This document shows positions 1 through 64,000 of a stretch of 64,000 bases of DNA, one piece after another. The position numbers and the translations under genes were made by a program. Position 1 is the first letter of the stretch; every line of letters starts with the position of its first letter. The stretch is from Gammaproteobacteria bacterium (GTDB lineage Bacteria; Pseudomonadota; Gammaproteobacteria; Coxiellales; Coxiellaceae): the NCBI GenBank assembly GCA_022601255.1, contig JAHZIV010000038.1:16959-80958 (forward strand), given 5' to 3'. Below the pieces are notes generated by a model. It was not told the DNA's origin. It did no database searches and saw only the letters and a list, made by a program, of their open reading frames with translations.

Positions 1-20386: not shown

Positions 20387-20452
20387 AAGCAGATCATCCT
20401 GATGTTTGTGGTTAGGAGCGACTGCAACGCTAAAAATTATATCAGAGGTTCT

Positions 20453-20881
20453 ATGAACAATCGAGTCACGACAGCACCCACTGCCATGTTAGAGGCTGCT
20501 ACAACTATGCTTAAAAACGCGTATGCGCCATACTCTAATTTTCAAGTAGGCTGCTGCATCAAAGGTGCAGACGGCAAACTCTATACGGGTTGCAATGTAG
20601 AGAATGCTTCTTATTCGCTAACGCAATGTGCCGAGAGCGTCGCTATCGGTAGCATGGTTGCAAATGGTTGCACTAAGATCACAGCGGTGCTCGTTACCAC
20701 AAGTGGAGACTTACCCATTTGCCCCTGTGGCTCTTGTCGTCAACGCCTGTTGGAATTTTGCGAACCCGATACTCCCATCTACTCCTGTGCGACGCAAGCG
20801 ATTTGCAATCAATACCGTTTTGATGAGATGATGCCGTTCACTTTCAGCAAAACCAACTTGGATCACAATAAAAATGACTGA
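20453..20881 (+). CDS. cdd: Cytidine deaminase
   Basis: Zinc motifs CAESVAI and PCGSCRQ. Start at MNNRV chosen behind an agagg SD (the track ORF begins at 20402). Confidence 0.85.
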   Translation: MNNRVTTAPTAMLEAATTMLKNAYAPYSNFQVGCCIKGADGKLYTGCNVENASYSLTQCAESVAIGSMVANGCTKITAVLVTTSGDLPICPCGSCRQRLLEFCEPDTPIYSCATQAICNQYRFDEMMPFTFSKTNLDHNKND

Positions 20882-21692
20882 ACATGCACAACAAGCTGCT
20901 GCCTATATAGCTGCAAAAGCTCCTGGTTTTACACCGAAACTCGCTATCGTACTAGGCTCTGGTCTTGGCGTACTCGCGGAGCATATTGAAGACCCGATCG
21001 TCATTGCATACGAGCAACTGCCAGGCTTTCCAGGCTGCTCTGTATCGGGGCATGGTGGTAATTTATTCCTCGGAAAAATAAAAGGTGTGCCGGTTGCATG
21101 CATGCAGGGTCGCGCCCATTATTACGAAGGCGTCGATTACGATCAAATTAAAACACCGATGCGCACATTAAAATTATTAGGTTGCGATACTTTACTATCG
21201 ACCAATGCTTCAGGCTCACTACGCAAAGAGGTGACTCCTGGTAGTTTGGTATTGATTAACGACCACATTAATTTTCAATTTAACAATCCATTGGTAGGGG
21301 CCAACCAAGACGAATTTGGCCCGCGTTTTATTGGTATGGAGGATATCTACGATAAAGGCTTGCGTGAAAAAATAAAAGCGATCGCTCAAAGTCTCGATAT
21401 CAAAATAACGGAAGGCGTTTATTTCGGTGTATTAGGGCCCAGCTTTGAAACACCTGCAGAGATTCGCGCATTCCGCACGCTCGGTGGCGATGTGGTGGGC
21501 ATGTCTACCATTCCTGAAGTTATTGCAGCACATCATTGTGGCATGAAAATAGCCGTGATTGCTGCAATTAGCAATATGGCTGCCGGCATGAGCGATGAAA
21601 AACTATCACATGATGTCACCTTAAGTGGTGCAGCAAAGGCGACGGACGATCTCACGAAGATTGCCTTAGCTTTTATCGAGCAGGTTTCATAA
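20874..21692 (+). CDS. Purine nucleoside phosphorylase (trimeric PNP / inosine-guanosine-xanthosine phosphorylase family)
   Basis: LGSGLG, STNASGSL, GPSFETPAE and GMSTIPE motifs. Overlaps cdd by 8 nt. Confidence 0.85.
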   Translation: MTEHAQQAAAYIAAKAPGFTPKLAIVLGSGLGVLAEHIEDPIVIAYEQLPGFPGCSVSGHGGNLFLGKIKGVPVACMQGRAHYYEGVDYDQIKTPMRTLKLLGCDTLLSTNASGSLRKEVTPGSLVLINDHINFQFNNPLVGANQDEFGPRFIGMEDIYDKGLREKIKAIAQSLDIKITEGVYFGVLGPSFETPAEIRAFRTLGGDVVGMSTIPEVIAAHHCGMKIAVIAAISNMAAGMSDEKLSHDVTLSGAAKATDDLTKIALAFIEQVS

Positions 21693-22408
21693 TGCGTTTC
21701 ATTCCTTTCATTGACCTCACGAGCCTCAGTAACAATGATGATGTAGACAGCACCGAGGCACTTTGCAAAAAGGCCGTTACGCCGAAAGGCGATGTGGCTG
21801 CTGTCTGTGTTTACCCACAGTTTGTTGCTACCGCCCGACAATGCTTAGAAGATACCGGCGTTAAAGTGGCAACTGTTGCTAACTTCCCATCGGGTCGCAT
21901 GAGTGTAAAGCAAACCGTGCAACAAATTTCTACTGCCGTCAATGACGGCGCCGATGAAATTGACGTGGTGATGCCGTATTCACATTTCATGCAGGGGGAC
22001 AAAAGTTACGTATTTGATTTTTTAGATCACTGCCGCAAAAGCTGTCTCAATAAAACATTAAAAGTTATTTTAGAAACCAGTGAACTCATTCACTATGATA
22101 ATATTTTCGATGCTGCATCGATTGCTATTGAGAGCGGTGCCGATTTTATTAAAACATCAACAGGTAAATCCAAGTCAGGCATAACATTGGAAGCCGTCGA
22201 AGCCATGTTAGCTGCCATTCAGGTAAAACAAATTTCTGATAACCCCACGCGCTCCTCCGTAGGATTGAAAATTTCCGGGGGCATTCGCACCATCAGAGAT
22301 GTTGATATTTACTTTACCCTGGTGGCACATACCATGGGACCAGAATGGCTGACGCCAACAAACTTTCGAATTGGCGCCAGCAAATTATTGGATGCCATCC
22401 TCACATAA
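21692..22408 (+). CDS. deoC: Deoxyribose-phosphate aldolase
   Basis: Active-site Lys context ADFIKTSTGKS and C-terminal RIGAS. 1-nt overlap with the PNP stop. Confidence 0.85.
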   Translation: MRFIPFIDLTSLSNNDDVDSTEALCKKAVTPKGDVAAVCVYPQFVATARQCLEDTGVKVATVANFPSGRMSVKQTVQQISTAVNDGADEIDVVMPYSHFMQGDKSYVFDFLDHCRKSCLNKTLKVILETSELIHYDNIFDAASIAIESGADFIKTSTGKSKSGITLEAVEAMLAAIQVKQISDNPTRSSVGLKISGGIRTIRDVDIYFTLVAHTMGPEWLTPTNFRIGASKLLDAILT

Positions 22409-22608
22409 CCCATATATTTTCTCCTTAAATCAAAGAGTTCCAGAAACCGGGCGATGGTATTTGCATGGATTGTTTTATGTCTACATTGCCAGTATAATGT
22501 CTGGCACGCTAAGGTAATGCACGAATGGATCTGTCTTTTTTCTAGAGAGTTTCTGATAATCATTTCAATAGCATATTTTTATTAACTAAAACTTAAGAGG
22601 CTTTCTTA

Positions 22609-22995
22609 ATGACAAACAAAATCTACGTAGGCAATCTATCCTACGACTCTGGTGAAGAAGATCTAGAATCATTATTCAGTAAATATGGCACTATCGAACA
22701 AACAAAATTAATCATGGATCGCGAGACAGGGCGTTCTCGATGTTTTGGGTTTATTACATTTGCAGAAGAGTCATCTGCTAAAGAGGCTGTAGAGGGTGAA
22801 AACGGTAATGAGTTCCAAGGTCGCAATATTAAAGTGAGCGAAGCAATCGAAAGTGATCGTCGTGGTGGCGGTGGCGGCCGTGGTGGTCGTGGCGGCCGTA
22901 ATGGTGGCGGCGGCGGCGGTGGCCGCGGTGGTTTCGGCGGCGGTGGTAACCGTGGCGGTGGCGGCGGTGGTAACCGTGGCGGCAACAGCTGGTAA
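22609..22995 (+). CDS. RRM-domain RNA-binding protein with glycine/arginine-rich (RGG) tail
   Basis: RNP2 IYVGNL and RNP1 RCFGFITF. C-terminal GGGGRGGRGG...NRGGGGGGNRGG. Confidence 0.85.
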   Translation: MTNKIYVGNLSYDSGEEDLESLFSKYGTIEQTKLIMDRETGRSRCFGFITFAEESSAKEAVEGENGNEFQGRNIKVSEAIESDRRGGGGGRGGRGGRNGGGGGGGRGGFGGGGNRGGGGGGNRGGNSW

Positions 22996-23037
22996 TATTT
23001 TATTTATGCGAATCTTATTCGCATGATATCGATTAAA

Positions 23038-23065
23038 GGGGAGTGTGTGAGCACTCCCCTTTTTT
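23038..23065 (+). terminator. Rho-independent terminator after the RRM gene
   Basis: ggggagtg / cactcccc 8-bp stem, 6-nt loop, T6 tract. Confidence 0.7.
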
Positions 23066-23073
23066 ACATCAGC

Positions 23074-23102
23074 TTGACAAAAATAATTGGAATAAGTATA
23101 GT
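23074..23102 (+). promoter_or_regulatory. Near-consensus sigma70 promoter
   Basis: TTGACA (23074-23079), 17-nt spacer, TATAGT (23097-23102). Confidence 0.55.
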
Positions 23103-23108
23103 GACTGC

Positions 23109-23247
23109 TAGTTAGGATGTTTTGTGTTTCTGTCACTAGGAGCATAAGTTGTCTTGATTTAAACGCCGATTTGACTAATAGCTTGCGGGCGTTTGAAGTG
23201 CAGCTAAAGCGTAACAAAACCACCTGAAAACGCAGGTGGTTTTTTTA
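23109..23247 (+). ncRNA. About 140-nt non-coding transcript or leader ending in an intrinsic terminator 13 nt before the next start codon (attenuator/riboswitch-like, or a stand-alone sRNA)
   Basis: No ORF between promoter and terminator. Internal stem aaacgcc/ggcgttt. Terminator aaaccacctg-aaaacg-caggtggttt plus T7 (23217-23247). Confidence 0.4.
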
Positions 23248-23259
23248 TTGGTGGGTATT

Positions 23260-24132
23260 ATGGATTTCTTATCAACTGATAATTTGATGTTAAACAAAGA
23301 TGGCAGCATCTACCATCTCAATTTACTTCCAGAAGAACTTGCAGGCACTGTTATTTTCGTAGGCGACCCTGAGCGGGTTAATCTTGTATCCAAGCATTTT
23401 GATGATATCGAATTAAAAAAAGAGAAACGTGAGTTTGTAACTCATACGGGGCATTACAAAGGCAAGCGCATTTCGGTTATTTCCACTGGTATTGGTATGG
23501 ATAATATTGATATTGTCATGAATGAACTCGATGCACTGGTGAATATTGATTTGCAGACGCGTCAGGTGAAAACTGACTTAAAATCATTAGACATTATCAG
23601 GATAGGTACTTGTGGTGGTTTAACCGAATCTGTTTCTGTTGGCTCAACAGTTGCATCGAGCATGGCTATTTCTTTCGACACGTTGTTTCCATATTATCAA
23701 TATACCCGTAATAAAAATGAAGCTGCATTTTATGCGGTTGCGAAAAAGCATTTTGATTGCTTATCGTTTATTGAGACGTTGCATACACGACAAGCTGATC
23801 CAACTTTGCTGGATTTATTTTCTGCTGATGCAAGTGTGGGTTACACGATCACCTGCACTGGGTTTTATGGGCCGCAATATCGGCATTTGCGCATTCCGAT
23901 TATTAAGCACGATATTTTAACGTTGGCGCAGACGTTAGAGCATAGTGATCAACATGTTTTGAATTTTGAAATGGAAACAGCAGCGATTTATGGTTTTGGT
24001 CGTTTGATGGGGCATCGTTGTTGTTCGTTGAGCTGTGTGATGGCAAATAGAGTGACGGGTGACGTATTAAAACATTATGATCGAGCGATGAATGAATTGG
24101 TGGCTGCTAGTTTAGATAAAATAACTCAGTGA
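23260..24132 (+). CDS. Nucleoside phosphorylase, PNP_UDP_1 (uridine/purine phosphorylase) family
   Basis: VIFVGDPERV, ISTGIGMDN, RIGTCGG and NFEMETAAIY motifs. ATG 23260 chosen because the track start 23236 lies inside the terminator stem. Confidence 0.8.
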   Translation: MDFLSTDNLMLNKDGSIYHLNLLPEELAGTVIFVGDPERVNLVSKHFDDIELKKEKREFVTHTGHYKGKRISVISTGIGMDNIDIVMNELDALVNIDLQTRQVKTDLKSLDIIRIGTCGGLTESVSVGSTVASSMAISFDTLFPYYQYTRNKNEAAFYAVAKKHFDCLSFIETLHTRQADPTLLDLFSADASVGYTITCTGFYGPQYRHLRIPIIKHDILTLAQTLEHSDQHVLNFEMETAAIYGFGRLMGHRCCSLSCVMANRVTGDVLKHYDRAMNELVAASLDKITQ

Positions 24133-24222
24133 AAACACCTTAACTGTACATTTAAGCCAAGCTTTTATAAACTCTACTTATAGTGTATTATCCCTTTTTT
24201 ATTTTCCACGAGCACCTAAACG

Positions 24223-26034
24223 ATGTTAGATCTAAAGAAATTCTTATCCGCCCTTGAAACCAGTCGGCTAACCCACCTCTTCTCATACCTCGAGGGACGG
24301 GCCCCTGGTGACATAGAAGAGTTAGTTGGTTTATTACCTAAAATCTATGACACTGCAACAGGTGAATTTGATGCTGAGGGCTTGAAAGAATTTTATCGTA
24401 TATTAGAGCGCTATTTCGGCAATGTACATAAACGGCTGCACGAACAGCCAAAAGAAGCATCAGCAACAGAATTCTTTACCACTTTATCAGAGATAATAAC
24501 GCTTGCAAAAATGCTCCTGGATCTTAAGAAGGAAACAGTATCCGTTTTAGGCGATGTAGATTTATCCATTCTTAATATGATGGAAAAGGCCTTGCAAAAA
24601 GGTCTAACAGAATCACTGTCTCCAAAACTTTGTTATGACGCCCTTAAGTCTGTAACTAGAGCCCGTGCGGAATCAAATGATTTCTATCGAGCTTTGTTAT
24701 TAGGGCTGACATTAAAACCTAAAGATAAAGACGATCGTTTTGAGTTAGGCGATTATAACTTTTCAGACCTCTTGCCAGTAGGCACAAGAGCAGTGAAACG
24801 CATGCAGCATGACGATGACTCCTCCAGCGATTCAGATGAAGATGACACTGCCCCCATTCCAGCCACCGTGTTTGACCCCGCACTCAACTTGTCTGCTGAA
24901 GAAGAGCTAGTGCTAATAGGGTTAGAAGCCACACTTTCTGCAGCTAGCAAGCACAGCAGGGAGTATTGTTTAGAGAAGCTACCAAGAAAGTTTCAGCCTG
25001 TTGCTTTAAAGCTATTAAATAGAGTAAGCCATAAGCCAGCAGAGCGGGAAGCTAAAAGGCACATACGATTATTAGGGGCTCTCTTTCTTAATAGCGGACA
25101 AATTACAAGTGCATTAAACGTTTTCCAAGTTCGGGGGGCAGGAGGTAACGGGGCAGACTTGGCTCAACAATGGCGGCAGCATTGTGAAACATCACTCAGA
25201 AAAATTTACGAACGAACTGCATCAGTCGAGCAAAACATTATGTGGTTCATTGCAGCCTATACGGCAGATAGCGACTTGAGTAGAGAGGCACTGATGGATG
25301 ATGCCCACGCTTACAAACGGGTGGCTGACCAAATAATAGAATGGCGAAGCACTAATACGCCTGACACTGCACTTGATGACTCATTAGATGAAATAGATAT
25401 ATTCGATATTTGCGTTTTCCCATACTTATTGCTTGACGGCATCAGAAGAATGCAAACAACCCCAGAATATGTTTTTCCTAAGGATCTTTTTTGTTTAGCA
25501 ATGCAATCATCGTATCGTTTAAGCTTGCATGCGGATGCAGAAGTCACTTTTTCTAGATTTCTCCCCATGGAAATTTCCTTAAATTCTGATTTACTCGAAT
25601 TAATATTTACAAGAACGTTTCAAAGTAATTTTGACGCTTTGATGGCGTCTGTCATTCATGGCATGAACGCTTATCCTGATCGAGAAGATTCGTCAGAACT
25701 ATTTGAAACAACCCAAGATTTACATGAAGCAAAAATGTTATTCCGCTTATTTTTCTCGACGGAAGGAAAGCGGTTAACTGTTTTTGATGCTTTTTTTGAT
25801 CTTTTAGAAACGAGAAAACGCGAAATTCTATTAAGTAATTTAGAACAATTAAACGCTGGCCTGTCAGAATACAAAGAAAGCTTAGGCCGGGCTGGAGCTG
25901 ATAGTGCTGCTGAAGCAACTAAGCTTGGAGCGTTAATTGCAGCACAAAGTGCGTTATGGACCGTTGCTAGTGGTTCAGATGAAGTGACTAATAATACTGA
26001 CGTTGCTTTACCAGGGCCTGCTCCAAGTCAGTAG
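24223..26034 (+). CDS. Orphan 603-aa protein, no recognisable domain (candidate effector)
   Basis: Long clean ORF. Acidic Ser/Asp cluster HDDDSSSDSDEDD (nt 24808-24846). No TM or signal peptide. Confidence 0.65.
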   Translation: MLDLKKFLSALETSRLTHLFSYLEGRAPGDIEELVGLLPKIYDTATGEFDAEGLKEFYRILERYFGNVHKRLHEQPKEASATEFFTTLSEIITLAKMLLDLKKETVSVLGDVDLSILNMMEKALQKGLTESLSPKLCYDALKSVTRARAESNDFYRALLLGLTLKPKDKDDRFELGDYNFSDLLPVGTRAVKRMQHDDDSSSDSDEDDTAPIPATVFDPALNLSAEEELVLIGLEATLSAASKHSREYCLEKLPRKFQPVALKLLNRVSHKPAEREAKRHIRLLGALFLNSGQITSALNVFQVRGAGGNGADLAQQWRQHCETSLRKIYERTASVEQNIMWFIAAYTADSDLSREALMDDAHAYKRVADQIIEWRSTNTPDTALDDSLDEIDIFDICVFPYLLLDGIRRMQTTPEYVFPKDLFCLAMQSSYRLSLHADAEVTFSRFLPMEISLNSDLLELIFTRTFQSNFDALMASVIHGMNAYPDREDSSELFETTQDLHEAKMLFRLFFSTEGKRLTVFDAFFDLLETRKREILLSNLEQLNAGLSEYKESLGRAGADSAAEATKLGALIAAQSALWTVASGSDEVTNNTDVALPGPAPSQ

Positions 26035-26065
26035 GGAAACGACTCGTTAACACATGCTGCTCATT

Positions 26066-26163
26066 GTCATTGCGAGCGCTAAGCCGTCATTGCGAGCGCA
26101 GCGAAGCAATCAATACAGTCAGACATCTACTCTCTAGATTGCTTCGCTACGCTCGCAATGACA
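26066..26163. repeat. Tandem plus inverted copies of a gtcattgcgagcgc-type repeat
   Basis: gtcattgcgagcgc at 26066 and 26086. The 26-nt gtcattgcgagcgcagcgaagcaatc (26086-26111) recurs inverted at 26138-26163 with 1 mismatch and a 26-nt spacer. Confidence 0.75.
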
Positions 26164-26196
26164 GAGGTGCCACTGTTCGCAATGACGAAAAGCAGC

Positions 26197-26382
26197 ACAG
26201 ATAAAAAGATTGTAACGAGGGCGGATTAAAAGCAGATGTATTAGCATAGCCTGCTTTTTAGCTGTGATGACATTTTGGAGGATAATGTGAGCGAGCAGCG
26301 CAGTGTATACATCAATACATGAGCAGCACAGCAAGCATTATCATTCAAAAGAGCTTACAGATAAAAAGATTGTAACGAGGGC
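26197..26382. repeat. Perfect 26-bp direct repeat pair spaced 160 bp
   Basis: acagataaaaagattgtaacgagggc at 26197-26222 and 26357-26382. Confidence 0.75.
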
Positions 26383-26395
26383 TCAAAAGTTAGAT

Positions 26396-26586
26396 ATAAA
26401 AAAGGGGTGATGTTACTCACCCCACTGCTAAGTTGGCAATCCATACCAAAGCCCTATCCGTAGACTTTCTCGATCCGTGAGAAAACCGGTTCCCTAGTGG
26501 CCTAATAAGTCCGTCCGAAAACGTACTCGCTTATCCATAAACTATGCGGGATACTCTAAGCACTTTTACTATCCCACACAACAATA
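26396..26586 (-). ncRNA. Candidate ~190-nt sRNA, GGA-rich (possible CsrA-titrating Rsm/Csr-type RNA)
   Basis: Minus-strand promoter TTGATC (26615-26620), 16 nt, TATAAA (26593-26598). Terminator ggggtga/tcacccc plus T5 (26396-26422). 8 GGA triplets, two of them in hairpin loops (26466-26482 and 26432-26448). No ORF with an SD. Confidence 0.4.
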
Positions 26587-26821
26587 AAATCCTTTATATA
26601 ATAACAACTTACGTGATCAAAGCCGATGCAGCTAAATAATTTTTATATTATTATCAATAGGTTACGCTCGCGACCTCTGAGCTAGTTACTTTTGGAACAC
26701 ATTAAAGTTCATCTTCACTTACGCACATTAAGGAGATATCCTACATCTATCCTCTCTTTAAGGGTGTATTTAGGCTGTTTAAACCAGTTTTTAGTTTATA
26801 CAAAATAATTAAGGGATTGTT

Positions 26822-27472
26822 ATGAAGAAAATTGCGCTAATTTTATCAGGCTGCGGTGTGTTTGATGGCAGCGAAATTCACGAAACTGTGTCCGCAATGA
26901 TTGCTATTACGCGCGAGGGTGCGCAGTATTATTGTCTTGCACCAAACATCTCACAATACAAAGTCACGAATCATGTGACACAAGAAGACATGAATGAAAC
27001 TCGCAATGTATTGATCGAATCGGCACGCATTGCGCGCGGCGACATTAAAGATATTACAAAAGCCAATATCGATGATTACGATGCGGCTTTTTACCCTGGC
27101 GGTTTTGGTGCTGCAGTTAACTTAAGTGATTTTGCTGTTAAAGGCGCTGATATGACCGTACAAACAGATGTTCTAGCATTTGCAAAAGCGATGGCAGCTG
27201 CAGGTAAGCCACAAGGATTTTGTTGCATCGCCCCTGCTTTGGTTTCAAAAATATATGGTGCCGGTGTAACACATACGATCGGCAGTGACCCTGAAACAGC
27301 AGCAGTAATCGAAGCAATGGGCGGCAAACATAAAACATGCAGTGTCACAGAAGCTGTTGTCGATAAACAACATAAGGTCGTCACAACACCTGCCTACATG
27401 CTTGCACAAAACATTGGAGAAACTGCCGATGGTGTTGCAGCGGCAATTCATGAGTTGGTAGCAATCAGTTAA
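26822..27472 (+). CDS. elbB: ElbB-type DJ-1/PfpI family protein (glyoxalase / isoprenoid biosynthesis protein ElbB)
   Basis: MKKIALILSGCGVFDGSEIHE N-terminus and the CIAP nucleophile-elbow context typical of ElbB. Confidence 0.8.
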   Translation: MKKIALILSGCGVFDGSEIHETVSAMIAITREGAQYYCLAPNISQYKVTNHVTQEDMNETRNVLIESARIARGDIKDITKANIDDYDAAFYPGGFGAAVNLSDFAVKGADMTVQTDVLAFAKAMAAAGKPQGFCCIAPALVSKIYGAGVTHTIGSDPETAAVIEAMGGKHKTCSVTEAVVDKQHKVVTTPAYMLAQNIGETADGVAAAIHELVAIS

Positions 27473-27489
27473 AACCAGGAAGCGTTAAA

Positions 27490-28935
27490 ATGGCACGATC
27501 AGAGCGAAGAGCAGCAGAAAGAAAGCCTTTAGTAACACGACCGCCAAAGATTCTGCACGTCAGAGATATGGGTCAACAGGCACCGATTGGCGTTCAACCG
27601 GTTACAAGTAACTGGCACTCTTTTTGTTGGTTGGCAGCATGTTGTTGTTGGTGCCCACCATCTGTCTTTAAAAACTGGCCTACAGAACGCATACGCGCTA
27701 TCTTTTGCCTGACCTTGAAACAAGTCGAGATAGACTTGGCTGCGACTAGAGAAAATGAAGCCTCACTAACACGCATGGGCCTTAGCCCCGAACGATACAA
27801 TAAAACCATCACTGCTGGACAACCCGCCGCAACACTTGCGGGGCGACCTCCTTTCACGGTAACGTACGGCGGTCATGCCACAATAGAACTAAATATTGGT
27901 GGGCATATTATATTAATAGACCCTACCATTGGAAATGTTTCCGATTACGAGCGCAAAATACCCGAATACTTTACTGCTGAAAAAACAGCTGCCGTAGCAC
28001 CTAACACCAAAGTAGTTCTTGCCTCACACAACCATGGTGATCATAATAATTATTTAGAGGACCCCACTATCAGAGCACAACAACCCACCATCATCGTGGG
28101 TGCTCAATCTCGGTGGCCTAAAGAATGGGGGTATCGAGACGTTCACACATTAAAATGGGGCCAGAAAAAACGCTTTGAAATAGCCGAAGGAGTCATACTA
28201 TCCGTTACAGGCATTCCGGCACAACACTCTTCTGCGCGCAAAGGCTATGGCTGTGGTGGCTGCATACCAACAGCCGTCATCAACTTGGAGCTGTGGCTAG
28301 GATTTTTTGTAGAAATTGAATATAACGGGCAAAAATACAATATCTACTACACCGGTGATACTGGAGAAGGAAAATATTTTCAAAATGCCGATGGCGAAAC
28401 AGTTACATTAAAAGATTATGTCGTCGAGTTTGCAAAACAATGCGGTGGTATTGATTTTATCTTTGCTCAGGTCGGTCCGCACGAACCCTTCGGCGATCAT
28501 GGTGAATCGCCCATGCATATGGGGCCAGAAGAAATTGTGCGATTTTCATCGGAAATTATCGCTGCTATGGATGAGGCTGGAGAAAGAAAGTCCTATATTA
28601 TCCCCGTACATCATTCGGCGTTCGCATATGAAAAACCACGCGGATACTACCTGCTGCAATTTTTATTGGAAGCAGCAAAACAAAGGTTAGACAGGGTAAT
28701 ACCGTTAGCTTTCAAGGGAACAATTGATCTTGGTGAAATTCTAGCGATGTCGCCAGATAAAATAAAGGTGGCGTTTGATCACACAGTAGCAAGCTTGCAT
28801 CAACCTTATGGTATTTTTAGCAGACCTGATGTGCGAAACTTTTATGACATACCAGGAGATACTTCTACAATAAAATTATGCCGAACACCGTCTGTTGAAA
28901 ACCTTGGTCATCAGCTTGCTGACTTTACGCGATAA
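27490..28935 (+). CDS. Metallo-beta-lactamase-fold hydrolase with an unusual N-terminal extension
   Basis: HxHxDH motif SHNHGDH. N-terminal basic stretch followed by the Cys/Trp cluster FCWLAACCCWCPP (nt 27625-27654). Confidence 0.65.
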   Translation: MARSERRAAERKPLVTRPPKILHVRDMGQQAPIGVQPVTSNWHSFCWLAACCCWCPPSVFKNWPTERIRAIFCLTLKQVEIDLAATRENEASLTRMGLSPERYNKTITAGQPAATLAGRPPFTVTYGGHATIELNIGGHIILIDPTIGNVSDYERKIPEYFTAEKTAAVAPNTKVVLASHNHGDHNNYLEDPTIRAQQPTIIVGAQSRWPKEWGYRDVHTLKWGQKKRFEIAEGVILSVTGIPAQHSSARKGYGCGGCIPTAVINLELWLGFFVEIEYNGQKYNIYYTGDTGEGKYFQNADGETVTLKDYVVEFAKQCGGIDFIFAQVGPHEPFGDHGESPMHMGPEEIVRFSSEIIAAMDEAGERKSYIIPVHHSAFAYEKPRGYYLLQFLLEAAKQRLDRVIPLAFKGTIDLGEILAMSPDKIKVAFDHTVASLHQPYGIFSRPDVRNFYDIPGDTSTIKLCRTPSVENLGHQLADFTR

Positions 28936-30067
28936 AATCTAATATGCTTTTTAAAAACACATGAATGGGTATGATTTGAATATCATGATCTGTATATACG
29001 TCTTGGCCTCCATATAGCATAAAACATTTTGCTACAGGGTAATCTTTCTTAAAAAGCAACAAACCTTTTAAATCATTTTTATTAATCTTTTCACGTCGCT
29101 TAATTTCAAAGGCCAGGAGACCTTTTTCTCCATATAAAATAAAGTCAACCTCAACTTGATTCAACGTCCTCCAATAAAAAAACTGGTACCCCAATTCAAA
29201 GTAATCATTGATTGCCTTAACTTCTTGAAGAAATAACGTTTCGAGTGCAGGGCCGTCTATATCAGCATTACTATCAAGCGGGCCTTGTGGACGTATCGTA
29301 CGATAAACGCCTACATCAAAATAATAAAATTTCGAATGTGAAATTAATTTTCGTTTTGCCTTCTTCGAGAAAACCGGTAGCCGACAACCAATTAATAAGT
29401 CTTCAATAATATCAAAATAATTTGTAACCGTATGGCGGTTACTACTAATTTCACGACTTATTTCAGTATAATTGATTACTTCTCCCTGTGAAAAACTAGC
29501 CGCCTCAAGAAAATGATTAAACTGAGCAATATTGCGTACCAAACTTTCTTCCAAGACCTCCTCTCGAAGATACGTCTTTATATAGGATTGCAAATACTTA
29601 ACCGGCGTTGTCGATGTGTATGCAGTGGGCAGCTCACCAATCATTAAAGATTTTTTAAGATTAAATTCATCGCCAAGCTCCATTGCTGTCAATGGATGCA
29701 TATTAAAAATTAAAGCACGCCCTGCTAATAAATTAGTGCCCTTACGTTTAAGTTTACGTGCACTGGAACCTGTCAGAATAAATTTTAATTTTCTGCTTTC
29801 AATCAACCGATGAACTTCATTCAACAGTTCAGGGATTTTTTGAATCTCGTCGATGATAACCCAGTCTTTGTAATCAGAAGGAATTAATGTCTCCAGCCTG
29901 CTTGGACGAGCAAGCAACATACGATAACTGTCATCATGTAGTAAATCAAAGTACAGTGCTTCAGCAAAATGTGCTTTTAACCACGAGGTCTTACCCGTAC
30001 CCCTCGGGCCAAAAATGAAAACACTTTGCTGCAAATCTTCTGGGAGCTTGAATAATCGTTTAAACAT
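28925..30067 (-). CDS. AAA-type ATPase (COG1373 / DUF4143-like)
   Basis: Walker A FGPRGTGKTS and Walker B-like VIIDEIQ. 380 aa. Confidence 0.75.
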   Translation of the reverse strand: MFKRLFKLPEDLQQSVFIFGPRGTGKTSWLKAHFAEALYFDLLHDDSYRMLLARPSRLETLIPSDYKDWVIIDEIQKIPELLNEVHRLIESRKLKFILTGSSARKLKRKGTNLLAGRALIFNMHPLTAMELGDEFNLKKSLMIGELPTAYTSTTPVKYLQSYIKTYLREEVLEESLVRNIAQFNHFLEAASFSQGEVINYTEISREISSNRHTVTNYFDIIEDLLIGCRLPVFSKKAKRKLISHSKFYYFDVGVYRTIRPQGPLDSNADIDGPALETLFLQEVKAINDYFELGYQFFYWRTLNQVEVDFILYGEKGLLAFEIKRREKINKNDLKGLLLFKKDYPVAKCFMLYGGQDVYTDHDIQIIPIHVFLKSILDFIA

Positions 30068-30113
30068 GCCACTTATAACTCATTGAAAAATATCATTATA
30101 TCACATATTTACT

Positions 30114-30172
30114 AAAAACGCTATCGATTATCTCGTTTTTATACTTAAAACGAGATAATCGATAGCGTTTTT
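30114..30172 (-). terminator. Perfect 26-bp inverted repeat with 7-nt loop; strong, potentially bidirectional terminator after rsmE
   Basis: aaaaacgctatcgattatctcgtttt (30114-30139) and aaaacgagataatcgatagcgttttt (30147-30172). A- and T-runs on both sides. Confidence 0.7.
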
Positions 30173-30233
30173 AACAAATTAAGATAAAATTATTATAATT
30201 CAGTATGTTATAGGCCGTAGTGCGCGGCAACGC

Positions 30234-30977
30234 TTACAGGTCGCCCCAGCGGGATTGCAGTAGTGTCAATGCCGTCACGGCCGCGGTCTCGGTGCGTAGC
30301 ACACGCGGACCTAAACTAAGCGGTAGTAGCCCTTGCTGCTTAGCAACCGCCTGCTCATCTTGCGTAAAACCACCCTCGGGCCCAACCAGCAATAAAACTT
30401 CTGCCGTAGCATTGATTGTCTCCTGTTGATAGGTTGCTATCGTATGATCACAACCAAGATCACAAATAAAACCAGTGTGATTGTTTTTTGATGTCAAAAA
30501 ATCATTGAGCGTTTCTGGTGAACGTATCTCAGCAAGATGACAACGCCCCGATTGTTCACAAGCACTGATCATGATTTTTTGCCAATGCTGCAAACGATTT
30601 TTAACACGCTGCTCGTCTAATTTAACATTACAACGTTGTGCAAAAACGGGCGTGATACTTGCAACACCTAATTCAACTGCTTTTTGCACTACGTAATCCA
30701 TGCGCTCGCCACGCGATATGGCTTGCAGCAGATGAATATTAAGTGGCGAGCGATTTTCCACAGCAACATATGAATGCAGTTGCAATAGTGCATTGCGCTT
30801 CTCTTGCGCAAGCAACTCAGCCTGATACTCTCCACATTCTTCACCATTAAAAACCCGCAACTGGCGGCCTGGCTTTAATCTCAAGACGCGCAATAAATAA
30901 TGACTCTCCGCCTCATTCAAGCGAAGCTGTTGCCGTTCGGACAGTGGTCTATCCACATATAATCTAGGTGTTTGCAT
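30234..30977 (-). CDS. rsmE: 16S rRNA (uracil1498-N3)-methyltransferase
   Basis: RsmE family pattern HYLLRVLRL...LLVGPEGGFT..E. 247 aa. Confidence 0.85.
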   Translation of the reverse strand: MQTPRLYVDRPLSERQQLRLNEAESHYLLRVLRLKPGRQLRVFNGEECGEYQAELLAQEKRNALLQLHSYVAVENRSPLNIHLLQAISRGERMDYVVQKAVELGVASITPVFAQRCNVKLDEQRVKNRLQHWQKIMISACEQSGRCHLAEIRSPETLNDFLTSKNNHTGFICDLGCDHTIATYQQETINATAEVLLLVGPEGGFTQDEQAVAKQQGLLPLSLGPRVLRTETAAVTALTLLQSRWGDL

Positions 30978-31026
30978 ATATCCCCTTATGCTGTAATATT
31001 ATCAGGTTCGACCAGGGAGGAATAGA

Positions 31027-31698
31027 ATGATTCGGCTTGTTTCTGCATTTTTGACGCTCATCATTATTTTTGTTTATTCAAATACATTTGCGCAAGAACA
31101 TCCTGAAAATCTATCATTTGTAAAGCAACGCCTCGTTCAATATCATGACTCCGGTCAATATTATTCTGATATCGCTAAAGTTGCCCGTCATACCCTCAGC
31201 TATTTGCGCTTTCGTGTCAACCAGAATAAACAGTATGCACACCACAAAAAACTCGCTATCGTATTTGATATCGATGAAACCGCGTTATCCAATTATCAAG
31301 ATATGAAGGCGATGGACTTCGGTGGCACCGATCAAGATTACATTAATGCGGAACAGAAAGCCCATGACCCGGCAATACCCTCTGTTTTAACGCTGTACCA
31401 ATATGCCAAAAATAATGGTGTTGCTGTGTTTTTTATAACGGGGCGTAAAGAGTCATTACGACCAGCAACAGCAAAAAACCTAAAAAACGCGGGCTATTCC
31501 GATTGGAAGCAACTTTATATGAAACCAAAAAACTACGATAATCCATCTGTCATCCCTTATAAGTCAGCAATACGTAAGGGAATTGAAAAACAAGGTTACG
31601 ATATCGCCATCAGCATTGGCGATCAATACAGCGACCTCAAAGGCGGTTATGCTGACATGGTGTTCAAAGTGCCCGACCCGTATTACTTTACCGCTTAA
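31027..31698 (+). CDS. Secreted HAD-superfamily (subfamily IIIB) acid phosphatase
   Basis: Signal peptide. DDDD-type motifs VFDIDETAL, FFITGRKE and GDQYSD. Confidence 0.8.
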   Translation: MIRLVSAFLTLIIIFVYSNTFAQEHPENLSFVKQRLVQYHDSGQYYSDIAKVARHTLSYLRFRVNQNKQYAHHKKLAIVFDIDETALSNYQDMKAMDFGGTDQDYINAEQKAHDPAIPSVLTLYQYAKNNGVAVFFITGRKESLRPATAKNLKNAGYSDWKQLYMKPKNYDNPSVIPYKSAIRKGIEKQGYDIAISIGDQYSDLKGGYADMVFKVPDPYYFTA

Positions 31699-31725
31699 CT
31701 TAAAAGAAATTTATGGAGAAGCAAA

Positions 31726-32178
31726 ATGAGCGTTAACTATAAACCAGAAGCCTATCATACTGTCACACCTTATGTGGTGGTAGAAGATCCTGCAAAATTA
31801 ATTGCTTTTTTAGAAGCAACTTTTAATGCAGTTGTAACCGAATGTATTCGCAGTAAAGAAGGAGCAGTTAAACATGCTGAATTGAAAATCGGCGACTCCA
31901 TCGTGATGACAGGCGCTAACCATGAAGACAAGCCAAGTGCTGCGATGTTGTATCTTTACGTGGAAGACACCGATGCTACCTATCAAAAAGCCTTGACTGC
32001 TGGTGCTAAATCCTTAATGGAACCTGCCGACCAATTTTACGGTGATCGCAATGCGGGTGTTGAGGATATGTTTGGCAATCGGTGGTGGATTGCCACTCAC
32101 GTGGAAGACGTTGCACCAGAAGAGTTAGAAAAACGTTCGCAAGCGTTTCATGAGTCGCAAGGCAATTCGTCTCTATGA
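31726..32178 (+). CDS. VOC/glyoxalase-family (PhnB-like) protein
   Basis: PYVVVEDPAKLIAFL...HAELKIGDS...FGNRWWI pattern. Confidence 0.7.
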   Translation: MSVNYKPEAYHTVTPYVVVEDPAKLIAFLEATFNAVVTECIRSKEGAVKHAELKIGDSIVMTGANHEDKPSAAMLYLYVEDTDATYQKALTAGAKSLMEPADQFYGDRNAGVEDMFGNRWWIATHVEDVAPEELEKRSQAFHESQGNSSL

Positions 32179-33374
32179 AAAGCACATTACAAAAACTCAA
32201 CTTCACTGATATAAACCTTGATACTTTTCTACGAGATTACTGGCAAAAAAAACCAGTCGTACTAAAACAGGCAATGTCTGACTTTGCGAGCCCACTCAGC
32301 GCTGAAGAATTAGCAGGCCTATCACTCGAGCCTGAGGTTGAAAGCCGTATTGTTGTCGAACAACCAAATCAAACGCCTCCATGGATCATTCGAAAGGGCC
32401 CTTTTACTGATGATGAATATACATCATTACCAAAAACACATTGGACCCTACTGGTACAAGGTGTTGATCGACTACTCCCTGAAATACAAAATTTACTCGA
32501 CTACTTTGACTTCATTCCTCAATGGCGCGTCGACGACGTGATGATCAGCTATGCGGCGTTGCATGGTAGTGTTGGGCCACATTACGATAACTATGATGTG
32601 TTTCTATTGCAAGCTCAAGGGCAACGTAAATGGATGCTAACCACACAAAATTGTCATGACAAAAATATCGTGAGCGATGTTGATTTACGTATTATGAATC
32701 AATTTATTATTGAACAAGAATATGTTTTAGAGCCCGGAGACATTCTTTATTTACCACCACATGTGGGTCATCATGGTGTATCGTTATCTGATGACTGCAT
32801 GACTTATTCTTTTGGTTATCGTAGCTATCCTGGATTAGAGGTCATAAACAATTTTTGTGATTATCTAAACGAATTAGATTCATTTAAATCTTTATATAAA
32901 GATACAGACTGGCGTACAATTAATCATACCTCTGAATTACCAGAAGCTGCTTGGAAAAATGCTAAGGCATTAATCCATACTGCACTAGATGATGATAACA
33001 TTTTAAAAAACTGGTTTGGTCAATTTGCTACGAATCTAGACCAAGAAGCTGAAATGCAATTGCCTTCGATTCTTGATAATGTTAGTGAGGATGATTTTGC
33101 CGCTCTGCTCTCTTCAAATAAAACGTTGCACCGCCACCCAATTTGTAAAATGGCTTATCAACTTGATGCTAATCAATCTGCCTATAAGCTTTATATTAAT
33201 GGTGTTACTTGGAAAATTGATGGCGTAACACTTGATCTTATTGAAATGGTTGCCAATTATCGCACTATAGAATGTCAGCACTTGAATGATTTCATATCAT
33301 TAAGTGTAAATATGGGATTCTTGTTTGAGTTGTGGCAATTACAATGGTTACAGTTTTCAGATGAAATACTTTAA
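32175..33374 (+). CDS. roxA: JmjC/cupin ribosomal protein hydroxylase (RoxA/YcfD-like)
   Basis: N-terminus FLRDYWQKKPVVLKQA. Fe-binding HYDNYD...PPHVGHHGV pattern. Confidence 0.7.
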   Translation: MKSTLQKLNFTDINLDTFLRDYWQKKPVVLKQAMSDFASPLSAEELAGLSLEPEVESRIVVEQPNQTPPWIIRKGPFTDDEYTSLPKTHWTLLVQGVDRLLPEIQNLLDYFDFIPQWRVDDVMISYAALHGSVGPHYDNYDVFLLQAQGQRKWMLTTQNCHDKNIVSDVDLRIMNQFIIEQEYVLEPGDILYLPPHVGHHGVSLSDDCMTYSFGYRSYPGLEVINNFCDYLNELDSFKSLYKDTDWRTINHTSELPEAAWKNAKALIHTALDDDNILKNWFGQFATNLDQEAEMQLPSILDNVSEDDFAALLSSNKTLHRHPICKMAYQLDANQSAYKLYINGVTWKIDGVTLDLIEMVANYRTIECQHLNDFISLSVNMGFLFELWQLQWLQFSDEIL

Positions 33375-34132
33375 CCCATATTTTTATTTAACAAATGATC
33401 CACCAACGCCGACGGCAATGCCATCGACAAACGACTGAGCCAAGCAAGCGGTCCCGGGAAGCTAATCACAGGCTTATCTTTTGCAAGACCTCTTGCAATA
33501 ATAACAGCCGCTTTCTCTGCTGAAACCATCATCGGTTTGGGTGTCGATAATTTATCGCTCATGGCTGTTTTAACAAAACCGGGGCAAATAACATTAACTT
33601 TGATGCCATCGGGTTTTAACCAAGCGCGTAATGCTTCGCCATAAGATTTAATCGCAGCCTTACTCGCACAGTAAGCCGGTGATTGTGGCAAGCCACGATA
33701 GGCTGCCAATGAACTCACTATCACAATTTGCCCACGACGGCGCTCACGCATACTCGTAACAATCGGCGTCACCGTATTGATAACACCATTGACATTGGTG
33801 TCTATCACCGCTCTTATCGTGTCTATTGTTTCGGGCCCTCTATTTGCAGCAATAAAAGAGGACACACCCGCGTTTGCTATTAATAAATCAATCGGGTGCT
33901 CAGTATCAATTGTCTTTATCCAATCTGAAAAATCCGGGTGATCTGTCACATCTGCTTGCTTTTGAATGACCACAGCACCCTTGCGTTCACAACGCTGCGC
34001 GACTGTGTTGAGTTTTTCTGGGTTGCGCCCTGTGATAATAATGCATGTATTCGCAGCTGCATAATACTCTGCTAATGCAGATCCGATGCCTCCCGTTGCA
34101 CCGGTAATTAAAATCGTTTTCTCAGCAGCCAT
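33371..34132 (-). CDS. Short-chain dehydrogenase/reductase (classical SDR); last gene of the lipid operon
   Basis: TGATGGIGSA, NAG and YCASK catalytic motifs. Starts 2 nt after the GNAT stop. Confidence 0.85.
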   Translation of the reverse strand: MAAEKTILITGATGGIGSALAEYYAAANTCIIITGRNPEKLNTVAQRCERKGAVVIQKQADVTDHPDFSDWIKTIDTEHPIDLLIANAGVSSFIAANRGPETIDTIRAVIDTNVNGVINTVTPIVTSMRERRRGQIVIVSSLAAYRGLPQSPAYCASKAAIKSYGEALRAWLKPDGIKVNVICPGFVKTAMSDKLSTPKPMMVSAEKAAVIIARGLAKDKPVISFPGPLAWLSRLSMALPSALVDHLLNKNMG

Positions 34133-34134
34133 GG

Positions 34135-34728
34135 CTACTGGATCTCGGGGCTTTTCATCAGTAACATGCCATCATCGTGAGGCAATAATTCATGGCGCTT
34201 AACCTCTACATTCCGATCAACCTGAAAGCCTGCAAATTTCAGCGCCGTCACAACCGGTGTATTATCGGCCCAAACATGTGCGCTAAGGTATTTAAGATTT
34301 TTTTCTTTAGCGATACCTTCTAACAAATGACACATATCCAATGCGGCCGGTGTATTACGATACTCTGGCAATACGGCCAACGTGTGAATATACAAGCTAT
34401 CATCAATGCGTGTTTCGTAGAAATTCTTCATGTGGTCCAAGCGTTCTTGCGGAATAAAGGCACGCATGATTTCCGGCACCAGATGCTGACTGGCAGGATA
34501 ATAATTCGTTGCACCAATGATCTTATCATTTTCTACTGCTAATAATGTGTTGTTATAACACATTGGGTTATCTTCATCCAAAATAGCAAGCTTTAACATT
34601 TCTTCTGTAGTGGTATCAGGGAACAGGTCATTTAACATGAAATCACTGATGCCTCCCGCCGTCATCACTGTTAATTCAGCGATAATATCAGCGTCATCAG
34701 CATTAGCTTGACGGTAAGTGATACTCAT
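34135..34728 (-). CDS. GNAT-family N-acyltransferase
   Basis: GNAT core LYIHTLAVLPEYRNTPAALDM. GAGGAG SD. 10 nt after the upstream stop. Confidence 0.75.
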   Translation of the reverse strand: MSITYRQANADDADIIAELTVMTAGGISDFMLNDLFPDTTTEEMLKLAILDEDNPMCYNNTLLAVENDKIIGATNYYPASQHLVPEIMRAFIPQERLDHMKNFYETRIDDSLYIHTLAVLPEYRNTPAALDMCHLLEGIAKEKNLKYLSAHVWADNTPVVTALKFAGFQVDRNVEVKRHELLPHDDGMLLMKSPEIQ

Positions 34729-34738
34729 AGTGCACTCC

Positions 34739-36310
34739 TCAGGAATATTGTGGTTTTAATTCATCATAACAAGCTTTTAGGCACTTAGCCGTTTTCTCTA
34801 TTTGCTCTCGCGTATGCACCGAACACATAAAGAAGCGTAAACGCGCCTTGTTTTCAGATACGGCAGGATAAATTATCGGTTGCACGTTAATGCCATTTTC
34901 AAATAGTTTATTTGCTAACGAAATTGTGAAAATAGACCTGCCAATCACCACAGGAATAACTGCGTGACCTTCGCAAGTACTCAGATCAAACCCTTCGGCA
35001 CGCAGCAAGTCAAACATCAATCGACTGTTGTCTTGCAATTGCTGTACTCGTTCAGGTTCAGCCAACATAAGCTCTAACGCTGCCAAGCTTGCTGCTGCTA
35101 ATGGTGGCGACAACCCAACAGAATACAAAAATCCGGGAGCGGTATAACGTAAATATTCGATTAATTTGTGGCTACCTGCAATATAACCACCACAACTGGA
35201 TAATGTTTTACTTAACGTTCCCATCCAAATATCAACGTCTCGTGTATCAACACCCAAATGCTCTGCAATACCCTGACCGGTCTTACCTAAAACACCGGTT
35301 GCATGTGCTTCATCTACCATCAAGAATGCGCGATAATGTTTTTTCAGGTCTACCATTTGTTGTAATGGTGGTGTATCACCCTCCATACTATAAAGACCTT
35401 CTGTCAGAATCAATGTGCGTTTATAATCCATGCGATTCTGTTCTAGCAATCGCTCTAAGTCCTTCATGTCATTATGCTTAAAAGAAAGGCTGCGCGCACC
35501 TGACAGCTTTGCGCCTTGCAATGCACTGTTATGACATAACTCATCATAAACAATTAAATCGTTACTATCGAACAGATGGCCAATGGTAGTGACATTAGTT
35601 GCATGCCCGCTCACAAATACCAGCGCATCATCTACTTGATAAAACTCCGCCAACTTTGTTTCTAAATCGCGTTGTATTGGGCGCTCACCCGACACAATAC
35701 GACTGGATGATGCTGATGTACCATATTGATCAATGGCTTTTTTGGCGGCATCTGAAACTTTCTGTTGCCCGCATAAATCTAAGTAGTTATAGCAAGCAAA
35801 ATTAATATACTGCTTACCGTCTACTTGTGTCGTGGCCGATGCCACACCCTCGTGTGGACGAAAATAAGGCGTTGCAATGCTAGCACGCTCCATCACCTTC
35901 TTCTGCATATCCACTTGGTAATAAGCGGGTAGCTTTTCAATATTGTAATGGCTCTCTGAAAGTTTTTTGGTATCGATTTCTGCCATCGCTGGCTTTGCTG
36001 GTTGCTCAACTTCTGTTTGTTGCATCGTCTCAAACAATTCGTCAGCCAAATCGTTGGCTGTGGTTTCTTCCGTTAATGACGATACAGGCAATTCAATGCC
36101 AATTTTATCTTTAATGAAAAAATTTAATTCGACAATAGCAATTGAGTTTAAGCCAATATCGATCAGTGGCGTATTGTTTTCTATACGATCTATTGGCAAT
36201 CGGCTTAATGCACTGATCTTGCTTTTTAATAAATCGAGAATGGCAGCTGCCGAATCAAAAGACACGGTGCTCGACTGCGTCATAGCCGGCTCTGCTGTTT
36301 TTGTTGTCAT
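34739..36310 (-). CDS. Acyl-carrier-protein domain fused to a PLP-dependent alpha-oxoamine synthase (Spt/BioF/Kbl/CqsA family)
   Basis: Carrier motif LIDIGLNSIAIVEL (Ser56). AOS core YNYL...SSRIVSG...GHATN...DEAHATG...GTLSKTL (PLP lysine). Confidence 0.85.
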   Translation of the reverse strand: MTTKTAEPAMTQSSTVSFDSAAAILDLLKSKISALSRLPIDRIENNTPLIDIGLNSIAIVELNFFIKDKIGIELPVSSLTEETTANDLADELFETMQQTEVEQPAKPAMAEIDTKKLSESHYNIEKLPAYYQVDMQKKVMERASIATPYFRPHEGVASATTQVDGKQYINFACYNYLDLCGQQKVSDAAKKAIDQYGTSASSSRIVSGERPIQRDLETKLAEFYQVDDALVFVSGHATNVTTIGHLFDSNDLIVYDELCHNSALQGAKLSGARSLSFKHNDMKDLERLLEQNRMDYKRTLILTEGLYSMEGDTPPLQQMVDLKKHYRAFLMVDEAHATGVLGKTGQGIAEHLGVDTRDVDIWMGTLSKTLSSCGGYIAGSHKLIEYLRYTAPGFLYSVGLSPPLAAASLAALELMLAEPERVQQLQDNSRLMFDLLRAEGFDLSTCEGHAVIPVVIGRSIFTISLANKLFENGINVQPIIYPAVSENKARLRFFMCSVHTREQIEKTAKCLKACYDELKPQYS

Positions 36311-38109
36311 GAATATACCTCTGCTGGTTCAAATACATACGCATCTTTATACATGGATTTAAGTTGATCTTTTTTATACTCGCGTTGGCATAATTTTCTT
36401 TGTAACTTTCCACTGGTGGTTTTAGGAAGCCGCCCTCTTGGCAACAACACGACCGCTGCAACCGTTAGCTGATGTCCACGCAATATCGCCGCTTGGATAT
36501 CTTGCGCAACACGTTCAAATATTTTTTCATCCGTGCTGCGTTGCAACTCAGTCACCACAACCAACTCTTCCTGTTGCTCCATCTCATGTGAAAAGGCAAT
36601 GGCGTTACACCCCTGTAAAGCAGCATCTGCCTGCAATGCACTCTCCTCAATATCTTGCGGATAGTGATTTTCGCCATTGATAATGATGGTTTCCTTGCTG
36701 CGGCCAGCGATATAAAGTTCATCCTGAAATATAAAACCCAGATCACCCGTGCGTAAATAAAAATGATCGGGCTGGTTATTAATGGTGGCTTGACACTCAG
36801 TCTTATTGATATCAGGCTTGTTCCAATAACCCTGACACACAGAAGGCCCTCCGATCCATACCTCACCGGTTTCACCCATAGCACATTCATCCAGCGTCTC
36901 TGGATTTACTATTTTTGTGGTTACTAGCGGCTTGCCGCAGCTTACCATTTCATGCTGCGGTGTATTATTTTGATGGGTAACGGCTTTACCCAATTTAAAC
37001 TGTTCTGCATTAAAGTTTTCTATACGCAAGCCTTCACTGCAGCTGACAAACAATGTTGCCTCTGCCAATCCATACGAACAATGTAATTGTTCTGGCTTAA
37101 ACCCACAGGCTGAAAAGCATTCAACAAAACGTCGCATCGTCGTTGGACGAATCGGTTCGGCGCCACAGATAGCAATATTCCAATGAGATAAATCTAATTG
37201 TGCACGCTGCTCTTCTGTAATGCGCTCACTGCAGAAACGATAAGCGAAATTAGGCGCAGTCGACGAAAAAGCCTTATAATCACTGATCGCCTGCAACCAA
37301 CGAATCGGCTTAAATAGAAAGTTGATCGGCGACATCACAACACCGTGCCCACCAATGTATAACATCAGAAGTATCGTGCCGATCAACCCCATATCATGTG
37401 TCACTGGCAACCACGTTACCGTCACATTATTTTCATCCAGCTTATACGCCTGCTGCATCAACGCCATATTATCTATCAGGCTAGAGTGGCGCACCATCAC
37501 ACCTTTTGGTGAACCGGTCGAACCTGACGTGTATTGTAAAAACATCACATCGTTTGCATTAATGTTCGACATAAACGGTACTGTATATTCGATTGTTTCA
37601 ACCAATTCTGTATTAATTGCATGACAACCTGAATGAATGCCTGTAAAAGAGTCCGCCAGTTTTTGTAAGAACGGCTGCTCTACCATATTAGGCTGTGCTA
37701 ACAAACGTTCAATTTTTTTAGTGACTTTATTTTCTGATAACACCACTGAGGGCTCACAATCATCAAAAATACTGTGTAATTTTTTTATCAGGCTTTTGTT
37801 CGTTGGCGGTAATGTCGGCACCGCAATAGCACCAACATAGGCGCAAGCTAAAAAAGCAGGGATAAATAAATGCTCCGATGCATACAGTAATAACACGCGA
37901 TCACCCGGCTGGGTAATTGGTAACAGTTGCTGCACAATACTCTGCACGATATGATCAAGTTCTCGATAGGTATATTCACAGTAGACTTTGTTATCATCTA
38001 CTAAAAAGGTATACGCTTTTTTGTCTGGGTGCGTTTGCGAACGGCGCTGTAAAATGTCCGCAATATCTGTAAAATTTTTGTTCATTATTTGTTCGTCATG
38101 AGTTTGCAC
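36307..38109 (-). CDS. Fatty acyl-AMP ligase (FAAL-type adenylating enzyme)
   Basis: FLQYTSGSTGSPKGVMV adenylation motif and FAAL-like N-terminus HPDKKAYTF...YRELD. 4-nt overlap with the next gene. Start uncertain (GTG 38109 or ATG 38085). Confidence 0.8.
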   Translation of the reverse strand: MQTHDEQIMNKNFTDIADILQRRSQTHPDKKAYTFLVDDNKVYCEYTYRELDHIVQSIVQQLLPITQPGDRVLLLYASEHLFIPAFLACAYVGAIAVPTLPPTNKSLIKKLHSIFDDCEPSVVLSENKVTKKIERLLAQPNMVEQPFLQKLADSFTGIHSGCHAINTELVETIEYTVPFMSNINANDVMFLQYTSGSTGSPKGVMVRHSSLIDNMALMQQAYKLDENNVTVTWLPVTHDMGLIGTILLMLYIGGHGVVMSPINFLFKPIRWLQAISDYKAFSSTAPNFAYRFCSERITEEQRAQLDLSHWNIAICGAEPIRPTTMRRFVECFSACGFKPEQLHCSYGLAEATLFVSCSEGLRIENFNAEQFKLGKAVTHQNNTPQHEMVSCGKPLVTTKIVNPETLDECAMGETGEVWIGGPSVCQGYWNKPDINKTECQATINNQPDHFYLRTGDLGFIFQDELYIAGRSKETIIINGENHYPQDIEESALQADAALQGCNAIAFSHEMEQQEELVVVTELQRSTDEKIFERVAQDIQAAILRGHQLTVAAVVLLPRGRLPKTTSGKLQRKLCQREYKKDQLKSMYKDAYVFEPAEVYS

Positions 38110-38302
38110 AAACCCTATAGAGTATCAAATGGTGGGAATATATCAAGGACGGATTATTTTGTGTTTTTTACATTATATTCAACAGGTTACGTGACATTTT
38201 CTTTCTGCCTTTGATACATCAGGACATACACTTGCTGAATCTATTGTTGCTGTCTTCCTCACGGATACCTTATAATGTTGTGCTGATAGGATAGAAAACA
38301 CC

Positions 38303-40273
38303 ATGAACCGTTTCAAAAATTTCATCTTTGGCAAACCCCAAAACCCTTTATCGGACAAAGCTTATAAATCTCTAGCGCTGCCTATTTTCTTTGCGTGGAT
38401 TGGTTTAGGTGCTGATGGTTTGTCTTCTTCCTGTTATGGTCCAGAACAATCATTCTTGGCTTTAGGCCATCATCAAGAGCTGGCATTCTGGTTAGTGATT
38501 GCGACCTCGTTAACGGTGTTCGTGATTGCCTTTGCCTACAACCATGTGATTCGCCTGTTCCCAAATGGTGGTGGTGGTTATAAAGTCGCGACTTATTTAC
38601 TCGGTCCGTATGCCGGTCTCGTTGCAGGTGTTGCATTGATCCTCGATTATATTTTGACGATTGCCATTTCAATTGCCAGTGCTTCGAATGCTATTTTTAG
38701 TATTTTCAGTTTTCATTCGTCGGGAATTAAACAGTTAGTGGATGCCATCGCTATTTTTATTTTAATCTTTATTAATATGCGTGGCATGAAAGAGTCCATC
38801 AAGGTGTTGATGGTAGTTTTTGTGGGTTTTGTAATAATTCATGCAGCGATAATTGCCTATGGCGTTACTTTACACGCAGGCAATTTCCCCAGCGTTTACC
38901 ACAGTGCCACGGGCGCTTATTCTGGCTTGCTAAAGCAAGGAGGCATGCTGTTTGTATCGGCACTCATGCTACATGCCTATGCACAAGGTGGTGGTACTTA
39001 TACGGGTCTTGAGGCTGTTTCTAATAATGTCAACACGCTTGCGGAGCCACGCATCAAGACGGGCAAATGGACGATGTTTTACATGGCATTATCTTTGAGC
39101 ATCATGGCTGGCGGTATTTTATTTCTGTATCTGCTGTGGCATGTACACCCCGTCCAAGGGCAGACGTTGAATGCCGTGGTGTTTAGAGAAATCTTTCCTG
39201 CTTCTGCGACAGGCAATGCTGTTGTAACAATCGCATTATTGTTTGAGGCAGGGTTATTATTTGTGGCGGCAAACACCGGATTCTTGGGTGGGCCTGCCGT
39301 ACTGTCCAACATGGCAATCGATCAATGGATACCAAAATCTTTTTTAAACATTTCTAGCCGACTGGTCAAGCAGAATGGTGTCTTGTTATTGGGTATTGCG
39401 GCATTAATGATTATCTTTATTACCAACGGCCACGTTAAAACACTCATTATCATTTATAGCTTGTGTGTATTTCTTGCCTTTACAGCAGCCCTAGCGGGTC
39501 TCGTACGGCATTATGCAATCGAGCTTAAGCAACATAAAATTACACACGCTAAGAAAATAATGAAAACACTCTTTGATATGGGGCTTATTATTTTAGGTGT
39601 TTTGATTTGTGCCGTAATTTTCTTGTTTATCCTGGTCAATAGTTTCTTCCATGGCGCCTGGATTGCAACCTTATTGATTGGCTTATTATTATATTTTTGT
39701 TGGTATGTTCATAAGTCTTACCACGAGAGTAATTGCATGATGGCGAAGCTGGATGAAGAACTCTGCCAGCCACTTTCGGGCAAGCCCATTGAAGACCTTA
39801 TATGTGAACCGAATAAACCTACCGCAGTCATCTTCATTGGTAACTCGCCCGGTGTTGGCATGCACACGCTGCTAAACATTCGCCGCATGTTTAAGAATCA
39901 CTATAAAAACTTTGTGTTTGTGAAAGTAGGAGTGATTGATTCCAAGTCTGCGATCGGCACCGACAAAATTAAGCGCATGCGCAACACCAGTGTTGATGAT
40001 CTTGAGTATTTCACCGATTTTTGCAAACAACATAATATGCCTGCTGAATATTACTTTGAATTATCTGTCGATGTGATGGATGCTATTGAAAAAATTGTTA
40101 ATGAAATTAATAAGCGCTACACAGACACCACTTATTTTGCCAGCCAACTTATCTTCCCAAGCAACAAATGGGCACAAAAAATATTACATAACAAGACAGC
40201 CCTATCAATTCAACGACAACTCTACTCGATGGGCTTTAATATGATGATACTACCCGTGAAGATACATGGTTAA
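38303..40273 (+). CDS. APC-superfamily permease with a ~180-aa cytoplasmic C-terminal domain
   Basis: About 12 or more TM segments. N-terminus GLGADGLSSSCYGPEQ typical of amino-acid/polyamine permease-like proteins. Confidence 0.7.
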   Translation: MNRFKNFIFGKPQNPLSDKAYKSLALPIFFAWIGLGADGLSSSCYGPEQSFLALGHHQELAFWLVIATSLTVFVIAFAYNHVIRLFPNGGGGYKVATYLLGPYAGLVAGVALILDYILTIAISIASASNAIFSIFSFHSSGIKQLVDAIAIFILIFINMRGMKESIKVLMVVFVGFVIIHAAIIAYGVTLHAGNFPSVYHSATGAYSGLLKQGGMLFVSALMLHAYAQGGGTYTGLEAVSNNVNTLAEPRIKTGKWTMFYMALSLSIMAGGILFLYLLWHVHPVQGQTLNAVVFREIFPASATGNAVVTIALLFEAGLLFVAANTGFLGGPAVLSNMAIDQWIPKSFLNISSRLVKQNGVLLLGIAALMIIFITNGHVKTLIIIYSLCVFLAFTAALAGLVRHYAIELKQHKITHAKKIMKTLFDMGLIILGVLICAVIFLFILVNSFFHGAWIATLLIGLLLYFCWYVHKSYHESNCMMAKLDEELCQPLSGKPIEDLICEPNKPTAVIFIGNSPGVGMHTLLNIRRMFKNHYKNFVFVKVGVIDSKSAIGTDKIKRMRNTSVDDLEYFTDFCKQHNMPAEYYFELSVDVMDAIEKIVNEINKRYTDTTYFASQLIFPSNKWAQKILHNKTALSIQRQLYSMGFNMMILPVKIHG

Positions 40274-40835
40274 TATTAGTAAAGTATATACAAAAACAGG
40301 TGATGATGGTTCTACCAGCTTAGCCGCTAATCGGCGTGTACGAAAAGACTCCGATCGTATTGCCGTAATAGGCAATGTGGATGAGTTAAACTCTGCTGTC
40401 GGATTTGCAGCACAAGCGATGAAAGATCACAGCGAGCTTGGAGCACTGCACGATCAGTGTCTCGTGCGTCAACAACAACTTTTTAATTTAGGCGCGCAGT
40501 TGTGTGTGATGTTGGACGATCGACGTGAAGACACACCGTTGATTGTTGCTGAAAACATTAATGCACTTGAAACTGAAATTGATAGCATGAATAAATCATT
40601 GCCAAAATTAAAATCTTTTATTCTACCGGGCGGTGGCGAAGTTGCAGTGCGCTTGCATTTGGCGCGTGCCGTGTGCCGACGCGCAGAACGTTCGTGTGTA
40701 GCGCTAGGCCATGAAGAGCCTTTAGATGGTGTTGAAATACCGTACCTAAACCGCTTGAGCGACTGGCTGTTTGTGGCGGCGCGTTATGCGGCTCATATGG
40801 AAAGTGAGGGCGAACTGCTATGGGAACATCAATAA
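40266..40835 (+). CDS. PduO-type ATP:cob(I)alamin adenosyltransferase
   Basis: N-terminus KVYTKTGDDGSTSL and later ILPGG...LARAVCRRAER. Confidence 0.85.
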   Translation: MVNISKVYTKTGDDGSTSLAANRRVRKDSDRIAVIGNVDELNSAVGFAAQAMKDHSELGALHDQCLVRQQQLFNLGAQLCVMLDDRREDTPLIVAENINALETEIDSMNKSLPKLKSFILPGGGEVAVRLHLARAVCRRAERSCVALGHEEPLDGVEIPYLNRLSDWLFVAARYAAHMESEGELLWEHQ

Positions 40836-41542
40836 AACATTTATTTCGTTTACTGCCTTTGCTTCTGGTTGTCATGACCATTACTTTGGTATTTCACTTT
40901 GGCTTGGACCATTATTTAAGTTTTGAATCAATTAAAACACATAAGGCATTATTACACAGTTGGATTAACCAACATTATTTGTCTTTTGTTTTATTGTTTA
41001 TGTTAACCTATATTGTCAGCGTAGCACTTTCTATTCCAGGCGCTGTTTTCCTAACGCTCACCGCTGGGTTTTTATTTGGCGCTGTATTGGGAACCGTGTA
41101 TGTCGTGATTAGCGCAACCATTGGTGCAACGGGTATCTTTCTCATCGTACAATTTTCCATTGGCAAGTTTCTTGCAGAAAGAAGTGGTAAATGGGTTACT
41201 AAGATGCGGGAAGGATTTCAAGTTAATGCTTTGCAATATTTGCTGTTCTTGCGTTTAGTGCCTTTGTTTCCATTCCCTGTTGTTAATGTTGTCCCCGGTA
41301 TTTTAAACGTCAGAACGTCTACTTATATTATTGGCACTTTTTTTGGCATTATACCCGGCTCCTTTGTCTACTGTTGGCTGGGGCATGGTTTAGGTTATGC
41401 CTTCTCTACAGGAACAGCGCCAAATTTATCAGTTATCTTTGAGCCACAAATATTATGGCCGATTCTTGGGTTAGCTGCACTGTCATTGATCCCCATTGCT
41501 TATAAGCGTTTAAAAAGGAGGTCTCAAACCAAATTAATATAA
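40820..41542 (+). CDS. TVP38/TMEM64 (DedA-related) family membrane protein
   Basis: SNARE-associated-type motif FLRLVPLFPF and multi-TM profile. Confidence 0.75.
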   Translation: MGTSIKHLFRLLPLLLVVMTITLVFHFGLDHYLSFESIKTHKALLHSWINQHYLSFVLLFMLTYIVSVALSIPGAVFLTLTAGFLFGAVLGTVYVVISATIGATGIFLIVQFSIGKFLAERSGKWVTKMREGFQVNALQYLLFLRLVPLFPFPVVNVVPGILNVRTSTYIIGTFFGIIPGSFVYCWLGHGLGYAFSTGTAPNLSVIFEPQILWPILGLAALSLIPIAYKRLKRRSQTKLI

Positions 41543-41869
41543 TTTATCGTTTACAATATCCAAACAAATCTCATCATACTGATCCAAATCTTCATTTTCT
41601 TTTTTGATCATCTGCATTTTGCTAATGGCCTCACAGACTTCCTCTGGAAATTCATTGTTTGAAGCATCATCGCTTGACCAAGAAGCATCGCGCGTTATTT
41701 TGTCAGGCCAACGAGAATATGCCACCCACAAGTCATTTTCGCCTTTATGCAAACAAGAGCCAATGGCTCCTCTGTGTTTGATAAAATAGTCCGTGATAAT
41801 ATCCCAATATTCTTTATAAGCATTTTCTTGATGAGACTTTAATTTAAATCGATAAATAACTGCAAACAT
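41534..41869 (-). CDS. Small ABM-like (antibiotic biosynthesis monooxygenase fold) protein
   Basis: 111 aa. MFAVIYRFKLK...AYSRW pattern. AGGAG SD. Weak assignment. Confidence 0.45.
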   Translation of the reverse strand: MFAVIYRFKLKSHQENAYKEYWDIITDYFIKHRGAIGSCLHKGENDLWVAYSRWPDKITRDASWSSDDASNNEFPEEVCEAISKMQMIKKENEDLDQYDEICLDIVNDKLY

Positions 41870-42065
41870 GTGTGCTCCTAATATTATCGCTCATTATTAA
41901 TCTCATAAATCTGATGTAATAACCCATTAAAGTCAGCATCAAATGTATGTTTCACCCCTGATTCAATAGCAACTTTCTGTTGTGTTTCATAAGGCCATTA
42001 TAGCCATAAAAACGGCATTTTTTACACTTTTATTGATTAAATAAGGCCTCGGGCTTGCCTGATAT

Positions 42066-43874
42066 TTATCTTGGTCTCGGCCCAGCCGCATCATCGCCCC
42101 TAGCATAATATTGTGCAACTCTATTGTCTCCAATCAAGTCTCTCACACTAGGCACTTGGGCCCAAATACTATAAAGCAATGCTCTCGCTTCATTTACAAC
42201 TTCGCGCAACGGCAGTGCTGCTGGCTCTACAACTGCAGCTTCTTGCTGAACAACCTCTACTGTAGGAGCACCCTCTGTGAAGTGTATCCTTCTACCATTG
42301 ATGATAACTTCCTCGCCCACTCTAACAACTGTTTCATTCAAAGTCACAGGATGGTCGTAAACAGATACAAACTCACTATTAACTGCTTCAACCGCTCGCC
42401 TAAACTCTATCAACGTTCTTGGATTAACAACTTGCTCCATATGATCATAAAGCTCATTAAGCTGCGATGCATCTTGTAATGCTCGATACGTTCCACCTGT
42501 GGTTGCAGCAAACTGTTGACACAACTCAGGGGAATGGTGTGGCCCCAACCCTAATGTAAACATCTGTGGCGTGACGCGATTTCCCGCTCGCAATTGTCTC
42601 TCTAATGTGCCCTTATGCTCTTCAGTCCTTACATTGTCGCCACCATCTGTGGTCATGATTAAGCTCACATTATGCTGCGCAGGGTCATAACTAGAAAGTG
42701 TTGCATGCCGCAATAACTGAAGCATCGTTCCATAAATCATCGTATTTCCGCCATCACAACCAAGTGCGCTTATATAACTGGATATACCTGCTTCATCAGA
42801 TAGGGAGAATGTAGCCAGCGTAAGGTCTTTCTCTTCAGAAAAAGGCACCAAAATAAGTCGGGCACCGTCACCACATTTTTCTCTTAATTCAGATACCATT
42901 TTTTTAAGTTCAGAAATATATTTGTCTCGCTGATTTTTCATACTACCACTATCATCAATCATCATAATGATTGTTGGAGAAATAGCCTGACTAAAAGGCG
43001 AAGGCAAAAGCACTGGGTTTGCTTCGTCTGTAGTGCCATCCACTAACTGCATCATAACTCCATCTGAGAACACCTGACGTAAATACGCAATCAAATGTTT
43101 TTTATCGATGCCTAAAACGCTCGTATCTCCAGGCTGAGTCTTCTCTAACGTGATTTCAGGCGGGCACAATAATTGGTGCATCAATTGATAGTCACAAAAT
43201 AAGCGTGTCTCTCCACCCTCTTCAATAAAACCAAAACAACGCTTAAATAACTCTGGATCTACCGCATGTATTTTTGTTCCCTCACCCTGCTGTTGAGGTT
43301 CTTGCATAAAAGGCACGTCACTCAGATAAATCTCTCGCAGTTGATGTAGTGGCATTTGAGCAACTCGCTGTGCTGTTGCTTCAATCCAATCAACCCAGAT
43401 AGTTTTTTCTGCTCCCGAAATGGAATTTGTAGAAAGCAACACTGGGCCCTCATTAAACTTTTCTTCCCAAGTGACACTGATGCCAGGCAATAAATCTAAC
43501 CTTTCACCTAAAAATTGCTGCAATCTCGCCAAGCCTTCTCCCTCTCTGGGTGCTGGAGGCATTTCATCTGGATACTGTACACGGTACGTCTGTGCAGCCG
43601 CTCCGTCTTCTTCTGTGTGTAATGTCACCCCTAAAGATGCAAGCAAGTTTTCAGGAGTTTTCAACCCGTTTATTAACCGTTCTTTGGCCGCTTGAAGTTG
43701 GCCATGGTCTTCTGAAATAATAATGATTTCTTTATCAGTCACCTCAAAACGAGCATTGTCAAGTTCGGGTATCAAGTTTAAATGTCTGAGTATGTCGTGC
43801 CAGGCCTGTGAAGATGGCGAAGATTCTGTATCGAGTGGTGCTGGTGCAGCAGCAGCTGCTTCTAATTGTGGCAT
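42066..43874 (-). CDS. Orphan 602-aa protein with a C-terminal-half von Willebrand factor A domain
   Basis: MIDAS DxSxS IIMMIDDSGSM (nt 42942-42956) and downstream MTTDGGDN. The N-terminal ~300 aa are unassigned. Ala/Pro-rich termini. Confidence 0.7.
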   Translation of the reverse strand: MPQLEAAAAAPAPLDTESSPSSQAWHDILRHLNLIPELDNARFEVTDKEIIIISEDHGQLQAAKERLINGLKTPENLLASLGVTLHTEEDGAAAQTYRVQYPDEMPPAPREGEGLARLQQFLGERLDLLPGISVTWEEKFNEGPVLLSTNSISGAEKTIWVDWIEATAQRVAQMPLHQLREIYLSDVPFMQEPQQQGEGTKIHAVDPELFKRCFGFIEEGGETRLFCDYQLMHQLLCPPEITLEKTQPGDTSVLGIDKKHLIAYLRQVFSDGVMMQLVDGTTDEANPVLLPSPFSQAISPTIIMMIDDSGSMKNQRDKYISELKKMVSELREKCGDGARLILVPFSEEKDLTLATFSLSDEAGISSYISALGCDGGNTMIYGTMLQLLRHATLSSYDPAQHNVSLIMTTDGGDNVRTEEHKGTLERQLRAGNRVTPQMFTLGLGPHHSPELCQQFAATTGGTYRALQDASQLNELYDHMEQVVNPRTLIEFRRAVEAVNSEFVSVYDHPVTLNETVVRVGEEVIINGRRIHFTEGAPTVEVVQQEAAVVEPAALPLREVVNEARALLYSIWAQVPSVRDLIGDNRVAQYYARGDDAAGPRPR

Positions 43875-44012
43875 AATAATTCTCCCTTTATTGTCGTCCT
43901 AAGTTTGATGTGATTCTAACGGTATCTTTTACCATAAGTCAATTGCTAATGTTGACCTCAATACTTTTATCTACTAGTCTGTCAAAATATTATTCTAGGT
44001 TAGGAGACTCAT

Positions 44013-44492
44013 ATGACAGCTTCAAGACTCACTGAGAAGCAAAAGTTTATTTTAGGCGCCACGATGGTATTGTGTGTGTTTGCCTGTGCTTGTAGTGCTA
44101 ACGATAAAGTGGTTATTGCAATAGACCCAAAACGTTGCAGAGAACTTGTTAGGAATTATATTGAGGGGACACCTTCCGCACTTCCCCTTCCTTCTGACTC
44201 GACTGGAATTAATGGTGACTGGTACCGATATTGTAAGCGCATTCCAGTCTCTCTCTATTTATCCAAGCGAGAAGAATGTCATGAAGACTGGGGGCAAGGC
44301 TGGCTCTGGCAACAACTGAAAAACCTCTGGGATCTTTTCAATTGTCAAAACTCTCATTACTCTGACAATCAAGTGGATGCTTCACACATCAGCACTTCTT
44401 TATTCGCATCGGTTTGTAACATCGTACCTGAATGGAAAGACATCGCTGAACATGTTGCGCAATTCAATGTAAAGTGTGCACCTTATCGTTAA
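44013..44492 (+). CDS. Hypothetical exported protein or lipoprotein
   Basis: Hydrophobic N-terminus LGATMVLCVFACACSAN (lipobox-like). Cys- and Trp-rich mature part. Confidence 0.45.
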   Translation: MTASRLTEKQKFILGATMVLCVFACACSANDKVVIAIDPKRCRELVRNYIEGTPSALPLPSDSTGINGDWYRYCKRIPVSLYLSKREECHEDWGQGWLWQQLKNLWDLFNCQNSHYSDNQVDASHISTSLFASVCNIVPEWKDIAEHVAQFNVKCAPYR

Positions 44493-44529
44493 GGCAACAA
44501 AGCCTGCCTGGCAATTTTATTTATGACCA

Positions 44530-44991
44530 TCATCTTGAGAATGATTTAAATGCTTTTAATTTTGACCAGTTTGGGTATGTTAGTTCCCACAAACGATAAA
44601 TTCTATCTCCGCGATATTGGGCAATTAAAATAACTTCTATTTTTGTAGCTGCTTGCCTAGGCTCTTTTGTTGTAATAAATAATCTGGCAGCTACTTTATT
44701 ACCCTCTTGCACTAAAGTATTTTTATCAAATTTGAAACTATATTGAATAGGCGTTTTATAGATTTTTTTATGGCCCTGATAGTACTCCTGGTAATTCATT
44801 GTCTCGCCATTAGAATATAATTTGAATGTAGGATCATAATACTTCGACATCAATGAGATATTTTTCTCAACCACCATCTTATTAAACATGTTTTTTAAAT
44901 CTTGAATATGATTACTAGCCATTGCAATATTCATTGAACAAAAACAACCGAGTGTTAATATTATTTTAATAAGCCTTTTCATTAGGATCAC
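44530..44991 (-). CDS. Hypothetical secreted protein (NTF2/SnoaL-like guess)
   Basis: Signal peptide ending IAMA. 4-nt overlap with the glmU stop. Fold assignment is tentative. Confidence 0.45.
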
Positions 44992-46379
44992 TCCTCAAGC
45001 TTGCGCCGTTTCTCAGCTTGCTTGGTAGGTTCTTTCCAGCTCTTGATTGCACGTTGCTCGAGATTAACCGACAATGTTAAACGATCCGCCGGTGCATCCT
45101 TAGTAATAATAGAACCCGAACCTATCGTTGCATTTTTACCTATTTTTACTGGTGCGATCAACGAGCAGTTAGACCCCACAAAAGCACCATCTGCAATCGT
45201 CGTCGGCCATTTATTCACACCATCATAATTACACGTAATCACACCCGCGCCAACGTTAACACTCTTACCGACCGTGCTATCACCCATGTAAGTTAAATGA
45301 TTTACCTTAGAGCCTTTACCAATGCGCGTCTTTTTAATTTCAACAAAGTTACCAATCTGTGCTTGTTTCTCAAGCACCGTGCCGGGACGCAGCCTTGCAA
45401 ACGGACCAACAACACAATCGTCTCCCACTTTTGCGCCTTCTAATACAGAGTTTGCTTTAATTTCTACATCACGACCGATCGTCACATCTTTCAACACAAC
45501 ACCCGGACCAATAATACAACCATTGCCAATCTCAACGTTGCCTTCCATCACAACATTGACATCTAAAATCACATCTTTACCAACCTTAACCTGACCGCGC
45601 ACATCTAAACGCGCAGGATCCCGTACCGTCACACCCGAGTACGCCAATAGTTTTGCCTGCGTTTCTTGAAAATAACGCTCAAGATGCGCTTGCTCCCAAC
45701 GATCATTGACGCCCTGCACTTCTTCATGACAATGTGCCATCACACCACCAACTGGATGACCATCATCTACGGCTAAGGCCACGATATCTGTTAAATAATA
45801 TTCGCCTTGCTTGTTTTCTTTTTTAAGTTTTGGTAACCACTCTTTTAAGTGCTTGGCAGAGGTGGTTAAAATACCCGTATTAATTTCTTGGATCTTTCGC
45901 TGCGTCGGCGTTGCATCTTTATGCTCAACAATCGCCGTGATATTACCCATTTCATTACGAATAATTCGACCAAAGCCCGCTGGATCTTCTAACTCAGTAA
46001 CCACCAGACCCAAACCATTGTGCGGTGTATCGCGTTTCAACTGACGTAGTGTACGAATCGAAATTAAAGGCACATCGCCGTACAACACCAATATTTGATC
46101 TTTCGCGTTACAAAATGGCAACGCCTTTGAAACTGCATGGCCAGTACCGAGCTGCTCATCTTGTTTTACCCAGTTAACGGGAAGATGTTGCAATGTTGTA
46201 GGAACTAATTCTCCACCGTTACCATAGATAACATGGATCGCTTCGGGCTTCATCGACTGCGCCGTCATCACAACACGTTCCAACATCGACACGCCGCCAA
46301 TGCAATGTAATATCTTCGGCGCCTCCGATGCCATGCGTTTACCACTACCCGCTGCGAGTATAACGATGTGCAATCCCAT
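44988..46379 (-). CDS. glmU: Bifunctional UDP-N-acetylglucosamine pyrophosphorylase / GlcN-1-P acetyltransferase
   Basis: N-terminus [11 protein letters not shown] and C-terminal left-handed beta-helix hexapeptide repeats. Confidence 0.9.
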
Positions 46380-46393
46380 GATGTGCTCCTTCC

Positions 46394-48365
<1,972 letters not shown>

Positions 48366-48370
48366 GCGTC

Positions 48371-64000: not shown

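Follow-up and report, generated by a model that had tools for sequence, protein, structure and literature searches.

A CbsR1-family RNA of the Coxiellaceae with conserved GGA hairpins and a csrB-like upstream region, a probable CsrA decoy

Sequence comparisons across the Coxiellaceae identify positions 26397-26546, on the minus strand of the window (the whole stretch of 64,000 nucleotides of gammaproteobacterial DNA that was analysed), as the gene for a non-coding RNA of ~150 nt that belongs to the CbsR1 family. On this evidence the RNA is distantly orthologous to Coxiella burnetii CbsR1 (Rfam RF02557), and it is probable, judging from its hairpins and its upstream region, that it functions as a decoy for CsrA whose synthesis is activated by a GacA-type regulator. 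The family proves to be old and widespread in the Coxiellaceae, where its members keep three hairpins with GGA in the loop. Transcription of the gene in the host organism and the exact 5' end used below are predictions drawn from the DNA itself.

An earlier note on this DNA, made from the letters alone, had described a GGA-rich RNA with a promoter and a terminator of its own and had proposed it as a possible CsrA sponge. Its observation is confirmed, since the promoter, the terminator, the GGA triplets, the hairpins and a csrA gene (9503-9685, plus strand) are all found in the sequence. For example, eight GGA triplets were counted in the 195 nt of 26396-26590 (minus strand), where 1.65 would be expected from the frequency of GGA in the whole genome (Poisson P(>=8) = 3e-4), so the claimed enrichment is borne out; six of the eight occur in the context A.GGA (A-N-GGA), and at least eight GGA are reached in ~0.09% of the 195-nt windows of the host genome (1.9 Mb in 108 contigs). 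When the density of A.GGA was ranked in 120-nt windows over the whole 1.9-Mb genome, the locus came first among non-coding windows and joint first overall. As the note had also stated, the ~190-nt stretch lacks an open reading frame on its strand (none of at least 30 aa on the minus strand), and the terminator that it had read, GGGGTGA-GTAACA-TCACCCC, is followed by T6 and was reported independently by a terminator scan. Both of the GGA-loop hairpins that it had pointed out exist (helices 1 and 3 below), with coordinates that differ by 1 nt from those first given. The features to which the analysis refers are the following.

9503-9685, plus strand: csrA, 60 aa, the presumed binding partner (ORF; PF02599, 76 bits against a cut-off of 27).
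26745-26728, minus strand: degenerate UvrY/GacA-type inverted repeat TGTAGGATATCTCCTTAA, matching TGTGAGATATCTCTTACA at 13 of 18 positions, 193 nt upstream of the end of the P2 -10 element.
26723-26718, minus strand: extra half-site CGTAAG, 4 nt downstream of the repeat, at the family position.
26664-26652, minus strand: IHF-like site TAACCTATTGATA (motif YAANNNNTTGAWW), 112 nt upstream of the end of the P2 -10 element.
26593-26620, minus strand: P1, the promoter of the earlier note, TTGATC (26620-26615), 16 nt, TATAAA (26598-26593), as read in the sequence.
26553-26581, minus strand: P2, the family-type promoter, TTGTGT (26581-26576), 17 nt, TAGAGT (26558-26553), assigned by family form and spacing.
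26397-26546, minus strand: predicted sRNA of ~150 nt with 7 GGA, its start placed ~7 nt after the P2 -10 element.
26542-26529, minus strand: 5' hairpin GUUUA-UGGA-UAAGC with GGA in the loop, a lineage-specific 5' module (MFE fold).
Between the 5' hairpin and AGGGAAC, minus strand: helix holding CGGACGGAC, with two GGA paired (MFE fold).
Upstream of helix 1, minus strand: single-stranded motif AGGGAAC.
26483-26467, minus strand: helix 1, UUCUC-ACGGAUC-GAGAA, loop ACGGAUC (covariation and RNAalifold).
26465-26451, minus strand: helix 2, G-UCU-ACGGAU-AGG-(G)C, loop A-N-GGA-N (near-invariant core).
26449-26433, minus strand: helix 3, UUGGUA-UGGAU-UGCCAA, loop UGGAU (CM alignment).
26423-26398, minus strand: intrinsic terminator, with a stem-loop at 26423-26404 (7-bp G+C stem, 6-nt loop) and T6 at 26403-26398 (terminator scan).

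The folding energy of the single sequence is unexceptional (z = -1.9 when 195 nt are folded and -0.6 when 150 nt are), and neither P1 nor P2 passes a generic sigma-70 scan. Conservation between species carries the identification of the gene. A blastn search with the locus against 60 relatives matched its 3' 95 nt in five other genera of Coxiellaceae, and all five share one plan, which consists of a CUC-A-N-GGA-GAG hairpin, the element UCUA-N-GGA-N-AGA, a GGUA-N-GGAUU-R-CC hairpin and a G+C-rich terminator. From the window and five relatives a covariance model (R1) was built that covers the 3' 90 nt, that is, the three GGA hairpins and the terminator. MAFFT alignments of the six blastn homologues were dropped, with helix 3 and the terminator misaligned in them, and the structure used for R1 was afterwards imposed by hand.

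Searches with R1 revealed exactly one copy per positive genome, in 44 of 64 Coxiellaceae genomes and 21 of 24 genera; one genome of the Coxiella genus (G025, 2.0 Mb in 2 contigs) is without a score in these family searches. Outside the Coxiellaceae, convincing copies were found in 3 of the ~199 other gammaproteobacterial families sampled. A pattern scan of genome contigs returned 36 matches, about half of which fall in unrelated phyla and are chance matches of the kind that such a pattern would be expected to produce. The remaining matches are labelled Coxiellaceae, Coxiella, Paracoxiella, Legionellaceae or plain Gammaproteobacteria, and, with uncultured Coxiellaceae, Candidatus Paracoxiella cheracis, Candidatus Coxiella mudrowiae and Coxiella sp. 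among the named genomes, they show that the family in question is the Coxiellaceae.

The hairpins themselves can be judged from a CM alignment of 30 sequences. In this alignment 85.7% of cells hold standard pairs, compared with 49-54% when the 3' partners are slid, double changes occur in 14 of 23 pairs, and none of 500 shuffles attains any of the observed measures. Helix 1 shows double (compensatory) changes in all five of its pairs and the terminator shows compensatory changes in six of seven across the family, and these two elements, which are also the only ones that RNAalifold predicts on the CM alignment, are supported by covariation at the sequence level. The support for helices 2 and 3 comes mainly from sequence conservation. 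The core of helix 2 (UCUA-N-GGA-N-AGA) is near-invariant in the 30 sequences, with double changes in two of five pairs, and the GGA triplets of loops 2 and 3 are invariant. Most of the variation in helix 3 is contributed by genus g12, in which a different stem (UCUGGA/UCCAGA) presents the same GGA loop in UCUGGA-AUGGAAC-UCCAGA; most of the cells scored as not paired in helix 3 arise because the CM alignment shifts the g12 sequences by 2 nt. In per-sequence MFE folds 45 of 106 GGA lie in hairpin loops and the folds often differ from the consensus, so, given these folds and the RNAalifold result, the hairpin model of helices 2 and 3 rests on conservation and on the g12 variant. U-G pairs in helices 2 and 3 (in 14 sequences for helix 3) identify the minus strand of the window as the transcribed one. 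Folding combined with compensatory changes had been suggested in the earlier note as a check, and its outcome is mixed: helix 1 and the terminator come through it, helices 2 and 3 stand mainly on conservation, and the fold z-score is weak.

Upstream of this conserved 3' domain the RNA is variable. The 5' 60 nt of the window RNA have no similarity in other genera by blastn, and analogous 5'-proximal hairpins with GGA in the loop are seen in other genera without such similarity. Between family members the number of GGA in the 5' module varies from 0 to 7 and the predicted RNA length from ~105 to 185 nt; a multivalent sponge for a protein would be expected to vary in such a modular way. In the window RNA five of the seven GGA are unpaired, in hairpin or internal loops, and the two within CGGACGGAC lie in an MFE stem; the GGA of helix 2 is placed in an internal loop in the RNA's own MFE fold, unlike in the consensus.

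A second line of evidence comes from the DNA upstream of the gene, which was aligned by anchoring 30 loci on their promoters. The family promoter has the form cTTGTnn, 16 nt, TGnTA(G/A)A(T/G)T, and upstream of it lies an 18-nt inverted repeat of the UvrY/GacA type with the consensus TGTGAGATATCTCTTACA. The distance from the start of the repeat to the end of the -10 element is 190-195 nt in 15 of 29 loci and 171-211 nt in 22 of 29 (with 1-6 mismatches), and the copies of genus g12 have no inverted repeat. Most family loci have an extra half-site (TGTCAG, TGTAGG or TGTGAG) 4-8 nt past the repeat. In addition, eight loci of different genera have an IHF-like YAANNNNTTGAWW in one and the same orientation, 108-112 nt upstream of where the -10 element ends, and each of the eight keeps 81-84 nt between the inverted repeat and this site. 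The positions of repeat, half-site, IHF-like site and promoter are conserved within the family, as read from these alignments, and the positioned repeats would be where a GacA-type regulator binds and the YAANNNNTTGAWW sites where IHF does.

In the window, these spacings distinguish between the two candidate promoters. Measured to the -10 element of P1, the repeat and the IHF-like site lie at 153 and 72 nt, against family values of 190-195 and 108-112; measured to P2 they lie at 193 and 112 nt, and P2 is preferred as the orthologous promoter because both distances match the family. The TTGATC-16-TATAAA promoter named in the earlier note is present in the DNA and may serve as a second start, yet it is probably not the orthologous one. 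The choice of P2, 40 nt further downstream, also revises the proposed transcript length of ~190 nt, since a 5' end near 26546 gives an RNA of ~150 nt with seven GGA and leaves the first GGA counted in the note (GUGGGAUA) in the promoter spacer. If P1 were used, the sRNA would reach ~26587, with a length of ~190 nt and eight GGA.

Similarly, the note's statement that there was no convincing GacA/LetA box upstream does not stand, given the degenerate repeat that matches 13 of 18 positions at the family distance of 193 nt. In this genome the frequency of repeat matches with at most five mismatches is 3.4e-5 per position, which corresponds to a chance of ~2e-4 within a 7-nt slot. The suggestion built on that statement, that the RNA might belong to a different regulatory class, loses its ground as well, with a UvrY/GacA-type repeat behind most family copies; a repeat of the GacA/UvrY/LetA type, as in the Csr/Rsm class, is thus found both at the family level and as the 13/18 match in the window. 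From the window copy taken alone, missing the box is understandable. Another repeat with five mismatches, at ~26954, was considered and set aside: it lies inside elbB, contains one half-site only and is at the wrong distance.

The family to which the gene belongs was identified through its relatives in the Coxiella genus. An Rfam scan of the whole window at gathering thresholds gave no match at this locus or elsewhere, and a scan of 26000-27000 at E <= 10 returned noise only (miRNA, snoRNA, U1 and the like). The CsrB, CsrC, RsmY, PrrB_RsmZ, RsmX and related Rfam models had no match to the window at E <= 10, and when seven family loci were compared with the Rfam Csr/Rsm models, the sole match was CsrC on locus L021 (E 0.013). 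The Coxiella-genus copies found by R1 match RF02557 (CbSR1) with E values of 1e-23, 1e-14 and 2e-3 (114, 78 and 33 bits). Locus L025, for example, matches CbSR1 across all 112 positions (E 1e-23), and its terminator, like that of the Coxiella genus, is the CbSR 1 terminator as printed in PMC4064990. R1 itself scores the window copy at 85 bits and L025 at 65 bits, so homology of the window RNA to CbSR1 follows transitively, by way of the wider R1 model. The gathering score of RF02557, 146 bits, is reached by neither the window copy nor the Coxiella-genus orthologues; the source of that model is a set of near-identical C. burnetii sequences. A covariance-model scan, which the earlier note had named as a check, therefore has a divided result, in that no Rfam model detects the window copy and the Coxiella-genus copies match CbSR1. 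The window RNA is not the orphan that the note had called it, because those R1-detected copies tie it to CbsR1 (RF02557).

In C. burnetii, CbSR 1 is a Northern-verified RNA of 113 nt (Warrier et al. 2014, PMC4064990), the most abundant new sRNA in replicating (LCV) cells and ~60-80-fold less abundant in stationary forms (PMC4064990). It is the one member of the family whose expression as a discrete RNA has been shown (PMC4064990). Subsequent work described putative sites in CbsR1, five of the ANGGA type and one for LetA, as 'data not shown', suggested that CbsR1 and CbsR12 are possible orthologues of RsmY/Z, and demonstrated binding of CsrA-2 in gel shifts for CbsR12 only (Wachter et al., bioRxiv 10.1101/679134).

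The genome that contains the window also encodes the proteins with which such an RNA would be expected to work. There are three CsrA genes, and a UvrY/SirA/GacA equivalog scores 323 bits (cut-off 280), accompanied by a weaker paralogue, so the combination of CsrA and a GacA/UvrY-family regulator that goes with the Csr/Rsm class is present. For the BarA/GacS/LetS sensor, no equivalog above cut-off was found in the genome; a hybrid kinase at the start of the window scores below cut-off, as do all BarA-model matches. A second RNA, on another contig, has five A(A/G)GGA(A/U) hairpin loops and matches the Rfam CbSR12 model (E 8e-6), and a CbsR12-like RNA is conserved in at least 12 genera.

Across the family's genomes, CsrA is present in 62 of 63, and the RNA is present in 31 of the 35 with a GacA equivalog, a raw count that ignores kinship. 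Seven reduced genomes of the Coxiella genus (0.6-1.4 Mb) are without GacA and without the RNA and have kept a CsrA match. This co-occurrence of GacA and the RNA is modest and, with kinship ignored, suggestive.

These observations can be combined into a model for the function of the RNA. With up to seven GGA, six of them as A-N-GGA, the RNA would most likely act as a decoy that binds CsrA dimers, supplied by the three paralogues. With CsrA sequestered in this way, the mRNAs that it normally represses or stabilises would be set free. Transcription would most likely be driven by the UvrY/GacA-family response regulator through the degenerate 18-nt repeat ~190 nt upstream, with an IHF-type bend at ~-110 that may bring the regulator to a weak sigma-70 promoter. 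That the window RNA sequesters CsrA is suggested by the features usual for this class of RNA, namely several GGA or A-N-GGA motifs displayed in hairpin loops, of which it has 7-8 GGA and three conserved GGA-loop hairpins. In the earlier note the locus was read as the gene for an sRNA of the Rsm/Csr type, with GGA hairpins and with a promoter and a terminator of its own; this reading is supported by the occurrence of the 3' domain in 21 of 24 genera, and it gains further backing from the UvrY/GacA-type repeat, the GacA equivalog and the three CsrA genes.

Other functions could also be proposed for an RNA of this kind. In addition to CsrA-2, CbsR12 binds transcripts of carA, metK and cvpD (bioRxiv 10.1101/679134), and the very high conservation of loops 2 and 3 would also suit a conserved RNA target, so the window RNA might act mainly by antisense pairing with mRNAs, with the GGA triplets as anti-Shine-Dalgarno or seed elements, or might combine both roles, as is reported for CbsR12. 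We consider this unlikely, because the presence of at least three A-N-GGA hairpin loops, a UvrY/GacA-type repeat and a csrB-like layout is the signature of a Csr/Rsm decoy, and because 5' GGA modules that vary from 0 to 7 between genera fit a multivalent sponge better than they fit a fixed seed.

The surroundings of the gene raise the question of whether it is a dedicated gene at all, or whether its GGA hairpins belong to a mobile or repetitive element (MITE/REP-like) or to a remnant in decay. The DNA immediately downstream (26035-26396) is made up of two families of dispersed repeats, present in dozens of copies, the inverted repeat of the window is degenerate, and the neighbourhood seen in other genera (rsmE upstream) is lost. 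Even so, this explanation is highly improbable, since the repetitive DNA begins past the terminator and the RNA stretch itself is single copy, in its own genome (26397-26546, by blastn and CM) and in every relative, with promoter, IHF-like site and inverted repeat at family spacing and with the terminator and all three hairpins intact. Still less credible is a cis-acting leader or attenuator, or a gene for a small protein, to which the AUG triplets in the RNA (AUGGAU occurs twice) might point: the strong terminator ends the transcript and the next gene is convergent (a 603-aa ORF on the plus strand), and no Shine-Dalgarno sequence precedes the AUGs, relatives have AGG or AAG in their place, and no ORF is conserved. 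The CsrA decoy activated by a GacA-type regulator remains the preferred reading.

A broader proposal, which we offer tentatively as a possibility that falls somewhat short of being favoured, is that the CbsR1 family is the long-missing Gac/Let-controlled Csr sponge of all Coxiellaceae, including C. burnetii, and that its control module is the same as that of csrB. If this is true, the promoter architecture of Csr sponges would be ancestral to much of the Gammaproteobacteria and would have outlived recognisable similarity of the RNAs, and searches with the upstream module could then bring to light sponge genes of other lineages that have gone unrecognised. The breadth of the family and its csrB-like upstream module are new here, and CbsR1 was already known as a candidate only ('data not shown'). 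Knowledge of both makes a cascade from GacA through CbsR1 to CsrA directly testable. It also indicates that the Rfam CbSR1 model is too narrow for annotation beyond the type species. For the uncultured, sponge-associated host, the analysis identifies what is predicted to be a likely master post-transcriptional switch.

Among known systems, CbsR1 of C. burnetii is related to the window RNA by descent. The two share a homologous 3' domain with the CUC-A-N-GGA-GAG hairpin, UCUAAGGACAGA, GGUAGGGAUYRCC and a GGGGUG...CACCCC-U terminator; they differ in that the 5' 60 nt of the window RNA are unrelated in sequence and bring four extra GGA, and in that the gene neighbourhoods are not alike. The CbSRs, CbsR1 among them, were termed unique to C. 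burnetii (PMC4064990), whereas the family described here occurs in 21 of 24 Coxiellaceae genera. CbsR12 (RF02561) is a sibling GGA-hairpin sRNA, and the arrangement of two such RNAs is common to C. burnetii and the host genome. It is a separate gene, to which the window RNA is dissimilar, and R1 finds one copy per genome.

The upstream region has its counterpart in csrB. The csrB genes of E. coli and Salmonella carry the 18-nt repeat TGTGAGAGATCTCTTACA, with its centre at ~-183, and an IHF site lies between this repeat and a promoter that depends on BarA-UvrY and IHF; E. coli csrB has in addition an extra half-site, TGTAGGAGA, 5 bp after the repeat (PMC4682653). The Coxiellaceae repeat TGTGAGATATCTCTTACA is likewise centred at ~-188 and accompanied by a TGTAGG-type half-site and a positioned IHF-like site, with the difference that the repeat of the window is degenerate. 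At the level of the RNA, the likeness to CsrB (RF00018) lies in the GGA-loop hairpins, which make CsrB a CsrA decoy and from which the same role is predicted for the window RNA, whereas no RNA sequence homology to CsrB or CsrC was found and the window has no match to their covariance models. The window RNA is also much shorter (~150 nt with 7 GGA) than CsrB, which has ~370 nt and ~18-22 sites.

In size the RNA resembles RsmY and RsmZ of Legionella pneumophila, a sister lineage, which are GGA-hairpin decoys of ~110-130 nt with few sites and are controlled by LetS/LetA, where LetA is the orthologue of GacA. Rfam has no Legionella-specific model. Compared by description, these RNAs are alike in size and in their GGA hairpins, and the distance from box to promoter may differ from that in the Coxiellaceae family. 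The Legionella LetA box, TNAGAAATTTCTNA, has an exact match in some family members, for example TAAGAAATTTCTTA in locus L033. The closest functional analogues of the window RNA are CsrB for its promoter architecture and Legionella RsmY/Z for its size.

In several other genera, the rsmE gene precedes the CbsR1-family gene, as it does in genus g12 (one of 24 in the family Coxiellaceae), where the RNA starts ~60 nt past the rsmE stop codon, spans just ~107 nt and is without the 5' GGA module, and where a UvrY-type inverted repeat is absent within 600 nt of the RNA (loci L011-L014 and L018 in each case). The sRNA gene of the window lies instead between elbB and an orphan ORF, and the surrounding DNA contains the following features.

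Window 24223-26034, (+): 603-aa protein, convergent with the sRNA gene
Window 26035-26396: two dispersed repeat families, directly downstream of the sRNA terminator
Window 26822-27472, (+): ElbB glyoxalase equivalog at 298 bits, in divergent orientation to the sRNA gene

The 603-aa protein had no NCBIfam match. The dispersed repeats, among them a unit of ~110 nt and the inverted repeats gtcattgcgagcg, are present in dozens of copies on many contigs, and one copy also lies 3' of a CbsR12-like gene on another contig of this genome, C71.

The contig that carries the window (C81) also has a candidate GacA target site and a sensor kinase.

C81:13452-13469, 3.5 kb ahead of the start of the window: UvrY-type inverted repeat, the perfect palindrome TGTGAGATATATCTCACA
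Window 1-1741 (ORF C81:16870-18699), (+): hybrid sensor kinase, 609 aa, with PAS, HisKA/HATPase, receiver and Hpt domains

This palindrome is the top UvrY-type inverted repeat genome-wide; it is intergenic, with the ATG of a protein-coding gene ~260 nt further on (C81:13732), and no GGA-rich RNA was found beside it. It may mark a direct GacA target other than an sRNA gene. The hybrid kinase scores well under the BarA, LetS, TorS and ArcB cut-offs, and no BarA/GacS equivalog above cut-off was found anywhere in this genome.

The seven reduced genomes of the genus Coxiella (G068-G070 and G072-G075, 0.6-1.4 Mb) are without a GacA-like gene and without a CbsR1-family RNA, and they retain a CsrA match that often covers just Pfam-model positions 15-52. 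A CbsR1-family RNA with a degenerate terminator is retained in Candidatus Coxiella mudrowiae, which had no GacA match.

Outside the window, a second candidate RNA with GGA hairpins was found on C71, overlapped by a match to the Rfam CbSR12 model.

C71:13229-13459 (L094:530-760), (-): second candidate RNA, five hairpins
L094:503-645, (+): alignment to Rfam RF02561 (CbSR12)

All five hairpin loops of this candidate read A(A/G)GGA(A/U), and blastn detected its 3' part in 12 of the 24 genera. The RF02561 match (E 8e-6, 39 bits) is far under the gathering threshold and falls on the strand opposite the GGA motifs. The printed RF02561 consensus contains UCCUUG, the reverse complement of CAAGGA, in contrast to CbsR12 as published, which is reported to display AGGA/ANGGA; the Rfam seed may be on the other strand. 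CbsR1-like and CbsR12-like RNAs thus both seem to be present in this genome, a pairing that would be shared with C. burnetii.

Follow-up and report, generated by a model that had tools for sequence, protein, structure and literature searches.

The 64-kb stretch of DNA analysed here (the window) contains four ORFs on the minus strand between positions 33371 and 38109, with housekeeping genes on both flanks. [quoted passage not shown] The FAAL and AOS genes overlap in an ATGA stop/start, a 10-nt gap with a GGAG inside it lies ahead of the GNAT gene, and the gap ahead of the SDR gene is 2 nt. The ORFs and junction sequences bear out a preliminary description of this DNA as carrying four coupled minus-strand genes at these positions, and each motif quoted there was found in the sequence. 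The domain identities proposed there also hold, with significant profile-HMM matches to AMP-binding, PP-binding, Aminotran_1_2, Acetyltransf_1 and adh_short. The organism, an uncultured bacterium of marine origin, has a Coxiellaceae-like AtpD, in agreement with the intracellular type of bacterium suggested earlier.

The divergent intergenic region upstream of the operon (38110..38302, minus strand) includes a sigma-70-like match, TTGAAT-18-AATAAT at 38182-38153, as a putative operon promoter. This region contains fewer promoter-like matches than expected from shuffles (9 observed, 14.3 expected), so the evidence for a promoter is weak. Comparison with the equivalent cassette on a marine TARA contig (locus L098, 78-91% identical) gave pN values of 0.04-0.12 against pS values of 0.67-0.77 across the four genes. 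All four are real genes under strong purifying selection, and by the pN/pS of this comparison the GNAT gene is the most constrained.

The FAAL gene (36307..38109, minus strand) encodes 600 aa from a GTG start at 38109; the NCBI call for the same protein is 592 aa, with an ATG start at 38085. Pfam identifies an AMP-binding domain (1.4e-64) and an AMP-dom_DIP2-like C-domain, and the top NCBIfam matches include three FAAL subfamily models. The best solved structure is 7r7e-g (418 bits), aligned over residues 13-578 near-gaplessly, with short gaps only, and the next is the L. pneumophila FAAL 3kxw (393 bits); FadD32 and FadD23 are also among the best matches. The fold, N-domain insertion included, is nearest to those of proven FAALs, and the gene that follows and overlaps this one supplies a partner carrier domain. 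The protein is predicted to adenylate a free fatty acid and to pass the acyl group to the phosphopantetheine of that carrier.

The ACP-AOS fusion gene (34739..36310, minus strand) encodes 523 aa and is 100% identical to MCH9745075.1 (P0001). Its carrier domain (36038..36232, minus strand, residues ~27-91; PF00550, 2.5e-8) has a predicted phosphopantetheine serine at Ser56, within DIGLNS (codon 36143-36145). Neither Gly53 nor Ser56 varies among the carrier domains of the cassettes at L098, L081 and L085, of a Planctomycetota fusion protein and of one PKS C-terminal ACP. The AOS domain follows (34754..35884, minus strand, residues ~143-519; Aminotran_1_2, 7.7e-50), and its key residues are His260 (CHNS), Asp333 and His336 (DEAH), Lys368 (GTLSK) and the Arg of ARLRF. 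These catalytic residues are intact and align with those of the Sphingobacterium SPT.

The GNAT gene (34135..34728, minus strand) encodes 197 aa with a match to PF00583 (Acetyltransf_1) that is weak, at 1.1e-6, but over the cut-off; a search of the curated NCBIfam models with this protein gave no match. The SDR gene (33371..34132, minus strand) encodes 253 aa with the motifs TGATGGIGSA, ITGRN and YCASK. Its Pfam matches are to adh_short (6.7e-48) and KR (3.2e-12), with 163 bits for adh_short versus 31 for Epimerase and 21 for NmrA. Among solved structures, ketoacyl reductases come closest, and the enzyme is proposed to carry out NADPH-dependent reduction of a 3-keto group.

Affiliation of the oxoamine synthase and recurrence of the cassette

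The AOS matches hundreds of RkpG/WcbT-type proteins at 510-530 bits and 50-59% identity. Its identity is 48% to the protein that occupies the RkpG position in Sinorhizobium meliloti and 58% to a Paraburkholderia WcbT orthologue that was assigned by synteny (L026); the best solved SPT scores 236 bits. All 85 of the 85 family members share the signature H-N-S / SGHATN / CGG, and the structures aligned here, of SPT and of a Thermus AOS, have H-A-S in place of H-N-S. All three NCBIfam Spt models were missed (335 versus a cut-off of 640 for CFB, 291 versus 500 for beta, and 225 versus 670 for alpha). By sequence, the AOS is a member of the RkpG/WcbT-type family and does not belong with the Caulobacter ceramide enzymes, BioF, Kbl or CqsA.

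Gene neighbourhoods were counted in the 80 best species-representative AOS loci. Directly upstream of the AOS, 60 of the 69 loci with at least 1.5 kb of upstream sequence carry a type I PKS with a C-terminal ACP, and 7 carry a FAAL. Downstream, among the 55 loci with at least 4 kb, a KpsS-like gene occurs in 19, an SDR in 18 and a sulfatase-family gene in 16. Locus L026 is syntenic with wcbR-wcbS-wcbT-acetyltransferase-manC of Burkholderia pseudomallei, and L099 with rkpU-A-G-H-I-J of S. meliloti. Where KpsS-like and sulfatase-family genes accompany an AOS, the SDRs of those loci share 40-55% identity with the SDR of the window. Identity to RkpH, the SDR of S. meliloti, is only 27%, so the tie between the SDR of the window and the capsule modules rests on beta- and gamma-proteobacterial wcb-like loci.

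Homologues of the GNAT adjoin an AOS and an SDR at L081, L085, L098, L082, L088, L072 and L086. At the PKS-fed locus L082 the homologue lies between a KpsS-like gene and an SDR, and at L088 its neighbours are the AOS, an SDR and genes for a KpsS-like and a sulfatase-family protein. A synteny search, put forward in the preliminary description as a check, recovered the same FAAL/ACP-AOS/GNAT/SDR cassette at L098, L081 and L085, of which two are on marine TARA contigs and the third is on another metagenome contig; the flanks at L098 and L081 differ. In a neighbour-joining tree built without an outgroup or support values, the AOS sequences of FAAL cassettes fall into one group, adjoining the PKS loci that have a GNAT.

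No PKS was found in the 64-kb window, where the FAAL and the fused ACP stand in its place. On gene content and similarity, the cassette is best described as a condensed form of the 'capsule lipid' gene set of rkp/wcb, a kind known genetically. It appears to comprise the AOS-GNAT-SDR core of the rkp-1/wcb module, with the giant PKS seemingly replaced by a FAAL and a fused ACP.

Predicted pathway and candidate products

The operon logic given in the preliminary description, in which the FAAL charges the ACP of the same operon and the AOS joins that chain to an amino acid, is sound, and its chemistry is plausible. The four proteins probably form a self-contained pathway from a free fatty acid and an amino acid to an N-acylated long-chain 2-amino-3-hydroxy lipid. 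The FAAL would adenylate the fatty acid and, in the usual manner of FAALs, transfer the acyl group to phosphopantetheine, here on Ser56 of the fused ACP, rather than to CoA. The AOS, with PLP as its cofactor, would then join the tethered acyl group to serine, alanine or glycine in a decarboxylative Claisen condensation, releasing a long-chain alpha-amino-ketone. The GNAT would cap the amine, most probably with an acetyl group, which would also prevent the amino-ketone from dimerising, and the SDR would reduce the ketone with NADPH. Acylation before reduction, the order supposed here, has a precedent in Caulobacter (PMC11087976). These steps would yield an N-acetyl lipid resembling sphinganine or 1-deoxy-sphinganine.

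The nature of the acyl group in this proposal depends on the GNAT. Its AlphaFold model (pLDDT 96.5) has 1u6m as the best Foldseek match, with a TM-score of 0.72-0.75, followed by 4m85 (0.64-0.72). These fold neighbours are small-molecule N-acetyltransferases acting on small amines; no long-chain N-acyltransferase is found near the top of the Foldseek matches, and the GNAT-L of CurA is at rank 25. The sub-family does not have the canonical R-x-x-G-x-G/A CoA motif (the site reads R-N-T-P-A-A), and Lys replaces the usual Tyr. Because both of these features are missing, use of acetyl-CoA is not assured. The most likely role of the GNAT is N-acylation of the alpha-amino-ketone, and most likely N-acetylation.

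A possible but rather unlikely alternative retains the same chemistry and makes the lipid a precursor that anchors a surface polysaccharide, as has been proposed for rkp-1/wcb. Enzymes encoded elsewhere in the genome, whether a Kdo transferase of the KpsS/KpsC type, a transferase of the sulfatase family or a GT39-type glycosyltransferase, would add phosphoglycerol and/or sugars to the anchor. The closest relatives of the AOS and the SDR belong to capsule loci in which KpsS-like and sulfatase-family genes also occur, and knock-out of wcbR reduces CPS-I (PMC3735121). At L081, FA_hydroxylase and PMT_2 genes come after the cassette, with Stealth, Wzi and glycosyltransferase genes nearby, and a Planktothrix PKS-ACP-AOS gene has a GT39 gene on either side. 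However, no KpsS-like, sulfatase-family, GT39 or capsule-export homologues were found in the 64-kb window, which was searched by tblastn with KpsS-like and sulfatase-family proteins, and the cassette is set among housekeeping genes. The genes flanking the cassette at L098 are likewise unrelated, and KpsS is known to use phosphatidylglycerol as its acceptor (PMC12220298). Genes for KpsS, KpsC and export may lie outside the window, and their presence would shift the role from that of a free lipid to that of a polysaccharide anchor.

The preliminary description favoured a sphinganine- or ceramide-like product. N-acylation and keto-reduction remain plausible, and the two-chain form is less likely than an N-acetyl single-chain amino-alcohol. 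For a dihydroceramide analogue, the GNAT would have to be a long-chain N-acyltransferase that uses acyl-CoA or a second FAAL-loaded acyl-ACP. The degenerate CoA-pyrophosphate motif of the sub-family would suit acyl-ACP or another non-CoA donor, and the FA_hydroxylase-family gene at L081 points in the same direction, given that this family includes sphingolipid hydroxylases. The AOS-GNAT-SDR order also mirrors Spt, bCerS and CerR of Caulobacter (PMC11087976). Against this, the 197 aa of the GNAT form one compact domain resembling small-molecule acetyltransferases, and therefore an N-acetyl amino-alcohol is likelier than a two-chain ceramide. In PKS-fed relatives the neighbour equivalent to the GNAT is sometimes formyltransferase-like, or is a GNAT paired with an LpxC-like deacetylase, and these neighbours point to small N-acyl groups. 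Together with an AOS that misses the Spt models and an SDR that is not CerR-like, these features make the two-chain product quite unlikely.

An alpha-hydroxyketone signal of the CAI-1/LAI-1 type, or a BioF or Kbl enzyme of primary metabolism, is highly improbable: the AOS superfamily is shared with CqsA/LqsA, BioF and Kbl, and LqsA is known in Legionellales, but the AOS is ACP-fused and FAAL-fed, carries H-N-S in place of H-A-S, and scores 180 against a cut-off of 428 with the CqsA/LqsA model NF005526, with only 87 bits to CqsA structures. The signal, offered as an alternative in the preliminary description, is thereby effectively excluded. BioF (TIGR00858, 353 versus a cut-off of 426) and Kbl (NF005394, 328 versus 460) were rejected because both scores are below the NCBIfam cut-offs and no biotin genes occur nearby, which confirms the earlier argument against BioF; the flanks also contain no threonine-dehydrogenase genes. 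The E. coli BioF structure matches at 151 bits.

A more specific form of the N-acetyl amino-alcohol proposal, which we regard as unlikely, is that this Coxiellaceae-like, probably host-associated bacterium converts scavenged fatty acids to N-acetyl-sphinganine-type (C2-dihydroceramide-like) or 1-deoxy-sphingoid lipids, using an RkpG/WcbT-type AOS lineage separate from Spt. If true, bacteria would have a third, independent way of making sphingoid lipids, the product could mimic ceramide signals of the host, and the finding would show what the rkp-1/wcb capsule-lipid enzymes make.

Comparison with known systems

The closest relatives of the cassette are the rkp-1/wcb 'lipid carrier' modules, which the preliminary description did not mention when it attributed to these genes the same functions as the Caulobacter route; as a claim of homology, that attribution fails. 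The rkp-1 genes of S. meliloti (rkpA, G, H, I, J) and the wcbR/S/T/Q/P/O genes of B. pseudomallei CPS-I include an AOS of the same family with the same active-site signature, and the acyl chain is held on an ACP, as in the window. A classical SDR is adjacent (the RkpH/WcbP position), like the translationally coupled SDR here, and at Burkholderia-type and several other loci a GNAT also adjoins the AOS. The source of the chain differs, being a highly reducing type I PKS (RkpA/WcbR), a 2,100-2,500-aa KS-AT-DH-(MT)-ER-KR-ACP synthase, in those modules and a FAAL with a fused ACP here. The rkp-1/wcb loci also have a KpsS-like Kdo transferase (RkpJ/WcbO), a sulfatase-family membrane protein (RkpI/WcbQ) and ABC-type export, whereas the cassette in the window has none of these nearby. 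In the literature searched, we found no product for any RkpG/WcbT-type module.

The ceramide pathway of Caulobacter crescentus (Spt, ACP, acyl-ACP synthetase, bCerS and CerR) follows the same logic of joining acyl-ACP to an amino acid, with N-acylation and keto-reduction (PMC11087976). The published description of CerR is of an NDUFA9-like, periplasmic protein (PMC11087976), and the reductase in the window is, by Pfam, a classical, cytoplasmic-type SDR. With an AOS below the Spt cut-offs, an SDR that is not NDUFA9-like and a GNAT without an NCBIfam match, the cassette is a functional analogue of this pathway and not a member of it.

Other systems are more distant. In the capnine/sulfonolipid pathway, a cysteate-C-fatty acyltransferase and an SDR yield a sphingoid-like amino-alcohol, as proposed here, but without an ACP fusion, a FAAL or a GNAT; the solved cysteate acyltransferases match the AOS at 170-177 bits, below SPT. 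CqsA and LqsA, which are stand-alone enzymes using acyl-CoA, are of the same superfamily, lack a carrier domain and are the most distant characterised AOS group among those scored. In the fungal pathways for fumonisin (Fum1/Fum8/Fum13), sphingofungin (SphB/SphA/SphF/SphE) and myriocin, an AOS condenses a long carrier-bound acyl chain with an amino acid before keto-reduction, and the cluster contains an acetyltransferase. These sphingolipid-mimic pathways are eukaryotic, PKS-fed and distant in sequence from the cassette (SphA, 9pep, 96 bits). An ACP fused to an AOS that acts on its carried chain is also found in SxtA and in PigH/RedL of the prodiginines, and in SxtA of saxitoxin synthesis (MT-GNAT-ACP-AONS) a GNAT is joined to the ACP-AOS. 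In SxtA and CurA the GNAT precedes the ACP and acts as a loading decarboxylase, whereas the GNAT in the window is a separate downstream protein and loading would be carried out by the FAAL.

Organization and genomic setting of the cassette

The cassette consists of four open reading frames on the minus strand (33371-38109), located where the preliminary description had placed them. [quoted passage not shown] It is followed by an acyl carrier domain fused to a PLP-dependent alpha-oxoamine synthase (ACP-AOS; 34739-36310, 523 aa; PP-binding, 2.5e-8, and Aminotran_1_2, 7.7e-50), a GNAT acyltransferase (34135-34728, 197 aa; Acetyltransf_1, 1.1e-6) and a classical short-chain ketoreductase (SDR; 33371-34132, 253 aa; adh_short, 6.7e-48). 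These domains agree with the identities first proposed for all four genes. The translational coupling described earlier is likewise borne out, because the junctions, as read, overlap or nearly abut: the FAAL stop and AOS start codons overlap (...TTC ATGA CAA), the AOS/GNAT junction is TGA GGAGTGCACT ATG, and the GNAT/SDR junction is TAG CC ATG. Promoter and terminator scans performed no better than chance. The SDR stop codon overlaps that of a convergent JmjC/RoxA-like gene (32175-33374) by 4 nt (33371-33374), and no terminator-like structure was found between the two genes.

Among solved structures, the FAAL best matches 7r7e-g (418 bits) and L. pneumophila 3kxw (393 bits), with FadD32 and FadD23 next, and it aligns to solved FAALs almost without gaps. 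Gly53 and the phosphopantetheine serine, Ser56, of the carrier domain are invariant across relatives.

The cassette is flanked by housekeeping genes. On one side are RsmE, an acid phosphatase, a glyoxalase and the JmjC/RoxA-like gene; on the other are an amino-acid permease, a cobalamin adenosyltransferase, a DedA/VTT protein, a VWA protein, GlmU, the atp operon, parBA, gidBA and mnmE. This annotation shows no capsule, threonine-degradation or biotin genes near the cassette, the last as had been stated from the sequence. Homologues of KpsS-like (Kdo-transferase-like Capsule_synth), sulfatase-family, formyltransferase-like, GT39 and FA-hydroxylase proteins are absent across the whole 64-kb window, and Rfam and tRNA scans of the window found nothing.

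Three other minus-strand genes in the window were recorded. A 3,105-aa giant orphan (9696-19013), which matches no Pfam family at E<=1e-5, is a possible effector or surface protein. The VWA-domain protein (42066-43874, 602 aa) has Ala/Pro-rich termini and adjoins ORFs without Pfam matches (41534-41869 and 44013-44991). A choloylglycine-hydrolase-family gene (linear amide C-N hydrolase; 59830-60819) interrupts an otherwise canonical row of genes near the origin, where it separates gidA/mnmG from gidB, ~22 kb from the cassette and unlinked to it; this family includes acid-ceramidase-like amidases.

The cassette's proteins are identical to MCH9643836-39, from an uncultured "Gammaproteobacteria bacterium" MAG. 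The best named matches of the ATP synthase beta subunit (AtpD) are Coxiella sp. RIFCSP (89%), Candidatus Paracoxiella (88%), C. burnetii (85%) and Coxiellaceae MAGs. AtpD is highly conserved (85-86% to Halomonas proteins), so placement in a Coxiella-like lineage on this protein sequence is no more than suggestive. The nearest cassette relatives come from TARA ocean metagenomes.

The AOS lineage and its PKS-fed relatives

The AOS belongs to the lineage of RkpG and WcbT, the corresponding enzymes of the Sinorhizobium meliloti K-antigen region (rkp-1) and the Burkholderia pseudomallei CPS-I capsule locus (wcb). Its PLP-stacking His, Asp/His pair, Schiff-base Lys (GTLSK) and C-terminal Arg all align with Sphingobacterium SPT. 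It falls below every curated NCBIfam cut-off: BioF (353 vs 426), Spt (CFB; 335 vs 640), Kbl (328 vs 460), Spt (beta; 291 vs 500), Spt (alpha; 225 vs 670) and CqsA/LqsA (180 vs 428). Scores against solved structures were 236 bits for Sphingobacterium SPT, 218 for Thermus AOS, 214 for both Kbl and human SPTLC2, 177 for cysteate acyltransferase, 151 for E. coli BioF and 87 for CqsA. On the CqsA/LqsA model and CqsA structure scores we reject a synthase of a CAI-1/LAI-1-like signal, which had been entertained as an alternative. BioF and Kbl are rejected on their NCBIfam scores; the case made earlier against BioF holds, and the BioF structure score agrees with it.

Relatives of this AOS number in the hundreds (~450 aa, 50-59% identity, 510-530 bits) and occur in beta- and gamma-proteobacteria and beyond. 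All 85 of the 85 RkpG/WcbT-type AOS domains compared, including that of the window, carry H-N-S behind the stacking His in place of the H-A-S of SPT and Thermus AOS, and all 85 also share SGHATN and the Cys in SK...CGG. This sequence signature argues for a substrate preference that would be common and specific to the family.

We surveyed the best 80 species-representative AOS loci. Upstream genes were counted where the sequence extends 1.5 kb or more ahead of the AOS (69 loci), and downstream genes where it extends 4 kb or more past it (55 loci). In 60/69 loci the gene immediately before the AOS encodes a highly reducing type I PKS with a terminal ACP, and a FAAL lies upstream in 7/69. Downstream are a KpsS-like Capsule_synth gene (19/55), an SDR 40-50% identical to that of the window (18/55) and a sulfatase-family membrane protein (16/55); a formyltransferase-like gene also occurs in 10 surveyed loci. 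This pattern matches the rkp-1 region and the far end of the CPS-I locus, where acetyltransferase BPSL2786, AONS-like WcbT, an LpxC-like protein and the PKS WcbR are followed by a sulfatase-type membrane protein, an SDR and KpsS (PMC4275268). Paraburkholderia haematera has PKS, LpxC-like, AOS, GNAT and ManC genes, ordered as in the CPS-I locus. In S. meliloti Ak57, a polysaccharide export gene is followed by a 2,502-aa KS-AT-DH-ER-KR-ACP protein, an AOS 48% identical to that of the window, an SDR, a 512-aa ORF, Capsule_synth and KpsF.

In the literature wcb and rkp count as orthologous (PMC3908369), and a wcbR knock-out lowers CPS-I (PMC3735121). Formation of the K-antigen and CPS-I capsules has been known since the 1990s to require the rkp-1 and wcb genes, to which production of "a specific lipid carrier or anchor" is attributed. 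That lipid is identified nowhere in the searchable literature, in which the key primary papers are represented by those citing them. In a 2025 review the KpsS acceptor is still phosphatidylglycerol, and the rkp-1/wcb lipid genes go unmentioned (PMC12220298).

Two observations concern individual records of such loci. One (CP090106.1, our L099) is labelled "S. meliloti plasmid pSymB", yet it measures 3.7 Mb and contains secD as well as an rkp-1-type gene row; the rkp-1 region is chromosomal according to the literature, and the record is probably a mislabelled chromosome. In two Thiothrix / Thiolinea loci (L007 and L055, ~12300-12860), a NusG-like (RfaH-type) gene ends the PKS-AOS-KpsS-like locus, which suggests dedicated antitermination of these long operons.

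FAAL-fed cassettes and the GNAT-SDR pair

A synteny search, which the preliminary description had proposed, recovered all four cassette genes in two TARA loci, L098 (AOS 85% identical, flanks unrelated) and L081 (AOS 57% identical). A third locus, L085, has a FAAL fragment and a separate, unfused ACP, then AOS, GNAT and SDR. The divergent amino-acid permease and DedA-family genes beside the window's cassette were rejected as members because neither is conserved in L098 or L081. Next after the cassette in L081 come an FA_hydroxylase gene, which overlaps it, and a PMT_2/GT39-like gene, with Stealth, Wzi and glycosyltransferase genes nearby. Between the window and L098, pN is 0.04-0.12 and pS 0.67-0.77 across the cassette genes.

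The window carries an AAA_14/DUF4143 ATPase gene (28925-30067, minus strand) at a distance of 3.3 kb from its cassette, and another is directly upstream of the FAAL in L098 (2507-3856, plus strand), where the remaining flank genes differ from those of the window. On Planktothrix agardhii plasmid p3 (L100, 3872-11470), a 2,532-aa protein joins KS-AT-DH-ER-KR-ACP to an RkpG/WcbT-type AOS domain; genes for two GT39 glycosyltransferases, a FAAL and an alpha/beta hydrolase lie on its flanks. Together with the PMT_2/GT39-like gene in L081, this may link the AOS family to GT-C glycosyltransferases.

In a midpoint-rooted NJ tree, the AOS domains of FAAL-fed cassettes form one clade beside GNAT-bearing PKS loci, and those of Planctomycetota FAAL-ACP-AOS fusions form another. 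The latter are tri-domain proteins of 1,154-1,206 aa, checked by Pfam in L073, with a matching 1,206-aa ORF in L039; in five further Planctomycetota loci (L031, L042, L071, L078 and L079) tblastn places FAAL and AOS matches side by side in the same arrangement. Neither GNAT nor SDR was found beside the fusion in either of the two loci examined (L039 and L073). These fusions are a separate FAAL-fed branch of the RkpG/WcbT-type family.

For GNAT relatives, a word-indexed protein search returned 7, and an exhaustive HMM search was used instead, giving ~109 representative clusters at E<=1e-30. A metagenome locus scan with a 9-sequence alignment yielded 12 loci, of which L086 (GNAT, SDR) and L088 (GNAT, SDR, sulfatase-family, KpsS-like, AOS) were informative. 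Similar rows occur in L082 (PKS, AOS, KpsS-like, GNAT, SDR, sulfatase-family) and L072 (AOS, sulfatase-family, SDR, GNAT). GNATs at ~30% identity occur without AOS or SDR partner genes, so the association is limited to the closer GNAT sub-family; the Burkholderia-type GNAT is a remote match to the family profile (hhalign probability 96%). Judged by gene order, the GNAT-SDR pair of this closer sub-family is part of the same predicted module as the RkpG/WcbT-type AOS.

The AlphaFold model of the GNAT (pLDDT 96.5) has small-molecule N-acetyltransferases as structural neighbors (1u6m, 4m85, PA4794, EctA and dopamine N-acetyltransferase). The CurA loading GNAT ranks 25th among the fold matches, no long-chain N-acyltransferase appears near their top, and a PDB sequence search gave no meaningful match. 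In the GNAT sub-family of FAAL-fed cassettes, R-N-T-P-A-A replaces the CoA motif R-x-x-G-x-G/A, and Lys stands where the catalytic Tyr is usual (alignments A1 and A3). With its CoA motif degenerate, the GNAT is nevertheless the most conserved and most constrained of the four cassette genes (91% amino-acid identity, window vs L098). The SDR is a generic classical ketoreductase with an ITGRN motif, which in SDRs suggests NADPH.

Proposed pathway and comparison with known systems

Genes and domains were observed directly, and the chemistry proposed for them follows what enzymes of the FAAL, AOS, GNAT and SDR types are established to do. The FAAL would adenylate a fatty acid and load it onto Ser56 of the fused ACP, and the AOS would join the tethered chain to an amino acid in a decarboxylating condensation that yields an alpha-amino-ketone. 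The GNAT would then acylate the amine and the SDR would reduce the ketone; acylation preceding reduction has a precedent in Caulobacter (PMC11087976). We favor acetyl as the N-acyl group, because the fold neighbors of the modelled GNAT are small-molecule acetyltransferases and because in PKS-fed relatives that role falls to a formyltransferase-like protein or to a GNAT paired with an LpxC-like deacetylase. This reading is uncertain given R-N-T-P-A-A and the replaced Tyr. The product may act in its own right, as a free membrane or signalling lipid, or may instead be a precursor passed to glycosyl or phosphoglycerol transferases encoded elsewhere; genes for these are absent from the window, but the visible genome is these 64 kb.

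The likeness to the Caulobacter ceramide route drawn in the preliminary description stands for the working logic and fails for ancestry: the cassette is functionally alike but no member of its families, its AOS being of the RkpG/WcbT lineage and below the Spt cut-offs. The same is true of the fungal fumonisin and sphingofungin routes, which it resembles in function but not in family. With the rkp-1/wcb modules it shares the AOS lineage, but their defining PKS, KpsS-like and sulfatase-family parts are absent near it, and where those loci depend on a PKS of about 2,100-2,500 aa, the cassette would be fed by free fatty acids. Two recent FAAL surveys mention neither a FAAL-to-ACP-AOS architecture nor any AOS or PLP partner, and we therefore count the cassette as a new form of a known module.

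It places a putative sphingoid-like lipid pathway in what appears to be an uncultured Coxiella-like marine lineage. Above all it is of practical use, as a PKS-free version of a module known since the 1990s for which the searchable literature names no product. The PKS proteins of rkp-1/wcb are hard to reconstitute, whereas the window packs the same AOS lineage with GNAT and SDR partners into a 4.7-kb operon. With such a compact, fatty-acid-fed operon the chemistry can be put to a direct test in E. coli or in vitro, including the amino acid used, the N-acyl group added and the order of steps.
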